IMG/VR virus record: IMGVR_UViG_3300044991_001466 | Source: a virus | Lineage: Duplodnaviria > Caudoviricetes | Strand: one strand, 5' to 3' | Length of the DNA stretch: 64,000 nucleotides | Part shown: piece after piece, positions 1 through 64,000 of the stretch | How the letters are laid out: each line of letters begins with the position of its first letter | Numbering within the stretch: position 1 is the first letter of the stretch | The notes under the pieces: model-generated | What the model was told of the DNA's origin: nothing | Seen by the model: only the letters and a program-made list of their open reading frames with translations | Database searches by the model: none | Program-made: the position numbers and the translations under genes

Positions 1-1
1 T

Positions 2-892
2 AAACCAACGGATAGTCAATATGTTTATATATCTGCATATCAATATGTCGGTAGAACATTAAAAGATTCATTAAACAATTTAGGTAGTGCGGGAATATTC
101 CAACAAACAGGTTCATATTATTCAACTATTAATGATATCAAAATCACAGGGTCACTTGTTACTACAGGTGATTTAACTGTTGAAGGTACATTAACTGCGA
201 AGACGTTAATTATTTCGTCTTCAGTAACAAACATGGTTGTTCAATACGCTAGTGGATCAACAGCGTTTGGTGACACCGTAAATGACAATCATAATTTCAC
301 AGGTTCGGTTAATATCACTGGTTCATTAACAATTAATGGACAATCATTTAGTGCTGCAACATCAGGCACAAGTGGTTCATCAGGAACGGCAGGTTCATCA
401 GGAACAGCAGGTTCATCGGGTACTAGTGGTTCTGATGGTTCATCAGGTTCTAGTGGAAGTTCAGGTAGTAACGGTTCATCGGGTTCTAGCGGTACTGCGG
501 GTACATCTGGTTCAAGCGGTATTAGTGGGGTTAACGGAACAGATGGTTCTTCAGGTTCATCAGGAGATTCAATATTTGCACAAACGGGTTCTGCCCCTTA
601 TGATTTTTGGGCAACATCTAAAAATGTACAAATCACCGGTTCATTAATCACCTCAGGTTCTGTTATTATAAGGGGTGATTTAACGGTTGAAGGTACCACA
701 ACATTAAATCAAAAAAATGATTTAAATAGAGAATCTTTAATAGTATCAGGAGCGTTAAATATTGTTGAGAGAAGAGTTAATACAACGTTAACATCGGCCT
801 CATTATACTTTAATAATGAACTATCAATCATTAATAACACAATATCAAATCTAACATTCTCTGGAACATTTATTGACTCAGGAGAATTTTAA
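2..892 (+). CDS. 5'-truncated fibre-like structural protein with (S/T)-S-G repeat
   Basis: Frame is open from position 2 (KPTDSQYVY...) through the listed ATG at 233, so the real start is upstream of the window. Contains ITGSL/VTGS strand repeats, an SSG block and the C-terminus IDSGEF, which resembles IDGGTF of the next gene. Confidence 0.75.
   Translation, partial: KPTDSQYVYISAYQYVGRTLKDSLNNLGSAGIFQQTGSYYSTINDIKITGSLVTTGDLTVEGTLTAKTLIISSSVTNMVVQYASGSTAFGDTVNDNHNFTGSVNITGSLTINGQSFSAATSGTSGSSGTAGSSGTAGSSGTSGSDGSSGSSGSSGSNGSSGSSGTAGTSGSSGISGVNGTDGSSGSSGDSIFAQTGSAPYDFWATSKNVQITGSLITSGSVIIRGDLTVEGTTTLNQKNDLNRESLIVSGALNIVERRVNTTLTSASLYFNNELSIINNTISNLTFSGTFIDSGEF
359..565 (+). repeat. Gly-every-third-residue (S/T)-S-G coding repeat
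   Basis: Translated TSGTSGSSGTAGSSG...SSG, ending at SGDSIFAQTGS. Confidence 0.9.
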
Positions 893-944
893 AAAAATAA
901 ACAGAAATAATTCTACAAAAGAATAGAAAACAATAAAAATGAAC

Positions 945-951
945 TATTTAT
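945..951 (+). promoter_or_regulatory. TATTTAT motif, candidate late promoter
   Basis: AACTATTTAT 20 nt upstream of ATG 972; the same motif precedes 4731, 41661, 53537 and 55100. Confidence 0.5.
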
Positions 952-971
952 CAATTAAACAAATCAAATAG

Positions 972-3900
972 ATGGCACAAATTATTAAACACAGGAGGGG
1001 TCAGTTATCCGGAATAAAAGCTTTAACCGCAAACAATGGTGAAATTATTGTTGCGTCGGGTTCAATTTCAGATTTACAAGGACCATTTATTTTCATCGGT
1101 TCACCCGTATTACTGGATAATGGAACCGCTGGAGCCTTTAGTCCGGCCTCTAAAATATATACAGGAGCAGCTGCACCAACAATATTAAATGCGAGTTATG
1201 GTACTGCTTTAGATGGTACACCATTTTATGCTAGTGGTGACAAATCGTACTATATTTTAAATAATAGTGGTGCTGGTGGAAATACTAAATTAGATTTAAC
1301 AGGTAACATTGAAGGTAACACCATTAGTGGAGTTACTATTACCACATTAACAAGTACTAAGGGTACATTCAGTAGTCAAGTAAATGTTAGTGGGTCAATT
1401 AATGTTACAGGAAGTTTATTTATAAACGGTTCTGAATATACATCAAACTCTTCAGGTACTTCAGGTTCTTCAGGGTCTAGTGGCTCATCAGGAACTGCTG
1501 GTACATCAGGTTCTTCAGGTTCTAGTGGTTCATCAGGAACATCAGGTTCTTCAGGGTCAGACGGTTCTTCAGGAACTTCAGGTTCTAGTGGTTCAGCTGG
1601 TACTTCAGGTTCTAGTGGTTCTTCAGGAACGTCAGGTTCTAGTGGTTCTTCAGGAACTGCAGGAACATCAGGTTCTTCAGGGTCAGATGGTTCATCAGGT
1701 TCTTCAGGAACGTCAGGTTCTAGTGGTTCTTCAGGAACTGCAGGAACATCAGGTTCTTCAGGGTCAGATGGTTCATCAGGTTCATCAGGAACAAGTGGAT
1801 CATCAGGAACATCGGGTTCTAGTGGTTCTTCAGGAACGGCTGGTACTTCAGGAACATCAGGTTCTTCAGGTTCAGATGGTTCATCAGGATCTTCAGGTTC
1901 ATCAGGAACCGCTGGTACTTCAGGAACATCAGGTTCATCAGGTTCTTCAGGGTCAGATGGTTCATCAGGTTCTAGTGGTTCTGCGGGTACGTCAGGTTCA
2001 TCAGGGTCATCAGGAACTTCAGGTTCATCAGGTTCATCAGGGTCAGACGGTTCTTCAGGAACATCGGGATCATCAGGTTCATCAGGAACTTCAGGTTCAA
2101 GTGGTTCATCAGGAACTTCAGGTTCATCGGGTTCTTCAGGTTCTAATGGTACAGATGGTACTTCAGGAGATAGTTTATTCGCATTAACTGGTTCAATATG
2201 GTCTACCCAAAATCCAGTAAGAATAGTAGGAGCTTTAACCGCTTCAATGGTATCATCTTCATTCATAGGCGATGGTGCGGGTTTATATAATATTCCAGCA
2301 AGTGGTGTTACAGGTTTAGAATTAAATAAAATTGTAAACGGTGCGGTAAGTGCTTCAGTTTTATCTGACGGAACATTCAGAGTAAACGGTGATACATTTA
2401 TTAATGGTACCATCACGGCAAGACAATTAAATATTGATTATGTAACTTCATCAATTTTATACACATCAGGTTCAACTAAGTTTGGTGATACATTTGATGA
2501 TTTACATGAATTTACAGGAAGTGTAAACATAACAGGTTCTTTATTCTTAAATGGTGTAACAGTTGGAACGGGTAAACTAAATACAACTGATTTTAACTCA
2601 TATACATCTTCAGTAAATTCACAATTTGCAGGAACATCATCATTTGCGATTTCTTCATCATATGCTGTTTACGCGGAGAATGCAGTTATTGTTTCAGGTC
2701 AAACTAAAACATTAACAGTAACTACTCCATCAACAACATGGTCATTTACACACAATTTGGGTTATAAATTCCCAGCGATTAATGTTTTTGATGGTAATGA
2801 TAATGTAATAGTTCCTTCAGGAATTAAAGTAAAAAATAGTAATCTATTAGAGGTATATTTTAATAGTGTTGAAACGGGTACTGTAATTGCCACTATCGGT
2901 GGTAATGGTTCTTCTGGAACTTCAGGTTCAGGTGGTTCTTCTGGAACTTCAGGTTCTAGTGGTTCATCAGGAACATCAGGTTCTTCAGGGTCAGACGGTT
3001 CATCAGGAACTTCAGGTTCTAGTGGTTCTTCAGGAACTTCAGGTTCTAGCGGTTCTTCAGGAACATCAGGTTCCTCAGGTTCATCAGGAACTTCAGGTTC
3101 TAGTGGTTCATCAGGTTCTAATGGTACAGATGGTTCTTCAGGTTCTAGTGGTTCTTCAGGAACGGCTGGTACATCAGGAACTTCAGGTTCATCAGGTTCA
3201 GATGGTACTTCAGGAACATCAGGTTCTTCAGGAACTTCAGGTTCTAGTGGTTCATCAGGAACATCAGGTTCAAGTGGTACTGCGGGTACTTCAGGTTCTT
3301 CAGGGTCAGATGGTTCTAGCGGTTCTTCAGGAACAAGTGGTTCATCAGGTTCTTCAGGAACAAGTGGTTCATCAGGTTCTTCAGGAACTTCAGGCTCAAG
3401 TGGTTCTTCAGGAACTTCAGGTTCAGATGGTACTTCAGGAACATCAGGTACTTCAGGTTCGTCAGGTTCTTCAGGAACTGCGGGAACTTCAGGTTCTAGT
3501 GGTTCATCAGGAACTGCAGGTACATCAGGTTCTTCGGGTTCAGATGGTTCTTCAGGTACTTCAGGTTCTAGTGGTTCATCAGGAACATCAGGTTCATCAG
3601 GAACAGCGGGTACTTCAGGTTCTTCAGGTTCTTCAGGAACGAGTGGTTCTTCAGGTTCTTCAGGGTCTAGCGGTTCATCAGGTTCTTCAGGAGATAGTAT
3701 ATTCGCTTTAACAGGTTCAGTTTGGGAGACTAATTTAAATGTTAAGTTCAACCAATCAGTAACCTCATCTATATTCACAGGTTCATTTAAAGGTGATGGT
3801 GCAGGACTTTATAACATACCAGCAAGTGGTGTTACAGGATTACAATTAGACAAAATTGCAAGTGGAGCGGTAACAGCTTCAGTAACAGCGGCAGGTTTAC

Positions 3901-4580
3901 AAGTAAATGCTAACACATCTATCACAGGTTCTTTAAGTGTAAGTCAAGATGTTAGTTTCTTATCTAATTTGTTTGTATCAGGTAACCTACAAGTTTTGGG
4001 TTCATCAACAAATGTTAATATTGAATCACATACAGTTGAAATCGGTGATAATATCATCCAAGTAAACGCTTACTCACCATTTAACAGATATGCGGGTTTA
4101 TCAGCATACGATTCAGGTTCAGTAGGTGGTTCAGGTTCATTGTTATGGGATTCAACAAATGATTATTGGATACAAGTTGGTTCTAACGGACAATCAAGTA
4201 AAATGGTTGGAGTTACAGGAGGAGCATATGGTAGTGAAGCAAGTTTAACAACAAACGCAATACCAAAAGCAACTACAGGAAACACAATCGGTGATAGTTT
4301 GTTAACTGATAATGGTACAACATTAGCATACAACACTAACAAGTTTACCGTAGCATCTTCTGACGGAGCAACGTTAATCGCGGGTAATGTTACTGTAAGT
4401 GCAGCGGGTGGTAGTGACTCTAATAGTAAAACATCAGCAGTTACATTTAGAAACTCATCAAATGTTTTAGGTTATGTATCAACAACAGTTGGTAGTGACG
4501 TAACGGATGGTTTCTTAGGATATAAAACATCAAATGGTGGTTTAGTATTCTCGAATGTAATTGACGGAGGAACATTCTAA
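972..4580 (+). CDS. Large tail/virion fibre protein with two collagen-like SSG blocks
   Basis: 1202 aa. N-terminus MAQIIKHRRG resembles phage fibre attachment domains. Two Gly-X-Y blocks, a TWSFTHNLG...P...VYF module and a duplicated GDGAGLYNIPASGVTGL module. Confidence 0.8.
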   Translation: MAQIIKHRRGQLSGIKALTANNGEIIVASGSISDLQGPFIFIGSPVLLDNGTAGAFSPASKIYTGAAAPTILNASYGTALDGTPFYASGDKSYYILNNSGAGGNTKLDLTGNIEGNTISGVTITTLTSTKGTFSSQVNVSGSINVTGSLFINGSEYTSNSSGTSGSSGSSGSSGTAGTSGSSGSSGSSGTSGSSGSDGSSGTSGSSGSAGTSGSSGSSGTSGSSGSSGTAGTSGSSGSDGSSGSSGTSGSSGSSGTAGTSGSSGSDGSSGSSGTSGSSGTSGSSGSSGTAGTSGTSGSSGSDGSSGSSGSSGTAGTSGTSGSSGSSGSDGSSGSSGSAGTSGSSGSSGTSGSSGSSGSDGSSGTSGSSGSSGTSGSSGSSGTSGSSGSSGSNGTDGTSGDSLFALTGSIWSTQNPVRIVGALTASMVSSSFIGDGAGLYNIPASGVTGLELNKIVNGAVSASVLSDGTFRVNGDTFINGTITARQLNIDYVTSSILYTSGSTKFGDTFDDLHEFTGSVNITGSLFLNGVTVGTGKLNTTDFNSYTSSVNSQFAGTSSFAISSSYAVYAENAVIVSGQTKTLTVTTPSTTWSFTHNLGYKFPAINVFDGNDNVIVPSGIKVKNSNLLEVYFNSVETGTVIATIGGNGSSGTSGSGGSSGTSGSSGSSGTSGSSGSDGSSGTSGSSGSSGTSGSSGSSGTSGSSGSSGTSGSSGSSGSNGTDGSSGSSGSSGTAGTSGTSGSSGSDGTSGTSGSSGTSGSSGSSGTSGSSGTAGTSGSSGSDGSSGSSGTSGSSGSSGTSGSSGSSGTSGSSGSSGTSGSDGTSGTSGTSGSSGSSGTAGTSGSSGSSGTAGTSGSSGSDGSSGTSGSSGSSGTSGSSGTAGTSGSSGSSGTSGSSGSSGSSGSSGSSGDSIFALTGSVWETNLNVKFNQSVTSSIFTGSFKGDGAGLYNIPASGVTGLQLDKIASGAVTASVTAAGLQVNANTSITGSLSVSQDVSFLSNLFVSGNLQVLGSSTNVNIESHTVEIGDNIIQVNAYSPFNRYAGLSAYDSGSVGGSGSLLWDSTNDYWIQVGSNGQSSKMVGVTGGAYGSEASLTTNAIPKATTGNTIGDSLLTDNGTTLAYNTNKFTVASSDGATLIAGNVTVSAAGGSDSNSKTSAVTFRNSSNVLGYVSTTVGSDVTDGFLGYKTSNGGLVFSNVIDGGTF
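1449..2168 (+). repeat. Collagen-like (S/T/D)-(S/A)-G repeat, about 80 triplets
   Basis: 720 nt built from tca/tct/aca/act/ggt/gga codons. Confidence 0.95.
2901..3692 (+). repeat. Collagen-like (S/T/D)-(S/A)-G repeat, about 88 triplets
   Basis: 792 nt; same codon mosaic as 1449-2168. Confidence 0.95.
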
Positions 4581-4600
4581 TAGTAAGTTTAAATAAAATT

Positions 4601-4633
4601 AAAAGGAGACCCTAAAAAGTCTCCTTTTTTTAT
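4601..4633 (+). terminator. Intrinsic (rho-independent) terminator
   Basis: AAAAGGAGAC-cctaaaaa-GTCTCCTTTT stem followed by a T run, 20 nt after the stop at 4580. Confidence 0.85.
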
Positions 4634-4656
4634 TTATACAATACCAACTTTTGTTG

Positions 4657-4663
4657 TATTTAT
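4657..4663 (+). promoter_or_regulatory. TATTTAT motif, candidate late promoter
   Basis: TTGTATTTAT between the terminator and ATG 4731; overlaps the imperfect hairpin AATAC(C)AAC-TTTT-GTT-GTATT. Confidence 0.45.
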
Positions 4664-4730
4664 GTATAATACCTACATAGGTAATTAACCGTGATATATA
4701 TCACAAAGATTTTTAAGGAAACCCATACAT

Positions 4731-7700
4731 ATGGCACAAATAGTAAAACTACGCAGAAGTTCTGTAGCTGGCAATAAACCAGTTAATGAAACATTACAAT
4801 TAGGGGAATTAGCATTAAATACAACCGACGGTAAAATTTATTTAGCCGTATCTGGTTCAGATGGTCCTACAATTGAAGAGGTAATTACTACAAATGCATA
4901 TAATACAGGTTCAGTAAATCTTAGTGGTAGTCTAAAAGTTGTCGGTACAGAATATGTAACCGGCTCAGTTATAATAACGGGTTCTTTATTCGTTAACGGA
5001 AATTCATCATTCACATCATTAGTTGTTTCAGGTTCTGACCCTGTTGGTAATGTACAAGCTTACGTTCCACCAAGTTCAGTTTATGATCCTGCGTCATTTA
5101 ACACACCTGAAAGGGTTGCTAGTGGTATTCGTTTTAATTGGAATAATGAAAACTGGACTATTGGTGCAGCAAGAGGTGCAACAACCGATATTGATGGTTT
5201 AATTTTTAGTAGAAACGGAGTTAAAAAATACATGTTGGACGAAGATGGTAATGCATCTTTATCAGGTTCAATGTATATAAGCGGTTCATTATTTGTTAAT
5301 GGTGCTGAAGTTGGAACAGGTAAATTAAACGAAACAACATTTAATTCATATACAAGTTCAAATGTTTCACAATTTGCGGGAACATCATCATTTGCATTAA
5401 CCGCATCATATGTTGCAAATCCAACATTAGTATCAGGGTCAACAAAAAAATCAACAGTATCGGTAGGAGCAACAACATGGTCATTCAATCACCAATTAGG
5501 TGAAAGATATCCATCAATTAATGTATTCGATTCAAATGGTTTTGTTGTTATCCCTAAAGATATTGAAACAATAGATGCAAATAACTTAAATGTATATTTT
5601 TCATCAAATCAGACAGGTACAGTAATTGCAACAATAGGCGGAGGAGGTTCGTCAGGAACGAGTGGTAATGGTACTTCAGGAACAAGTGGTTCATCGGGTT
5701 CTAGTGGAACAAGTGGTTCATCAGGAACTAGTGGTGTTAACGGTTCTTCAGGTACAAGTGGTGGTTCAGGTTCTTCAGGGTCTAATGGTACATCAGGTTC
5801 ATCAGGAACGAGTGGTAGAGATGGTATTGGTGGTACAACACAAACATTTGCAGCATCTACAACATGGTCAGTAGCACATAATTTAGGTACTAATTTTCCG
5901 GCAGTAACTGTTTGGGACGATAATAAAAATGTGGTTATCCCAAGTCAAATAAAATCAATCGATACTAACAATATTGATGTTTATTTTGGTAGTCCAATTT
6001 CAGGTAGTGTAAATGTAATATTTGGTGGACATGTTGTTAGTGGTGCTATTGACACATCGGCGGTTGGACACATTGTACCTTCAGTTAATAACACATATGA
6101 TTTAGGTTCGGCATCAAAACAATTTAGACACTTATATTTGTCATCAGGTTCATTATATATTGACGGACAAAAAGTTTTGGGTAGTTCAAACCAAGAGTTA
6201 CAAATTACAACGGATAATGGTCAATCATTAAAAATATTAGAACAAGGTACCGATACTATCACATTACAAAGTGCTGACGGAGACATTCAATTAAAAACAT
6301 CTGCGGGTGGTAATGTATTGTTAGACCCAACAACAGGATTAATTGATTTAAGAGGAACGGTTCAAATACAAGACGGTAATAAAATTACAAGTTCAGGAGC
6401 AACTAAAGTTGTTTTTGGAAATGATATAGAAGTTACGGGTTCGATTAGAACAAGTGGTACATTAATTGTAAATGGGGTTTCATTCTCAGCCATGACATCA
6501 GGAACTTCAGGTTCAAGTGGTGGTTCGGGTTCATCTGGTTCAGGTGGTACTTCAGGAACATCAGGTTCTAATGGGTCTAGTGGAACATCAGGTTCATCAG
6601 GAACAAGTGGTACTTCAGGAAGTAGTGGAACGTCAGGCAGTTCAGGGTCATCGGGTACAAGTGGAACCTCAGTAACTGTTTCAGGTACTAACGATGTAAT
6701 TGGTAAATTCAGTTCAGGAACATTAGTTAATTCAAATATAACCGATAATGCTTCGGTAGTTAACATTAATTCAAATACAATAATCACAGGTTCATTGACG
6801 ATTACACAAAACTTAAATGTTTTAGGTTCATCATCAATAACTTATACGACAGCTTCCCAATTAAGGGTAGATGATAATGTTATTACGGTTAATGCCTCAA
6901 GTCCAGGTGTGAGATTTGCTGGTTTATCAGTAATTGATAGTGGTTCGTCACCTACCGTTTCGGGTTCATTCTTATTTGATTCATTAAATAATCAATTTGT
7001 TTATGTTCACACAAATCAAGGTGTGGTAACATCTTCAGTTGTTATGGTGGGTGCACAAACTTACAATAGTTTAGGAAATGAGATTTTACCCACACAAAAT
7101 AGAATATTAAAATCTTTAGGTCAGGAACATCTTGGTGATTCTAATATTTCAGATGATGGCACAACAGTTAAAATTAGTACAAACACAGAAATAACAGGTT
7201 CGTTAAGAGTTACAAGTTTAAATATTAACGGAACATCGTACGCCGCTGCTACAAGTGGAACGTCAGGTTCTTCAGGTAGTTCAGGTACAAGTGGTTCATC
7301 AGGAACATCAGGTTCTTCAGGTTCAAATGGTTCTTCAGGAACATCAGGTAGTTCAGGTTCTAGCGGAACATCTGGCAGTTCAGGTTCATCAGGAACATCA
7401 GGTTCTAGTGGTAGTAACGGTTCATCAGGTTCTAGTGGTACAACAACAATCACAAATGCGGTAGATAATAGAGTAATGACAAGTGTCGGTGGTGTTACGT
7501 TAAATGCGGAAGCGAATTTAACATTTGACGGATCAACATTAACAGTAACAGGAGCAGTATCAACAACCGGTAACTTAACAGTAGGTGGAACATTAACAGA
7601 AAACTCATCAGTAAGATATAAGGATAACATTGAAACTTTAAAATATGGTTTAGATAATGTTCTTAAAATGAGAGGTGTTTCATACATTAAAAAAGATACA

Positions 7701-7877
7701 GGTGTTAAAGAGATTGGTTTAATAGCAGAAGAGTTAAATGAAATTGCACCTGAATTGGTAAATAAAAATGAAGAAGGATTACCTGATTCCGTTTCTTACG
7801 GTAGAGTAGTTTCATATTTGATTGAAGCAATAAAAGATTTAAAGAAAGAAATTGAAGAACTTAAATCAAATAAATAA
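4731..7877 (+). CDS. Tail fibre protein with SSG repeats and C-terminal peptidase S74-like intramolecular chaperone
   Basis: N-terminus MAQIVKLRRS...GELALNTTDGKIY is Mtd-N-like. Two TWS.xH.LG modules and three SSG blocks. C-terminus SSVRYKDNI...IGLIAEEL...PELV...SYGRVVSYLIEAIKDL is typical of S74. Confidence 0.85.
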   Translation: MAQIVKLRRSSVAGNKPVNETLQLGELALNTTDGKIYLAVSGSDGPTIEEVITTNAYNTGSVNLSGSLKVVGTEYVTGSVIITGSLFVNGNSSFTSLVVSGSDPVGNVQAYVPPSSVYDPASFNTPERVASGIRFNWNNENWTIGAARGATTDIDGLIFSRNGVKKYMLDEDGNASLSGSMYISGSLFVNGAEVGTGKLNETTFNSYTSSNVSQFAGTSSFALTASYVANPTLVSGSTKKSTVSVGATTWSFNHQLGERYPSINVFDSNGFVVIPKDIETIDANNLNVYFSSNQTGTVIATIGGGGSSGTSGNGTSGTSGSSGSSGTSGSSGTSGVNGSSGTSGGSGSSGSNGTSGSSGTSGRDGIGGTTQTFAASTTWSVAHNLGTNFPAVTVWDDNKNVVIPSQIKSIDTNNIDVYFGSPISGSVNVIFGGHVVSGAIDTSAVGHIVPSVNNTYDLGSASKQFRHLYLSSGSLYIDGQKVLGSSNQELQITTDNGQSLKILEQGTDTITLQSADGDIQLKTSAGGNVLLDPTTGLIDLRGTVQIQDGNKITSSGATKVVFGNDIEVTGSIRTSGTLIVNGVSFSAMTSGTSGSSGGSGSSGSGGTSGTSGSNGSSGTSGSSGTSGTSGSSGTSGSSGSSGTSGTSVTVSGTNDVIGKFSSGTLVNSNITDNASVVNINSNTIITGSLTITQNLNVLGSSSITYTTASQLRVDDNVITVNASSPGVRFAGLSVIDSGSSPTVSGSFLFDSLNNQFVYVHTNQGVVTSSVVMVGAQTYNSLGNEILPTQNRILKSLGQEHLGDSNISDDGTTVKISTNTEITGSLRVTSLNINGTSYAAATSGTSGSSGSSGTSGSSGTSGSSGSNGSSGTSGSSGSSGTSGSSGSSGTSGSSGSNGSSGSSGTTTITNAVDNRVMTSVGGVTLNAEANLTFDGSTLTVTGAVSTTGNLTVGGTLTENSSVRYKDNIETLKYGLDNVLKMRGVSYIKKDTGVKEIGLIAEELNEIAPELVNKNEEGLPDSVSYGRVVSYLIEAIKDLKKEIEELKSNK
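5649..5825 (+). repeat. SSG repeat block A of the 4731 fibre
   Basis: SSGTSGNGTSGTSGSSG...TSGRDG. Confidence 0.85.
6495..6665 (+). repeat. SSG repeat block B of the 4731 fibre
   Basis: About 19 Gly-X-Y triplets. Confidence 0.85.
7251..7439 (+). repeat. SSG repeat block C of the 4731 fibre
   Basis: About 21 Gly-X-Y triplets. Confidence 0.85.
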
Positions 7878-8347
7878 TGGCGACATTAATAGGTACAACT
7901 GCAACAACATACAATGCAACATCTACGTCAAATGCAAGTAGTACAATTTGTTCTAATACAATGGCTTTACAACAATGGGGTGGGAATGTTTCCGTAATAT
8001 CACCATATTATAGTGCAACACCATATACGGATGTACTTTGTAATAATAATAATTGGCAATGGGTAACAGGGTATGTTAGTTTTTTAGGATATCAAAGTTA
8101 CAATAGTACTCAAAATGTTTGGTTTGCACTATCACAATATGGTTTACAAATAACATCGGGGCCAACTAATGACCAATTAATAACATTTTCATATTATGAA
8201 GACCCAACAAGTGCTTCTAAAAGTTGGTTAAGATTTACAAATCAATATAACGCATCGTGGGCAAATGCCACCTGTTTAGTTAATATAACATTATTCGCTC
8301 CAAATGCTAATGCAATAACATCACCTATTTTAACAAGATACGTTTAA
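7877..8347 (+). CDS. Hypothetical structural protein, paralogue 1 of the YGL/LRFTN triplet
   Basis: TAATG-coupled to the fibre gene; motifs LSQYGLQ, WLRFTN, C-terminal SPILTRYV. Confidence 0.75.
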   Translation: MATLIGTTATTYNATSTSNASSTICSNTMALQQWGGNVSVISPYYSATPYTDVLCNNNNWQWVTGYVSFLGYQSYNSTQNVWFALSQYGLQITSGPTNDQLITFSYYEDPTSASKSWLRFTNQYNASWANATCLVNITLFAPNANAITSPILTRYV

Positions 8348-8814
8348 TGGCAACTTTACAAAATACAACAATAAATGGTACGATAACCGCATCTACGAGT
8401 TTCACATCACCACGTATATTAAATAATACAAGTTATAATCATATGATGAGGGAGTATAGTGGAACTGTATCAATACCATCATCAGTTAATAATGCAACAA
8501 ACTATGTTGACCTATTTGGTAATCTAGGGGTTCATAATCGTATGTATGGATTTTGTAGTTGGGTAACATATCAATCTCAAATACATTGTGGTAGTTTTTA
8601 TTGGCAATTATCAGAGTATGGACTTAGTACACAAACATTAACAAATTCAGGTAATTGGTCTGTTGCTAGACATAATCCAACATATGGAACAAATTATTTG
8701 AGATTTACAAATACAGTAGGAACTGAATGGGGTAATGGTACATATTACTTTGTATTAAATGTACAAGGACCCGGTGATTTCACATCATCATATTTAACAC
8801 AAAGAGTAAGATAA
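8347..8814 (+). CDS. Hypothetical structural protein, paralogue 2 of the YGL/LRFTN triplet
   Basis: TAATG overlap; LSEYGLS, YLRFTN, SSYLTQRVR. Confidence 0.75.
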   Translation: MATLQNTTINGTITASTSFTSPRILNNTSYNHMMREYSGTVSIPSSVNNATNYVDLFGNLGVHNRMYGFCSWVTYQSQIHCGSFYWQLSEYGLSTQTLTNSGNWSVARHNPTYGTNYLRFTNTVGTEWGNGTYYFVLNVQGPGDFTSSYLTQRVR

Positions 8815-9254
8815 TGGCAAATTTAATAGCAACAACATCTTCCGAATTAACAGCAACTTCAATAACATCACCAAAAATGTTAATGAGTAATACATATGGG
8901 GCAATGAATGAATGGACAGGAACGGCGGCGATTAATAATGGTTCTTCCGTTGATTTAATATGTAATGTTAGTGGATACGCAAGAACAATTGGACTTTGTA
9001 ATTTTTTTAATTTTACAACGGGAACATGGAGATATGGAATATTTGAGTTTGATGTATCAAGATATGGATTACAACACACACCAATTTTATCGTGGGGAGA
9101 TTATTCAGTATCTCATTATCAAGAAGGTAATGTTGACAGAAATTGGTTAAGATTTACCAATACATCAGGACAAAATGGATTAACTGTTTATTTTAATATA
9201 AGAATATTAAATTCATCGGGGTACGAATCGTCAATATTAACAAGAGTAAAATAA
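8814..9254 (+). CDS. Hypothetical structural protein, paralogue 3 of the YGL/LRFTN triplet
   Basis: TAATG overlap; VSRYGLQ, WLRFTN, SSILTRVK. Confidence 0.75.
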   Translation: MANLIATTSSELTATSITSPKMLMSNTYGAMNEWTGTAAINNGSSVDLICNVSGYARTIGLCNFFNFTTGTWRYGIFEFDVSRYGLQHTPILSWGDYSVSHYQEGNVDRNWLRFTNTSGQNGLTVYFNIRILNSSGYESSILTRVK

Positions 9255-9263
9255 TTATATAAT

Positions 9264-9530
9264 ATGATACATGAATTAGACAACGGAGACCCATTATTAA
9301 GTCCAATCGACGGAACACCACTTACTGAAGATCAAAGATATGGATTTTATATTGGTTTATCTGAACATTACGCAACACAATATCAAAGAGATAGACAACA
9401 AATATACCCATCATTAGGTAATCAATTAGATATGTTGTGGCATGAATTAAATGTGAGCGGTAGTTTAACAAGTAATGGTGAATGGTTTAATAAAATAAAA
9501 GAGGTTAAAGAAAACAATCCAAAACCTTAA
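9264..9530 (+). CDS. Small tail-fibre-associated protein
   Basis: YQRDRQQIYPSLGNQLDMLWH...KIKEVKENNPKP resembles small proteins commonly found beside phage fibre genes. Confidence 0.6.
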   Translation: MIHELDNGDPLLSPIDGTPLTEDQRYGFYIGLSEHYATQYQRDRQQIYPSLGNQLDMLWHELNVSGSLTSNGEWFNKIKEVKENNPKP

Positions 9531-9533
9531 TAA

Positions 9534-10397
9534 ATGGCAAATCTTACAAATCTTACCATAAACGACACTGGTTATATACAATTACCATCGGGTACAACGG
9601 CACAAAGACCCGTATCACCATTGACTGGTTATATTAGATTTAATACAACTATGGGTTTAGTTGAATATTACAACGGTACTTATTGGATAGATCAAACAAC
9701 CGGTAGAATTGCGGAAGGTGGTATTGTAACATCAAACTTATTACTTCATTTAGATAGTGGTAAACCAACGAGTTATCGCGGTGGTAATGTGTGGTATGAT
9801 GTTAGTTCACAATGTGCACATGGGATATTTGTAAACAGTCCAACATATACACCAGCTGATGGTTCGGGAGGTACCGTTTCATTTGACGGAACTAATGATT
9901 ATATTAGAATTTCTACATTAAATACATTACCAACAACACAAATAACTATGGAAGGTTGGATTAAACCAACAAGAACAGTAAGTACAGGTACAGTAAGAGG
10001 TGGTGTGGTTTCTGCAACAAATACAACATATTTGGGTATATTTAATTCCGCAGATGGTGGTAGTACACACTCTTTACATTGGGCAAATACTACCGATAGT
10101 AGTAGACCATATAGTGCAGTTGGTAATATTCCCAATAATGTTTGGTCACACATTGTAGGTACATGGGATGGTTCAACGAGTAGAGCGTATGTGAATGGTA
10201 CTGAAGTATGGTCTGCGGCACAGACAGGGACAATTGCCGCTGCCACATATGTAGTTGGAACATATGGAAGTGGATTGACAGATGGGTTGCATAATTTTCA
10301 AGGACAAATTGCAATTGCAAGAATGTATAGTATAGGATTAAGTGGAGCTCAAGTTTTACAAAATTATAATGCTCAAAGAAATAGATTTAATATTTAA
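9534..10397 (+). CDS. LamG/concanavalin-A-like lectin-domain adhesin
   Basis: N-terminal anchor LPSGTTAQRP...IRFNTT. LamG signature LLLHLDSG...FDGTNDY...TMEGWIK...WSHIVGTWDG...YVNG...RMYS..LS..QVLQNYNA. Confidence 0.85.
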   Translation: MANLTNLTINDTGYIQLPSGTTAQRPVSPLTGYIRFNTTMGLVEYYNGTYWIDQTTGRIAEGGIVTSNLLLHLDSGKPTSYRGGNVWYDVSSQCAHGIFVNSPTYTPADGSGGTVSFDGTNDYIRISTLNTLPTTQITMEGWIKPTRTVSTGTVRGGVVSATNTTYLGIFNSADGGSTHSLHWANTTDSSRPYSAVGNIPNNVWSHIVGTWDGSTSRAYVNGTEVWSAAQTGTIAAATYVVGTYGSGLTDGLHNFQGQIAIARMYSIGLSGAQVLQNYNAQRNRFNI

Positions 10398-10402
10398 ATG
10401 TA

Positions 10403-11110
10403 ATGGCAAGTTTAAAAAATTTAACAATTAACGACACTGGATTTATTGGATTACCAACAGGTAGTACAGCTGAAAGACCATCTCCATCTAATGGATATTT
10501 AAGATATAATACTACATTAGGTAGACCCGAAGTTTATATTAGTAGTTGGTTAAACCCATACGCCAGAACGGAAGGTTATTTACATTATTACGAAGGTAGA
10601 GATGCAAATTTATATACTGCAAATTGGAATAATAGCACAACGTATTCAATGTTAAATTTTGGTGGATTAGGTCATATTACGGCACATGGTTGGACAACTG
10701 GTCCTGCAACATATACATTAACATTAGGTTCAATTCCAATACACACACAAGTTCGTTATTTAGTATTTTGGCATTTAGTAGATTCGTTGGATACTGAAAC
10801 AAGTAATTTGTACTTAATGAACTCAGCCGGAACTGAAACTGAATTTCTAAGATTTACAAAGATATATAACGCGGTACCAACCACATCGGTTTTACAATCG
10901 GGAGCAACAGCAACGTGGAGTGGTGCTAAATCGTACACATATAGACCTTGGGCAAGTGGAGCATATGGAAACGATGGTTACTATTTATTTGATAGTGGAT
11001 ATTATGACCACACATCCACATCATTTACTGCAAGACACGTATGTGGTGCAGACCAAGCACAAGCGGATGAAGCGATGTATCTTTCACACGTTCAATTATG
11101 GATTAAATAA
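10403..11110 (+). CDS. Adhesin-like protein with the shared N-terminal anchor and an unrecognised head domain
   Basis: MASLKNLTINDTGFIGLPTGSTAERP...LRYNTT, followed by a domain unrelated to its neighbours. Confidence 0.7.
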   Translation: MASLKNLTINDTGFIGLPTGSTAERPSPSNGYLRYNTTLGRPEVYISSWLNPYARTEGYLHYYEGRDANLYTANWNNSTTYSMLNFGGLGHITAHGWTTGPATYTLTLGSIPIHTQVRYLVFWHLVDSLDTETSNLYLMNSAGTETEFLRFTKIYNAVPTTSVLQSGATATWSGAKSYTYRPWASGAYGNDGYYLFDSGYYDHTSTSFTARHVCGADQAQADEAMYLSHVQLWIK

Positions 11111-11116
11111 TAAATT

Positions 11117-12778
11117 ATGGCAACACTTAAAAATACAACAATAACAAGTTCTACGGGATATTTGGGGTTACCATCTGGAACAGGAACACAACGACCATCA
11201 CCAACAACTGGAATGATGAGATATAATTCAAGTCGTACTGAGGTTGAAGTATATGATGGTACCAAATGGATGAGTGTACAAAAAAGAAAAGAAAATTATA
11301 GTACATCTGGTTTAGTTTGTTATATAGATGCAGGTGACCCTAATTGTTATAGTGGTAATGGTAGTACATTAACCGATTTATCAGGAAATGCTAATAATTT
11401 AACTCTACCTGGTTCAGGTGTTTCATTTAATACTACCGGAGGAGGTTCTTTATATTTTGATGGAACCGCAAGAGCAAACGTTGCACATCATAGTTCATTG
11501 GATTTTACTAGTACACAACAATATACTGCGTTAATTTGGGTAAATCCATCATTAGGTGGTGGAACTTGGCACGGATTAATTAGTAAAGGAGATTCACAAC
11601 AATACGCCGCAACATTGAGAAGTGCATTCGGATATATTCATTATGAAACAAATTACTCATTGGCAGCGATAGATACACCCAATAATTCAATAATAGGAAG
11701 TAAGTGGCAACAAGTTGTCATTAGAAGTGACGGGTCATCAAAAGCAACATTTATTGATACAATACGATGTGCATATGTAACAGGTGCCGTTAGTTCAACT
11801 ACAAATACTGAAACATTGAGATTTGGTGAAGGTAATACGGGAGAATTACTTATTGGTTATTTAGGAGCGGTTATGATTTATAACCGAGCATTAAGTGATG
11901 AAGAAATTGGAAATATATTTAATGAACAAAGAGGTAGATATGGAGTAGATGCACCATTAGGATCGGCATTTAATCCAGCGGATTCGGCACAAACAATAAA
12001 GACCTTAAATACAAATGCACCAAATGGTGTATATTATATAAATTTACCCAATATCGGCCCGAGAAAAACATTTTGTATTATGGATAGTACATATGATGGA
12101 GGGGGTTGGATGATGGTAATGAAAGCCACACGAGGAACTACTTTTAATTATGGGGCAAGTTATTGGACCACACAAAATGTATTAAATCAAAATAATTTAA
12201 ATCAAGATGATGGTGATGCCAAATACGATGCATTCAATTATTTTGAAGGTACAGATTTAATGGCTAGATGGCCCGATATTCCAACTACTGGTGGTAGTAT
12301 TGCGGGAACAGGAAATTGGATATGGATGGAAAAAGGGTTTAATGGTGGTAGAGCTAGTACGCGAACAAATTTAGTAGATTTTTTTACTAATGCAGGAACA
12401 TACGAAAGTGGTGATGGTGGTACTTATGGTGGATATTTTTTAAGAGATGCAAAAACTTTTACTGGTTGGGCAAGTGGAGTATTTTCAAGTCAAGTAGATA
12501 TTAGATTTTATGGATTTAATTTTAGAAACAACCCATTGTATTTTGGTGCAACCGATGCCAAAGTTAGATGGGGGTTTGGTTGGAATGAAAACGGAGAAGG
12601 GTTGTATACATCACCCGCTACTTTGGCAGTTGGACCATATAGAGGTTCGGATGATGTAAGTGGTGGTATTGGTATGGATAGTAGATATGGTAATTTCTCA
12701 GGTGGAGATTTGATTGGTTGTTGTCAAGATACGACTGGTATAAATAGAAGTGCAAGAGTGGAAGTCTATATTAGATAA
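11117..12778 (+). CDS. Adhesin: N-terminal anchor + LamG + fibrinogen-C-like domain
   Basis: LPSGTGTQRP anchor; LamG (LVCYIDAG...WQQVVI...IYNRALS); NGVYYINLP...FCIMDSTYDGGGWMMVMK is the typical start of a fibrinogen-C-like domain. Confidence 0.8.
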   Translation: MATLKNTTITSSTGYLGLPSGTGTQRPSPTTGMMRYNSSRTEVEVYDGTKWMSVQKRKENYSTSGLVCYIDAGDPNCYSGNGSTLTDLSGNANNLTLPGSGVSFNTTGGGSLYFDGTARANVAHHSSLDFTSTQQYTALIWVNPSLGGGTWHGLISKGDSQQYAATLRSAFGYIHYETNYSLAAIDTPNNSIIGSKWQQVVIRSDGSSKATFIDTIRCAYVTGAVSSTTNTETLRFGEGNTGELLIGYLGAVMIYNRALSDEEIGNIFNEQRGRYGVDAPLGSAFNPADSAQTIKTLNTNAPNGVYYINLPNIGPRKTFCIMDSTYDGGGWMMVMKATRGTTFNYGASYWTTQNVLNQNNLNQDDGDAKYDAFNYFEGTDLMARWPDIPTTGGSIAGTGNWIWMEKGFNGGRASTRTNLVDFFTNAGTYESGDGGTYGGYFLRDAKTFTGWASGVFSSQVDIRFYGFNFRNNPLYFGATDAKVRWGFGWNENGEGLYTSPATLAVGPYRGSDDVSGGIGMDSRYGNFSGGDLIGCCQDTTGINRSARVEVYIR

Positions 12779-12819
12779 TAATATTTTAATTATTGAAATA
12801 TTTTTCTTATATTATAGGT

Positions 12820-13506
12820 ATGAATAATATCGGTATAGGTATAATGTGTTTCGGTGATGTTTCCTATTTTAACAGTACAAAAGAAAAAGTTACCAATTTA
12901 AAAGATATTGGAATTGATTGTTATATCTTAACCGATGAACCAGAACAATTTACAACTAAAACCATACACTACGGTAGACACCTCAAGTCATATCATGATA
13001 AGATAATATTAGTTAAAGAAATATTAAAAAATCACAATATCTGTATTCTAATAGATGCCGACACTTTTATCTCCGACTATTCATTTATCGAACAGTTAGT
13101 TAACTATCCATACCAAAATGGAATTACATATGTTGAAACTCTATTAAGTCATAAGATAAAAAAAGAATTCATAAGAGATATTCAAATGAATATTGGAGAT
13201 ATTGATTGGTTAAATTATAAAACATATCTCCAAAAAATATATCCACAATATGGTGATTTAGAGACCATTTACGAGTACTTCTTGGTTTTCAATAAAGAAG
13301 GATTAAAAGATAATTTCTTTCTCTTATATGAGAAGTTACAATCAATTAAAGAGGCGTGTGATGTGATGAGTGGAAAGAAAATTGTGGTAGGGTCAGCTGA
13401 AGGTGTATCAATACAAGTTGCCGCAAAAATTACGGATACCCAAATACAAAAAGATGTGGTATTATTTGAATTAATTAAAGATAAAATTAAAAATGATTCA
13501 AGATAA
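12820..13506 (+). CDS. Putative GT-A-like glycosyltransferase (hypothetical)
   Basis: Start reassigned from TTG 12793 to the in-frame ATG 12820, 6 nt after TATATT. YILTD, HDKI and ILIDAD (DxD) motifs. Confidence 0.5.
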   Translation: MNNIGIGIMCFGDVSYFNSTKEKVTNLKDIGIDCYILTDEPEQFTTKTIHYGRHLKSYHDKIILVKEILKNHNICILIDADTFISDYSFIEQLVNYPYQNGITYVETLLSHKIKKEFIRDIQMNIGDIDWLNYKTYLQKIYPQYGDLETIYEYFLVFNKEGLKDNFFLLYEKLQSIKEACDVMSGKKIVVGSAEGVSIQVAAKITDTQIQKDVVLFELIKDKIKNDSR

Positions 13507-14248
13507 CAATTATATAAAAAAATACATCACCAACAATCAAGAATTTGATGAAATGGGTGATGAAATATTAAAAAGTGTACCGTTTCGTTGGAGCCATGGT
13601 GCAACAGATTTACATATGGGTGATGGTATCATTGTGTATGCGTTGATACAACATATGAGAGCAAAGACTTGCGTTTGTTTAGGTAGCGGTGGTGGTTTTA
13701 TTCCACGTATCATGACACAAGCAAGAATTGATTTACACAAACAAGAAATATTTGAAGGTAACGGTAGTCATAATTGGGGAGACATAGGTGAGACCTATAT
13801 TGTTGACGCAATGAACGGAGTTGGTGGACAAGTTAATTGGTTTGATGAAGATAGTTTTCTTAGAAAATGGTTTCAACCAAGAATAATTAATACCACAACC
13901 GAAGATGCCTTTCATAACTACTTCGTTTTAAACGATATAAAGATTGATTATTTACATATTGATGCCGGACATAGTTATGAAAATGTTAAAGAAGACTTTG
14001 AACTTTATACACAGATATTATCAACGAATGCAATCGTATCTATACACGATACCGACCCAAATTATGCCGACAAATACATTGTAACCAACGAGGTTAAAGA
14101 TAGGGGTGATTTTGATGATTGGACAGGACCAATTAAGTTTAACCAAGAAATCGATGAGACAAAATGGGAAAAAATTAATCTATTTAATTTTGGTATAGTT
14201 AAAAACAAACCATCATCCACAGGAATTACAATTTTACGTAAAAAATAG
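13493..14248 (+). CDS. Class I SAM-dependent methyltransferase (Methyltransf_24-like)
   Basis: CVCLGSGGG motif I; IDYLHIDAGHSYENVKEDF; SIHD. Confidence 0.75.
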   Translation: MIQDNNYIKKYITNNQEFDEMGDEILKSVPFRWSHGATDLHMGDGIIVYALIQHMRAKTCVCLGSGGGFIPRIMTQARIDLHKQEIFEGNGSHNWGDIGETYIVDAMNGVGGQVNWFDEDSFLRKWFQPRIINTTTEDAFHNYFVLNDIKIDYLHIDAGHSYENVKEDFELYTQILSTNAIVSIHDTDPNYADKYIVTNEVKDRGDFDDWTGPIKFNQEIDETKWEKINLFNFGIVKNKPSSTGITILRKK

Positions 14249-14258
14249 CCTTAGACAT

Positions 14259-14287
14259 TTGATTTATACGTAAAAATTTCTTATATT
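14259..14287 (+). promoter_or_regulatory. sigma70-like promoter TTGATT-N17-TATATT
   Basis: ATG 14296 lies 8 nt downstream. Also reads as TTTG-N20-TATATTTT, close to the Bacteroidota -33/-7 consensus. Confidence 0.65.
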
Positions 14288-14295
14288 TTATACTA

Positions 14296-15147
14296 ATGGT
14301 AAGATTAGTTACAGTTATAGGTCACGGAGTTAAATTACTACCTCATTTCATTAAACATTATTCAAGATATGTTGATGAAATTAATATAGTTGTTTACCAA
14401 TCAGACTTACATCCAGATTTACATGATGAAGTGTCACAATACATTGAAAATCAAAACAATGTAAAAATTGTACATACATTAACGGAAAGAATATTTGATT
14501 GGGAAAAGGTAACTAGTTTATATAATTTCATAAAATCAAAACACAAAAATGATTGGTGGGTAGTCGCCGACATTGATGAGTTTCATTTATACCCTGATGA
14601 TGATTTACCAAAAGTAATTCAAACATGTGAAGAGTATGGTTTTGAAATGGTTAGAGGTGGGTTTATTGATAGAATAGGTAGAGGTGGAGAGTTTGCAGAA
14701 TTGGTTGACGATGTATCTATATGGGACCAATTTCCGAACGCAGGATTTTTTAGATATCCAATGAGTAGTGCAAACCCTAATAAAATATGTCTAATGAAAG
14801 GTTTTGTTGAAATAACATCAGGACAACATTATGCTAAAATAGATGGTCAAACAACTTGGAAATGGCAAGGATGGAATCATCCACAAATAAACCCAATCGA
14901 TTTCGTTCAAGTACATCATTTCAAGTGGGATAGAACATCAATCGAAAGAATAAAAACCGTTGCTGAATTAAACGAAGATTATGCATATTCAAATGAGTAT
15001 TTCACAATGTTTAAAGAATTAATAAAAACTAAATTTAGAATAAATCTAATGGAAAAAGATTTCATGTTTGAATTGGGTTTGATATACCCCAAATATGAAT
15101 TATATAAAAATTGGAATAAATTAATAAACAAAATAATATCAATATGA
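14296..15147 (+). CDS. Glycosyltransferase, GT2/GT92-like (Glyco_tranf_2_4-like)
   Basis: LLPHFIKHY...VDEI; WWVVADIDEF; K...GQH; VHHFKW. Confidence 0.7.
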   Translation: MVRLVTVIGHGVKLLPHFIKHYSRYVDEINIVVYQSDLHPDLHDEVSQYIENQNNVKIVHTLTERIFDWEKVTSLYNFIKSKHKNDWWVVADIDEFHLYPDDDLPKVIQTCEEYGFEMVRGGFIDRIGRGGEFAELVDDVSIWDQFPNAGFFRYPMSSANPNKICLMKGFVEITSGQHYAKIDGQTTWKWQGWNHPQINPIDFVQVHHFKWDRTSIERIKTVAELNEDYAYSNEYFTMFKELIKTKFRINLMEKDFMFELGLIYPKYELYKNWNKLINKIISI

Positions 15148-15169
15148 CACATATAAATATTGGATTAGA

Positions 15170-16576
15170 ATGAGATTAGCGATAATAGTACCATATAGAG
15201 ACAGAAGAGACGATTTAGATGTGTTTATACCACACATGGAAAAATTTTTAGCTAATAAACAAATAGATTATAAAATTTTTGTTGCTGAACAATCTGACGA
15301 TAGGGCTTTCAATTACGGTAAAATATGTAATGCAGTTTTTAATGAAATAAAAGATGATTACGATTATTTTTGTTTTCATGACGTAGATTTATTACCATTA
15401 AATGACGATGCTGATTATTCTTATAAAGACATCCCAACACATTTGGTTTTTGAGAATAAAAATAAAGAAAAGATATTACCATACAGCCAATATTTCGGTG
15501 GTGTGGTAATTTTTAGTAAAAACGATTTTATAAAGATAAACGGATTTGGGAATGACTATTGGGGTAAAGGATATGTTGATTTAGATTTATTATATCGATG
15601 TTTAAAAAGTAAAATTACCTTAACTAAAAATTACGATTATAATCTTAAAGAAATACTCAAATCTGATTTAAAATATAGAAACATTACCAAAAAGGTTTCT
15701 AAAATTGTTTTACCTGAAAATTCAATTATAGTTAATAGAAAATCTGACGTCATTGCCACCAATTTTACGTTAAGTTTTCATTATAAAGAAGTGAGACAAA
15801 ATAGGAAAAAAATAGTAATTTTTAGGACACTTGATTTTGGAGATTTCCAAATATTCACCATAAATGGACAAATGATTTTACAATTTTTTGATAAGGGTAA
15901 ACTATTCCAAATCGACATTAACAACGAAGTCGATATAACTCAGTTTAATCATTTTACATTTACTCACGATTACAATAAAAAAGAATTTATTATCTATATA
16001 AATGGTGTTGAAAAATTTAATATTAATTATACCATAAATTATAATTTTACCAAAAAAAATGTTATATTAGGTGATATAGACAATAGCGTAAAAATTGAAT
16101 TAATTGATTTTAAATTGTTTACAAAAAAACTAACAAAAAATGAAGTTAATAGAAATTTTTACTATGGGGTAAAATCAAATTGTTTTGAATTTAATAAGAT
16201 TACGTTTTACGATAATGTAACAAAATTTATTGATGAGCATTTTAACATTTGGGAAATTATGGGTAAAACAACATCCGATAAAGAAAACTTAATAATTGGT
16301 GAAATGTTAATGGTAGATGTGGTTAATAAACAATTAAATAAAGTAAAATATACACCAAATAAAATAAAAGGAAGATATGAAATTAGAGGTAATAAATTTG
16401 ATAACATTGAAACAACGTATCATCCCGATATATTAGAAAATAAAAACACTTACTATAATGATTTGTTGACTAATAAGATTAATACAAGTAAGTTTGGACT
16501 AAAAAGTGTTAAGTACACTTTATTGAATAAAATAGAATATAATAATAACACAGAATGGTTAAAAATATCTCTTTAA
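15170..16576 (+). CDS. GT7 (beta-1,4-galactosyltransferase-like) with a LamG-like insertion; degenerate acceptor motif
   Basis: AIIVPYRDR, FNYGK, FHDVDLLP, YFGGV, NGFGNDYWGKGYVDLDL, then a roughly 250-aa beta-rich insert before the GT7 tail. Confidence 0.8.
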   Translation: MRLAIIVPYRDRRDDLDVFIPHMEKFLANKQIDYKIFVAEQSDDRAFNYGKICNAVFNEIKDDYDYFCFHDVDLLPLNDDADYSYKDIPTHLVFENKNKEKILPYSQYFGGVVIFSKNDFIKINGFGNDYWGKGYVDLDLLYRCLKSKITLTKNYDYNLKEILKSDLKYRNITKKVSKIVLPENSIIVNRKSDVIATNFTLSFHYKEVRQNRKKIVIFRTLDFGDFQIFTINGQMILQFFDKGKLFQIDINNEVDITQFNHFTFTHDYNKKEFIIYINGVEKFNINYTINYNFTKKNVILGDIDNSVKIELIDFKLFTKKLTKNEVNRNFYYGVKSNCFEFNKITFYDNVTKFIDEHFNIWEIMGKTTSDKENLIIGEMLMVDVVNKQLNKVKYTPNKIKGRYEIRGNKFDNIETTYHPDILENKNTYYNDLLTNKINTSKFGLKSVKYTLLNKIEYNNNTEWLKISL

Positions 16577-17133
16577 CAAAGTATCAAGTTGAAAATCTTG
16601 AAAATATCGCAGATTTATTAGAAAGTATTGATTATTCTAAAGAAGATGCTGAAATTAAATTTTTAACTCTTATTGTGAATATTGAAAGCCTTTTACCAAA
16701 ATCAAATATTTTTGATTACGTGTTTAAGACGGATATCACGAAAGATAAGAAATTAGAATTACAGGAAAATAAAAAACAAAAATTTGTGGTAATAAATGAC
16801 AATGTGGAGTTGTTAAAATCATTACCAAATGATATTGAATTTAAGTGGAGCCAAGTAAATAATAAATACGATATCATAAATAACACATACGATGAAATAA
16901 AAAGTATCGAATCAAACATCCAAGATATTCACACACAAATGAGTGAAATAGCTTCTGAAAACGATGTGTTATATGGTGAGATAGAAAATATTGACTTTGA
17001 AATATCACAAATTGATAACTACATTGAGGAGTCCGAATGGAAAGTAGACTTGGATAGTCACGAAGAAATAACATTTAATAAAATAAAAGAAAAATTAATA
17101 ATCGAAAAAAAGTTTAATTATGGAAATATCTAA
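16555..17133 (+). CDS. Hypothetical acidic coiled-coil protein
   Basis: 192-aa ORF in the operon frame; heptad-like acidic C-terminal half. Confidence 0.55.
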   Translation: MVKNISLTKYQVENLENIADLLESIDYSKEDAEIKFLTLIVNIESLLPKSNIFDYVFKTDITKDKKLELQENKKQKFVVINDNVELLKSLPNDIEFKWSQVNNKYDIINNTYDEIKSIESNIQDIHTQMSEIASENDVLYGEIENIDFEISQIDNYIEESEWKVDLDSHEEITFNKIKEKLIIEKKFNYGNI

Positions 17134-17365
17134 AGAAGAACAACACGAATTAAATAAAAAGGGTGTTGAAGCTATGACAAGAATTGCAACCTCATTGGAG
17201 GGTATAAACGATTGGGTTTATACATTAAATACCGCAGCATGGTCAGAGAGACTAGAGTGGTATTTAAACGAATTTTATCAATTAGCTAAAGCAAAAACTA
17301 TCGGTTCATCCGATAGACCAACAAAAGAATATGAAGAAGAAACTGGCGATAATAGTCCCTTATAG
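17120..17365 (+). CDS. Hypothetical protein
   Basis: 81-aa ORF overlapping both neighbours in operon style. Confidence 0.55.
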   Translation: MEISKEEQHELNKKGVEAMTRIATSLEGINDWVYTLNTAAWSERLEWYLNEFYQLAKAKTIGSSDRPTKEYEEETGDNSPL

Positions 17366-18578
17366 GGATAGAAGTACTCATTTAAATACGTTTATTTCAT
17401 ACATGGAATCTTATTTAAAAGATTACACATATGAAATCATTGTTATTAATCAAGCGGATAACCAACCATTTAATAGAGGTAAATTATTAAACATCGGCGC
17501 AAAATATGCCATAGACAATGGTTTTGATTATTTGTGTTTTCACGATGTAGATATGTTACCAATTAATGCAGATTACTCATATCCTAAAGAACCAACAAGT
17601 CTAATATCTGAATTGGAAAATAAAGAAGGTAATATATTTTTTACTTACTTTGGAGGTATCACTTTATTTAATATTCAAGATTTTATAACGGTGAATGGAT
17701 ATTCTAATAACTATTGGGGGTGGGGATATGAAGATACTGATTTATTTTATAGAGTTACACATAGCGGATTATTTTTTGATTCTGAAATGATTGGTGAGAA
17801 TGACTATTCTTTATTTTCTGTTGAATTAAAAGAAGAGGATTATATAAAAATACCAATAGACTCTAAATTCATTGATGGCGATTTTAATATTAAATTAACC
17901 ACAAAAGTTGAATCTAAGTATTTCGATGAGAATAAAAATTATGATGAATATCCAATATTATCCATACCGGGATATAACATTGGTATTTTTTATAATTCAT
18001 TTAATAGATTTTTTATACAGGTTTATGATACTAATAAAAAACCATATTCAATTACAACGGACATTTTAGATGACGTAACATCAAGTTTTACATTTTCTAA
18101 GGTTAGGAATACAATTTCATTCTCAATGAATAACAAATTAATTGGTGAAGTTGTTATGGATAGTCCAATACTTAATTTAGACAATGAATTTATGTATATA
18201 GGAACGTTCTCTGAAAAAGAAAAAATCGAATTTGATTTAACAATAATTGACATTGAAATTGACGACTATCATTTAGGTACAAATGATTATGAATTAATAG
18301 GTGGCGTTATTAATTCTGATAAAATGATATCACATAGAACTTCAATACCAAAACCAATTAGAAGAGAAGGGTTATATCGTGAATTATATCACGACAGTAA
18401 CTCATCAATTAACAAATCTTGGGTACATAAAGAAACTAGAAATAATCAAATATTTTTTAATAATTTTGTTAAGCAAAATTTAATTGATTTCACTAAAGAA
18501 GGATTAAACACACTTCAATATGAATTAATTTCGGAAAAAGATAATAATAACCATAAAATTTTGTCCGTATCATTATGA
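17331..18578 (+). CDS. GT7 galactosyltransferase-like protein with LamG-like insertion
   Basis: AIIVPYRDR, FNRGKLLNIG, FHDVDMLP, YFGG, NGYSNNYWGWGYEDTDL, insert, then RREG...H tail. Confidence 0.85.
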   Translation: MKKKLAIIVPYRDRSTHLNTFISYMESYLKDYTYEIIVINQADNQPFNRGKLLNIGAKYAIDNGFDYLCFHDVDMLPINADYSYPKEPTSLISELENKEGNIFFTYFGGITLFNIQDFITVNGYSNNYWGWGYEDTDLFYRVTHSGLFFDSEMIGENDYSLFSVELKEEDYIKIPIDSKFIDGDFNIKLTTKVESKYFDENKNYDEYPILSIPGYNIGIFYNSFNRFFIQVYDTNKKPYSITTDILDDVTSSFTFSKVRNTISFSMNNKLIGEVVMDSPILNLDNEFMYIGTFSEKEKIEFDLTIIDIEIDDYHLGTNDYELIGGVINSDKMISHRTSIPKPIRREGLYRELYHDSNSSINKSWVHKETRNNQIFFNNFVKQNLIDFTKEGLNTLQYELISEKDNNNHKILSVSL

Positions 18579-19987
18579 GTCATAAATTAGGGATTTGTAT
18601 ACCATATAGAAATAGAAAAGAACATTTAGATAAATTAGTTCCACATCTTTCTGAACATTTAACAAAACAAGGAATAGAACATACTTTTTATGTTGGACAT
18701 CAACTAGACGATAAATTATTTAACAGAGGGGCGATGAAAAACATTGCAGCTAAATATGCGTTTGAAGATGGGTGCGACTATATTGCATGGCACGATGTGG
18801 ATATGTTACCACAAGAAAATGCGGACTATTCGTACCCATCGGAAACCCCTGTACATATCGCAACTAAATTGTCAAAGTATAATTATGGTTTAGGTTATGA
18901 TCAATACTTTGGTGGCGTTGTATTATTCACAAAAGAACAAGTTGAAAAAACTAACGGATACTCAAATGATTATTGGGATTGGGGAATGGAAGATGATGAT
19001 TTATTTTGGAGATCATATTTTGAAGGTATGACAACTGGTGATATCTTTAAAGAATATAAAAGTAAAAAAATAGGTATTTTCAATGGAATAAATTCACATG
19101 TTGAAATACCTGCTAATAGAAAATTAGTAGAATGTTTAAATAAAAACCATACAATATCTTTTTTAGTTTGTGCAGAACAACAACCAGAGAAAGTACCAAT
19201 TTGGTTAATTGGTGACAAAGAAAAGAAATTTATCGAATATCCAATCTTTGTAAAAACGGGCGGTTACAATTATATGTTATCTTTTAATAACTCAAGAGCC
19301 TTCACGATGAAAGTATTTGACGAAAGAAGAAACCCAATTTATAATTGGATTAAAAGATTTGAATCTCTTTGGACTTGGGTTACGTTATCAATAGACACAG
19401 AAAATAATCAAATGTATTTTTATCTAAATAACGAACTGACAAGAAATCAATTCGGTACCAAAGAAAATTTACCAATTTCTTATGAAGGTAAACTAATGAG
19501 ATATGATTTAAGAAATCCATTTATGATTGGATTTGATAATTTTACTAACACAAGATTTAAAGGTAAAATTGCAAGAATAAAACTATATAATAAATTTTTT
19601 AATAGTGAAGAAATAAATAACATAATTGATGATAAATTAGATACTCCACTATTAAATTTTGATTTTGATAATTTAACGCAAGAGTATCAATTAAACAACA
19701 TTGATTTAATAGATGAACAAATTCAAGTTATTGAAAATATTATACCATTTAGAAGAGAGGGGGTTTTTGATTGTCTATCACATATAGATGAGGGTTATGT
19801 AGGGGGTACGTGGAAAAAAGGTGAAACTACAGCTAAAAATGAAAAAAGGTTTGTTTCTGAAATGCAACAAGGATTGATTAATTACAAAGAAGATGGTTTA
19901 AATAATATATTGAATGTAATGGATATTGATAATGTAGATGTATCTTTATATCCAAACACTAAATTTATAAATGTAAAAATGAAATGA
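18575..19987 (+). CDS. GT7 galactosyltransferase-like protein with LamG-like insertion
   Basis: IPYRNR, FNRGAMKN, WHDVDMLP, YFGGV, NGYSNDYWDWGMEDDDL; insert has FNGINSHVEIP...WVTLSID...FYLNN...GKIARIKLYN; tail RREGVF..LSH. Confidence 0.85.
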   Translation: MSHKLGICIPYRNRKEHLDKLVPHLSEHLTKQGIEHTFYVGHQLDDKLFNRGAMKNIAAKYAFEDGCDYIAWHDVDMLPQENADYSYPSETPVHIATKLSKYNYGLGYDQYFGGVVLFTKEQVEKTNGYSNDYWDWGMEDDDLFWRSYFEGMTTGDIFKEYKSKKIGIFNGINSHVEIPANRKLVECLNKNHTISFLVCAEQQPEKVPIWLIGDKEKKFIEYPIFVKTGGYNYMLSFNNSRAFTMKVFDERRNPIYNWIKRFESLWTWVTLSIDTENNQMYFYLNNELTRNQFGTKENLPISYEGKLMRYDLRNPFMIGFDNFTNTRFKGKIARIKLYNKFFNSEEINNIIDDKLDTPLLNFDFDNLTQEYQLNNIDLIDEQIQVIENIIPFRREGVFDCLSHIDEGYVGGTWKKGETTAKNEKRFVSEMQQGLINYKEDGLNNILNVMDIDNVDVSLYPNTKFINVKMK

Positions 19988-21369
19988 GCGACTTTGACGT
20001 AACCAAAAGTGAATTAGATAAGGTAGGTTGTGGTATGTGTTTAGCAAAATGGACACAAGTTACTATGCATTTACACAATGGAATGACACACTCATGTCAT
20101 CACCCTGTACCACATAAAATACCATTAAGTGAAATAAAAGAAAATCCAACAGCATTACACAATACCAAATATAAGAAATTGGCTCGTAAAGAAATGTTGG
20201 AAAATAAAAGACCTGGTGAATGTGACTATTGTTGGAATGTTGAAGATAATTCTAATTCATTTTCAGATAGAGTATTTAAATCAAATGAATCTTGGTCATT
20301 ACCACATTTAGAAGAAATTAAAGGATTAAATTGGAAAGCAAATTATAACCCAAAATATGTTGAGGTAAGTTTTTCAAATACATGTAATTTTAAATGTGCA
20401 TATTGTAGTCCAATGGCATCTTCAAAGTGGGTTGAAGAAATTGAAAAATTTGGTGGGTACCCGTTGTCATATAATTTTAACAATTTAGAGTGGTTAAAAG
20501 AAACTGGTCAGTTACCATATAAACAAACAGAATACAATCCGTATGTGGAATCTTTTTGGAATTGGTGGCCTGAATTGTATAGAGACTTACATACATTTAG
20601 AATAACGGGTGGTGAACCATTGTTAGCTAAAGATACTTGGAAGGTATTAGATTTTATTGCTGAGACACCCGAACCAAACAGAAAACTAAATTTATCTATT
20701 AATACCAATTTAGGTGTACCAAAAAACTTGATTAATGAGTTTGTTAAAAAGGCTAAGAAGATAATTGAGGAAGATAGGGTTAACGAATTTATTATATTCA
20801 CATCATGTGAAACATGGGGAGAACAAGCTGAGTACATTAGATTTGGTTTGAACTTTAATCAATTCTTAGAAAACGTTGAATACATTCTACAAGAGTTACC
20901 TAAAGTGACTATCAACATTATGTCTACATTCAATGCCTTATCACCATTTGGTTATGATAAGTTAATTGATAAGGTACAAGAACTAAAAGAAAAGTACCAA
21001 AATAAAGAAAGATATTGGAATTCGGCAATTCAATTAGATACTGCTTATTTAAGATGGCCACCACATTTATCCGTTAAAATTCTGGATAGAGAACATAAGG
21101 ATTTAATCTTAGAGTCAGCTAAAAAGGCATTCTATTATGCAACACCAAAATTCACAAACGATTACTTTGGATTTTCAGATACCGAAGTTCAAAAGATTAA
21201 AAGACTTTATGATTTTGCAATATCTGATGATGGATTTGAAGTTGAAAAGAACAGATTAGATTTTGTTAAATTTGTTGATGAATATGACATAAGAAAGGGT
21301 ACGAATTTTTTAAATACATTCCCACAATTAGAAAACTTTTATAATGAAATTAGAAATAAAAAAAGGTGA
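19984..21369 (+). CDS. Radical SAM protein with N-terminal twitch-like Cys cluster
   Basis: CNFKCAYC (CxxxCxxC), ITGGEPLL; N-terminal C.AKW...SCHH...CDYCW. Confidence 0.9.
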   Translation: MSDFDVTKSELDKVGCGMCLAKWTQVTMHLHNGMTHSCHHPVPHKIPLSEIKENPTALHNTKYKKLARKEMLENKRPGECDYCWNVEDNSNSFSDRVFKSNESWSLPHLEEIKGLNWKANYNPKYVEVSFSNTCNFKCAYCSPMASSKWVEEIEKFGGYPLSYNFNNLEWLKETGQLPYKQTEYNPYVESFWNWWPELYRDLHTFRITGGEPLLAKDTWKVLDFIAETPEPNRKLNLSINTNLGVPKNLINEFVKKAKKIIEEDRVNEFIIFTSCETWGEQAEYIRFGLNFNQFLENVEYILQELPKVTINIMSTFNALSPFGYDKLIDKVQELKEKYQNKERYWNSAIQLDTAYLRWPPHLSVKILDREHKDLILESAKKAFYYATPKFTNDYFGFSDTEVQKIKRLYDFAISDDGFEVEKNRLDFVKFVDEYDIRKGTNFLNTFPQLENFYNEIRNKKR

Positions 21370-21931
21370 ACCATGGGTCATGTGGCCCGACCTATTAGTG
21401 GGTAATTTTAACAATTTTCCTGCTAATAAAATTTTTGACCACAAGGGTGACTATGTTTTTACAATCGAGTTTGAATTGGTTGAACAAATCACCGATAAAG
21501 TGTGTTTATTCTCAAAATTACCGTCATATTTGGGGGTTGATTTAAGAAATGGAGGGATTACCTTCACTTATTCACAAAAGGATAAGGAGACGGATTATAT
21601 TGACGCCAATTACAACTGGTTGGTTGGTAAGAAATATGAATTGAAAATTGAAAAGAAAGAAAAAAATGTTATATTAACAATAGACAAGTTTCAAATTTTT
21701 AATTTTAAAATTGAAAACGATTTAAAAGAAGATTCTGACTCACATATTATATTTGGGGCAGGTAATTTTCCTAAAAATGGGTTTAATTTAAATTATTTTA
21801 ACGTTATATTATACAGTATTAAAATAGTAAAAGATGGTGAAGTAATTTCACATAATGACTTTGAAAAATTCATACACGGAAAAAGTTATGATATAACCGG
21901 TAACTGTAATTTTATTCACAAAATAATATAA
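21344..21931 (+). CDS. Stand-alone LamG-like beta-sandwich protein
   Basis: FTIEFEL, YELKIEK, LTIDK, IIFGAGN pattern, similar to the GT7 inserts. Confidence 0.45.
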   Translation: MKLEIKKGEPWVMWPDLLVGNFNNFPANKIFDHKGDYVFTIEFELVEQITDKVCLFSKLPSYLGVDLRNGGITFTYSQKDKETDYIDANYNWLVGKKYELKIEKKEKNVILTIDKFQIFNFKIENDLKEDSDSHIIFGAGNFPKNGFNLNYFNVILYSIKIVKDGEVISHNDFEKFIHGKSYDITGNCNFIHKII

Positions 21932-21935
21932 AAAT

Positions 21936-23381
21936 ATGTCAGAAGAATTAAGAGAATGGAGAGAAAAACACTTAAACTCAATTAGTTGTAGTTTTTGTGC
22001 CGCAAAATGGTATAATGCAAGTCTCCATTTAGGTCATGGATTTACAAACTCATGTCACCTACCGTTACCACATCCTATTGATTTAGAAGAGATTAAAACA
22101 AACCCTTCTGCGCTTCATAATACCCAACACAAAAAGGAAATGCGTAGAATGATGTTAACGGGAGTAAAACCCGCTGAATGTTCGTATTGTTGGAAAATTG
22201 AAGATATTGGTAGAGGTAATATTTCTGATAGAGTTTACAAAAGTCAAATCTATAAAGATGAAGACATTGCAGCATTAAAAGACATTCCTTGGGATCAAGA
22301 CATTCCATTAAAAACGGTTGAGGTTAGTTTTGACCGTATATGTAATTTTGCTTGCAGTTACTGTAATTCCGGTTACAGTACAACTTGGGGTAAAGACATT
22401 AGAAATAATGGGGCATATCAAAAGTTTAAAACCAGTAGTGCCGGCGCATATTACGCTGATGGTTCTTGGTCTGAAGTATATGGAAAATATGGTGAAGATA
22501 ATCCATATGTAAAAGCGTTCTTAGATTGGTGGCCTGAATTGTCACAAACATTAGAAGAGATTAGAATTACTGGTGGTGAACCATCACAAAGTCATAATTT
22601 TTGGCAGTTCATGGAGTTAATGAAAAAACATCCATCTAAAAATTTAAGACTTGCAATTAACTCTAACTTAGGTTTAAACGAAGCTACCGTTCAAAAATTA
22701 ATTGACATCACCAAAGAAGTGGAGGTTAAAGAGTTTGACATTTATACGAGTAATGAATCATATGGTAAACATGCTGAATACATTAGAGATGGTTTGAAAT
22801 ATGATATTTGGAGAAATAATGTGGTTAAAGTTATTGAAAACGCTAACATTAGACAACTTGTTATAATGATGACCATTAATAGTTTATGTCTTTTTAGTAT
22901 CACTGAATTTTTAGATGATATGTTAGAAATTAAAGGTAAATATGGTGCACATAAATTGATTGTTGATTTTAATATATTAAGATGGCCAGCCTTTATGTCA
23001 CCATTAACATTACCCGATGATATTAAACATGATTTACACGGTAAGTTATCAATGTGGTGGAGAAAACATAAATCTAATAAGTTAATTAATATGCATGAAG
23101 GTGCACAAATACAAAGACTGATAGATTATATTGAAGTGGTAAATAGAGGTCACAATACGACTGAAATGGATAAGAGTTTACAATACCATGATTTTAAAAG
23201 TTTTTATAATCAATATGATATCCGTAGAAATAAAAACTTCAATGAAACATTCCCTGAACTATCTGAATGGTATGATTCTTTAGAAATTGATATGACAATA
23301 CCTGATGTAAGAGTTACCGACGGTAGAATAACACATTATGAGGCTGGCGAATACGAGTCTGATATTAAAAATAATAATTAA
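21936..23381 (+). CDS. Radical SAM protein with N-terminal twitch-like Cys cluster (paralogue of 19984)
   Basis: CNFACSYC, ITGGEPS; N-terminal CAAKW...SCHLP...CSYCW. Confidence 0.9.
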   Translation: MSEELREWREKHLNSISCSFCAAKWYNASLHLGHGFTNSCHLPLPHPIDLEEIKTNPSALHNTQHKKEMRRMMLTGVKPAECSYCWKIEDIGRGNISDRVYKSQIYKDEDIAALKDIPWDQDIPLKTVEVSFDRICNFACSYCNSGYSTTWGKDIRNNGAYQKFKTSSAGAYYADGSWSEVYGKYGEDNPYVKAFLDWWPELSQTLEEIRITGGEPSQSHNFWQFMELMKKHPSKNLRLAINSNLGLNEATVQKLIDITKEVEVKEFDIYTSNESYGKHAEYIRDGLKYDIWRNNVVKVIENANIRQLVIMMTINSLCLFSITEFLDDMLEIKGKYGAHKLIVDFNILRWPAFMSPLTLPDDIKHDLHGKLSMWWRKHKSNKLINMHEGAQIQRLIDYIEVVNRGHNTTEMDKSLQYHDFKSFYNQYDIRRNKNFNETFPELSEWYDSLEIDMTIPDVRVTDGRITHYEAGEYESDIKNNN

Positions 23382-23383
23382 TA

Positions 23384-24664
23384 ATGAATTTCTTATTTGA
23401 AGATTTTGATAATTGGGGAAATTTAATTTCATGTGAAGATGTAAATCCGTCTGGAATAAAAAGATTTACAAGGTCACCACTATTAAATGCTGCTAGTATT
23501 TACCATTCATTTAATAAATTGGATAACTTTATTCAATATAAAAATTCAGATGAAAATGTTGACGGTTACTACATCATATCTTTAGGTGTTAATCACAGCC
23601 CTGAAGATTGGACTGGATATAACTCAAACAAAAAAAGTCTATTCTCATATATTAGTGAGAAATATTTAACCGATATTAAAATAGGTAAAGCATTCTTACT
23701 GATTGACCAAAGTTTTGAAGGTTATCAATCTTCTTGGTTATGGGATTGGTTTCATACAGAATGTAGTATATTCGACATACCACCTAAACAAATTATATAT
23801 GTAACGGGTAATATGATTGTTGATGTGTTCTATAATGATTGGGCAAACACTAATAACATTTCTGAACGAATTAAAGTTGTTGGTTATTCTCATTTTGAAT
23901 TAGATATGGCAATGGAGTGTTATCGAAAAGGTGAGACTGAAAATCCATTACACACTTTTAATGAAAATTTAAATTATAAGATTGATAATGTTGATAAAAT
24001 AAAAACATACGCGTGTTTAAACAAAAGATTAAGAAATCATAGAATATGGTTTTATAAATATCTATACCATTCAGGTCTATTGGAAAAAGGGTTGGTTAGT
24101 ATGAATAAGTTTGGGGAATACAATCATTATTTCGAAGGTAAAGAAATGAGTAAGTTAGAAGTTTCAATTATTACTAAAAACTTACCTTTATTGGTTTATG
24201 ATAAACGTAATGATGAACTTGACGATAATTTTTACATTAGAAGATTTAATGATGAAGTTTGTTTAGATACCTATATGACAGTTATCAGCGAAGCTCAATG
24301 TAATGATAGTGATAACACCATGTTTTTAAGTGAAAAAACATTTAAAGTCATTGCTTGTAGACATCCTTTTATTATCATGGGAAATAAAGATAGTATGAGA
24401 ATGATGAGGGAAATTGGTTATAAAACATTTGATGGTTTTATAGATGAAGGATATGATAATTTACCGGCACATGATAGATTACAATATATTGTTGAATCTA
24501 TAAGAAAGGTGGATAACATTAAAGATAAAATTGAATGGTATAAGTCAATGGAAGATATTTTGGAATACAACTATAATACACTGATAAATAAACTATATAA
24601 AATACCTAAAGAGTTTAACGATATTCGTAAATATTGTCAAACTATATATAAAAAAATGTTATAA
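23384..24664 (+). CDS. 'TEK-family' putative glycosyltransferase (GT10-like C-terminus), paralogue 1
   Basis: LNKRLRNHR, VISE, FLSEKTFK...HPFIIMG, GYKTFDGFIDEGYD. Confidence 0.55.
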   Translation: MNFLFEDFDNWGNLISCEDVNPSGIKRFTRSPLLNAASIYHSFNKLDNFIQYKNSDENVDGYYIISLGVNHSPEDWTGYNSNKKSLFSYISEKYLTDIKIGKAFLLIDQSFEGYQSSWLWDWFHTECSIFDIPPKQIIYVTGNMIVDVFYNDWANTNNISERIKVVGYSHFELDMAMECYRKGETENPLHTFNENLNYKIDNVDKIKTYACLNKRLRNHRIWFYKYLYHSGLLEKGLVSMNKFGEYNHYFEGKEMSKLEVSIITKNLPLLVYDKRNDELDDNFYIRRFNDEVCLDTYMTVISEAQCNDSDNTMFLSEKTFKVIACRHPFIIMGNKDSMRMMREIGYKTFDGFIDEGYDNLPAHDRLQYIVESIRKVDNIKDKIEWYKSMEDILEYNYNTLINKLYKIPKEFNDIRKYCQTIYKKML

Positions 24665-24665
24665 A

Positions 24666-25643
24666 ATGTACGATTGGTATAAATGGAAATTAATTGATAA
24701 ATTACAAAAAAATTCCAAAGCAATTATTGGAATTGGAGATAGCTTTACTCAAGGTCAGGGCGCATGTTCTATTGAGTTATGGAAAAAACATAATTGGGAT
24801 TTAGGTGGTGTTGGAATTAAAGATGAAAGAGAGTTACTCACATCTTTTTATGAAAATTCTTGGGTTAATAAATTATGTACAAATCATTTTACTGACCACA
24901 TACCAATTAATTTAGGTATGGTTGGAAGGGGTAATAGAGGTGCGGTAAAAGAACTTTATTTACATCCAGAACTTAATTTAGAATCTATAGAAGAAAAGAT
25001 AGTAATTTTCATGTTAACAGGTATTGAACGATTTGATTTTATACATAAAAATTTACATGAACATATTCATTTTTTAACAATTTGGCCAGACCCAATGGCA
25101 CAAGGAGACCACTCCAAATTATGGACAGAATATTACGAATCAATTTGGAGTGATAAATTTGGTATAATTGAAATGTTATTGAGTATAGCCGAAGCCAAAA
25201 CATGGTGTAAAGCCCATAATGCTAAATTATATTTAATAAGCGCATTTAGACCTGAATATGAAAGACAACCATTTATAAGAGGAATTATGGGTGATATTGA
25301 TGATGAATCAAATTATCTATATAAACAAACTGAATATATAAAAAGTTTAGTTGATATTATTGATTGGAAAAAATTTATTAGACCAAATGGATTTAAGTGT
25401 GTTAGTGATTTTCTTTGTTCATTAGAAAATAGAGATGATTTAATTGAAGAAATTGGGTCTGCAAAGTATTATGAATTTGCTGGAAAAATTAAAAAATTTA
25501 GTCCTAAAGGATATGTTACAAATTGTGCGCATCCATCTCAAAAAGGACACGAAGCAATTGCAAAATCAATATATGAATCAATCATTGAAGATTTAAATAA
25601 AGAAGAAGAAATAATAACAAATAAAACAAAAAATTTAATATAA
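24666..25643 (+). CDS. SGNH/GDSL-like hydrolase or acyltransferase
   Basis: Block I IGIGDSFTQG; block V CAHPSQKGH. Confidence 0.65.
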   Translation: MYDWYKWKLIDKLQKNSKAIIGIGDSFTQGQGACSIELWKKHNWDLGGVGIKDERELLTSFYENSWVNKLCTNHFTDHIPINLGMVGRGNRGAVKELYLHPELNLESIEEKIVIFMLTGIERFDFIHKNLHEHIHFLTIWPDPMAQGDHSKLWTEYYESIWSDKFGIIEMLLSIAEAKTWCKAHNAKLYLISAFRPEYERQPFIRGIMGDIDDESNYLYKQTEYIKSLVDIIDWKKFIRPNGFKCVSDFLCSLENRDDLIEEIGSAKYYEFAGKIKKFSPKGYVTNCAHPSQKGHEAIAKSIYESIIEDLNKEEEIITNKTKNLI

Positions 25644-26081
25644 ATGGAACAAAGAAGATTTTTACCAACGTTATCGGAATTAATAGATAGATTATCTATT
25701 GTGCAATTAAAAGAAGTTTTTATAACTGACCATAAAAAAGAATATGCACAAGAAATATCAGACATCACACATGACATTCAATTAATACTTGAAGAGAAAG
25801 ATGTTGTTATTACTGGTGAAATGTTAAGAGCGGTTATTGTTTGTTCTCAGATGAATTTACATATTTGGCATAACGAATCTAATGTAAGAAGTGGTAAAGA
25901 AGGTCCAAGTAAATTGGCGTTAACTCATGGTCTTAATGGTATAAGAAATACCGCCAAAAACAAAATTCAAGAAGTAGTTGGCGGTAGAAAAGACTATAAG
26001 ATTGATTGTATAGCCGCAGATTTTAAAGATTGGGAAATTAGTTGGAATAATACAACTCAGGATACTCAACAACAAGGTTAA
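25644..26081 (+). CDS. Hypothetical helical protein (DUF6165-like N-terminus)
   Basis: LSELIDRLSIVQLK motif; its 3' end overlaps the convergent gene by 44 nt. Confidence 0.55.
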   Translation: MEQRRFLPTLSELIDRLSIVQLKEVFITDHKKEYAQEISDITHDIQLILEEKDVVITGEMLRAVIVCSQMNLHIWHNESNVRSGKEGPSKLALTHGLNGIRNTAKNKIQEVVGGRKDYKIDCIAADFKDWEISWNNTTQDTQQQG

Positions 26082-26586
26082 TACCACCTTTTTCATACGC
26101 ATTCCTATAAACATCTTCGATTGTGTCCCACTTGGTTAAATCATAGATACCAATGTTGGGACACATTGATTTAAATTCGTTAATATAGTTTCCTCTATGT
26201 TGATGACCAGGGTCTAACGGTTTATCTGAACCTTTACCTAATCGTATAATCATATTTGGATTCCATTCTCCTTTACTCATCAACCCAATTTTATCAACGT
26301 GGTTGATTAATTGATTTGCAGCACAAATAATAAAATCCCACCTTGGATAAAATGTAATTACAAATTTACCGGCCATTGCCATACCTAACGACATTCCCAT
26401 TTGAGATTCTTCCATAACCGGTAACTCAATCATTTTTTCTTTTGGTACATCACCTATAGTTGTACTCATAGGATTACCGTGCCAAAGGACTTGTTGACCA
26501 ATAAAAACTGTATCTTCTTGTTGACCAAGGTATGTCATTGAATTAGTTAGTGCGTCCTTATATGGGGTGTATTCTGGTTGACTCAT
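26038..26586 (-). CDS. TPP-enzyme beta subunit, pyrimidine-binding domain only (E1-beta/transketolase-like)
   Basis: FIGQQV, ELPVMEESQMGMSLGMAMAG, FIICAANQLINH, GHQH; 182 aa with no C-terminal domain. Confidence 0.8.
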   Translation of the reverse strand: MSQPEYTPYKDALTNSMTYLGQQEDTVFIGQQVLWHGNPMSTTIGDVPKEKMIELPVMEESQMGMSLGMAMAGKFVITFYPRWDFIICAANQLINHVDKIGLMSKGEWNPNMIIRLGKGSDKPLDPGHQHRGNYINEFKSMCPNIGIYDLTKWDTIEDVYRNAYEKGGINLVVEYPELYYSN

Positions 26587-27413
26587 TTTAAATCTTTTTC
26601 TATGTTTTCAATTATGTTTTTTGCAATTATTTCGTGACATTCTTTAGAAGGATGATGATCATCAGGTGGGGTCTTACCAAAATGTTCTGTATCAAATTTT
26701 ATTCTAAGATGTGAAAAATTATCTTGTAATTCTCTTATTGTTAAGTGTTCAATATCGTTATGTTTTAATTTAATAAATCTTTCATTTAAAAAATCGTCTT
26801 TTAATATGTCTGGAACTAAATTATCTTCCCACGCTAATATTCGGGTTTTAATACCCTTTCCTTCGTAAAACTTTAATTCTTTTTTTAATCTAGCAATTTG
26901 TTTTTGTGTGTGATCAACAATCCAATCATCAAAGGTCATATTGTTTTTATCCATCCAATTAAAAAATTTCTCACTATTCCAACCAATATCTTTACTGTGT
27001 GGCCAAACACTAGCATGTTCAATTACTCCCTGATCAATGAAATAAAATTTGTTTCTCCAAATTTGAGATAATTGAATTACAATGTAATCAAAATCATCAT
27101 AATCATATCTTTCAGTTGAAAGATGTTTATTAGCATCAATGTTATCTTTAAAGTTGAATATTGTTTGAAAAAAATCAAATGTTTCATCTTCACAACCACC
27201 GTTCATCTTTTTAAACACTTCAAATGTTTTAAAATGGTTTGCAATTAATCTTGGGTATCTTAAAGTATCTCTATATTTTCTGTGTGCGTCATTAACGCTT
27301 TTATCGTTATATGTATATTCATTTACTGGATAAACCAATCTATTTAATTCTGAATAAAAATATAATCCTTGACCCCATGTGAATGAACAACCCCCAAATA
27401 AAATTCCTTTCAT
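26583..27413 (-). CDS. SGNH/GDSL-like protein
   Basis: LFGGCSFTWGQG; DDHHPSKECHEIIA. Confidence 0.6.
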   Translation of the reverse strand: MKGILFGGCSFTWGQGLYFYSELNRLVYPVNEYTYNDKSVNDAHRKYRDTLRYPRLIANHFKTFEVFKKMNGGCEDETFDFFQTIFNFKDNIDANKHLSTERYDYDDFDYIVIQLSQIWRNKFYFIDQGVIEHASVWPHSKDIGWNSEKFFNWMDKNNMTFDDWIVDHTQKQIARLKKELKFYEGKGIKTRILAWEDNLVPDILKDDFLNERFIKLKHNDIEHLTIRELQDNFSHLRIKFDTEHFGKTPPDDHHPSKECHEIIAKNIIENIEKDLK

Positions 27414-27419
27414 GTTTTA

Positions 27420-28391
27420 TTAATTAAATTCTTCTTTATTTTCTATATACCAAATATACGCCAATTTAAGTCCAACCTCAAGGTTTGTTTTAGCTTCCCA
27501 ACCCAAATTTTCTTTAATTTTATTAGAATCTATTCTACGTGTTGGTATCATAGATGGTTTACCTTGTATGTATTCTGTAGGCGCTTCATAATCAACAATG
27601 TGTTTCATTTTTTCTAATACATCGTTTACCGAATAAACCTCGTTTGAACCTACATTATATACTTGAAACATTTCAGTTTCTTTTTCCATAACAATTTGTA
27701 ACGCTTCAACAAAATCTTCAATATAAAGTAAATCTCTTAATTCACTACCATCACCCCATACAGGAATTGGATTCATTTTATCTGCAACTTTACGAATGGT
27801 TGCCGGAGTTACGTGACATTTGTTAAAATCATACTTATCGTGAGGACCAAATAAATTCGCAGGTCTAATAACCGTACATTTCATTTTTACAGGTAGATAC
27901 TTACCATATAACTCACATTGAACTTCAGCATAACGTTTCATCCAACCAACAGGGAAGTAAACAGGGTAAGGTTCATTAAACAAGAAATCAGTCTCAACAA
28001 CGGGTTCATCACCTTTAGGTGGATAAACTGTGTTAGATGATAAGAAAATGTAATGTTGAACTTTATTTCTCCAACTGGCATCAATTAAGAAGTTATTCAT
28101 TGCGACATTTGGGGTAACATGAGCTAACGGGTCTACCACAGTGTCAACCGCGTTTGAAGTTGAAGCGGCTGCGTGAAAAACAACATTAACACCTTCAGTT
28201 GCCTCTCGACATCCTTGATATGTTTGTAAATCATGTTGAGTATATTCTACATTATCGTATTTAGTTCTAACACCACGTTTGTGTAAATTAACTCTTAAAT
28301 TTGTATATCCTTCCTTTATTAATCTTGCGGTTAAATTTTGACCTACTAATCCCGAACCACCAGTGATTAATATTTTAGAATTCTTATTCAT
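27420..28391 (-). CDS. Extended SDR, GDP-L-fucose-synthase-like, with non-canonical active site
   Basis: ITGGSGLVG; IRPANLFGPHD...HVTPATI; VWGDGSELRDLLYIED; the YxxxK motif reads VGWMK. Confidence 0.8.
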   Translation of the reverse strand: MNKNSKILITGGSGLVGQNLTARLIKEGYTNLRVNLHKRGVRTKYDNVEYTQHDLQTYQGCREATEGVNVVFHAAASTSNAVDTVVDPLAHVTPNVAMNNFLIDASWRNKVQHYIFLSSNTVYPPKGDEPVVETDFLFNEPYPVYFPVGWMKRYAEVQCELYGKYLPVKMKCTVIRPANLFGPHDKYDFNKCHVTPATIRKVADKMNPIPVWGDGSELRDLLYIEDFVEALQIVMEKETEMFQVYNVGSNEVYSVNDVLEKMKHIVDYEAPTEYIQGKPSMIPTRRIDSNKIKENLGWEAKTNLEVGLKLAYIWYIENKEEFN

Positions 28392-28414
28392 TGTTTTATT
28401 TTTAATTATGTTAT

Positions 28415-30061
28415 TTAATTTGCAACCCGACTTTTGTCAAAAAAATCTTTTTTATATATGAAATCGATAAATGTGAATCGTCTGAAATTATTTTTAACAG
28501 CCTCAACTGCATGTTCAGGATTGTTTTCAGTAAAGTCTAATATACAGAAATTATCGTTTATTGGTAAAACCGTTGTTTGTATTTTATTTTCCTCTATAAT
28601 TAATTGACCACCACCATCATTATAATCTTTTTCGTAAGATAAGTAAATCAATATCACACTAATTCTACCTTCATTTTTTCCATCTCTATGTTTTTCAATA
28701 AAATCACCATTCTCATATAAAGTAAAATTGGAAACATGGGACATATTACCAATATATTCTGGATATAATTTACCCATTAAATTCTCAGAAATCTTCTCAA
28801 AATATTCTTTTAATCTATCCAATGTGTAACTTGGTCCTTGACTTTCCCACCAACGTTGTCCAATCTTACGATTATTTTCAATAATATATTGTTCTCTTAA
28901 TGGTATTTCTTCTTCAGTAAGAAGTATTTTATAATTTTCCTGCGGGCTATAAATGTTATAATCTAAACGGTATTTGTAAATGTCCTTAGTTTCGGAAGAC
29001 TTAAATAATAAATCAATCTTTTCAAAGAATTCATCTTTGTTTGTTGTTAATTCATTTGTGTTGCCAACATAATAACCAGATTTTAAAAAATCATTAATAC
29101 TAACACTAATACCATCTACAGGTTCCAATTTACAATAATAAGAATAAACTTTATTTAGTCCATCTTTAAATGATGTTTTAGGAAATAATCCATATAGATT
29201 TTGTTTGGTGACATCCATTTGTCTTCTTAAATCACCGTTTGGTTTGCTTGGGTCCCAAATAATTTTAATTGTTTTATTACTAGAAAGAATTAAACTTTCC
29301 ACCATAGATTTAATAGTAATTTCTTCACCCGAACCAAAATTTACAATATCATTTATTTGTTTATCGTACATTTGATAAATTGCATCTGCAACATCTTCTC
29401 CATAAACAAAATCCCTAATCGGACTTCCATCACCCCAACATTCTATTGTATCGTCCGAGTGATAAACTTTTTTAACCGTACTAGATATTACGGTACCTCC
29501 GCCAGTAAAATCATCATATTCACCGTATATGTTTGCTGGTCTAATTATTGACCATTTTTTATATCCATATTGAACTTTATATGCTTCTAATAATAGTTCA
29601 CCCATCCTTTTAGACCATGATGGAAACCAATCATGTTCAGATGGTAATGTTTTCCACACATCATCCTCAACAAATTTCTCAGAAGGAGCGTAGACACCAA
29701 CAGAACTCATAAAAACTAACCAAATATCCATTTTTGAACATTGATTAATTAATTCAGTATTGATTTTAAATGAAGGATAAAGAAAATCTACCGGAGATTC
29801 TTTGGCCCTTATTGGTGACCCCTTAACACCAAACGCGTTTACAACAACATCTGGTTTATGTCTGTTTAATACATCTCTAATATTATTATCTACAGTTAAA
29901 TCTAAACATTCATATTTAAATTTATCTTCATGTTCGTAAAATATTTTAATTTGTATTGGTTTAATGTCAACGCCAACAACAATAAAATCTTCTTTTAAAA
30001 ATTTCTTTATTAAATAAGTTCCCACTAAACCAGAACATCCGGTTATTAATACTGTTTTCAT
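28415..30061 (-). CDS. Fusion: GDP-fucose-synthase-like SDR + 2OG-Fe(II) oxygenase
   Basis: ITGCSGLVG, PSWSK, RPANIYG, WGDGSPIRDFVY in the N-terminal part; C-terminal FTLYENGDFIEKHRDG...YLS...GGQL...HAVEAV...RFTF (HxD...H...R). Confidence 0.8.
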   Translation of the reverse strand: MKTVLITGCSGLVGTYLIKKFLKEDFIVVGVDIKPIQIKIFYEHEDKFKYECLDLTVDNNIRDVLNRHKPDVVVNAFGVKGSPIRAKESPVDFLYPSFKINTELINQCSKMDIWLVFMSSVGVYAPSEKFVEDDVWKTLPSEHDWFPSWSKRMGELLLEAYKVQYGYKKWSIIRPANIYGEYDDFTGGGTVISSTVKKVYHSDDTIECWGDGSPIRDFVYGEDVADAIYQMYDKQINDIVNFGSGEEITIKSMVESLILSSNKTIKIIWDPSKPNGDLRRQMDVTKQNLYGLFPKTSFKDGLNKVYSYYCKLEPVDGISVSINDFLKSGYYVGNTNELTTNKDEFFEKIDLLFKSSETKDIYKYRLDYNIYSPQENYKILLTEEEIPLREQYIIENNRKIGQRWWESQGPSYTLDRLKEYFEKISENLMGKLYPEYIGNMSHVSNFTLYENGDFIEKHRDGKNEGRISVILIYLSYEKDYNDGGGQLIIEENKIQTTVLPINDNFCILDFTENNPEHAVEAVKNNFRRFTFIDFIYKKDFFDKSRVAN

Positions 30062-31320
30062 TTTATTTCTTTATTTACTAGGTAGTCAAAAAAGTAATTA
30101 ACATCTTTAGTTGATCTAAAAATGTTTAATACCGCCTGTTTATTTTTTTCAAATCGTTCAATGTTATTGTTATAAAATTCAATAACTTTATCTTTATTAT
30201 CGTTTAATCGTTTAATTTCATCTAAGACCATAAAAAATCTTTTTCTAATATCAGGCTCTCTATCGTAACTATGATCTATAAAATCATCAAAAACATCAAA
30301 CCCATGTAACTCTCTCAGATACCTTACGTGTCTTTGTGATGATAAAAAAATTGGTAATTGATAAAAATAAAATGGTTTTAATGATTTTTCGGTAATGTGT
30401 ACCGCATCATAATGATAATTAGATTCAGTTACTATATTAACATACGTATTTTCAAATGTTTTAGTTTCATAAATTTTTTCCCAATTAAATGACCCTAAAA
30501 CCTCCTCAGCTTCAAACCACCCCGACTCCTCTTCATATTTACTTCGTTTAATATCAATAGAATCAAAATAATCAATTTCGGGTTTTAATTCTATAATATC
30601 TTCATCATGTAAAATTCCGTTATAAAAATAGGTTAATGTTTTTTGTCTCTTAGCCCACCCCATAATAAGTGACCAATCCACATTTTCTAATATCCCAAGT
30701 TTCATTAACATTACCAATAAAGTATATCTATGTGTTTTGGGTGACCTATTGTGACACATAAAAAACCCTTCCTTATCTTTTACATATTTTGAATTTTGAA
30801 ATGACAAATGTCGAGCAATAAATTTTAATAAAAATCCTGATGAATAAACATTAAGTTTTGTTCCAGTTTTAAATTTTAATATTTCCATTTCGGCATTATT
30901 GTTAATAACAAATATCCGACTTAAATCAAAACCTTTTTTGGTAAAATAAGAATCAATATATAATAAATAATCTTCAGTTTCATATTCATGTTCGTTTAAA
31001 AATATGATATTGAAATTATTACATGATAAAAAACATTCCCCAACAATTTCAGGTAAAGGAATTGTTTTATATTCTTTAAATGTATTATGGACATTACCAA
31101 TCCCGTTTATAAAATAAAAATAATTCTCATCAGGGTTTTTGTAAACGTCTTCAATCTTACATTTATTCATTCGATGATATATTTTATGACTTGAATCGTC
31201 ATAAAATCTAAAAAACCCATCTAAAATCCTAAACCTATTTGGTTGTGTTGTGTTAAGTAAATTAGGTTGTGTTTCACCATCCACCCAATTATCGTAAACT
31301 ACATTTAAAATATCACCCAT
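30058..31320 (-). CDS. 'TEK-family' putative glycosyltransferase, paralogue 2
   Basis: Start moved to the second ATG (MGDILNVVYD). HNRSPKTHR, NIVTES, HITEKSLKPF, GFDVFDDFIDHSYD. Confidence 0.55.
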   Translation of the reverse strand: MGDILNVVYDNWVDGETQPNLLNTTQPNRFRILDGFFRFYDDSSHKIYHRMNKCKIEDVYKNPDENYFYFINGIGNVHNTFKEYKTIPLPEIVGECFLSCNNFNIIFLNEHEYETEDYLLYIDSYFTKKGFDLSRIFVINNNAEMEILKFKTGTKLNVYSSGFLLKFIARHLSFQNSKYVKDKEGFFMCHNRSPKTHRYTLLVMLMKLGILENVDWSLIMGWAKRQKTLTYFYNGILHDEDIIELKPEIDYFDSIDIKRSKYEEESGWFEAEEVLGSFNWEKIYETKTFENTYVNIVTESNYHYDAVHITEKSLKPFYFYQLPIFLSSQRHVRYLRELHGFDVFDDFIDHSYDREPDIRKRFFMVLDEIKRLNDNKDKVIEFYNNNIERFEKNKQAVLNIFRSTKDVNYFFDYLVNKEIK

Positions 31321-31937
31321 TTTCCTGTTCCGTAGTGCGGCCACTCTTTTTTATAATCGTACCAAATAACATCATTAGGTGCTTCAGTTTTTATTTTCCA
31401 AGTTTCTATTGTTGGAGTATTGGTTGAAACTCCATTATCCTCTACCACAAATTTTATTGGTAAATCAAAATTCTTGGCATATTTGTAATTTTCCATAAAT
31501 CCACCAGTTTCGTATGCCATATCACCAATAAAACACCATACCATTTCATCATTACCTTCCATTTTATTTTTCATAGCAACACCAACTGCAATTGGTATGA
31601 TGGCACCAACAATAGCGGACGCATAAAACTTCTCTTCTTTATTTACTAACGTAATAGACCTACCTTCTAATATTTCGTTTTCAATCCATAGAGGGTCTAT
31701 ACCTTTTAGTAATGCGTGATAATGTGATCTCCAAGTAGAGAAAACCCAATCAGATTTTTTTATTCGTCTAAAGATTTCAATTAATTCTTTTTCATTACCA
31801 CCACTCAAATGAATCGGTCCTCTTACTCTACCCGATTCCCAATGGTCTGCCATCTTTCTTTCAAATTGAATTAATCCTGCACTATCCCATAATGATTCTC
31901 TCACTATTGGTAAATGGTCATTTAAATTTTTTATCAT
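31305..31937 (-). CDS. TPP-enzyme alpha subunit (E1-alpha-like, short)
   Basis: GPIHLSGGNE, FSTWRSHYHALLKG, AIVGAIIPIAVGVA, TPP motif GDMAYETG...VVEDN. Confidence 0.85.
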   Translation of the reverse strand: MIKNLNDHLPIVRESLWDSAGLIQFERKMADHWESGRVRGPIHLSGGNEKELIEIFRRIKKSDWVFSTWRSHYHALLKGIDPLWIENEILEGRSITLVNKEEKFYASAIVGAIIPIAVGVAMKNKMEGNDEMVWCFIGDMAYETGGFMENYKYAKNFDLPIKFVVEDNGVSTNTPTIETWKIKTEAPNDVIWYDYKKEWPHYGTGKWVIF

Positions 31938-32479
31938 CTATCTCTTTTTTGTAATATTGGATTATTTGTTGGCCATTCCATTTGATATTCGGGGTCATTC
32001 CATTTAACAACTCCTTGTTCGTCAGCATCGACATAACCATCTTTATAAAATAGGTTATAGTGAAACATACAATCGGTTAATGCGTAATGTCCATTTGCAA
32101 ACCCTGGTGGAACCAACACTTGATTTCTTTCTTTTTCAGTTATCATGAAAGATTCCCAATCCCCAAATGTTGATGAATATTTCCTCATATCTAATACTAT
32201 TAAATATATATCACCAACTGCGGCTTGTACTAACTTCCAAGTTTTAGTATCATAGTGTAAACCTCTTAATACCCCTTTATACGATTTTGAAAATCTACCG
32301 TGAATACTAATTTCACTTTTTTCATAATGTATATGCCTCATTACAGGATGTTCTTCTGAATGAAAGGTTGTGAATATTTCACCTCTATATTCTCTATAAA
32401 TTGAAGGTGTAAACGTTGGAACTTGATATCCAAATACTTTTGATGGAGTTTCTATAAACTCATCCCATTTATTGCTCAT
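31934..32479 (-). CDS. rfbC: dTDP-4-dehydrorhamnose 3,5-epimerase family
   Basis: YRGEIF, SKSYKGVLRGLHY, VLVPPGFANGH, VKWNDP. Confidence 0.85.
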   Translation of the reverse strand: MSNKWDEFIETPSKVFGYQVPTFTPSIYREYRGEIFTTFHSEEHPVMRHIHYEKSEISIHGRFSKSYKGVLRGLHYDTKTWKLVQAAVGDIYLIVLDMRKYSSTFGDWESFMITEKERNQVLVPPGFANGHYALTDCMFHYNLFYKDGYVDADEQGVVKWNDPEYQMEWPTNNPILQKRDR

Positions 32480-32480
32480 A

Positions 32481-33452
32481 TTATGTGTTGTTTGCGTATC
32501 CTAAAGGAAAACCATTTCTAAATTCTGCACCCATTTTAGGTACAATCATTTGGTATGCCATTATTAATTCATTAATTCCCATATCAATATCCCACTTAGG
32601 AGACCAACCAGTCAATTCAACTTTAGTGTTTGATACAATGTAATCTCTTTTATCGGGGTCTTCGTAATAGTCATTATATGACACTGCAAAGTTTTTAACA
32701 TGAGATTGAATTTTCTCAAGTAATTCCTGTTTTGATAAATTAGCGTTACTTAATCCAACATTGAAAACTTCACCCTTATATTTGTCATAATTTTCTAACA
32801 TAAACAAAAACACATTTGCCACATCTTGAATATGTATGAAATTTCTTTTAAAACTCTTTTCAAAAACAACAATGTATTTGTCAGTGATTGCCTTATAAGT
32901 AAAATCATTAACTAATAAGTCGGTTCTCATTCTTGGAGACACACCAAAAACAGTTGCCAATCTAAAAACAATAGCGTCAGTTGAAGTCCTTAAAAAATTC
33001 TCAGCTTCACATTTTGTTTGACCATAAACTGAAATTGGTGTAAGTGGAGATTCCTCGGTACATTCTAATTGACCAGTACTTAAACCATAACCACTATTTG
33101 TATTTGGATATAAAATCTTTTTACCCTTTCCATTTGTGAATTTAACAATATTAACTATTTGTTGTAAGTTAATTTCTTTTGCTAATTTAGGGTCTTGTGC
33201 ACAAGCAGGAAACCCAACTATTGCGGCTAAAGGTATGATTACATCAACCTCATTACATAACCTTTCCAATTCCGTTTCATTACGAACATCACCATAGATA
33301 AATTTAAAATTTGGATTTGATGTGTATTGTAATAGTGAGGTTTGATTAAATAATAATTTATCCAAGACTATTACGTTGTGACCGTAATCTAACATTTTAC
33401 CAGTAATAACAGAACCGAGATAACCGGCACCACCTGTGATTAGTATTTTCAT
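32481..33452 (-). CDS. NAD-dependent epimerase/dehydratase (extended SDR)
   Basis: ITGGAGYLG, LAAIVG, PISVYGQTK (YxxxK), FRLATVFG, RNFIHIQD. Confidence 0.9.
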   Translation of the reverse strand: MKILITGGAGYLGSVITGKMLDYGHNVIVLDKLLFNQTSLLQYTSNPNFKFIYGDVRNETELERLCNEVDVIIPLAAIVGFPACAQDPKLAKEINLQQIVNIVKFTNGKGKKILYPNTNSGYGLSTGQLECTEESPLTPISVYGQTKCEAENFLRTSTDAIVFRLATVFGVSPRMRTDLLVNDFTYKAITDKYIVVFEKSFKRNFIHIQDVANVFLFMLENYDKYKGEVFNVGLSNANLSKQELLEKIQSHVKNFAVSYNDYYEDPDKRDYIVSNTKVELTGWSPKWDIDMGINELIMAYQMIVPKMGAEFRNGFPLGYANNT

Positions 33453-33458
33453 AATTAA

Positions 33459-33487
33459 AATATACGAAAAATATTATTAATTTCAAA
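33459..33487 (-). promoter_or_regulatory. Minus-strand promoter TTTGAAA-N16-TATATT
   Basis: Reverse complement reads CAATTTGAAATTAATAATATTTTTCGTATATTTTAATTATG, with the ATG 6 nt after TATATT. Divergent from the 33488 promoter. Confidence 0.6.
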
Positions 33488-33516
33488 TTGTTATTTCAAT
33501 TATTTTTAACTATATT
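33488..33516 (+). promoter_or_regulatory. Promoter TTGTTA-N17-TATATT
   Basis: 11 nt upstream of ATG 33528; back-to-back with the minus-strand promoter. Confidence 0.6.
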
Positions 33517-33527
33517 ATCACATAGAT

Positions 33528-34772
33528 ATGGATAAAATTATATGCAGTTTAGAAGAGTGGGATAGTGTTATTGACTATCATAGACCTAATGGTGCATCTA
33601 AATCTTGGTATTTAAAAGAATTAGGGGAATTAACAAGACCCCTAATGTGGGGTAATTGGGACTTATTTAATGAAAACGGTGAATTTTTTACGCCAGATTT
33701 TTTTAAAGGTAAAATAGCACCGAACATATATAATAAAAAAATAGAATACCAAACAATAGATAACATAGAGAACGACAAACACATATATGTTATTAATATT
33801 TATAATGTTTCATTTTTTTATGAAAATTTAGATATTGGATTTAGTTGCATATCTGAAAAATATCTTGATGATGTTAGAAATGGAAAATCCAAGATAGTTT
33901 TAATGTTGTTGTATGAAGGAACGTCAGGTTCTAAAGATAACTATGACTTGGAAATTATAAATAAGTGGAGAAAGGATTCTAACTTACCAACAAATTCAAT
34001 TTATTTTTGTTGTGGTAATTTATTGTGTAATCAAATCACTATAGAGAAAGGATTAGGGATTACGTCGATACCAATGTTGGATTTTGAAACATGGAACACA
34101 TATCAAGGTGATATTGTTGACTATACACCTGTAAATCAAAAAAACTTATTTTTAAATTATAATAGAAACCCTAGACCTCATAGGGTTGAATTTTTAAGTA
34201 ATCTTTTAAATGTAGATATTTTTAATAGGGGTTTAATTAGTATAGGAAAGGTTATTGATGGTAACAATGAATTTTTAATCAACAACACCCCTATTACTAT
34301 TGATGATACCTATGATTTAAAATTCAATATGGCATGTAGTATAACTAAAAGTGATTATGAAAAAACATTCATATCGGTCGTATCTGAAACATTAGTTGAT
34401 GAAGGTACTTTGTTTATAACTGAGAAAACTTGGAAGCCGATAATGGTTGGTCATCCATTTATGATTTTGGGTAATCAAGGTACATTAAAGTATTTAAAAT
34501 CAATAGGTTATAAAACTTTTAGTCCTTGGATTAATGAAGAATATGATGATATTTCAGATTCTGCAACAAGGTTAATTAAAATTGTTGAGGAATTGGAAAA
34601 ATTAAGTAAAAAGAGTGTTGAGGAATTATTAGAAATTAGGAAAGAAATGGGAGATATATGTAAACATAATCAGGAAAATTTTAATAACCGATTTAAAATG
34701 AAGTATGGTGAGAATAATATAAACGGAGATATATCAAACATGTTTGATATTATATGGAATGAAATTAGTTAA
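33528..34772 (+). CDS. 'TEK-family' putative glycosyltransferase, paralogue 3
   Basis: YNRNPRPHR, VVSET, FITEKTWKP...HPFMILG, GYKTFSPWINEEYD. Confidence 0.55.
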   Translation: MDKIICSLEEWDSVIDYHRPNGASKSWYLKELGELTRPLMWGNWDLFNENGEFFTPDFFKGKIAPNIYNKKIEYQTIDNIENDKHIYVINIYNVSFFYENLDIGFSCISEKYLDDVRNGKSKIVLMLLYEGTSGSKDNYDLEIINKWRKDSNLPTNSIYFCCGNLLCNQITIEKGLGITSIPMLDFETWNTYQGDIVDYTPVNQKNLFLNYNRNPRPHRVEFLSNLLNVDIFNRGLISIGKVIDGNNEFLINNTPITIDDTYDLKFNMACSITKSDYEKTFISVVSETLVDEGTLFITEKTWKPIMVGHPFMILGNQGTLKYLKSIGYKTFSPWINEEYDDISDSATRLIKIVEELEKLSKKSVEELLEIRKEMGDICKHNQENFNNRFKMKYGENNINGDISNMFDIIWNEIS

Positions 34773-34774
34773 CT

Positions 34775-36031
34775 ATGGAAAATAACACAAAAAAACTAAA
34801 TTTAGTTTACGATAAGTGGGATGACAACACAAAAAAACCAACACCAAACGGTAGTTGGGATGCCTCTAACTTAATAAACCATTTCATAAATGATTCATTT
34901 AAATACAATAAATTTGAGTTGAAAAATTGTAAATTAGAAGATGTTTATGAAAATAAAAATGAAAAATACTATTATTTTTTTACACACGGTAGAGAGGAAC
35001 TATCAAAAATTTTTGACAGAGAATTACCATTTGAAATTGATATATTAAACTGTTTAAAAGACTGCCCAAATTTTTATTTTGTTTACATTACAGAACATGA
35101 ACCAGATAATGAAAGTGGGTTCAGAATGTTACGAGAATTTATATCTTATCAAAAATTAAACGAAACACAATTTTACGTCATAAATAATAATGATAAACTT
35201 AATGAATATAAAATAAAATATAATAGTAATATAAATGTGCATTCATTGCAATTCATAGCTCACTCCTCAACAAAAGTTTTAGATTATGTTGGCGGGTGTA
35301 GTTTTATTCCTAACAAAACAGGTAAATTTGCTATGTTATTTAATAAATCCCCGAGATCTCAAAGGGCGTGTTTGTTATGTCTATTAATGAAAAATGGATT
35401 ACTTAACCAAATGAATTGGTCTTTTGTACCAACATATAATGTTAACATAGATGAAAGGTATTTTAAGGATTTATTAAGTGAAAATGATATAAATGACATT
35501 AAATCTGAGATTGATGATTTTTCTAAATTAGAAATTAAAATCAGTGATTTTGAGGAAGAAAAAAATTGGTTTAACAAACACGAACAACCAAATATGGCTG
35601 GGTTACCAAAAATAATGACAATACCAGAGTACCCAAAAAATTATGAAAATTCATATGTTAACATTGTTACCGAATCAATGTATTTTAAAAAGTATAATGT
35701 AATCCACATAACTGAAAAATCATTTAGACCATTTTATTATTATCAAATCCCATTAATATTGGCGTCCGAAGGACATGTTAAAAAAATAAAAGAGAGATAT
35801 GGGTTAGATTTTTTTGACGACATCATTGACCACAGTTATGATGGTATTAAAAATGATAGAGATAGATTATATGCTTTTGTAAAAGAAATTGAAAGAATAC
35901 ATCAAAATAAAGACCAAATCATTGAATTTTATAAAAAAAATCAAGAAAGATTTGAAGATAATAAAAGAAAAATCATTAAAAATTTAGATTTAGTTAATGA
36001 TGAATATGAATTTTTTAAAAACTTAATTTAA
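34775..36031 (+). CDS. 'TEK-family' putative glycosyltransferase, paralogue 4
   Basis: FNKSPRSQR, NIVTES, HITEKSFRPF, GLDFFDDIIDHSYD. Confidence 0.55.
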   Translation: MENNTKKLNLVYDKWDDNTKKPTPNGSWDASNLINHFINDSFKYNKFELKNCKLEDVYENKNEKYYYFFTHGREELSKIFDRELPFEIDILNCLKDCPNFYFVYITEHEPDNESGFRMLREFISYQKLNETQFYVINNNDKLNEYKIKYNSNINVHSLQFIAHSSTKVLDYVGGCSFIPNKTGKFAMLFNKSPRSQRACLLCLLMKNGLLNQMNWSFVPTYNVNIDERYFKDLLSENDINDIKSEIDDFSKLEIKISDFEEEKNWFNKHEQPNMAGLPKIMTIPEYPKNYENSYVNIVTESMYFKKYNVIHITEKSFRPFYYYQIPLILASEGHVKKIKERYGLDFFDDIIDHSYDGIKNDRDRLYAFVKEIERIHQNKDQIIEFYKKNQERFEDNKRKIIKNLDLVNDEYEFFKNLI

Positions 36032-36741
36032 TGGGAACATTATGGACTTTTGGTTGCAGTTTTACTGCGGAGTGGTATCCAGTGGGATATGAAAACCCAT
36101 CGACATACGATGAATATAAAAAATTTAAAGGAGGTACGTTACCTGATGTGTGGCCAATTATTTTAGGTAAAAAATTAAATTATGACCTTAGAAACTGTGC
36201 CTTTGGTGGGTCATCAAATTATAATATATTAAAACAGTTTATTAATGCAATTGATAACATAAATGAGGGGGACATATTAATATTTGGATGGACAAGTTTA
36301 CTTAGATTTTGTGCTGTTAGTGAATCGGAACATAAAATTATTGAAATGTTACCAAGATATTCATATGATGTAAATGTTGGTTATTCAAAAACAACTGTTG
36401 ATGAAATATTGGTTAATAGGTCACATCCATTATGGGCGGAAGAGGTTAATAATTGGATTAAGTTTATTAATGATTATTGTTGTTTAAAAAATGTTGAGAT
36501 ATTTCATTGGAATAGTGATATTTTGTTGTTTGACGAGAACTCCAAATTTATTGATGATAAAAAATACATATTACCACCAAAAGGAAATCAGAATGAAACA
36601 ATGATTAATTATTTTACCAATAATATAGGAACAATACAAGATGAAACTGATGGTAAAATTAATGATTTACATTTAGGTGAGTTTGGTCACATTAAACAAG
36701 CTGAATATTTTTATAATCACATAAAAAAACACATAAAATGA
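36031..36741 (+). CDS. SGNH/GDSL-like protein
   Basis: WTFGCSFT; GGSSN; DLHLGEFGH. Confidence 0.6.
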   Translation: MGTLWTFGCSFTAEWYPVGYENPSTYDEYKKFKGGTLPDVWPIILGKKLNYDLRNCAFGGSSNYNILKQFINAIDNINEGDILIFGWTSLLRFCAVSESEHKIIEMLPRYSYDVNVGYSKTTVDEILVNRSHPLWAEEVNNWIKFINDYCCLKNVEIFHWNSDILLFDENSKFIDDKKYILPPKGNQNETMINYFTNNIGTIQDETDGKINDLHLGEFGHIKQAEYFYNHIKKHIK

Positions 36742-37361
36742 GGTTAATAACATTTGGAGATAGTTGGACTGCGGGTCATGGTATTGAAACTGATATAAAA
36801 TATAAAGAGGAACCATTTCCAGATGCATTCACACAAAAATTAAGGGATATGAATTCGTGGCCAAGATGGGTTGCACAAAAACTTGATTGTCCATATGTTA
36901 ATCTTGGTGTTTGTGGTTATGGAAACGAATACATTTTAAATGAGATTGATGGAATTAAAAATTTTGGATTATTATCTAAAGACGACATCATCATTGTTAT
37001 GTTCTCATATCCATATAGATATAAATCTAAAGATAGTCACAATGTTGTTGAGATATTCTTACTAATGGAAGAAATTTTAAAAGATTATAAACATTTTTAT
37101 TTTAATTCATTTTACCCATCGTTTAGGGAGGAGGATGTCGACACCAAAAAACTACCATCATATTTCATTAATCCCGATGGGTGTGTTTCAGATATTTTAA
37201 GGGAATATGAAATTAAAAATGATGAATCAGTTTGGGAGTATGGTAATAGAAGTGTATGGAATGACGAGGAAAATTTTTACGAGGGAGATTATCACCCAAA
37301 TTTAAATGGTTATAAAATAATTGGAGATTACATATATGAACAAATTAATAAAATTATATAA
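36738..37361 (+). CDS. SGNH/GDSL-like protein
   Basis: ITFGDSWTAGHG; NLGVCGYGN; DYHPNLNGY. Confidence 0.7.
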   Translation: MRLITFGDSWTAGHGIETDIKYKEEPFPDAFTQKLRDMNSWPRWVAQKLDCPYVNLGVCGYGNEYILNEIDGIKNFGLLSKDDIIIVMFSYPYRYKSKDSHNVVEIFLLMEEILKDYKHFYFNSFYPSFREEDVDTKKLPSYFINPDGCVSDILREYEIKNDESVWEYGNRSVWNDEENFYEGDYHPNLNGYKIIGDYIYEQINKII

Positions 37362-38082
37362 CGAAGATAATATTAAAATATGGGTGGATTATTTAACTCA
37401 TGTTGATATTAAATTTAATGGGTATAAACCAAAAATTCAAAACAACTCAAAACACTATGCTGTTATAATTGAACCTAGACAACATCTTAATTTAGCGTTG
37501 GTGATGAAATCAACAATGTTTCATTTAAATGAGAATGAATCACCAATTAAGTGGGGATTACAAATTTTTCATGGTACGAATAACGAAGACTATATAAAAA
37601 ACATAACTAAAGATTGGGGTGGAGTTGAATATTTTAATATGGGGGTTAGAAACTTATCAAATATTGAACATAGTGAGTATATGGAAACATCGGATTTTTG
37701 GAAAAATGTAAAAGGGGATAAGGCTTTAATTTTTCAAACAGATTCTTTACTATTAAGAAGCGGTATTGATGAATTCTTATCTTATGATTACATAGGAGCT
37801 CCGTGGAGAAAACCAAAAGAAAATCAGTGGGTTGGTAATGGAGGATTATCATTAAGAACCGTTAGTAAAATGATTGAAATTTGTGAAAATAACCCAGTTA
37901 CCGAACAAATTTGGGAAGATATTTATTTTATGAAACATATGAAAGGAATGGGTGTTGCTGATGTTGAAACCGCGTCAAAATTTAGTATGGAAGACGTATT
38001 TTCAAAAAACCCCTTAGGTGTTCATAACCCAATAAGACACATTGAACCAAAACAATTAAAAAAGGTTCTTTTTAAAAAATAG
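37336..38082 (+). CDS. DUF5672-like protein (putative glycosyltransferase-related)
   Basis: Start moved to ATG 37336. IIEPR, LIFQTDS, YDYIGAPW, VGNGGLSLR, EDIYF. Confidence 0.7.
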   Translation: MNKLIKLYNEDNIKIWVDYLTHVDIKFNGYKPKIQNNSKHYAVIIEPRQHLNLALVMKSTMFHLNENESPIKWGLQIFHGTNNEDYIKNITKDWGGVEYFNMGVRNLSNIEHSEYMETSDFWKNVKGDKALIFQTDSLLLRSGIDEFLSYDYIGAPWRKPKENQWVGNGGLSLRTVSKMIEICENNPVTEQIWEDIYFMKHMKGMGVADVETASKFSMEDVFSKNPLGVHNPIRHIEPKQLKKVLFKK

Positions 38083-38085
38083 ACA

Positions 38086-39750
38086 ATGTATATAATCGGA
38101 ATATCGGCATTTTATCATGACTCCTCTGTATGTTTATTCAGAGATAACCAATTAATATTTGCATGTGAAGAAGAAAAGTTCACAGGGATAAAACACGATA
38201 GTTCATTCCCTGATAGGGCGTTAGATTATATATATATAAAATATAAAATAAACGAGAAAAATTTACAGGCGGTTTGTTATTACGAAGACCCAAAATTAAA
38301 ATACCAAAGAGTAGTTGATAACATTAGACCACAACTATTTAAAAACCCCTTTTATTCTATTAAATCTTTTTTAAAGATTAAAAGAAACATGAAAACTTTA
38401 GATAAAAGACTTAAAGAGTTATCACCTAATGTTTTTTATTCCACACATCATGAGGCTCACCAATATTATTCATATTACACATCACCATTTGAAAAGGCAA
38501 CTTGTCTATCAATAGATGGTGTTGGTGAGATTGATACGTTATCGGTTGGTTTTGGTGACTACCAAGGTATTGAATATGGTAGTATGGCGAAATACCCACA
38601 TTCGTTAGGTTTATTTTATTCTGCAATGACCTCATTTTTAGGGTTTAGACCAAATGAAGGTGAATATAAAATGATGGGATTGGCCCCATATGGAAATTCG
38701 GAAATTTATATTGATAAGGTAAGAAAATTAATTACATATAAAAATAGTAAATTGGAATGTAATATGGATGTTTTTTGTTGGAATACATCTGACAAAACCA
38801 TGTTCAATGATAATCTTTCTACATTACTTGAGATTGACCAACGTATACCTGACGATAGTTTAGAACCAGTACACAAAGATTTAGCGGCATCAGTACAAAA
38901 AGTTTACGAAGAAATATTATTCAAAATTTTAAAATCAATTTCAATTATAAGTGAAAGTCAAAATTTATGTTTAAGTGGAGGTTGTGCATATAATGGAACG
39001 GCAAATGGTAAGATTGTTAACGATTCGGCATTCAGTCATTTATGGATACCACCGGCACCATCTGATGCGGGTTCTGCAATAGGTGCTGTCATTCATTATT
39101 TAGTTAAGGAAAAGAAAGTTAGAAATAAAGTGACCAAAAATCCATTCTTAGGACCAATGTATTTTCTTGATGAGATTAAAGACGCCATTAAGAAAACTAA
39201 AAATTATAAGTTTGCGTCAGATACAAGTCTTATAGATTATGTCGCGAAAAAATTAAAAGAGGGTAAAGTTGTGGGTTGGTTTCATGGTCACATTGAATTC
39301 GGTTCAAGAGCATTGGGTAATCGATCAATCTTGGCAGACCCAACTATTGAGGGTATGAAAGACAGGATTAATAAAGTCATTAAAAAACGAGAAGGGTTTA
39401 GACCATTTGCGCCGATGGTGACTAAAGAAAGACAAGATGAATTTTTTGAAATGACTGACGATATCCCATATATGAATCAAGTGGTTAAGGTTAAACCAGA
39501 ATATAGAGACATATTAAAAGCGGTAACTCACGTAGACGGTTCAGCAAGAGTACAAACGGTATATAAAAACACCATGATATATGATTTATTAAAATCATTT
39601 GAAAAGGTATCAGGGTACCCAATATTATTAAACACGTCGTTTAATGTTAAAGATAAAACAATGGTATTGACACCCAAAGATGCGGTAGATACTTTTTACG
39701 ATACTGACATGGATTTGTTGGTTATAGGTAATTATATAATATATAAATAA
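38086..39750 (+). CDS. O-carbamoyltransferase (NodU/CmcH/NolO family)
   Basis: GISAFYHDSS, EEEKF..IKH, HHEAH, IDGVGE, GEYKMMGLAPYG, LSGGCAYN, GSRALGNRSILADP, RPFAP, HVDGSARVQTV, LLNTSFN. Confidence 0.92.
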   Translation: MYIIGISAFYHDSSVCLFRDNQLIFACEEEKFTGIKHDSSFPDRALDYIYIKYKINEKNLQAVCYYEDPKLKYQRVVDNIRPQLFKNPFYSIKSFLKIKRNMKTLDKRLKELSPNVFYSTHHEAHQYYSYYTSPFEKATCLSIDGVGEIDTLSVGFGDYQGIEYGSMAKYPHSLGLFYSAMTSFLGFRPNEGEYKMMGLAPYGNSEIYIDKVRKLITYKNSKLECNMDVFCWNTSDKTMFNDNLSTLLEIDQRIPDDSLEPVHKDLAASVQKVYEEILFKILKSISIISESQNLCLSGGCAYNGTANGKIVNDSAFSHLWIPPAPSDAGSAIGAVIHYLVKEKKVRNKVTKNPFLGPMYFLDEIKDAIKKTKNYKFASDTSLIDYVAKKLKEGKVVGWFHGHIEFGSRALGNRSILADPTIEGMKDRINKVIKKREGFRPFAPMVTKERQDEFFEMTDDIPYMNQVVKVKPEYRDILKAVTHVDGSARVQTVYKNTMIYDLLKSFEKVSGYPILLNTSFNVKDKTMVLTPKDAVDTFYDTDMDLLVIGNYIIYK

Positions 39751-40419
39751 ATGTCTAAAATTCTAATCATAGGGGATAGTTTTGTTGGTAAAGGTAGACC
39801 AACACACGATTCGTGGGTTGATATTATAAAAGATAATTTTAATTCCGTATATGTTGACAGTCAACCCAGTCGAGATACACAAACAGTACTCGACAAGTGG
39901 ATTATTTCAATACCGAATTTAAATTCTGATGATTCCTTAATAATAATGTTACCAACTTTTTTAAGGACTAGATTACCATATAATGAGACCCATTTTTGGG
40001 ATGACCATAATGCTGGAAACCTTACATCAATAAATAGGTTTGTTGGTATACACAAATATCAAAAAAGTGTGGACTTGATTGATGTGTTTGAATCTGAAAA
40101 AGATGATTATAATAAAATAATACAGACAATGCAGTTAATTAATTCTTCAAAAGCAGCAAGTCTTAATTATTTAGATATTATCAGTTCACTATATAAAATA
40201 ACTCCTTGTAAAGTTTTAATTTTTTCATGGGATGAAATGGATGAAAAATTAGATATTATTGAAGATAACTCAAAAATACAGAAAAATTTGGGACATTTAG
40301 GTTCGGCACATGATGAATATATTAGAACTAACGGAAATAGAGGACGTGAGCATGATCATCATTGGGATGATGAAACACAAATTTTATTTGCTAATTACAT
40401 AAAAAATAAATTAAAATAA
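39751..40419 (+). CDS. SGNH/GDSL-like protein (divergent)
   Basis: LIIGDSFV; C-terminal DHHW. Confidence 0.5.
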   Translation: MSKILIIGDSFVGKGRPTHDSWVDIIKDNFNSVYVDSQPSRDTQTVLDKWIISIPNLNSDDSLIIMLPTFLRTRLPYNETHFWDDHNAGNLTSINRFVGIHKYQKSVDLIDVFESEKDDYNKIIQTMQLINSSKAASLNYLDIISSLYKITPCKVLIFSWDEMDEKLDIIEDNSKIQKNLGHLGSAHDEYIRTNGNRGREHDHHWDDETQILFANYIKNKLK

Positions 40420-40427
40420 AAAATAAT

Positions 40428-40544
40428 ATGATGAAGTTAATTAATTGGATTAAGAAGTATTTTGCCGACCGCAAAAAAAAGAAAGAATTTAAAAAGAAAT
40501 TAGAAGAATTACGTAAAAGAGATCCATTTATCTATAATCATTAA
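40428..40544 (+). CDS. 38-aa basic small protein (not in the ORF track)
   Basis: Read from the sequence: MMKLINWIKKYFADRKKKKEFKKKLEELRKRDPFIYNH*. It fills the gap between 40419 and the next promoter. Confidence 0.55.
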   Translation: MMKLINWIKKYFADRKKKKEFKKKLEELRKRDPFIYNH

Positions 40545-40570
40545 GATGATAAAAATCATAGGTAAATTAT

Positions 40571-40599
40571 TTGGTTATTTCAAATAATTTACTTATATT
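40571..40599 (+). promoter_or_regulatory. Promoter TTGGTT-N17-TATATT
   Basis: 8 nt upstream of the cysC ATG at 40608. Confidence 0.65.
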
Positions 40600-40607
40600 T
40601 TAGTATT

Positions 40608-41042
40608 ATGATATATTGGTTTACAGGTCAACCTGGTGCAGGAAAAACAACATTAGCTAAACATTTAGTTAATTATTTTGAGAACAACAACGTAATTCAC
40701 GTTGATGGTGACGATTTACGCGATATCTTTCAAAATAAAGACTATTCCGAGGTTGGAAGAAGGAAAAACATCGAAAGGGCTCAGGATATTGCGAGATTTA
40801 TGAGTGAAAAGGGGTTTAACGTAATCGTATCCTTAGTTTCACCTTATAAAGACCAAAGAGACCAATTTAAAGAGAATAACAACGTTACTGAAGTCTATGT
40901 ACATACCACAGATGAAAGAGGTAGAGAAGGGTTTCACGTGTCTAACTATGAAAAACCTACGGACAATTTCGTAGAGATTGACACAAGTAACAGAAAAGAG
41001 GTCGATTCGTTTATTGAATTAACTATTAAATTAAAAATATGA
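40608..41042 (+). CDS. cysC: Adenylyl-sulfate (APS) kinase
   Basis: WFTGQPGAGKTT P-loop, DGDDLR, RRKNIER, VSLVSPY, YEKP. Confidence 0.88.
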   Translation: MIYWFTGQPGAGKTTLAKHLVNYFENNNVIHVDGDDLRDIFQNKDYSEVGRRKNIERAQDIARFMSEKGFNVIVSLVSPYKDQRDQFKENNNVTEVYVHTTDERGREGFHVSNYEKPTDNFVEIDTSNRKEVDSFIELTIKLKI

Positions 41043-41419
41043 GTAAAAAGTACGCAATGTATGTGGGACGTTGGCAAAATTGGCATAAGGGTCACGAATG
41101 GCTCCTTAACCAACAAATAGAGAAGGGGAAAGACGTGTGGGTGGCAATTAGAAATGTACCAACTGACGAAAATAATCCAAAAACCGCACAACAAGTAATG
41201 ATGGATTTGGCTGAAGAACCTTTCTTTAAAGAAAATTCACATAAAATTAATATATCAATTATTCCCGATATTGAGAGTATTAATTATGGTAGAGGAGTAG
41301 GTTATGATGTAATATATCACGAACCACCAACTGAGATAGCAACGATTAGTGGAACGGCAATTAGAACTGGTCACATGACACCTGATGGTGAAATTAAATA
41401 TGATCAAACAAAAGGATAA
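41039..41419 (+). CDS. HxGH nucleotidyltransferase (cytidylyltransferase-like), candidate minimal ATP sulfurylase
   Basis: YVGRWQNWHKGH; ISGTAIR; ATGA-coupled to cysC. Confidence 0.7.
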   Translation: MSKKYAMYVGRWQNWHKGHEWLLNQQIEKGKDVWVAIRNVPTDENNPKTAQQVMMDLAEEPFFKENSHKINISIIPDIESINYGRGVGYDVIYHEPPTEIATISGTAIRTGHMTPDGEIKYDQTKG

Positions 41420-41634
41420 TGATAGTAGAACGTAAACGACACATAGCGAAAACCATCTCATATCGTATTGTAAGTACCTTCATCGGGTTCTTATTAATGT
41501 GGTTGATAAGTGGTTCAATTAAAGTAGGGGCGGCATTTGGGGTGGCAGAATTGATTTATAAACCCATCCAATATTATGTTCACGAAAGAATATGGTATAA
41601 ATGGATAAAATTTGGGTTAAAAGATAAAAAATAA
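41419..41634 (+). CDS. DUF2061-like small membrane protein
   Basis: RHIAKTISYRIVST...YYVHERIWY. Confidence 0.75.
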   Translation: MIVERKRHIAKTISYRIVSTFIGFLLMWLISGSIKVGAAFGVAELIYKPIQYYVHERIWYKWIKFGLKDKK

Positions 41635-41635
41635 G

Positions 41636-41642
41636 TATTTAT
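41636..41642 (+). promoter_or_regulatory. TATTTAT motif, candidate late promoter
   Basis: AAGTATTTAT 18 nt upstream of ATG 41661. Confidence 0.5.
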
Positions 41643-41660
41643 ATATAAAACAAGGAAATT

Positions 41661-43148
41661 ATGAGAACAGTATTAATAGGTTCGGACTTTATGTACGATA
41701 AAGATGGTAATTTAAAACCCATTGAAATAAACACTGCAGTAGGATGGGATGGACTTCAGAAGATTGAGGATAATATAGATTGTTTGGATTTAACGGGTTT
41801 ATACCAATTTATTGAAACTAAAGGATTTACATCCGTACATTATGTGGGCGATATACCATATATAAACGAAACGTTAGAAACTTATTATAGTGGAAGTTCA
41901 ATCACATATGAATATCATTTGGTTAATAAATTAGCCATCACAGTGCCATTTATTGAAGATAATGATGAAACATTAATTATTAGAAGTTCATATGACACAA
42001 CAGCATTGGTAGATGATACATATTGTAAAGATAAGGTTAATTTTTTAAATTTAATTAAAGATTCTTCATTCGGTTCTCAATTTGCTTATTTAGATGAATC
42101 AAACCAATTAGTGTCAAACATTACAACAATTAATGATAATGGGGAACACCCAAACTTTATTTTAAAGGCGAGATATCCTTCTTACGATAAAGAAGTTTAT
42201 CCTAAATTTTTTAAGGTATCAACACAAGAAGAATTGAATACAATTTTAGAGAATGTAACATCGGATTACTTCTTAATGGAGAATTATTGTAACACCACCA
42301 ATAATTTTGAAGGACATGTAAAAGTTATAAGAAGTTTAAATATATTGTATCCACCAACATTAGAATCAATACAAATTGGTCAATACACTAGAATTAATCA
42401 AAATATAATTTTTTCTAATGTAGAATATGATTCAATAACTCATATGTTAAATTCGGAATATAGAGAGAGTTATATAACATTAACAACTATTAAAGGAGTA
42501 CCCAAATTATTAGACACAGATTTAGTAGAAATGCCAGATGGTACGTTTAAAACTGCATTAGATTTAAACGTTGGGGATGTAATCAAAACAATTGATATAC
42601 CAAATCCAAATGGTGTGGATAATCAATCATATCTTGCAAATTTTGAAATAACATACGAAACACTTGTATCAGGTACAACTTATTCAACAAATAAAATTGT
42701 CAATAAAAAAAGAGTAAATTTATTAACATATATTAATCGATTAACTTTTGATGATAATAGTACATGGGAAGATACGTCAATTTCTTCTTATTTAATTGAA
42801 AGAGATAATGTTATACAATTTGAAGAAATACATGGTATAAAAATGGGAGATGTTGTTTTATTATTAGATACAACAGAGGGATTGGTAGATTTTATTAGAA
42901 AAAATGTTGTAGAAAATGTAGAGACTAAAACAATATTTTCCGGTTGGTTTATTACAGTAGAAAATGCTCATCTATTTTTAACTAAAACATCATCTACAAA
43001 TAATGAATCTTTTGTTTCCATTGAACATAATGCTGGTGAAGCTTGTTATTATTGCTCCGGCGGGTCTCAATCTGCTTACTGCCCTAAATCGGCACCATAT
43101 TGTGGAGCATATGGATATTGTGTATATTCTCCTGAATATTGTCCATAA
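41661..43148 (+). CDS. Circularly permuted ATP-grasp-like domain + Hint domain + C-terminal Cys/Tyr-rich peptide
   Basis: N-terminal GSDFMYDKDGNLKPIEINT (D...ExN), FILKARYP, LMENY. Hint-like KLLDTDLVEMPDGTFKTALDLNVGDVI ... IKMGDVV ... FITVENAHLFL ... SIEHN, followed by AGEACYYC...YCP. Confidence 0.7.
   Translation: MRTVLIGSDFMYDKDGNLKPIEINTAVGWDGLQKIEDNIDCLDLTGLYQFIETKGFTSVHYVGDIPYINETLETYYSGSSITYEYHLVNKLAITVPFIEDNDETLIIRSSYDTTALVDDTYCKDKVNFLNLIKDSSFGSQFAYLDESNQLVSNITTINDNGEHPNFILKARYPSYDKEVYPKFFKVSTQEELNTILENVTSDYFLMENYCNTTNNFEGHVKVIRSLNILYPPTLESIQIGQYTRINQNIIFSNVEYDSITHMLNSEYRESYITLTTIKGVPKLLDTDLVEMPDGTFKTALDLNVGDVIKTIDIPNPNGVDNQSYLANFEITYETLVSGTTYSTNKIVNKKRVNLLTYINRLTFDDNSTWEDTSISSYLIERDNVIQFEEIHGIKMGDVVLLLDTTEGLVDFIRKNVVENVETKTIFSGWFITVENAHLFLTKTSSTNNESFVSIEHNAGEACYYCSGGSQSAYCPKSAPYCGAYGYCVYSPEYCP
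42504..43031 (+). other. Hint (intein-like) domain, about 176 aa; Cys1 absent, terminal His-Asn present
   Basis: Block A pattern with Lys at the Cys1 position, a second GD repeat, block F xVE..H.F and block G HN; the +1 residue is Ala. Confidence 0.65.
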
Positions 43149-43155
43149 ATTATTG

Positions 43156-43190
43156 TAAAATAAAATAAAATAAAATAAAATAAAATAAAA
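43156..43190 (+). repeat. Perfect (TAAAA)7 microsatellite
   Basis: Seven exact copies; the last A is the A of ATG 43190. Confidence 0.95.
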
Positions 43191-43279
43191 TGGCAAAAAT
43201 TATAACAAATACCGAAATTAATACGTTAAATACAACCCTAACAACTATTGGTAATTTAATAGTAACCGCAAATAGTTAG
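43190..43279 (+). CDS. 29-aa Thr/Asn/Ile-rich smORF (not in the ORF track)
   Basis: MAKIITNTEINTLNTTLTTIGNLIVTANS*, with an A-rich leader and occupying most of the intergenic gap. Confidence 0.5.
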   Translation: MAKIITNTEINTLNTTLTTIGNLIVTANS

Positions 43280-43301
43280 TTGTAAAAATAATAGGTTAAA
43301 A

Positions 43302-43601
43302 ATGAAATTAGATTTTAAAGAAATATCAACGGCTTGGTATAATAAACTTATACATTCTAATGAATTAAAAAAATTAGCTGATGATAGATTTGATATTTGT
43401 TTAGAATGTCCGTCTAAAAAAGAAATTTTCAAAGGTAAACAATGGTCTCTCAGGTGTGGAGAATGTGGGTGCCCTTTAGCAGGTAAAGTATATACATCTA
43501 ATACATATTTGGATAAAAACGGATCATGTCCATTAGAAAAGTGGAAAGAAGTTGAGATTGAATATTTAAAAAATTTTAAAAAAATGAAAACTTTTATATA
43601 A
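43302..43601 (+). CDS. Small Cys-rich metal-binding protein (DUF6171-like)
   Basis: RFDICLECP...CGECGCPL...SCPLEKW. Confidence 0.7.
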   Translation: MKLDFKEISTAWYNKLIHSNELKKLADDRFDICLECPSKKEIFKGKQWSLRCGECGCPLAGKVYTSNTYLDKNGSCPLEKWKEVEIEYLKNFKKMKTFI

Positions 43602-43602
43602 A

Positions 43603-44286
43603 GTGTCTTATTTAATTAATAATGAACTTATTTGGGTTTCTATTCCAAAATGTGCAAGTTACTCTATTGAACGAGCACTTAGAAATTCAAAACTAAAATT
43701 AGATACCTACGACCCAAATATTATTATAGACGAGCACCTTCACGTCCCATTAACTGAGTGTTTATCACTATGGGGAAACAAAGAAACTGTTTGTATAACC
43801 AGAGATTATGTGCATAGATGGATGAGCTCTTTAAATTTTATTTGGGATAAAATAGAATTTGAAAGTGATTATACCCTTATTCGTAAATGGGAAGATGTTG
43901 ATAATGAATTTTTATATAAAATGTTTGATACCAAGTTTCTCAATGATTTACATTCATTTGACGGCAATGATTTAGAAACAAAAAATTGTTTTTTAAAATT
44001 AGTAAAAGAAAAATACGACATTTTAAAAAAAATGCCATTTATAATGATAACCTTAGTTTCCCCAAACTTTTTTAAATCCAATAGAAAATGTACATATGAG
44101 TTTGACATTAAAGAAATAGATAAATTTGTTGATTTTATTGAAGATAGATTTGGTGAAAGATTAATTATAGAGAGCACTAACCAATCTACAAAAAGACCAA
44201 ATAAAATTATAATAAATGATGAATTAAAATCATTTATTTTAGAAAATTTTGAAAATAGATTTAAAAAAAGAAATCAATTAATATAG
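43603..44286 (+). CDS. Sulfotransferase-like protein (Sulfotransfer_2-like)
   Basis: 5'-PSB WVSIPKCASYSI; 3'-PB ITRDYVHRWMS; terminal xxN.S. Confidence 0.6.
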   Translation: MSYLINNELIWVSIPKCASYSIERALRNSKLKLDTYDPNIIIDEHLHVPLTECLSLWGNKETVCITRDYVHRWMSSLNFIWDKIEFESDYTLIRKWEDVDNEFLYKMFDTKFLNDLHSFDGNDLETKNCFLKLVKEKYDILKKMPFIMITLVSPNFFKSNRKCTYEFDIKEIDKFVDFIEDRFGERLIIESTNQSTKRPNKIIINDELKSFILENFENRFKKRNQLI

Positions 44287-44289
44287 TAT

Positions 44290-44763
44290 ATGCAAATATA
44301 TAAAAACATATTAACAAATGATTTTTGTGATATTTTAATAGAAAAAATTAAGAATGAATGTGTATTAAGTGAATCTCATAAAAAAGGGTGGTATGTTTGG
44401 TTAATTTGGGGACAACAACCCAGTCAACCACTAAGTAGAGAAAAGTGGAATGAAGAAATCTATAATATGGTAACTGATGAGTTAAATAGATGTAATTTTC
44501 CTAAACATAAAACAATGTGGCTACAAATGACAGAATATAAAGATGGTAGGTGGTTACGAAGACATGTAGATGGTGCAGGAAATAAAACAATAATAATTTT
44601 GTTATCCAATGAATTTGTGGGTGGAGATACATATATAAATGATAGTGTTGTAAATTTAAAAAAGGGCGATGGTGTTATATTTGATGGGGGTTATCAATAT
44701 CATGAAGTAACACCAGTAACAGAAGGAACACGATACGCTTTAAATTTTTGGTTATATAAATAA
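44290..44763 (+). CDS. 2OG-Fe(II) oxygenase (prolyl-4-hydroxylase-like)
   Basis: YKDGRWLRRHVD...ILLSNEFVGGDT...YHEVTPVTEGTRYALNFW. Confidence 0.85.
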   Translation: MQIYKNILTNDFCDILIEKIKNECVLSESHKKGWYVWLIWGQQPSQPLSREKWNEEIYNMVTDELNRCNFPKHKTMWLQMTEYKDGRWLRRHVDGAGNKTIIILLSNEFVGGDTYINDSVVNLKKGDGVIFDGGYQYHEVTPVTEGTRYALNFWLYK

Positions 44764-44772
44764 CAATATAAT

Positions 44773-45816
44773 ATGGTAGATTTAAAGAATTATGTTTGTA
44801 GTGTTCCTTTTAATTCATTAGAAATACATAATAATGTTTGTTTTGTTTGTTGTCCATCTTGGTTACCAAATAAGATTGAAATATCAGAAGTACCACTAAA
44901 GGATATGTGGAATAGTGAACCAATCGTTGATATTAGAAATTCTATATTAGATGGTTCATTTAAATATTGTAATAAAGAACTTTGTCCTTATTTAAGTAAA
45001 TTAATAAACTATGGTGTGACATCTGGTCCAGTCAGACTGAAATCAGATTCAAATATTAATAATCCAATTATTGAAAATAATACACCCGATTATTTGGTAA
45101 TGAATTTTGATAGAACTTGTAATTACAAATGTCCATCATGTAGAGTTGATTTAATTGTTGAAAATAGTGAAGGGATAAAAAGAGTTGAAAAAACAATTGA
45201 AGATATTGATAAATATTATTCAGCAAATGTAAAAACTTTATACATAACAGGTTCTGGAGACCCATTTGTTTCAGTCGGGTTTAGAAATTATTTAAGAAAT
45301 TTTAATCCAAAAAAATATCCAAATTTAAAATCAATACACTTACATACCAATGCCTCAATGTGGAATAAAGAAATGTGGGATAGTATGCCAAATATTCACA
45401 AATATGTCGGTACCTGTGAAATCAGTATAGATGCAGGAACAAAAGACACATATGAAAATAAAACAAGATTAGGTGGTAATTGGGAAAATTTATTGAGTAA
45501 TTTAAAATTTATTAGTACCATACCGAATATTAATGTAAAAACTTCCTTTGTTGTACAAGATAGTAACTATACTGAAATGGAAACATTTTATAATTTAATG
45601 TATTCTATTTTTGGTAAAAAAGTAAATGTGTTTTTTGGTAAAATAACAAATTGGGGTACATTTTCAGAGGGTGAATTCAAATTTAAACAGGTATGGGATA
45701 CCGAACACCCAGAACACCAATTATTTAAAAAAGAATTTAATAAGGTATGGAAAAACACAAATCTATTTCATAATCTATATGAGTTTATTGAGAGCACTAA
45801 TAAAACATTGATATAA
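44773..45816 (+). CDS. Radical SAM protein with N-terminal twitch/SPASM-like Cys motif
   Basis: CSVPF...VCCPSW...CNKELCP; CNYKCPSC; ITGSGDPF; ISIDAG. Confidence 0.88.
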   Translation: MVDLKNYVCSVPFNSLEIHNNVCFVCCPSWLPNKIEISEVPLKDMWNSEPIVDIRNSILDGSFKYCNKELCPYLSKLINYGVTSGPVRLKSDSNINNPIIENNTPDYLVMNFDRTCNYKCPSCRVDLIVENSEGIKRVEKTIEDIDKYYSANVKTLYITGSGDPFVSVGFRNYLRNFNPKKYPNLKSIHLHTNASMWNKEMWDSMPNIHKYVGTCEISIDAGTKDTYENKTRLGGNWENLLSNLKFISTIPNINVKTSFVVQDSNYTEMETFYNLMYSIFGKKVNVFFGKITNWGTFSEGEFKFKQVWDTEHPEHQLFKKEFNKVWKNTNLFHNLYEFIESTNKTLI

Positions 45817-45830
45817 TTTAACATAATAAA

Positions 45831-46400
45831 ATGGTTATTACAATAATCGCCGAACCAAGAAGTGGGTCAACAAATTTAGCAGATTATTTTAAATCAAATA
45901 AAGATTTTACTATTTTACAAGAACCATTAAATAAATATGGAAAATCGTATCAAAAAAATAATCCAATTAATAAATGGACTTATAATACAAAACACTTATT
46001 AATTAAGGAAATATATGACCCAAATAAAAACTTAAAAGAATTAATACAATTTTCAGATAAAATAATTATTCTTTATAGAGAAAATAAAAATGAACAATTA
46101 GAATCTTGGTTAGTTGCAAAGGTAACCAATAATTGGCGGGGTAAATGGGTAAATAGTAAAATTCGTATACCTAACAAAGAATTAAAAATTCAGTTTTTTA
46201 ATAAAATGGTTAATGAGTTTGAAATAGAATATAGATTAAATAATGATATGTTTAAAATATCATATGAAGAACTTTATTACAAGAATGGTTTTGAAAAAAT
46301 AGTGAATTATCTTAATATTGATAGTGTTAAGAATATTGATTTTCCATATGGTCAAAAATATAGGTTGGACAAAATAGAAATAAATAAAACTTTAATATGA
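45831..46400 (+). CDS. Stf0-like sulfotransferase
   Basis: IIAEPRSGSTNL, ILQEP, LYRENK..Q..SW, ISYEEL. Confidence 0.65.
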   Translation: MVITIIAEPRSGSTNLADYFKSNKDFTILQEPLNKYGKSYQKNNPINKWTYNTKHLLIKEIYDPNKNLKELIQFSDKIIILYRENKNEQLESWLVAKVTNNWRGKWVNSKIRIPNKELKIQFFNKMVNEFEIEYRLNNDMFKISYEELYYKNGFEKIVNYLNIDSVKNIDFPYGQKYRLDKIEINKTLI

Positions 46401-47101
46401 TAAGGATATATTACCACATATATGTCATTGATGGCGTTGAATCTATAATAAATGAACAACTGACATTAATAAAAAAATACATTAATCAACCATATTCATT
46501 AACTATTGGCATCTCAGTATCAGAAAATAATAATTCAGTAGACGATATGATTAAATTAATTTATGGGTATGATTCAAAAATTATAATCGGTGATACTAAA
46601 TTAATGGGTAACGAGTTTATAACATTAAATTTAATAGAAAGAGATAAATCATCATTTGATGACACTGACTACATTTTGTATTTACACACAAAGGGAGCTT
46701 CTAAACAAATGAATTCCGAATCTATCCGATGGAGAAATGTAATGCAATTACATAATATTCAATATATTGATAACGTATTTGGAATTTTGGATAATGAAGT
46801 TTTTAACACATATGGTTTTTTATTAGAAGTAGTAAGTAACCCTACAAATATAATGTACTCTGGTAATTTTTGGTGGATGACCGGACAATACGCTAAAACA
46901 ATAGACATAAGTAATGTTGATATTACAAATAGATGTAATGCAGAGTTACAATATATTCAAATGGGAACGGATTGGAAACCCTATTCAATAATTAGAAAGG
47001 GAGATAATTGGAAACCTTATTCATACTTTATTAAGGACAAAGGGGGGGGGATAGAAAAACGTAATATTAACACAAAATTAAGTTTTAATAAATTAATATA
47101 A
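46397..47101 (+). CDS. Hypothetical glycosyltransferase-like protein (YLHTKG/GNFWW family)
   Basis: ILYLHTKGAS, WR..M, YSGNFWW, R..AE motifs. Confidence 0.5.
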   Translation: MIRIYYHIYVIDGVESIINEQLTLIKKYINQPYSLTIGISVSENNNSVDDMIKLIYGYDSKIIIGDTKLMGNEFITLNLIERDKSSFDDTDYILYLHTKGASKQMNSESIRWRNVMQLHNIQYIDNVFGILDNEVFNTYGFLLEVVSNPTNIMYSGNFWWMTGQYAKTIDISNVDITNRCNAELQYIQMGTDWKPYSIIRKGDNWKPYSYFIKDKGGGIEKRNINTKLSFNKLI

Positions 47102-47111
47102 TTATGAATAT

Positions 47112-47915
47112 ATGGACCCGTTAAAATATTGGACGTTAGATGGATTTGAAATATCATCATTTAAGTTTAATTTAAATGAAAGAAAGGGAAAGACGTATAA
47201 AACATGCGGTTCCGATGGTACTGGCTTGTGTAGCTATGCCTATAATGAATTAGGATTTAGGGGAGATAGTGTAAAAAAAGAGGGATTTAAAGTAATGTCA
47301 TTAGGTTGTTCTCATACCGAAGGTGTCGGTGTTAATTACAATGATATGTGGTCAACACGATTTACAAATCGTATACCCAATGGTGTTAATATGAATTTTG
47401 GTACAGGTGGTAGAAGTAATGATTTTATTACTAGATGTCTATTAACATATTACGATGTGGTAAAACCTGATTTGGTATTAATAATGTATACATCACCATT
47501 AAGAAGAGAAATATACACAAAAGATGGTAATATAGAACCATTTATTCCCGCTCGTTCATGGGGATATATGGGTGAAACTGAAGACGGTAAACAAACACAA
47601 AGTTATTTAACTGAATTACAAAATGATAATGAAGATTTAATTAATTGGTATAAAAATCATCAACTAATAAAATTATTCTTAGAAACTAAAAATTGTAATT
47701 GGATTTGGAATGGGTCGTTTGGTATACCAAGTGAATTTAAAGAGCCTAACAGATTTGATGGTGAATATCAAATTTTTATCGATAAGGGTGTTGAAGGGGG
47801 ACATGCTGGCCCCGAACAAAATAAAAGTTATGCAAATAAATTATACGACTTCATAACTGAAAATTTCCCAAATTACATAAATGTTTTATCAAAAAATAAA
47901 CAAAGTTTGATTTGA
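47112..47915 (+). CDS. SGNH/GDSL-like protein
   Basis: YNELGFRG; SLGCSHTEGVG; NFGTGGRSND; GGHAGP. Confidence 0.6.
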   Translation: MDPLKYWTLDGFEISSFKFNLNERKGKTYKTCGSDGTGLCSYAYNELGFRGDSVKKEGFKVMSLGCSHTEGVGVNYNDMWSTRFTNRIPNGVNMNFGTGGRSNDFITRCLLTYYDVVKPDLVLIMYTSPLRREIYTKDGNIEPFIPARSWGYMGETEDGKQTQSYLTELQNDNEDLINWYKNHQLIKLFLETKNCNWIWNGSFGIPSEFKEPNRFDGEYQIFIDKGVEGGHAGPEQNKSYANKLYDFITENFPNYINVLSKNKQSLI

Positions 47916-47940
47916 CATTCTAACTTATTTTCATTATATT
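47912..47940 (+). promoter_or_regulatory. Promoter TTGACA-N17-TATATT
   Basis: Perfect -35 box; 7 nt upstream of ATG 47948. Confidence 0.75.
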
Positions 47941-47947
47941 ATGATAT

Positions 47948-50683
47948 ATGAAAATATTAGCTCACACATGTTTTATTGGAGTAACAGGATATGCTAATCA
48001 CGCAAAGTCCTTTTTTTGTGCTCTGAACAAATACCACACAGTAAAGGTTAGAAATTCAACGGTAGGTAGTGGATGGAAAGGGATGAATGACACTCCACAC
48101 GATAATGAGACCTATATAACCAACGAAATGAAGGATATGTTAATCCTTCAAACCCTTAACAATTCGGACGGTAGTAGGTCAGATTACCCCATTTATGGGT
48201 ATGATGGTGGATTTAAACCGGATGTTCACATTGTTTTGGTGGACACTAATAACTATTATTTCTATGAAAATTATGAGGGATATAAAATAGCATATAATGT
48301 TTGGGAATCAACACGTTATCCTGATGATTTCTTTCAAAGATTACATTACTTTGATGAAGTATGGGTACCAACCCAATGGCAATTTGATTGTTTAGTTGAA
48401 CAGGGTTACCCATCACATAAAATATCAATCGTTCCTGAGGGAGTTGATGTGGAGACATTTAAACCGTTAACTGAATTCCCGAAAAGAGATAAGAAAAGAT
48501 TTGTGTTGTTTGGTAGATGGGAGTGGAGAAAAGGAACCACTGAAATATTACAAGCATTTGCAGAAGAGTTCAAAGACCAAGATGATATTGAGTTAATCGC
48601 ATCAGTTGAGAACCCATATCCATCGGATGGTCTTAAGACCACTGAAGAAAGAATTAAACATTACGGTATCGACACCAAGAACATTAAGTTTGTTAAGTTT
48701 CCATTACAAACCGAATATGTTAATTATTTACAAACGGCCCATGCTTTTATTTCTTGTGCAAGAAGTGAAGGTTGGAATTTACCATTGATTGAGGCCATGG
48801 CTTGTGGAACACCATCTTTATATTCAAATTGGGGAGGACAATTACAATTTACATTAGATAAAGGTGTACCGGTTTCAATTAAAGGATTAACTCCCGCTAA
48901 TCACGAACACAAAGATTTCCCTGGTGAATATTGTGAACCTGATTGGGAAGATTTAAGATTTAAAATGCGTCAAGCTTATGATTATGATACTGCAATGTGG
49001 ATTACATCAAACGCAGACTCAAAAAGAATTCATAAAGATTTTAATTGGGATACAATAGCGAAAGGTGCGTGTAAAATCCTTGAAAATAAGTTTGATGATT
49101 TTGCTTTCATAACAACAGGCAACATTGGTTATATGCCGGTGATTGAAAAGTTAGTTCAATCACTATTAGAATTTTCTAAACGTAAGATTATAGTATATGG
49201 TATCGATTGTGAGGTTCCATTTGATTATCCAAATATCATTAAAAGAACTATAACAACACAAAAGATATCAGAACATGATAAATGGTATTGGAAACAAATG
49301 GCGTGTATTGAATCAGTTAATGAAGGTTTTGATAACTACGTTTGGATGGATGGAGATGTTGTTGTCAACTATAACGTTGACGATATTAAAAAATATTTCT
49401 CAGAAATTGAAAACTACCCAATATCCGATATACACGTACAAGAAGAATTTTTTGGTTGGTATGATGATGGAAAAAATTCGCAACTATTCAACGAACAAGT
49501 TGCAAATGATTGGGGGGTAGAAAAACAACAACCATATATGCATGTTTGTATGTATGTCTATAATAAAGAATGTAAATGGTGGTTTGAAGAAATTATAAGT
49601 CATTACGTGAAAGTTATGAAGGATGGAGGTAAAGATTACAAACGTCTATACCTATGGAATGATGAAGGTATTGATAATGCGATGAGATGGAAGTATAATT
49701 TTAAAAAACATTTACCACTATCGAACTTTGATACATCATCCTATGATGGTGATGATGGAATGACAGATGAAACACAACATCATTTCTTAAAGTTTTGGAA
49801 CGAGGAAGGTCCACAGAATTTCAATAGAGTATTTGGATATCAAGCAATACCTAAAGATAAAAATCAAATTTTATATTTCCACGGTAATAAGAATGCCGAT
49901 ATGTCTGATTTCATGATGAATTTTATCAAAATGAAACGTGACGATAGTTTCTATAAATCAGAACAATTCTACACATCATTAGATGTTAATACATATAAGT
50001 TAGAGAACTTAGGTGACATCAAGGATGTACAAGGAGGTACTATGGAAATTGCCGATAAGTATGGATGGGCTCGAGCAATTTATCATGAGATTTTTAATTT
50101 ACACGATTACTATAAAGGTGGTAATGAAAGAAGAATAAACGAAGGTGATGTTGTAGTTGATTTAGGTGGTAATATGGGAATCTTTAATAGATGGGCTTAT
50201 CATCAAGGGGCAAGTAAAGTAATTTCATTTGAACCGGATAGAAGATATTTTAAATTACTTTCACTTAATGCAGACCCACGTTCAATATTGTTCAACGCAG
50301 CCGTTGCTCACGAAATGGGAGAACTTAATTTATTTGAGAGTACTCACTTAGGTGGATCAAATGTTTTTGGAATTGAAGGTCAGGATGGGTATAGTGTTAA
50401 AACATACACTTTAGATTATCTTTTTGAAAGTGGTTTAATTGACCATATTGATTTTCTTAAAGTTGATATTGAAGGTGCGGAATATGCGGCATTTGCAGGT
50501 ATCAGTGATGAGAACTTACAAAAAGTTAAAACCATTGCTATGGAATATCATAATAGTCATTTTAATTTTGATGATGAATTAAGATCAAACTTCATTAAAA
50601 AAATGAACGGATTAGGGTTTAATTCATACCTATTATTTATGGGAAACAATAACGCTTTACAAATGATATATTTTTGGAAATGA
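47948..50683 (+). CDS. Three-domain fusion: GT4 glycosyltransferase + GT-A glycosyltransferase + FkbM methyltransferase
   Basis: GT4: VPEGVD..F.P, GRWEWRKG, SEGWNLPLIEAMACGTP. GT-A: YVWMDGDVVV, WNDEG. FkbM: VVDLGGNMGIF, SFEPD, IDFLKVDIEGAEY. Confidence 0.85.
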   Translation: MKILAHTCFIGVTGYANHAKSFFCALNKYHTVKVRNSTVGSGWKGMNDTPHDNETYITNEMKDMLILQTLNNSDGSRSDYPIYGYDGGFKPDVHIVLVDTNNYYFYENYEGYKIAYNVWESTRYPDDFFQRLHYFDEVWVPTQWQFDCLVEQGYPSHKISIVPEGVDVETFKPLTEFPKRDKKRFVLFGRWEWRKGTTEILQAFAEEFKDQDDIELIASVENPYPSDGLKTTEERIKHYGIDTKNIKFVKFPLQTEYVNYLQTAHAFISCARSEGWNLPLIEAMACGTPSLYSNWGGQLQFTLDKGVPVSIKGLTPANHEHKDFPGEYCEPDWEDLRFKMRQAYDYDTAMWITSNADSKRIHKDFNWDTIAKGACKILENKFDDFAFITTGNIGYMPVIEKLVQSLLEFSKRKIIVYGIDCEVPFDYPNIIKRTITTQKISEHDKWYWKQMACIESVNEGFDNYVWMDGDVVVNYNVDDIKKYFSEIENYPISDIHVQEEFFGWYDDGKNSQLFNEQVANDWGVEKQQPYMHVCMYVYNKECKWWFEEIISHYVKVMKDGGKDYKRLYLWNDEGIDNAMRWKYNFKKHLPLSNFDTSSYDGDDGMTDETQHHFLKFWNEEGPQNFNRVFGYQAIPKDKNQILYFHGNKNADMSDFMMNFIKMKRDDSFYKSEQFYTSLDVNTYKLENLGDIKDVQGGTMEIADKYGWARAIYHEIFNLHDYYKGGNERRINEGDVVVDLGGNMGIFNRWAYHQGASKVISFEPDRRYFKLLSLNADPRSILFNAAVAHEMGELNLFESTHLGGSNVFGIEGQDGYSVKTYTLDYLFESGLIDHIDFLKVDIEGAEYAAFAGISDENLQKVKTIAMEYHNSHFNFDDELRSNFIKKMNGLGFNSYLLFMGNNNALQMIYFWK

Positions 50684-51342
50684 GTACATTAAATAATTTG
50701 GCTAAAATACACGGAACGGATAAGTCTTCAGATAATCACAATTATTGTGTTAAATATGAAAAGTATTTACCATTTAACAGATACGATAAGTTAAACATAT
50801 TGGAAATTGGTGTCTTAGATGGTAAATCACTATTAACTTGGAAGGATTATTTTTATCGTTCTAATATTTTAGGTGTTGACATTAATCCTGATTGTAAAAA
50901 ATATGAAGAACCACGAATCTCTATCGAAATTGGTTCGCAGGATGATGGTAAATTCTTATCAAGAACTTGGCAACAATATGGCCCATTTGATATGATATTA
51001 GATGATGGGTCACATATGAATGAACACGTAATTTATTCATTTGAACATTTATTCGGTTCAGTTAAATCGGGTGGTGTGTACGTAATTGAGGACGTTGCAA
51101 CCTCATACTTCCCTTGGTACGGTGGGGGTTTAAATGACCCTAAGAGTATGATGGAATACTTCAAGAAATTGACTGACGACATTAACTTTAGAGGTGTAGA
51201 GAACTTAGATGACCAAGATGCGGTGTGGGATAGGCGTGAAGATAAATTAATACCCTATTCAAGTAAAGTACAACCTGATTGTAGAACTGATATAGAATCA
51301 ATAACCTTCCTTAACGGAATTATAATAATAACAAAAAGATAA
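50680..51342 (+). CDS. Class I SAM methyltransferase (sugar O-methyltransferase, MycE/ElmM-like)
   Basis: ATGA-coupled start at 50680; HGTDK, ILEIGV, GSQDD, GPFDMILDDGSH, GGVYVIED. Confidence 0.8.
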   Translation: MSTLNNLAKIHGTDKSSDNHNYCVKYEKYLPFNRYDKLNILEIGVLDGKSLLTWKDYFYRSNILGVDINPDCKKYEEPRISIEIGSQDDGKFLSRTWQQYGPFDMILDDGSHMNEHVIYSFEHLFGSVKSGGVYVIEDVATSYFPWYGGGLNDPKSMMEYFKKLTDDINFRGVENLDDQDAVWDRREDKLIPYSSKVQPDCRTDIESITFLNGIIIITKR

Positions 51343-53471
51343 TGGGATATACACAATTTACTGAAGATGTGTTTGTGGTCGATTGCTGGCCAGATAATAA
51401 AGATAAAGAAAACGTTTTAAAGAAATTACTAACAAGTTTAAAGGTTTATAATTGTCCAATTATATTATGTGGACATTATCCTGTAAATCCTGATATTCAA
51501 AAATTGGCAGATTATTACATTTACGATTCAAATAACGATGTTTTATTGGAGAAAGATTTTGAAGAGTATGGAGTTAATAGTGATAGATGGACTGACATGG
51601 GAAACTATAAAATAACCAATAAAGTTGAGTTTCATCATGATTATGCCATTTGGTTAACAATGAAAAACGCATTTAATTTGGTTAAACAATTAGGAAAAAA
51701 ATATATTCATTTCTTGGAATACGATAACTTACCCGACGAAACTCAATATCGTCAGGCGTTTATGGAATATATGAGAAGTAACGATGCGGTTGTGTACGAA
51801 TATTCGGAAGGCTCAACCAAAGAAGAAAACCCATACAGTGCAACCTATCTATTTTCAATAAAAACTGATATCGCAATCGAATTAGTAAGTAAAATTAACA
51901 GTAAAGAAGAATACTTTAAAAATAAACCAAATAGATGGCAGTTAGAAAAGGTATTTTATCAAACATTAAAAAGTATCACTAATAATATTTTTGTAAGTAA
52001 GTACATCGCTAACGATAACGAACTAAACATATTTGCCGCATGGAATAGAAATGGGATTACAAAAAATGGTGCTCGTTTACAAACCTATTTAGGTGTGGAC
52101 GATTTTAATCAACTATATGTTCATTTCATTTCAGGATTTTCAGAGAAACCCGCTAACTTAGATTATTTGGTTGAAATTAATTACGGGAGTTTTAAAAAAT
52201 TCTTAACGGTTAAGAAGGGACAATACATTTTAGAGAAAATTGATGAATATCGTCAAGGACAATCTTTTCAAGTTTTCTATAGAGGAGTTGAAATTTTTAA
52301 CCAAGAATTAACAAATGATGTTGAGGAATTTAAAAGAAAAAATAAAGTAATCAAACGTAATAGTGGAATTAATAATAAGAAAAATATCATAGCACATTTT
52401 GTTGATGGTCCATTTTTAGAAATTAAAGAAGACGGTGATAATTTATACAACGTACAATTCATAAATAAGAAAAACAATAAAATTGAATTTGAAATTAATT
52501 TAAAGAGTAATCATTGGTGTAGGTCTGCAAAAAAATACTACGTTGATTGGTTAGTTAAGATTAAAGGAATTGATAATGATTTTTATTATGAATACGGTTT
52601 AGACTTTAAAGGTAAACAGGTGATGATTTGTTTTGAATCAAAATCTTTGGGAGATAGTTTAGCTTGGGTACCATATGTTGAGAAGTTTAGAAAAGAAAAT
52701 AATTGTGAGGTTGTTTGTTCAACGTTCCATAATGATTTGTTTAAATCAGAATATCCTAATATTAAATTTGTGTTACCCGGCACTTCAGTAGATGACGTAT
52801 ATGCCTTATATCGTTTAGGTATATTTTATGATGATAAACGTAATATTGATTACACCAAACATATTACCGACCCTAAAAAAGAACCACTATTAAAAGTTGC
52901 GTCTGATATTTTAGGTTTATCTTATGAAGAATTGAGACCCAAGTTAAAAAAATTAGGTAAAAAGAAACAAAAAAGAGTTTGTATTGGAATACATTCAACC
53001 GCTCAATGTAAATATTGGAATAATCCAACTGGTTGGCAAGATGTGGTTAACTACCTTAAAAATGAAGGATATGAGGTTAGACTATTATCAAAAGAGGAAA
53101 ATGGTTACATGGGGAACACACACCCAACAGGAATTACACTTCAACCAACAGGTTCAATAGATAAATTAATAAAAACTTTGCAGGAGTCTGAATTATTTAT
53201 AGGTATAAGTAGTGGTTTAAGTTGGTTATCATGGGCAACTGAAACCCCAACTGTTATTATTTCTGGTTTCACCGACGTTGATTTAGAACCAATAGATGGT
53301 GTAACAAGAATAATTAATAAAAATGTTTGTAATAGTTGTTGGTCAAATCACGATTTTGATCCTGGAGATTGGAATTGGTGTCCCGAATTAAAAAACACGG
53401 AAAGACAGTTTGAATGTTCAAAATCCATCACATCAACACAAGTCATAGATGAAATTAAAAAATTAATATAA
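51342..53471 (+). CDS. GT-like N-terminal domain + TibC/Aah-like (BAHT) protein O-glycosyltransferase
   Basis: HFVDGPFLEI, SKSLGDSLAW, CKYWNN..GW, FIGISSGLSWLSWA, and the Cys motif CNSCW...WCP...RQFECSKSIT as in TibC. Confidence 0.82.
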   Translation: MGYTQFTEDVFVVDCWPDNKDKENVLKKLLTSLKVYNCPIILCGHYPVNPDIQKLADYYIYDSNNDVLLEKDFEEYGVNSDRWTDMGNYKITNKVEFHHDYAIWLTMKNAFNLVKQLGKKYIHFLEYDNLPDETQYRQAFMEYMRSNDAVVYEYSEGSTKEENPYSATYLFSIKTDIAIELVSKINSKEEYFKNKPNRWQLEKVFYQTLKSITNNIFVSKYIANDNELNIFAAWNRNGITKNGARLQTYLGVDDFNQLYVHFISGFSEKPANLDYLVEINYGSFKKFLTVKKGQYILEKIDEYRQGQSFQVFYRGVEIFNQELTNDVEEFKRKNKVIKRNSGINNKKNIIAHFVDGPFLEIKEDGDNLYNVQFINKKNNKIEFEINLKSNHWCRSAKKYYVDWLVKIKGIDNDFYYEYGLDFKGKQVMICFESKSLGDSLAWVPYVEKFRKENNCEVVCSTFHNDLFKSEYPNIKFVLPGTSVDDVYALYRLGIFYDDKRNIDYTKHITDPKKEPLLKVASDILGLSYEELRPKLKKLGKKKQKRVCIGIHSTAQCKYWNNPTGWQDVVNYLKNEGYEVRLLSKEENGYMGNTHPTGITLQPTGSIDKLIKTLQESELFIGISSGLSWLSWATETPTVIISGFTDVDLEPIDGVTRIINKNVCNSCWSNHDFDPGDWNWCPELKNTERQFECSKSITSTQVIDEIKKLI

Positions 53472-53509
53472 AAATTTTAAAGTTTTAACCATAAAGATGA
53501 AATACTGAG

Positions 53510-53516
53510 TATTTAT
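53510..53516 (+). promoter_or_regulatory. TATTTAT motif, candidate late promoter
   Basis: GAGTATTTAT 20 nt upstream of ATG 53537; part of the palindrome AATACT-g-AGTATT. Confidence 0.5.
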
Positions 53517-53536
53517 ATGAATAATAACATATAATT

Positions 53537-55018
53537 ATGAAAATATTTGATCCGATTATAACTGGTTCGGCAACAATTACGGGAGATTTAACCGTAAATG
53601 GTACAATAAACGCGACTATTAGTGGTACTACCTCAAATGCATTAACCATAAACACAACTGGTTCTGCACGTTTGGCTACCACAGGTAGTAACTTATTTGT
53701 TGGAAATCAAACTGTAAGTGGTTCTATTGTCCCTTCAGTTAATGATGTCTACGATTTAGGTAGTTTAACATATCAATGGAGAGATTTATATCTTTCTTCA
53801 GGTTCATTATATATTGACGGAACCCAAGTACTATCCTCAAATGCTACAGAGGTAATTTTCTCAACAGATACTGGTCAATCGATTAAATTGAATGAAGCGG
53901 GTACTGATACTATTACATTACAAACGGTAGATGGTAATATTGAATTAAAATCATCAGGTGGAGGTGATATAACATTGGACCCAACTGCCGGTTTAATTAC
54001 CGTTAAGGGTACATTACAAATGCAAGATGGTAATAAAATCACAAGTTCGGGAGCAAGTAAAGTTGTTGTTGGAAATGATTTAGAAGTTACAGGGTCTATA
54101 CGTACCACTGGAACATTGGTTATGAATGGAGTTTCATTCAGTGCAATGACGTCAGGTACTTCAGGTTCAAGTGGTTCTTCAGGAACTTCGGGATCTAATG
54201 GTTCTTCAGGAACATCAGGTTCTTCAGGTTCTTCAGGAACATCAGGTTCAAGTGGGTCATCTGGAACATCAGGTTCTAGTGGTTCATCAGGTTCTAACGG
54301 TTCATCAGGTACTTCAGGTTCAAGTGGGTCATCTGGAACCTCAGGTTCTTCAGGTTCTTCAGGAACATCAGGTTCATCAGGTTCTAATGGTTCTTCAGGA
54401 TCATCAGGCACTTCAGGTTCAAGTGGTTCATCAGGAACATCAGGTTCATCAGGTTCTAACGGTTCATCAGGAACATCAGGTTCATCAGGTTCTAACGGTT
54501 CATCAGGTTCTAATGGTTCTTCAGGTTCTTCAGGTACAACTACAATTACAAACGCGTCTGCTGACCGTGTAATGACAAGTGAAGGTGGCGTTACCTTAAA
54601 TGGTGAAGCAAGTTTAACATTTAACGGAACAACTCTATATGTGGCTGGAGCATTAGGTGTGGGTACATCAACACCAGTAACCACAGGTTTAATTAGAGCA
54701 ACAAATGACGTTATAGCCTACTATGGTTCTGATGAAAGATTAAAAGAAAATATTCAATCAATTACAGGTTCTTTAGATATATTAAAACAAATCAACGGTT
54801 ATTATTTCGATTGGAAAGAAATGCCGGGTATACATGAGAACGAAGGTCACGATATTGGGGTAATAGCACAAGAAATTAACTCAGTTTTACCTGAAATTGT
54901 AACTACAAGAGACAATGGTTATATGGCTGTTAAATACGAAAAATTAGTTGCTTTGTTAATTCAAACAAACAAAGAATTGTTAATTCGTGTTGAGGCTTTA
55001 GAATCTAAAATAAAATAG
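53537..55018 (+). CDS. Tail fibre protein with SSG repeat and peptidase S74-like chaperone (paralogue of 4731)
   Basis: Shares the IVPSVN..YDLGS...LYLSSGSLYIDG...GNKITSSGA.KVV.GND.EVTGSIRT module. C-terminus SDERLKENI...IGVIAQEI...LPEIV...VKYEKLVALLI. Confidence 0.85.
   Translation: MKIFDPIITGSATITGDLTVNGTINATISGTTSNALTINTTGSARLATTGSNLFVGNQTVSGSIVPSVNDVYDLGSLTYQWRDLYLSSGSLYIDGTQVLSSNATEVIFSTDTGQSIKLNEAGTDTITLQTVDGNIELKSSGGGDITLDPTAGLITVKGTLQMQDGNKITSSGASKVVVGNDLEVTGSIRTTGTLVMNGVSFSAMTSGTSGSSGSSGTSGSNGSSGTSGSSGSSGTSGSSGSSGTSGSSGSSGSNGSSGTSGSSGSSGTSGSSGSSGTSGSSGSNGSSGSSGTSGSSGSSGTSGSSGSNGSSGTSGSSGSNGSSGSNGSSGSSGTTTITNASADRVMTSEGGVTLNGEASLTFNGTTLYVAGALGVGTSTPVTTGLIRATNDVIAYYGSDERLKENIQSITGSLDILKQINGYYFDWKEMPGIHENEGHDIGVIAQEINSVLPEIVTTRDNGYMAVKYEKLVALLIQTNKELLIRVEALESKIK
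54149..54535 (+). repeat. Collagen-like SSG repeat, about 43 triplets
   Basis: TSGTSGSSGSSGTSGSNG... encoded by the same codon mosaic as the other blocks. Confidence 0.95.
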
Positions 55019-55031
55019 ATAAATTAGGAAG

Positions 55032-55069
55032 TACTCACTATGTTCTAAAAAAATATAGTGAGTATTTAT
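55032..55069 (+). other. 10-bp inverted repeat overlapping a TATTTAT motif (weak terminator or regulatory hairpin)
   Basis: TACTCACTAT (55032-55041) and ATAGTGAGTA (55055-55064); TATTTAT at 55063-55069. Confidence 0.55.
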
Positions 55070-55099
55070 AAAAAGAATTTAATTAAATAATTATATATC

Positions 55100-55327
55100 A
55101 TGGGTGTAGTACCAGCAACAGGATCCGAAGTAAGTATGGGAAAAATAAGCGTAGTGTTAGGTTTATTTGCTAACACAGGTACTGTAGCGAATCTTGGATT
55201 AAACTCGTCATTAGGTGTTGGTCGTAATAGAACCACTTCAGGTGTGGCAAGTGTTGCCTCAGGTTCTGAAATTGCTGAAGGTTCAGGATTTGGTGGATTA
55301 TCAGGTTCAGGAGTATACCCACCTTAA
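55100..55327 (+). CDS. Small Gly/Ser-rich fibre-associated protein
   Basis: MGVVPATGSEVSMGKI...LG resembles small proteins that often follow S74 fibre genes. Confidence 0.55.
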   Translation: MGVVPATGSEVSMGKISVVLGLFANTGTVANLGLNSSLGVGRNRTTSGVASVASGSEIAEGSGFGGLSGSGVYPP

Positions 55328-55330
55328 TAT

Positions 55331-55359
55331 TTGATTTTACTAAAATTTTTATTTATATT
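55331..55359 (+). promoter_or_regulatory. Promoter TTGATT-N17-TATATT
   Basis: 6 nt upstream of ATG 55366. Confidence 0.65.
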
Positions 55360-55365
55360 ATATGT

Positions 55366-55809
55366 ATGAATATTACGTATAATAAAACCCCATCAAAATA
55401 CGAATTAGAATACGTTAAATGGAATGGAATTAACTTTGATAGGGAAATCCTTATTAAGTTTATAAAACGTCTTAAAGTGACGTTTTTTTTGTCGTTTATA
55501 CCACAATACAAAAGAGAACATAAAATTTTAAAAAACATTCTAAGTACATACGATGATGTTCGTATTAAGGGATTGTTAAATAATGACGAGAACATCGTTA
55601 GATTATGTTTTATTGAAAAATGGGCAAGAATTGCCGCCACAGATATCCTATTAACAAACGTATATTCAAGAGAGACCTTCACAACAATTAGTAATTTACC
55701 AATACGTGATTATCAATTACTATTAAAAAGAACCGAAGAGTTAATAATTTCAGGTAGAAATCTTGCCATCCAAAGTAACAATGTCTCAAATGACATACCA
55801 GGTTTATAA
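55366..55809 (+). CDS. Hypothetical protein
   Basis: 147-aa ORF behind a clear promoter, TAATG-coupled to the next gene. Confidence 0.65.
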   Translation: MNITYNKTPSKYELEYVKWNGINFDREILIKFIKRLKVTFFLSFIPQYKREHKILKNILSTYDDVRIKGLLNNDENIVRLCFIEKWARIAATDILLTNVYSRETFTTISNLPIRDYQLLLKRTEELIISGRNLAIQSNNVSNDIPGL

Positions 55810-56450
55810 TGAAAAACATTAATAATAGCACATTATGGGATGTTAAGCCCATTAAATTATCAATATTAGTCCCAACTAGAGACACCGTACATTCACATTT
55901 CTCATATTGTTTGGCTCAATTATATAAAACAACTTCAGATGTTGGAATTGATGTTAGTTTATATTACGATTCAAGTACGATTCTAACAAATCAAAGGGGT
56001 AGATTGGTCAATATGGCTATTGAATCTAAATCAGATTATATGTTGTGGTTGGATAGTGATATGATGTTCCCCCAGACCACCGCCATTCGTCTTTTAGAAC
56101 ACAATAAGGACATTGTGGCGTGTAACTATATGAGACGTACAAAACCTCTTAAAACGGTTGCATATACCGATTTAAATGATTGGGATAGTTGGTTACCTAT
56201 GGAACCTAAAGACGAGTTAATTAAAGTACAAGGCGTGGGTATGGGTTGTATGTTAGTAAAAACAGACATATTCAAAAACATTACCAAACCATACTTTGAA
56301 TTCACCTACAAAGAGGACACAGATGATTGGCATGGAGAAGATTTTAACCTTCTTAGAAAATTTAGAGAAGTTGGATATGACGTACATATTGACACCATAT
56401 TAAGTATGGATATTAAACATGTTGGAATGTATGCTTTCGGAGCTGAGTAA
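55809..56450 (+). CDS. GT-A fold glycosyltransferase (GT2-like)
   Basis: ILVPTRD, R..LV..A, MLWLDSDMMFP, GVGMGCML, GEDF, H.G. Confidence 0.75.
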   Translation: MKNINNSTLWDVKPIKLSILVPTRDTVHSHFSYCLAQLYKTTSDVGIDVSLYYDSSTILTNQRGRLVNMAIESKSDYMLWLDSDMMFPQTTAIRLLEHNKDIVACNYMRRTKPLKTVAYTDLNDWDSWLPMEPKDELIKVQGVGMGCMLVKTDIFKNITKPYFEFTYKEDTDDWHGEDFNLLRKFREVGYDVHIDTILSMDIKHVGMYAFGAE

Positions 56451-56451
56451 T

Positions 56452-57561
56452 TTACAAATCTTTTAAAATCTCTACCGTTAAATTACCAATTTTATATGTT
56501 CCTGGTGAGTATTGTTGAACGGCCAATCTTAATGTTGTTAAAACATTGAAATCATCTTGTGTGATTTCTGATGAGATGTTAACCATCACATCTACGTCTG
56601 GTTTATCCTCAAACTTAGATTTCAAATCATATCTTGTTGTTTCTTGTTCAAATTTAATATAGTCCGTTGGTAATGAATCCGTTTTAATTTTATCAAAGAA
56701 AGGTTCTAACAATTCAACATATTGATTGTTATTTGTTGTTAATCCTAACGATATTTTTTTAAATGTAAAATCATCTTGAGTTTGATAACCTAATTGATTA
56801 AATGTTGAGATGGTTATACCCCATTTCCTAACAAAATTTCTATTTGAAAAGATTTCAATGGACTGTCTTTTATCTTTCATTTCATCACTAAATCTTGATG
56901 TTTGAGATACGAAATGATATGTGATAGAGCATTCGGTTGTTTTTAATTTATATCCTTTTAATTTTGCTCTAATTAAAAAATCATCATCTTCACAAAAACA
57001 TGGTACAAAACTAAATCCATCAAAACCACCCAAATCAACAAACATTTCTTTACGACCACTCATAAAAAATACTGCACCATCATATAGTTCACATTTATTA
57101 TTATTTTCTTTAACGTATTTGTTAAACTTTTTTTGATTAAAATTATTAAAACCAGTTCCCAAATCAAGTATCACTTTACCCGGTCTTTTATGTCCTTCAA
57201 AAATTGGTGGTTCAATCGTTGTGTATGATAATAATGTATTTGGATTCTCATCTAACAACCTATCTAAATTTTCTAAAAACCCTTTACCAATGACCATGTC
57301 ATTATGAATAAGAACCAATTTCTCGGTATCAACCAAATCAATACCAGCATTATATGTTTCTGAGAATGTTAATCTATCATCATCATGAAATAAAGATAAG
57401 TTTTCATCATCTAATGATTCTAACCATTCTTTTGTTCCATCTGAAGAACCACCACTACTAATGACTAATGGGGCTTTTGGATAAACTTTACGAAGATTTT
57501 TATAACATTCTTTTGTTAATTCTAACTTATTGTAAACGGCTAATACGAAACTTATATTCAT
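56452..57561 (-). CDS. GT2 family glycosyltransferase
   Basis: ISFVLAVYN, GSSDGT, LIHNDMV, GGFD, FCEDDDF, YHFVS. Confidence 0.85.
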   Translation of the reverse strand: MNISFVLAVYNKLELTKECYKNLRKVYPKAPLVISSGGSSDGTKEWLESLDDENLSLFHDDDRLTFSETYNAGIDLVDTEKLVLIHNDMVIGKGFLENLDRLLDENPNTLLSYTTIEPPIFEGHKRPGKVILDLGTGFNNFNQKKFNKYVKENNNKCELYDGAVFFMSGRKEMFVDLGGFDGFSFVPCFCEDDDFLIRAKLKGYKLKTTECSITYHFVSQTSRFSDEMKDKRQSIEIFSNRNFVRKWGITISTFNQLGYQTQDDFTFKKISLGLTTNNNQYVELLEPFFDKIKTDSLPTDYIKFEQETTRYDLKSKFEDKPDVDVMVNISSEITQDDFNVLTTLRLAVQQYSPGTYKIGNLTVEILKDL

Positions 57562-58550
57562 TTTTTTATTTGTTTTTCAATCCATTCATATGTTTGAATT
57601 AGACCGGTATATAATGGTTGAGTGGGTGACCAACCTATCTTTTCTTTTATTAAATTATTATTACTGTTTCGACCCCTAACACCCGTGGGACCTTCAATAT
57701 TTTTAATATAAATCATTTTCCCACTAATGTCAATGATGTTATTTGCCAAATCATTTATTGATATCATTTCTTCCGATCCAATGTTGACTGGTCCCGTGAA
57801 ATTAGAATCCATTAATCTGATAATCCCTTCAACACATTCATCAATATATAAAAATGAACGAGTTTGTTTACCATCACCCCAAACCTCAATTTCACCACCA
57901 TCTAATGTTTCGGCAATTTTACGAGATAACGCTGCCGGTGCTTTTTCTTTACCATCTTTATACGTACCATATGGTCCAAATATGTTATGAAAACGAGCAA
58001 TCCTCACATCTATTCCATAATTTCTATTATATGCCAAATACAACCTCTCACTAAATAATTTTTCCCAACCATATTCAGAATCTGGATTTGCAGGGTATGC
58101 TGACGACTCTTCACAATTTGGATTGTTAGGATCTAATTGGTTATGTTCAGGATACATACATGCCGATGATGAATAGAACATTTTTTTAACTCCCATCAAT
58201 GTACCATGGTGTAACGCGTTTAAATTACATAAAGATGAGTTATGCATAACATTCGCATCATTATTACCTGTAAAAATATAACCAGCACCACCCATATCGG
58301 CGGCCAATTGATAAACTTCATCGAATGAACCGACACCCATGGTACTCTGATCCGGTGCGAACATTACTCTTGATACAAAATTAGGGTCTCTTAAATCACC
58401 TTGAATAAATTCACTACAAAATTCTTCAGGTTTAAAGTATTCATGTTGTTTTATGTCGACGGCTCTAACAAAATTACCATCATCTTTTAATCTTTTTGAT
58501 AGGTGACCGCCAATAAATCCACCACCACCTAATACTAATATTTTTTTCAT
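57558..58550 (-). CDS. GDP-mannose 3,5-epimerase-like extended SDR
   Basis: GGGGFIGGH, QLAADMGGAGYI, YSSSACMYP, YGWEKLFSE, KEKAPAAL, WGDGKQTRSF. Confidence 0.9.
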   Translation of the reverse strand: MKKILVLGGGGFIGGHLSKRLKDDGNFVRAVDIKQHEYFKPEEFCSEFIQGDLRDPNFVSRVMFAPDQSTMGVGSFDEVYQLAADMGGAGYIFTGNNDANVMHNSSLCNLNALHHGTLMGVKKMFYSSSACMYPEHNQLDPNNPNCEESSAYPANPDSEYGWEKLFSERLYLAYNRNYGIDVRIARFHNIFGPYGTYKDGKEKAPAALSRKIAETLDGGEIEVWGDGKQTRSFLYIDECVEGIIRLMDSNFTGPVNIGSEEMISINDLANNIIDISGKMIYIKNIEGPTGVRGRNSNNNLIKEKIGWSPTQPLYTGLIQTYEWIEKQIKK

Positions 58551-58551
58551 A

Positions 58552-59292
58552 CTATTTCATTTCTTTTGTATGGTAAATTACATCTTTATTCTCATCCATA
58601 TCTTTCCAAACTAAATTGTCTTCGTTATTTGATTTAACTTGGGATATTAATTTACTATGTTCAGCCAATCCCCATTTATTAAACATTTGTTCATAGATTG
58701 CCATATCTAAACCAGATGTTTGAGGTGATGGATATGATAATTCATCATCAATAAAAGATTGTCTTGAATATGTAACTTGAGATGAATCTACCCTACCCGA
58801 ACAATGTATGGGAACGTTCCATTGGTTTGTAAAATAAGTTAAATCGTTTCTTTCTATTCCATCTGTATACGATTCTATTAAACAATTATAAAGTACAATA
58901 TTATGGTAAAAATATTTCTTTCCTTTATTTATTTCTTTATTTAATAATACGTTTAATTTGGTTAAAAAGTGAGGATATATAGCATCATCATCACATAACA
59001 CAATTACATAATCAGCATCACTTTCTTTAATTGCTTTATTTAAATATTCACCATGTATACTACCTCCCTGTGATTTCTTTTGTTCGATAGTATTTTCAAT
59101 ATAGTCAAATTTAAATTTATCAATTATTGACGAACAAACTTCTCTAACGACAGGTTCTCCCCTATTGGTTGACCCATCATCAATAAAATGAACTTCAAAT
59201 TCTGGATATGATATATCTAAAATAGATTTTAATGCGTTCATTACTATTTTTGGCCTTTCGTAGTAGGCTAATATTATTAAAAATTTATTCAT
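58552..59292 (-). CDS. GT2-like glycosyltransferase
   Basis: Start taken as MNKFL (59292). ILAYYERP, FIDDGS, LCDDDAIYP. Confidence 0.75.
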   Translation of the reverse strand: MNKFLIILAYYERPKIVMNALKSILDISYPEFEVHFIDDGSTNRGEPVVREVCSSIIDKFKFDYIENTIEQKKSQGGSIHGEYLNKAIKESDADYVIVLCDDDAIYPHFLTKLNVLLNKEINKGKKYFYHNIVLYNCLIESYTDGIERNDLTYFTNQWNVPIHCSGRVDSSQVTYSRQSFIDDELSYPSPQTSGLDMAIYEQMFNKWGLAEHSKLISQVKSNNEDNLVWKDMDENKDVIYHTKEMK

Positions 59293-59929
59293 TTTCATAA
59301 CCACCAGTTATTGATATGTTTGTACCGTTTATGTATTCAGTTTCTATTACTGTTTTAATTAATGTCACAATTTCTTCCACACGTCCTAATCTTTTTAAAG
59401 ATATACTATTTTTTACATTTTGTAAAATGTCAACAGGAACTTTATCCGTTAACCCACCTTCAAAATAACCTAATTGAATAGAGTTAGATGTAATTCCGTA
59501 TTTTGAATTTTCTAAAGAATATGTCTTAATGAGATTATCACAGAATGCTTTACTTGCGGAATATAAACCAGTACCCCTAATCGGATTCTTAGATAACACT
59601 GATGAAATATAAATAATTCTACCAAACCCCCTTTCCCTAAGTTTAGCGGTTGAATGACGAAGAACATTTAAGAACCCAAATAAATTTACATTTAATTGAG
59701 ATTCAGTTGTTTCTTTTGTTTGTTTGTGAATTAATCCATCAATATTTTTAACCGAAAGATAAATGATTATATCATATTCGTTTTCTTCTAAATATTTTTT
59801 TACCTGATTTTCATTTGTAACATCAAATGTTTTAGAACCTACAGATGTACAATTATAATTTAAACTTAATTGTTCAGTTAGTTGATTACCAATACCACCC
59901 GTTCCCCCAACTAATAATATTTTTTTCAT
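59285..59929 (-). CDS. Classical SDR, FabG-like 3-oxoacyl reductase
   Basis: VGGTGGIG, VNLFG, GRIIYISS, YSASK, NSIQLGYF, LKRLG, NGTNISITGG. Confidence 0.8.
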   Translation of the reverse strand: MKKILLVGGTGGIGNQLTEQLSLNYNCTSVGSKTFDVTNENQVKKYLEENEYDIIIYLSVKNIDGLIHKQTKETTESQLNVNLFGFLNVLRHSTAKLRERGFGRIIYISSVLSKNPIRGTGLYSASKAFCDNLIKTYSLENSKYGITSNSIQLGYFEGGLTDKVPVDILQNVKNSISLKRLGRVEEIVTLIKTVIETEYINGTNISITGGYENE

Positions 59930-60858
59930 TATTTATTCCATTTTATCAATCCACTACCCCATACCCAACCAGAACCTATTGTTGTAAGGAGTAATAAATC
60001 ATTTTTATTTAATTTATTTTGTTCGTAAAGTTTGTTGAGTGTAATGGGAATTGATGCACCTGCAGTATTTGCATATTCACCCATTGATGTTGCAAATTTA
60101 GAAAAATCAACGTCTAATATTTCTGCGGTCTTTTTTAAAATATTAATACTTGGCTGATGTGGAATTACATGTGTTATGTCATTTTTATCAATACCTGTTC
60201 TTTCTAATAGTGATTGTATTGAGGATGGTAATTTAGTTGTACCACTTTTATAAATTTCTTTACCAATCATTGAGAAATAATCATTGTGATGTACAGTAAA
60301 GGCTTCTTTACCTGTACCATCAGCGTATAAATCAATTTCACAATAGTTTGTTTCATCTCTTTGAAGAACTACAGCACCCGAACCATCACCAAAGAATACA
60401 CAATCACGCTTTGACCAATCTGTTAATTTAGAATACGTTTCAGAAGCAACAAGTAATATGTTTTTATATTGACCTATAGATAATAATCCTTTGGCAATTT
60501 GTAATCCATAAAGAAATCCTGGACAAACCGCATTGATGTCAACACACGCAGCATTAAATGCTCCAATCTTTTCTTGTAATAAACAAGCCGTTGATGGACT
60601 AATTCTATCGGGTGATGATGTTGCCATGATAATAAAGTCAATATCGTTAACAGTTAAGTTCGCATCTTTAATTGCAGACATACTTGATATAACTGCTAAA
60701 TCAGAACTTAATTGGTTATCTTCACTTACCCTTCTCTCCCTAATACCTAAATTATCTTGAATCCATTGGTCACTTGTTTCAACTAATTTTTCAATCTCTT
60801 TATTTGTTAATATTTTTTCAGGTACATATGCACCAATCCCCACAATCTTTACACTCAT
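59929..60858 (-). CDS. fabH: 3-oxoacyl-ACP synthase III
   Basis: GIGAYVPE, GIRERR, DINAVCPGF (catalytic Cys), FFGDGSGA, IPHQPS (His), ANTAGASIP (Asn), GSGWVWG. Confidence 0.88.
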   Translation of the reverse strand: MSVKIVGIGAYVPEKILTNKEIEKLVETSDQWIQDNLGIRERRVSEDNQLSSDLAVISSMSAIKDANLTVNDIDFIIMATSSPDRISPSTACLLQEKIGAFNAACVDINAVCPGFLYGLQIAKGLLSIGQYKNILLVASETYSKLTDWSKRDCVFFGDGSGAVVLQRDETNYCEIDLYADGTGKEAFTVHHNDYFSMIGKEIYKSGTTKLPSSIQSLLERTGIDKNDITHVIPHQPSINILKKTAEILDVDFSKFATSMGEYANTAGASIPITLNKLYEQNKLNKNDLLLLTTIGSGWVWGSGLIKWNK

Positions 60859-61739
60859 TATTTTTTATGTTTATAATCTCTAATGTTTTTGTTTGATAAA
60901 TCTTTTGTTTTAAAATCTCCTTTCCACGATTCTGAAAACATTGGTGAATAGTAAACATCACAATCATCATAATAGTAATGAGTTACTTGTGAGTATCGTG
61001 TACTATTTGGGTCCCTAATAATATCACCACCGTGTATTAAATTTGCGGTCCATAAAAGAGCCTGACCTTTCTTACAAATAAGAGGTTTCACTTCTAGTTC
61101 TTGAACATCCACCAGTTGTCTAATAAACTCCTCATATTCGGCGTAACTATCAAATTGCTTACCATACTCGGGAACTTTAACTTTAAGGTCGTAGAAGTCA
61201 AATATGGGTAGTTTATGGGAACCTGGAACATATACCAATGAACCATTTTGGTCGGTCATATCTTCTAATGCAATCCATACTGCAGTTAACCACCTGTGAG
61301 GCATTGAATCAAAGTGAATTAAATCACTATGTAATGGTTGGTTAGAACCATAATTAAATGTAATTGTTTGAAATGGATATGGTTCTCTTTTATAAAATAA
61401 TCTTAAAGTATCCATAACAATCGGATTTAAAGAAAGTGATTGTAGCATTTCACTATCTTTCCATCCCTCAAATATTCTCTTACCTTTTGAATAGTGATAT
61501 CCACCAGCTTGAGTAACAACAGTATCTCTATTGTTTAAGTTATCTATTTCCGTTTTAAACGCATCAATTTGTTCATCGGTTAAACCTAAATCTAAAATGA
61601 TATAACCATCTCTATTTAGTTTAATTGCCAATTCTTTTTGTTCATCAGTTAATTCTTGATGTTTAATTAATTCATTGAAAAATGGAGATTCAACCCAAGG
61701 CCAATTCATTTCCTCATGATTCTGTTTAAAATTTCTCAT
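60858..61739 (-). CDS. Phytanoyl-CoA dioxygenase (PhyH)-family 2OG-Fe(II) oxygenase
   Basis: QPLHSD, VWIALED...NGSLVYVPGSH, KGQALLW..NLIHGG, RYS. Confidence 0.85.
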   Translation of the reverse strand: MRNFKQNHEEMNWPWVESPFFNELIKHQELTDEQKELAIKLNRDGYIILDLGLTDEQIDAFKTEIDNLNNRDTVVTQAGGYHYSKGKRIFEGWKDSEMLQSLSLNPIVMDTLRLFYKREPYPFQTITFNYGSNQPLHSDLIHFDSMPHRWLTAVWIALEDMTDQNGSLVYVPGSHKLPIFDFYDLKVKVPEYGKQFDSYAEYEEFIRQLVDVQELEVKPLICKKGQALLWTANLIHGGDIIRDPNSTRYSQVTHYYYDDCDVYYSPMFSESWKGDFKTKDLSNKNIRDYKHKK

Positions 61740-61753
61740 AATATTAAATATTT

Positions 61754-62488
61754 TTAATTACCGACCTTATAAATAAATTCTAAATCCAAATATTCAGGTT
61801 TAAAATTATTTTTGTGACCAACATGTTTTTTATAATTGTCACATAACGGACTATATTTTGGATGATTTTTTAACATTAATCCACATTTAACAAATTTATT
61901 AGTAAAATTAATTTCAAATGTTATTAAATTGGGGTACGGTTGATTAATTGACTCTGTACTATTAAAATTAAAAATATCTTCTATTGAATTAACTTTTAAA
62001 AATTTTTCTTTACTAGTTAAACCACAACCACCGCCTGAGTGAGTTGGATAAAGATTTTTGTCATGTATTGGTGCTAACGATACAAATCCAATAGATTCGT
62101 CACTATCACAAAAATCTATAAAATCCTTTATGTAGTTATCCTTATATATTAAAACATCATCTTCACAAAAAAAGAAATAATCATAATCGTTCATATATTT
62201 TTCAACCATATTATAATATGCCCCAAATGAACCATTTTTATTTGGACGTCTTTCGACTATGATTTTACCATTTTTAGTTGGTTTATTATTTTTATTTAAA
62301 AGATAAACCAATCCATCCATAATTGGACTTTCATTGAGAACAAAAACAACATCAGTTTCATAACCATTTTCAATATTAATTTCATTTGTAATTGATTCTT
62401 TGATAAAACTTAACATATCAGTTGGAGTATTATGCATACCACTTCTTTGACCTAAATAACAACCAATAATCTTAAGACATTTACCCAT
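61754..62488 (-). CDS. Hypothetical GT-A-like protein
   Basis: SFGAY, YFFFCEDDVL, HSGGGCG. Confidence 0.5.
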   Translation of the reverse strand: MGKCLKIIGCYLGQRSGMHNTPTDMLSFIKESITNEINIENGYETDVVFVLNESPIMDGLVYLLNKNNKPTKNGKIIVERRPNKNGSFGAYYNMVEKYMNDYDYFFFCEDDVLIYKDNYIKDFIDFCDSDESIGFVSLAPIHDKNLYPTHSGGGCGLTSKEKFLKVNSIEDIFNFNSTESINQPYPNLITFEINFTNKFVKCGLMLKNHPKYSPLCDNYKKHVGHKNNFKPEYLDLEFIYKVGN

Positions 62489-63057
62489 TATTTATTCTTT
62501 ATAAAATTTAAATCATTAGAAAATTTAATCACATTATCTTTATTTCTTTCTTTGTGAAATGATAATGGATTACCCAAATAGACTGACCATTCTTTTAGTT
62601 CTGATTTTGAGTATACAAAACTTTTAGCACCTATGGTACAACCTTCAGGAAAAGAAACTCCAGGTAGAACCATCACATCCGACGCTATTCCTGAGTAATC
62701 TTTAAAAGTTATATCACCTCTAAAAATTTTGTTGTTACCCCAATACTCATTTACTGGACCAAACTCTCCACTATAATCTTCAGAAGCACAGAATAATTTG
62801 GAGCCATAACCGATAAAATTCCACTTACCTAAAGTAATTTTATGTTGGTTACCACCACCTAATACCGCATGTGAACATATTTGAGCGTAACTACCAACTT
62901 CCAATGCGGTTGTAATTAAACAAAAGGGGTCAATCCTAACGTTATCACCTAAGAAAACATTTTTAGGGTTGGTAAAAACAACATTATGACCAATCACAAC
63001 ATTATTACCACAATATCCTAATTCTTTTTTAATTTCCTCATCCCAACCTAATTTCAT
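62488..63057 (-). CDS. Left-handed beta-helix (hexapeptide repeat) acyltransferase
   Basis: GNNVVIG, LGDNVRID, VGSYAQI, LGKWNFIG, VLPGVSF, IGAKSFV, GNP. Confidence 0.85.
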   Translation of the reverse strand: MKLGWDEEIKKELGYCGNNVVIGHNVVFTNPKNVFLGDNVRIDPFCLITTALEVGSYAQICSHAVLGGGNQHKITLGKWNFIGYGSKLFCASEDYSGEFGPVNEYWGNNKIFRGDITFKDYSGIASDVMVLPGVSFPEGCTIGAKSFVYSKSELKEWSVYLGNPLSFHKERNKDNVIKFSNDLNFIKNK

Positions 63058-63998
63058 ATTTTTTCACAAATTATATAGTTCCAACACGCTTTAAAATCGT
63101 TTTGGTTATTAAAAATTTTTGTTAGAGCAGATTTTATAATATCAACTCTATCATTAATCTCATCTTCATTTGGTTCAACTCCTGTGATTTTTTTAGAACC
63201 ACCAATCCAACCAACAATACCTTCGTGATATACTTTCAAGAAATCAAACCATTCATCAACTTTAGCGTCAACATCAATAGTTTTAACTTCTATAATTTTA
63301 AAACCATTTTTAATTAACTCATCAGTATAGAAATTAATTGGTCTAATGGGTAAAAAATATTTATCTCTAAGTGTGTTATGTTTATTAATATAGTCAAAAT
63401 CATCTATTAAATCAATATACTTGACATATTTTGGATTATCTTTTACGATGTTAAAAGATAGTTTAGATATCTCATTTACTGTTTGGTCAATTAATTTAGT
63501 TTCTTCACCCATTAATGGATTATAGATATTACCTGAATTAATTAATAATTTACCACCCTTAACCAAAATTTTATTCCAAGATTTAATTGTCTCGTCTATT
63601 GTTGGGTAAAGGTGAATTGCATTTGTACAAACAATCCCGTCCAATAATCCTTCATGTTCTTTACCTAATACTTCCGATATTGTTTGTAATCTACCCTCAT
63701 CTTTAAGATAATTGATAACTCTAAAATAAAATTTATAATGTCTACCGAACTTATCGTGAGATAGCTTCAAATATTTTGGCGAAGAATCCATCATTAAAAT
63801 TCTCGGACAATCTATAGTTGATTTCAATAACCTTTCACAAAATATACCAGTACCACAAGAATAATCCATAATAAAATCATCCCCATCGAAATATTTTTTA
63901 GACAAATCAACCATATAGTTTAAGTTATCATACCAAGTATGGTTTTTAACTTTATCATAACCTAAGGCAAACTCCGTTACGTCAGATTTCAAAAACGA
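63054..63998 (-). CDS. Class I SAM methyltransferase, probably 5'-truncated
   Basis: IMDYSCGTG, MDSSPKYL, IVCTNAIHLY, LVKGGKL. The frame stays open to the window edge; the listed TTG at 63992 is probably not the true start. Confidence 0.75.
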   Translation of the reverse strand, partial: SFLKSDVTEFALGYDKVKNHTWYDNLNYMVDLSKKYFDGDDFIMDYSCGTGIFCERLLKSTIDCPRILMMDSSPKYLKLSHDKFGRHYKFYFRVINYLKDEGRLQTISEVLGKEHEGLLDGIVCTNAIHLYPTIDETIKSWNKILVKGGKLLINSGNIYNPLMGEETKLIDQTVNEISKLSFNIVKDNPKYVKYIDLIDDFDYINKHNTLRDKYFLPIRPINFYTDELIKNGFKIIEVKTIDVDAKVDEWFDFLKVYHEGIVGWIGGSKKITGVEPNEDEINDRVDIIKSALTKIFNNQNDFKACWNYIICEKI

Positions 63999-64000
63999 AT

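What the first reader, a model, noticed from the sequence alone, without database searches (positions are those of the whole stretch)
43302..47915. Shared C-terminal tail (usually K-x-[LF]-I-stop) on the tailoring enzymes
Seen: six of the seven consecutive genes after the Hint fusion and smORF end alike: KMKTFI* (43601), KRNQLI* (44286), NKTLI* (45816), NKTLI* (46400), FNKLI* (47101), KQSLI* (47915). The same ending occurs at 25643 (TKNLI*), 36031 (FKNLI*) and 53471 (IKKLI*); 21931 (HKII*) and 37361 (NKII*) are near matches. The folds are unrelated (Cys protein, two sulfotransferases, radical SAM, GT-like, SGNH), and several have a short low-complexity linker before the tail. Inference: a C-terminal docking or targeting tag that recruits enzymes to a common scaffold, virion-assembly site or compartment (analogous to PDZ-ligand or encapsulin cargo tags), or a degradation tag.
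Basis: partly seen in the sequence, partly recalled or inferred. Interest (0 to 1): 0.75.

Follow-up and report, generated by a model that had tools for sequence, protein, structure and literature searches.

The report
Shared end-tag on phage tailoring enzymes
In this large freshwater T4-like phage and hundreds of uncultured relatives, many unrelated modifying enzymes encoded just after one ligase-plus-self-cutting-peptide gene end in the same selected tail (Lys/Asn, Thr/Ser, Leu, Ile), which looks like an undescribed address or docking label whose reader is still unknown.

Summary
Nine of 66 window genes end in [LF]I-stop (expected 0.8; p=9e-8), including six of seven consecutive genes (p=2e-11).

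The signal is in the peptide, not the DNA. All Leu and Ile codons and all three stops are used, and the DNA word is not enriched overall. Orthologues down to about 40% identity keep the ending behind a variable linker.

Across 1,757 ORFs from the window and 88 related contigs, families are bimodal: 47 almost never carry the tail and 26 almost always do. Consensus is K-rich, K/N, T/S, L/I, I/L-COOH. Tagged families are tailoring enzymes: 2OG oxygenases, radical SAM, sulfotransferase-like, SET, SGNH and GT-like. Precursor-supply enzymes and fibres are untagged.

Tagged genes follow a permuted ATP-grasp ligase-Hint-Cys-peptide gene. Positions +1 to +4 are 77-97% tagged, also in 45 independently anchored loci. 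A complete 335-kb relative confines the tag to this cluster. Distant radical-SAM homologues and a cultured cyanophage's similar cluster lack it. In an AF2 model the tag is the only disordered segment.

The reader of the tag is unidentified. No PDZ domain was found, and the one complex prediction gave no answer.

This scan found the same tag earlier on other genomes.

The parts
41661..43148 (+). Untagged anchor gene. It encodes a circularly permuted ATP-grasp ligase domain (about residues 1-285), a Hint domain ending in His-Asn, and a 38-aa Cys/Tyr-rich peptide.
   Evidence: The AF2 model of residues 1-285 has pLDDT 89.6. Foldseek PDB hits 1-46 are glutathione synthetase, gamma-glutamylcysteine synthetase, YgiC/YjfC, GspS/TryS and Cp1B chains. 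The Hint domain gives weak intein hits. 0 of 61 family members carry the tail. Tagged genes follow it.
43190..43279 (+). Conserved 29-aa small ORF (ends ...IGNLIVTANS), untagged. It always lies just after the ligase gene.
   Evidence: Homologous small ORFs sit after the ligase gene in all ligase clades, including the f32 variant.
43302..43601 (+). 99-aa Cys-rich, Zn-ribbon-like protein. Tag KMKTFI.
   Evidence: 46 of 57 family members are tagged. Orthologue tails with synonymous changes are listed. The Zn-ribbon hits are weak.
43603..44286 (+). Sulfotransferase-like enzyme. Tag KRNQLI.
   Evidence: 69 of 70 family members in the loci are tagged, as are 118 of 120 cluster representatives in the 5.8-billion-protein database. 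Atlas look-alikes carry Sulfotransfer_2.
44290..44763 (+). 2OG-Fe(II) oxygenase, the one untagged enzyme of the run (ends FWLYK). It forms a fixed pair with the radical SAM gene downstream.
   Evidence: Pfam PF13640. All 24 tagless members of this subfamily sit 9-11 nt upstream of the radical SAM gene. Paralogues at 30-44% identity carry an 8-17 aa extension ending KTLI or NII.
44773..45816 (+). Radical SAM enzyme. Tag NKTLI.
   Evidence: Pfam PF04055. 82 of 85 family members are tagged. Homologues of 41% identity or more carry the extension past the HN(L/F)xx(L/F) end of the fold, and distant homologues do not. The AF2 model has mean pLDDT 94.9, and residues 342-347 are the only segment under 50.
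45831..46400 (+). Sulfotransferase-like enzyme (N-terminal PRSGST motif). Tag NKTLI.
   Evidence: 68 of 69 family members are tagged. The Sulfotransfer_3 hit is weak.
46397..47101 (+). GT-A-like (DUF8361) glycosyltransferase-like enzyme. Gly-rich linker, then tag FNKLI.
   Evidence: 8 of 11 family members are tagged. Atlas structure look-alikes are glycosyltransferases.
47112..47915 (+). SGNH/DUF6071-like enzyme. Tag KQSLI.
   Evidence: 48 of 78 family members are tagged. Untagged subfamilies end in YIP, LIK or VTV. The Pfam lead is weak.
34775..36031 (+). 418-aa protein of unknown family. Tag FKNLI, probably genuine.
   Evidence: 5 of 8 family members are tagged, for example NFFQSLI at 33% identity.
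36738..37361 (+). GDSL/SGNH-like enzyme. Near-tag NKII.
   Evidence: Pfam GDSL hit below the family cut-off. 7 of 10 family members are tagged.
24666..25643 (+). 325-aa protein (weak GDSL/DUF6071 lead). Ending TKNLI fits the tag but is untested.
   Evidence: No orthologue was present in the fetched loci.
51342..53471 (+). 709-aa GT9-like glycosyltransferase. Ending IKKLI is probably a coincidental helix end, not the tag.
   Evidence: Only 4 of 17 family members end this way. Orthologues end KLIN, KLLK, KLLKL or KLLF.

Best explanation
The ending is a portable short linear motif. It is a disordered linker followed by K/N, T/S/K, L/I, I/L as the very last residues, with a free carboxylate. It has been added independently to at least 26 unrelated families of tailoring enzymes. 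I read it as an address or docking label that brings these enzymes to one common, highly conserved partner belonging to the ligase-Hint module. That partner could be the ligase-Hint protein itself or something assembled on it. In this way many interchangeable enzymes could act on one substrate in the infected cell. Shown: the tag exists, is selected at the peptide level, is an add-on absent from distant homologues, is disordered, is confined to this cluster, and co-occurs with the ligase-Hint gene. Inferred: that it works by binding, and the identity of the partner.
For: (1) Enrichment. 9 of 66 genes, p=9e-8. In a complete 335-kb relative, 16 of 38 genes in the 40-kb cluster carry the ending against 24 of 363 elsewhere (Fisher p=2e-8).
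(2) Peptide-level selection. All 6 Leu codons, all 3 Ile codons and all 3 stops are used at the tag, roughly in line with genome-wide usage, with ATA over-represented at the last codon. The DNA word TTRATHTRR is not enriched in the window (58 observed against 64 +/- 9 expected). In homologous pairs averaging 43% identity, right-aligned identity is 10-32% in the linker. It rises to 60% at -1 and 49% at 0, with aliphatic similarity of 97% and 87%. Untagged families show no such rise.
(3) Bimodality. Of 82 families, 47 are 10% tagged or less and 26 are 60% tagged or more.
(4) Add-on. Radical SAM homologues of 41% identity or more carry a 6-14 aa extension past the end of the fold, and more distant ones do not. 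The tag is the only low-confidence segment of a pLDDT-95 model.
(5) Link to the ligase. All 34 loci with full flanks hold the ligase-Hint gene or its f32 variant. Genes at +1 to +4 are 90-97% tagged. In 45 loci anchored only on the ligase they are 77-86% tagged.
(6) Negative control. The similar cluster of cyanophage S-CAM8 (carbamoyltransferase, five 2OG oxygenases, a fibre) has no tag on any of 14 proteins. The GenBank phage collection has no ligase homologue.
(7) The tag consensus is identical across ligase clades of 22-80% identity, including f32 loci that lack the Cys peptide. This points to a conserved reader that is not the variable peptide.
(8) The only untagged enzyme in the run is a fixed neighbour of a tagged one. 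This fits one tag per complex.
Against: No reader has been identified. The tag is only 4-5 residues long, so recognition could be by a host protein that I cannot see. Co-occurrence with the ligase gene could reflect shared ancestry of one phage clade rather than a physical interaction. There is no lineage-specific co-variation between the tag and the ligase. A few tag-like endings lie elsewhere in the relative genome (10 observed against 2.8 expected). Some of these are on SGNH enzymes, others on unrelated proteins.
Confidence: 0.55

Rival explanations
1. The tag is the acyl substrate of the neighbouring ligase. The permuted ATP-grasp domain would activate the free C-terminal carboxylate of each tagged enzyme. 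It would then join it to an amine, such as the Hint-released Cys peptide, its conserved Lys, the small-ORF peptide or a polyamine. The tag would then be a ligation handle rather than a passive docking site.
For: The ligase domain's 46 best structural matches belong to the glutathione synthetase / YgiC-YjfC / GspS / Cp1B group. From established biochemistry (my knowledge), glutathione synthetase and GspS activate the C-terminal carboxylate of a peptide. The title of Pederick et al. 2023, seen, names YgiC and YjfC as peptide-spermidine ligases. The tag must be the very last residues. Tag and ligase co-occur strictly. The conserved E-x-N, K and R residues indicate an active enzyme.
Against: The ligase has more obvious substrates in cis or next door: its own peptide, and the small-ORF peptide with its conserved ...ANS end. 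Covalently modifying 5-14 different enzymes has no evident purpose. No adduct can be seen in silico.
Confidence: 0.12
2. The tag is a degron or unfoldase-recognition signal read by a host AAA+ protease such as ClpXP. It would limit the lifetime of the tailoring enzymes or remodel them.
For: A Lys-rich stretch followed by a non-polar C-terminus resembles, from memory, the MuA-type ClpX signal RRKKAI-COOH. The tag is disordered and exposed.
Against: It would be wasteful for a lytic phage to mark a whole co-expressed pathway for destruction. The strict preference for T/S at -2 and L at -1, and the tight link to one gene, are not explained. The host is unknown.
Confidence: 0.12
3. The tag is a localisation signal of another kind. 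It could be weak membrane association (polybasic stretch plus hydrophobic end) near a lipid-linked glycan pathway, or loading of the enzymes into the prohead like encapsulin cargo peptides.
For: Several tagged enzymes look glycan-directed (GT-like, SGNH; the carbamoyltransferase family is tagged in only 25% of its members). Fibre genes flank the cluster.
Against: Two hydrophobic residues are too few for a membrane anchor, and the motif is position-specific. In the complete relative the head protease and scaffold end in ...FLSK and ...RIKEMMRKIK, unlike the tag, and the capsid gene lies about 150 kb from the cluster. Radical SAM, 2OG and PAPS-dependent enzymes need cytoplasmic cofactors.
Confidence: 0.1
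4. There is no peptide function. The ending would be a by-product of AT-rich composition, of overlapping start/stop signals, or of a DNA or translation-termination signal.
For: The genome is 27-31% G+C. ATA is somewhat over-used as the last codon (65% of Ile codons there against 41% genome-wide). Many stops overlap the next start.
Against: The DNA word is not enriched. Synonymous codons and all three stops are used. Families in the same operons are either tagged or not. The rest of a 335-kb relative genome is close to background. Tags also occur before long intergenic gaps.
Confidence: 0.03

Closest known systems
Encapsulin cargo-loading peptides and microcompartment encapsulation peptides
   Same: A short terminal peptide is appended through a flexible linker to unrelated enzymes. 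It is portable between families and directs them to one shared protein partner.
   Different: Those peptides are longer and need not be the very last residues. Their reader (the shell protein) is encoded next to the cargo. Here the tag is 4-5 residues at the free C-terminus and no shell gene is nearby. The capsid gene of a complete relative is about 150 kb away.
Class I PDZ-binding motifs (x-S/T-x-hydrophobic-COOH)
   Same: Absolute C-terminal position, Thr/Ser at -2 in 50% of tails, and an aliphatic last residue in about 90%.
   Different: No PDZ domain was detected in a complete relative genome, while all 14 control genomes scored. Position -1 is also strongly fixed (Leu or Ile, 88%), which is not typical of PDZ ligands.
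Shared C-terminal tails of phage replication proteins that dock on one hub (T4 gp45 clamp binders; T7 acidic tails on gp5)
   Same: Phages give several unrelated proteins the same short C-terminal tail so that they can dock on one partner.
   Different: Those tails are acidic or aromatic and sit on DNA-handling proteins with known hubs. This tail is basic and aliphatic, sits on tailoring enzymes, and has no known hub.
RiPP leader peptide / RRE recognition
   Same: A set of tailoring enzymes encoded next to a peptide precursor must be brought to one substrate by a short recognition peptide.
   Different: The logic is inverted. Here the short peptide is on every enzyme, and the conserved partner, if it is the ligase-Hint precursor, would be on the substrate side. 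No RRE/PqqD-like domain was detected.
MuA-type ClpX recognition signal (C-motif 2, RRKKAI-COOH)
   Same: Basic residues followed by a small non-polar C-terminus on an exposed tail.
   Different: The resemblance is recalled, not tested. The ClpX signal is not known to mark a whole enzyme set or to require T/S-L-I.

Membership tests
Class I PDZ ligand | Motif at the free C-terminus | tested here: met
   The stop codon follows directly in 26 families, and orthologues keep the position.
Class I PDZ ligand | Ser/Thr at -2 and a hydrophobic residue at 0 | tested here: inconclusive
   Thr 34% plus Ser 16% at -2. Lys and Asn are also common there. Ile plus Leu make up 89% at position 0.
Class I PDZ ligand | A PDZ-domain reader | tested here: not met
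   PF13180 and PF17820 give no match in the complete relative G001 or in the partial G002, while the controls are positive. PF00595 was not searched. A host PDZ protein cannot be excluded.
Encapsulin / microcompartment cargo tag | A terminal peptide shared by unrelated cargo enzymes | tested here: met
   26 families, including 2OG, radical SAM, SET, SGNH and sulfotransferase-like enzymes.
Encapsulin / microcompartment cargo tag | A shell protein gene in the same operon | tested here: not met
   The best Gp23-family match in G001 (the capsid gene) is at 125 kb, and the cluster lies at 255-295 kb. Weaker fragments match at 13 and 303 kb. No shell-like family occurs among recurrent neighbours.
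T4 capsid-targeting sequence | An N-terminal leader removed by the head protease at L/I-x-E | tested here: not met
   The tag is C-terminal and lacks Glu. The scaffold and protease ends of G001 differ from it.
Substrate of a GspS/YgiC-type permuted ATP-grasp ligase | A ligase of that fold encoded alongside | tested here: met
   Foldseek hits 1-46 belong to this group, although TM-scores are modest at 0.30-0.46.
Substrate of a GspS/YgiC-type permuted ATP-grasp ligase | The free peptide C-terminal carboxylate is activated and amidated | not testable with these tools
   This needs an enzyme assay or mass spectrometry.
ClpX C-motif-2 degron | ClpX-dependent recognition of the tail | not testable with these tools
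   The host is unknown. The resemblance to RRKKAI rests on recall only.

The most novel reading that the evidence does not exclude
The tag is a ligation handle. The phage's permuted ATP-grasp ligase would activate the C-terminal Ile carboxylate of every tagged enzyme and join it to an amine supplied by its own Hint-released cysteine-rich peptide or by the adjacent small-ORF peptide. That would be a phage-encoded, ATP-dependent protein C-terminal conjugation system with a 4-5-residue recognition motif.
Probability: 0.1. Interest if true: 0.95.

Novelty: new variant of a known kind. Interest (0 to 1): 0.72.

Why it matters
Short portable address tags are how cells and viruses organise enzymes without membranes. 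This tag is unusually small (4-5 residues). It is shared by at least 26 enzyme families, is widespread in freshwater giant phages, and is tied to an undescribed ligase-Hint-peptide gene (268 ligase-bearing stretches in IMG/VR). Finding its reader would show how a phage assembles a plug-and-play modification pathway. It could also give a minimal tag for co-localising or ligating proteins. The prediction is directly testable with peptides and two or three recombinant proteins.

Tried and rejected
1. Complex prediction. I folded the full ligase-Hint protein with ATP and 2 Mg against the last 35 residues of the 46397-47101 product. The verdict was "no answer". It is not evidence either way.
2. DNA-level motif. 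Rejected.
3. Co-variation of the tag with ligase clade. None found; the consensus is identical in all clades.
4. PDZ reader in the phage. None found.
5. Likeness to head scaffold or protease ends, a lead from earlier notes. Not seen in G001. An Hsp20 gene exists far from the cluster and was not pursued.
6. GenBank phages. No DNA match, and no match to the ligase, the radical SAM enzyme or the 189-aa sulfotransferase-like protein.
7. Prokaryote genome scan for the ligase. No relative found.
8. Contigs of distant tagged radical SAM homologues. Too short to show context.
9. Profile search of the ligase-Hint protein against PDB sequences. Only weak Hint and ATP-grasp hits.
10. Literature searches. 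No description of the tag or the layout was found. One search call failed on syntax.
11. No whole genome is held for the window. A complete relative was used instead.
Full report
**Observation.** The window is AT-rich (27-39% G+C). It carries T4-type tail-fibre genes on both sides of an enzyme cluster. A simple non-overlapping ORF set gives 66 genes. Nine of them end in [LF]I-stop. All nine are on the + strand between 24.6 and 53.5 kb, and six belong to the seven consecutive genes at 43302-47915. The internal [LF]I dipeptide frequency of the same proteins is 1.18%. That gives p=8.8e-8 for 9 of 66 and 1.9e-11 for 6 of 7. [KRN]x[LF]I stands at 8 C-termini against 0.22% per internal position.

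**DNA or peptide?** The endings are mostly TTA-ATA-TAA, so I tested a DNA-level signal.
- The word TTRATHTRR occurs 58 times on both strands, against 64 +/- 9 expected from a second-order Markov model. Only the in-frame gene-end copies stand out.
- In orthologues the tail is kept while codons change: TTA, TTG, CTA and CTT for Leu; ATA, ATT and ATC for Ile; TAA, TAG and TGA for the stop. Amino-acid swaps are conservative: L, I, M or V at -1 and I, L or M at 0.
- Over 394 distinct tail DNAs, all six Leu codons, all three Ile codons and all three stops occur, roughly as in the rest of the genes. ATA is modestly over-used at the last codon.

The constraint is therefore on the peptide.

**Relatives.** The radical SAM and SGNH-like proteins retrieved 88 IMG/VR loci from contigs of up to 335 kb. 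I clustered 1,757 ORFs from the window and these loci into families.
- Tail frequency is bimodal. Of 82 families with four or more members, 47 are tagged in 10% of members or fewer and 26 in 60% or more; 14 of these are tagged in every member.
- The logo from 391 distinct tails is as follows:

| Position | Residues |
|---|---|
| -6 to -4 | Lys enriched 3-4 fold |
| -3 | K 51%, N 20% |
| -2 | T 34%, S 16%, K 17% |
| -1 | L 69%, I 19% |
| 0 | I 64%, L 25% |

- In homologous pairs averaging 43% identity, right-aligned identity is 10-32% in the linker. It is 60% at -1 and 49% at 0, with aliphatic similarity of 97% and 87%. Untagged families show no rise at their ends.
- This is the signature of a short linear motif behind a variable linker.

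**Who carries it.** Tagged families are:
- several 2OG-Fe(II) oxygenase families;
- the radical SAM enzyme;
- two sulfotransferase-like families;
- SET-domain proteins;
- SGNH/GDSL-like proteins;
- a GT-A-like DUF8361 protein;
- a small Zn-ribbon-like protein;
- several families of unknown function.

Untagged are the ligase-Hint protein, the APS-kinase-like gene and its two small neighbours (a 126-aa protein and a 71-aa protein), the GT-FkbM fusion, the nucleotide-sugar genes on the minus strand, and the fibres. So tailoring enzymes carry the tag and precursor-supply enzymes do not.

One enzyme in the window's run is untagged: the 2OG oxygenase at 44290-44763. All 24 members of its tagless subfamily sit 9-11 nt upstream of the tagged radical SAM gene. 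More distant paralogues carry an 8-17-residue extension ending in the tag.

**Is it an add-on?**
- For the 227-aa sulfotransferase-like protein, 118 of 120 cluster representatives (46-100% identity) keep N-x-L-I.
- For the radical SAM enzyme I searched 1.8 billion representatives. Homologues of 41% identity or more extend 6-14 residues past the conserved HN(L/F)xx(L/F) end of the fold and finish with the tag. More distant homologues stop at that motif or carry unrelated ends.
- An AF2 model of the enzyme has mean pLDDT 94.9. Its only segment below 50 is residues 342-347, which is the tag.

**Genome-wide control.** No genome is held for the window. I therefore fetched a complete 335,630-bp relative, G001, whose ligase is 66% identical.

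| Region of G001 | Genes | [LIMF][IL] observed | Expected | [KRN]x[LIMF][IL] observed | Expected |
|---|---|---|---|---|---|
| 40-kb cluster | 38 | 16 | 1.3 | 9 | 0.29 |
| Rest of genome | 363 | 24 | 12.2 | 10 | 2.8 |

Fisher's test gives p=2e-8 for the two-residue ending and 1e-5 for the four-residue pattern. Two of the outlying tagged genes are SGNH-like; others look coincidental.

**Link to the ligase-Hint gene.**
- In the loci, the run of tagged genes starts directly after the gene at 41661-43148.
- All 34 loci with full flanks hold this gene or a variant, f32. The variant has the same N-domain and Hint, then one to three further Hint/intein-like units, and ends VHNK with no Cys peptide.
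- Genes at +1 to +4 are tagged in 90-97% of cases. Genes at +13 or beyond, or at -7 to -9, are tagged in about 10%.
- To avoid circularity I anchored a new search on the ligase domain alone (268 stretches, best 80 kept). In the 45 loci that do not overlap the first set, genes at +1 to +4 are tagged in 77-86%. In 37 of 43 loci, at least three of the five downstream genes are tagged.
- The ligase has no relative in GenBank phages, nor in a pattern-limited scan of species-representative prokaryote genomes.
- Cyanophage S-CAM8 has a comparable cluster (carbamoyltransferase, five 2OG oxygenases, a fibre) but no ligase. None of its 14 proteins carries the tag.
- The tag consensus is the same in all ligase clades (22-80% identity) and in f32 loci.

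**What the ligase is.** An AF2 model of residues 1-285 has pLDDT 89.6. Its 46 best PDB matches by Foldseek are glutathione synthetases, one gamma-glutamylcysteine synthetase, YgiC/YjfC, glutathionylspermidine and trypanothione synthetases, and Cp1B. TM-scores are modest, at 0.30-0.46. By established biochemistry, glutathione synthetase and the glutathionylspermidine/trypanothione synthetases activate the C-terminal carboxylate of a small peptide and condense it with an amine. YgiC and YjfC are described as peptide-spermidine ligases (title of Pederick et al. 2023, seen). This makes a second reading possible, in which the tag's free carboxylate is the ligase's substrate. Against it, a conserved small ORF (43190-43279, ending ...IGNLIVTANS) follows the ligase gene in every clade. 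It offers a more obvious acyl or amine partner.

**Reader of the tag.**
- I found no PDZ domain in G001 or G002.
- The head protease and scaffold of G001 end in ...FLSK and ...RIKEMMRKIK, unlike the tag.
- The single complex prediction (ligase-Hint with ATP and Mg, against a 35-residue tagged tail) returned no answer and counts neither way.

The partner remains unknown. Within +/-10 kb, the ligase-Hint protein (f5 or its f32 variant) was the only untagged gene family present in all 34 loci with full flanks; a conserved small ORF also accompanies the ligase in every clade examined.

**Verdict.** The tag is real, selected and portable. It is most likely an address or docking label for the enzymes of one phage pathway centred on the ligase-Hint-peptide gene (confidence 0.55). 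Rivals are:
- a ligation handle (0.12);
- a degron (0.12);
- another localisation signal (0.10);
- no peptide function (0.03).

I found no paper describing it. The scan itself reported the same tag earlier on other genomes. My tests were made independently on this window and agree with those reports.

Noticed in passing
L057-L063, L065, L078, L080 (e.g. L060:3179-5914, L080:6063-7922): This is a variant of the ligase-Hint gene (family f32). After the first Hint (ending SHN) come one to three further intein-like Hint units, each starting CF..GT and ending HN, separated by two-residue spacers. The protein ends VHNK or VHNKV, with no Cys-rich peptide. Tagged enzymes still follow it.
   Followed up: partly
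window 43190-43279 (+): A 29-aa small ORF (MAKIITNTEINTLNTTLTTIGNLIVTANS) is conserved directly after the ligase gene in all clades. Variants end ...ANS, ...KHS or ...KHL; in f32 loci it is a 50-aa version. It may be a substrate or helper of the ligase.
   Followed up: partly
window 43156-43189: About seven tandem copies of AAAAT lie between the ligase-Hint stop codon and the small ORF.
   Followed up: no
window 44290-44763 and 44773-45816: The tagless 2OG oxygenase and the tagged radical SAM gene form a fixed pair, with a 9-11 nt gap in all 24 cases. This suggests a two-enzyme complex that needs only one tag.
   Followed up: partly
window 43256-43432 (-): An antisense ORF overlapping the Zn-ribbon gene recurs in relatives (family f38) and ends in two aliphatic residues. 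It is almost certainly a spurious ORF and should not be counted as tagged.
   Followed up: no
G001:C1:126835-127140 (L097:12835-13140): In the complete relative, the 101-aa gene right after the major capsid gene ends ...VSNQKLI, which is tag-like and far from the cluster. It has no Pfam match and its meaning is unknown.
   Followed up: partly
L136 and L162 (both from IMGVR_UViG_3300042892_005961): One 211-kb contig carries two ligase-Hint genes about 38 kb apart. I did not check whether each has its own run of tagged genes.
   Followed up: no
window, upstream of most starts (e.g. 44290, 44773, 45831, 47112): No Shine-Dalgarno-like purine run is visible upstream of the start codons. The leaders are A/T-rich, and stops often overlap the next start (ATGA, TAATG). 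This may hint at a host with SD-independent initiation.
   Followed up: no
L182 (Synechococcus phage S-CAM8, NC_021530.1 28109-44582): A cultured marine cyanomyophage has a similar block of a carbamoyltransferase and five 2OG oxygenases next to a tail fibre gene, but no ligase-Hint gene and no tag. One of its 2OG oxygenases is annotated 'DNA endonuclease', probably wrongly.
   Followed up: partly
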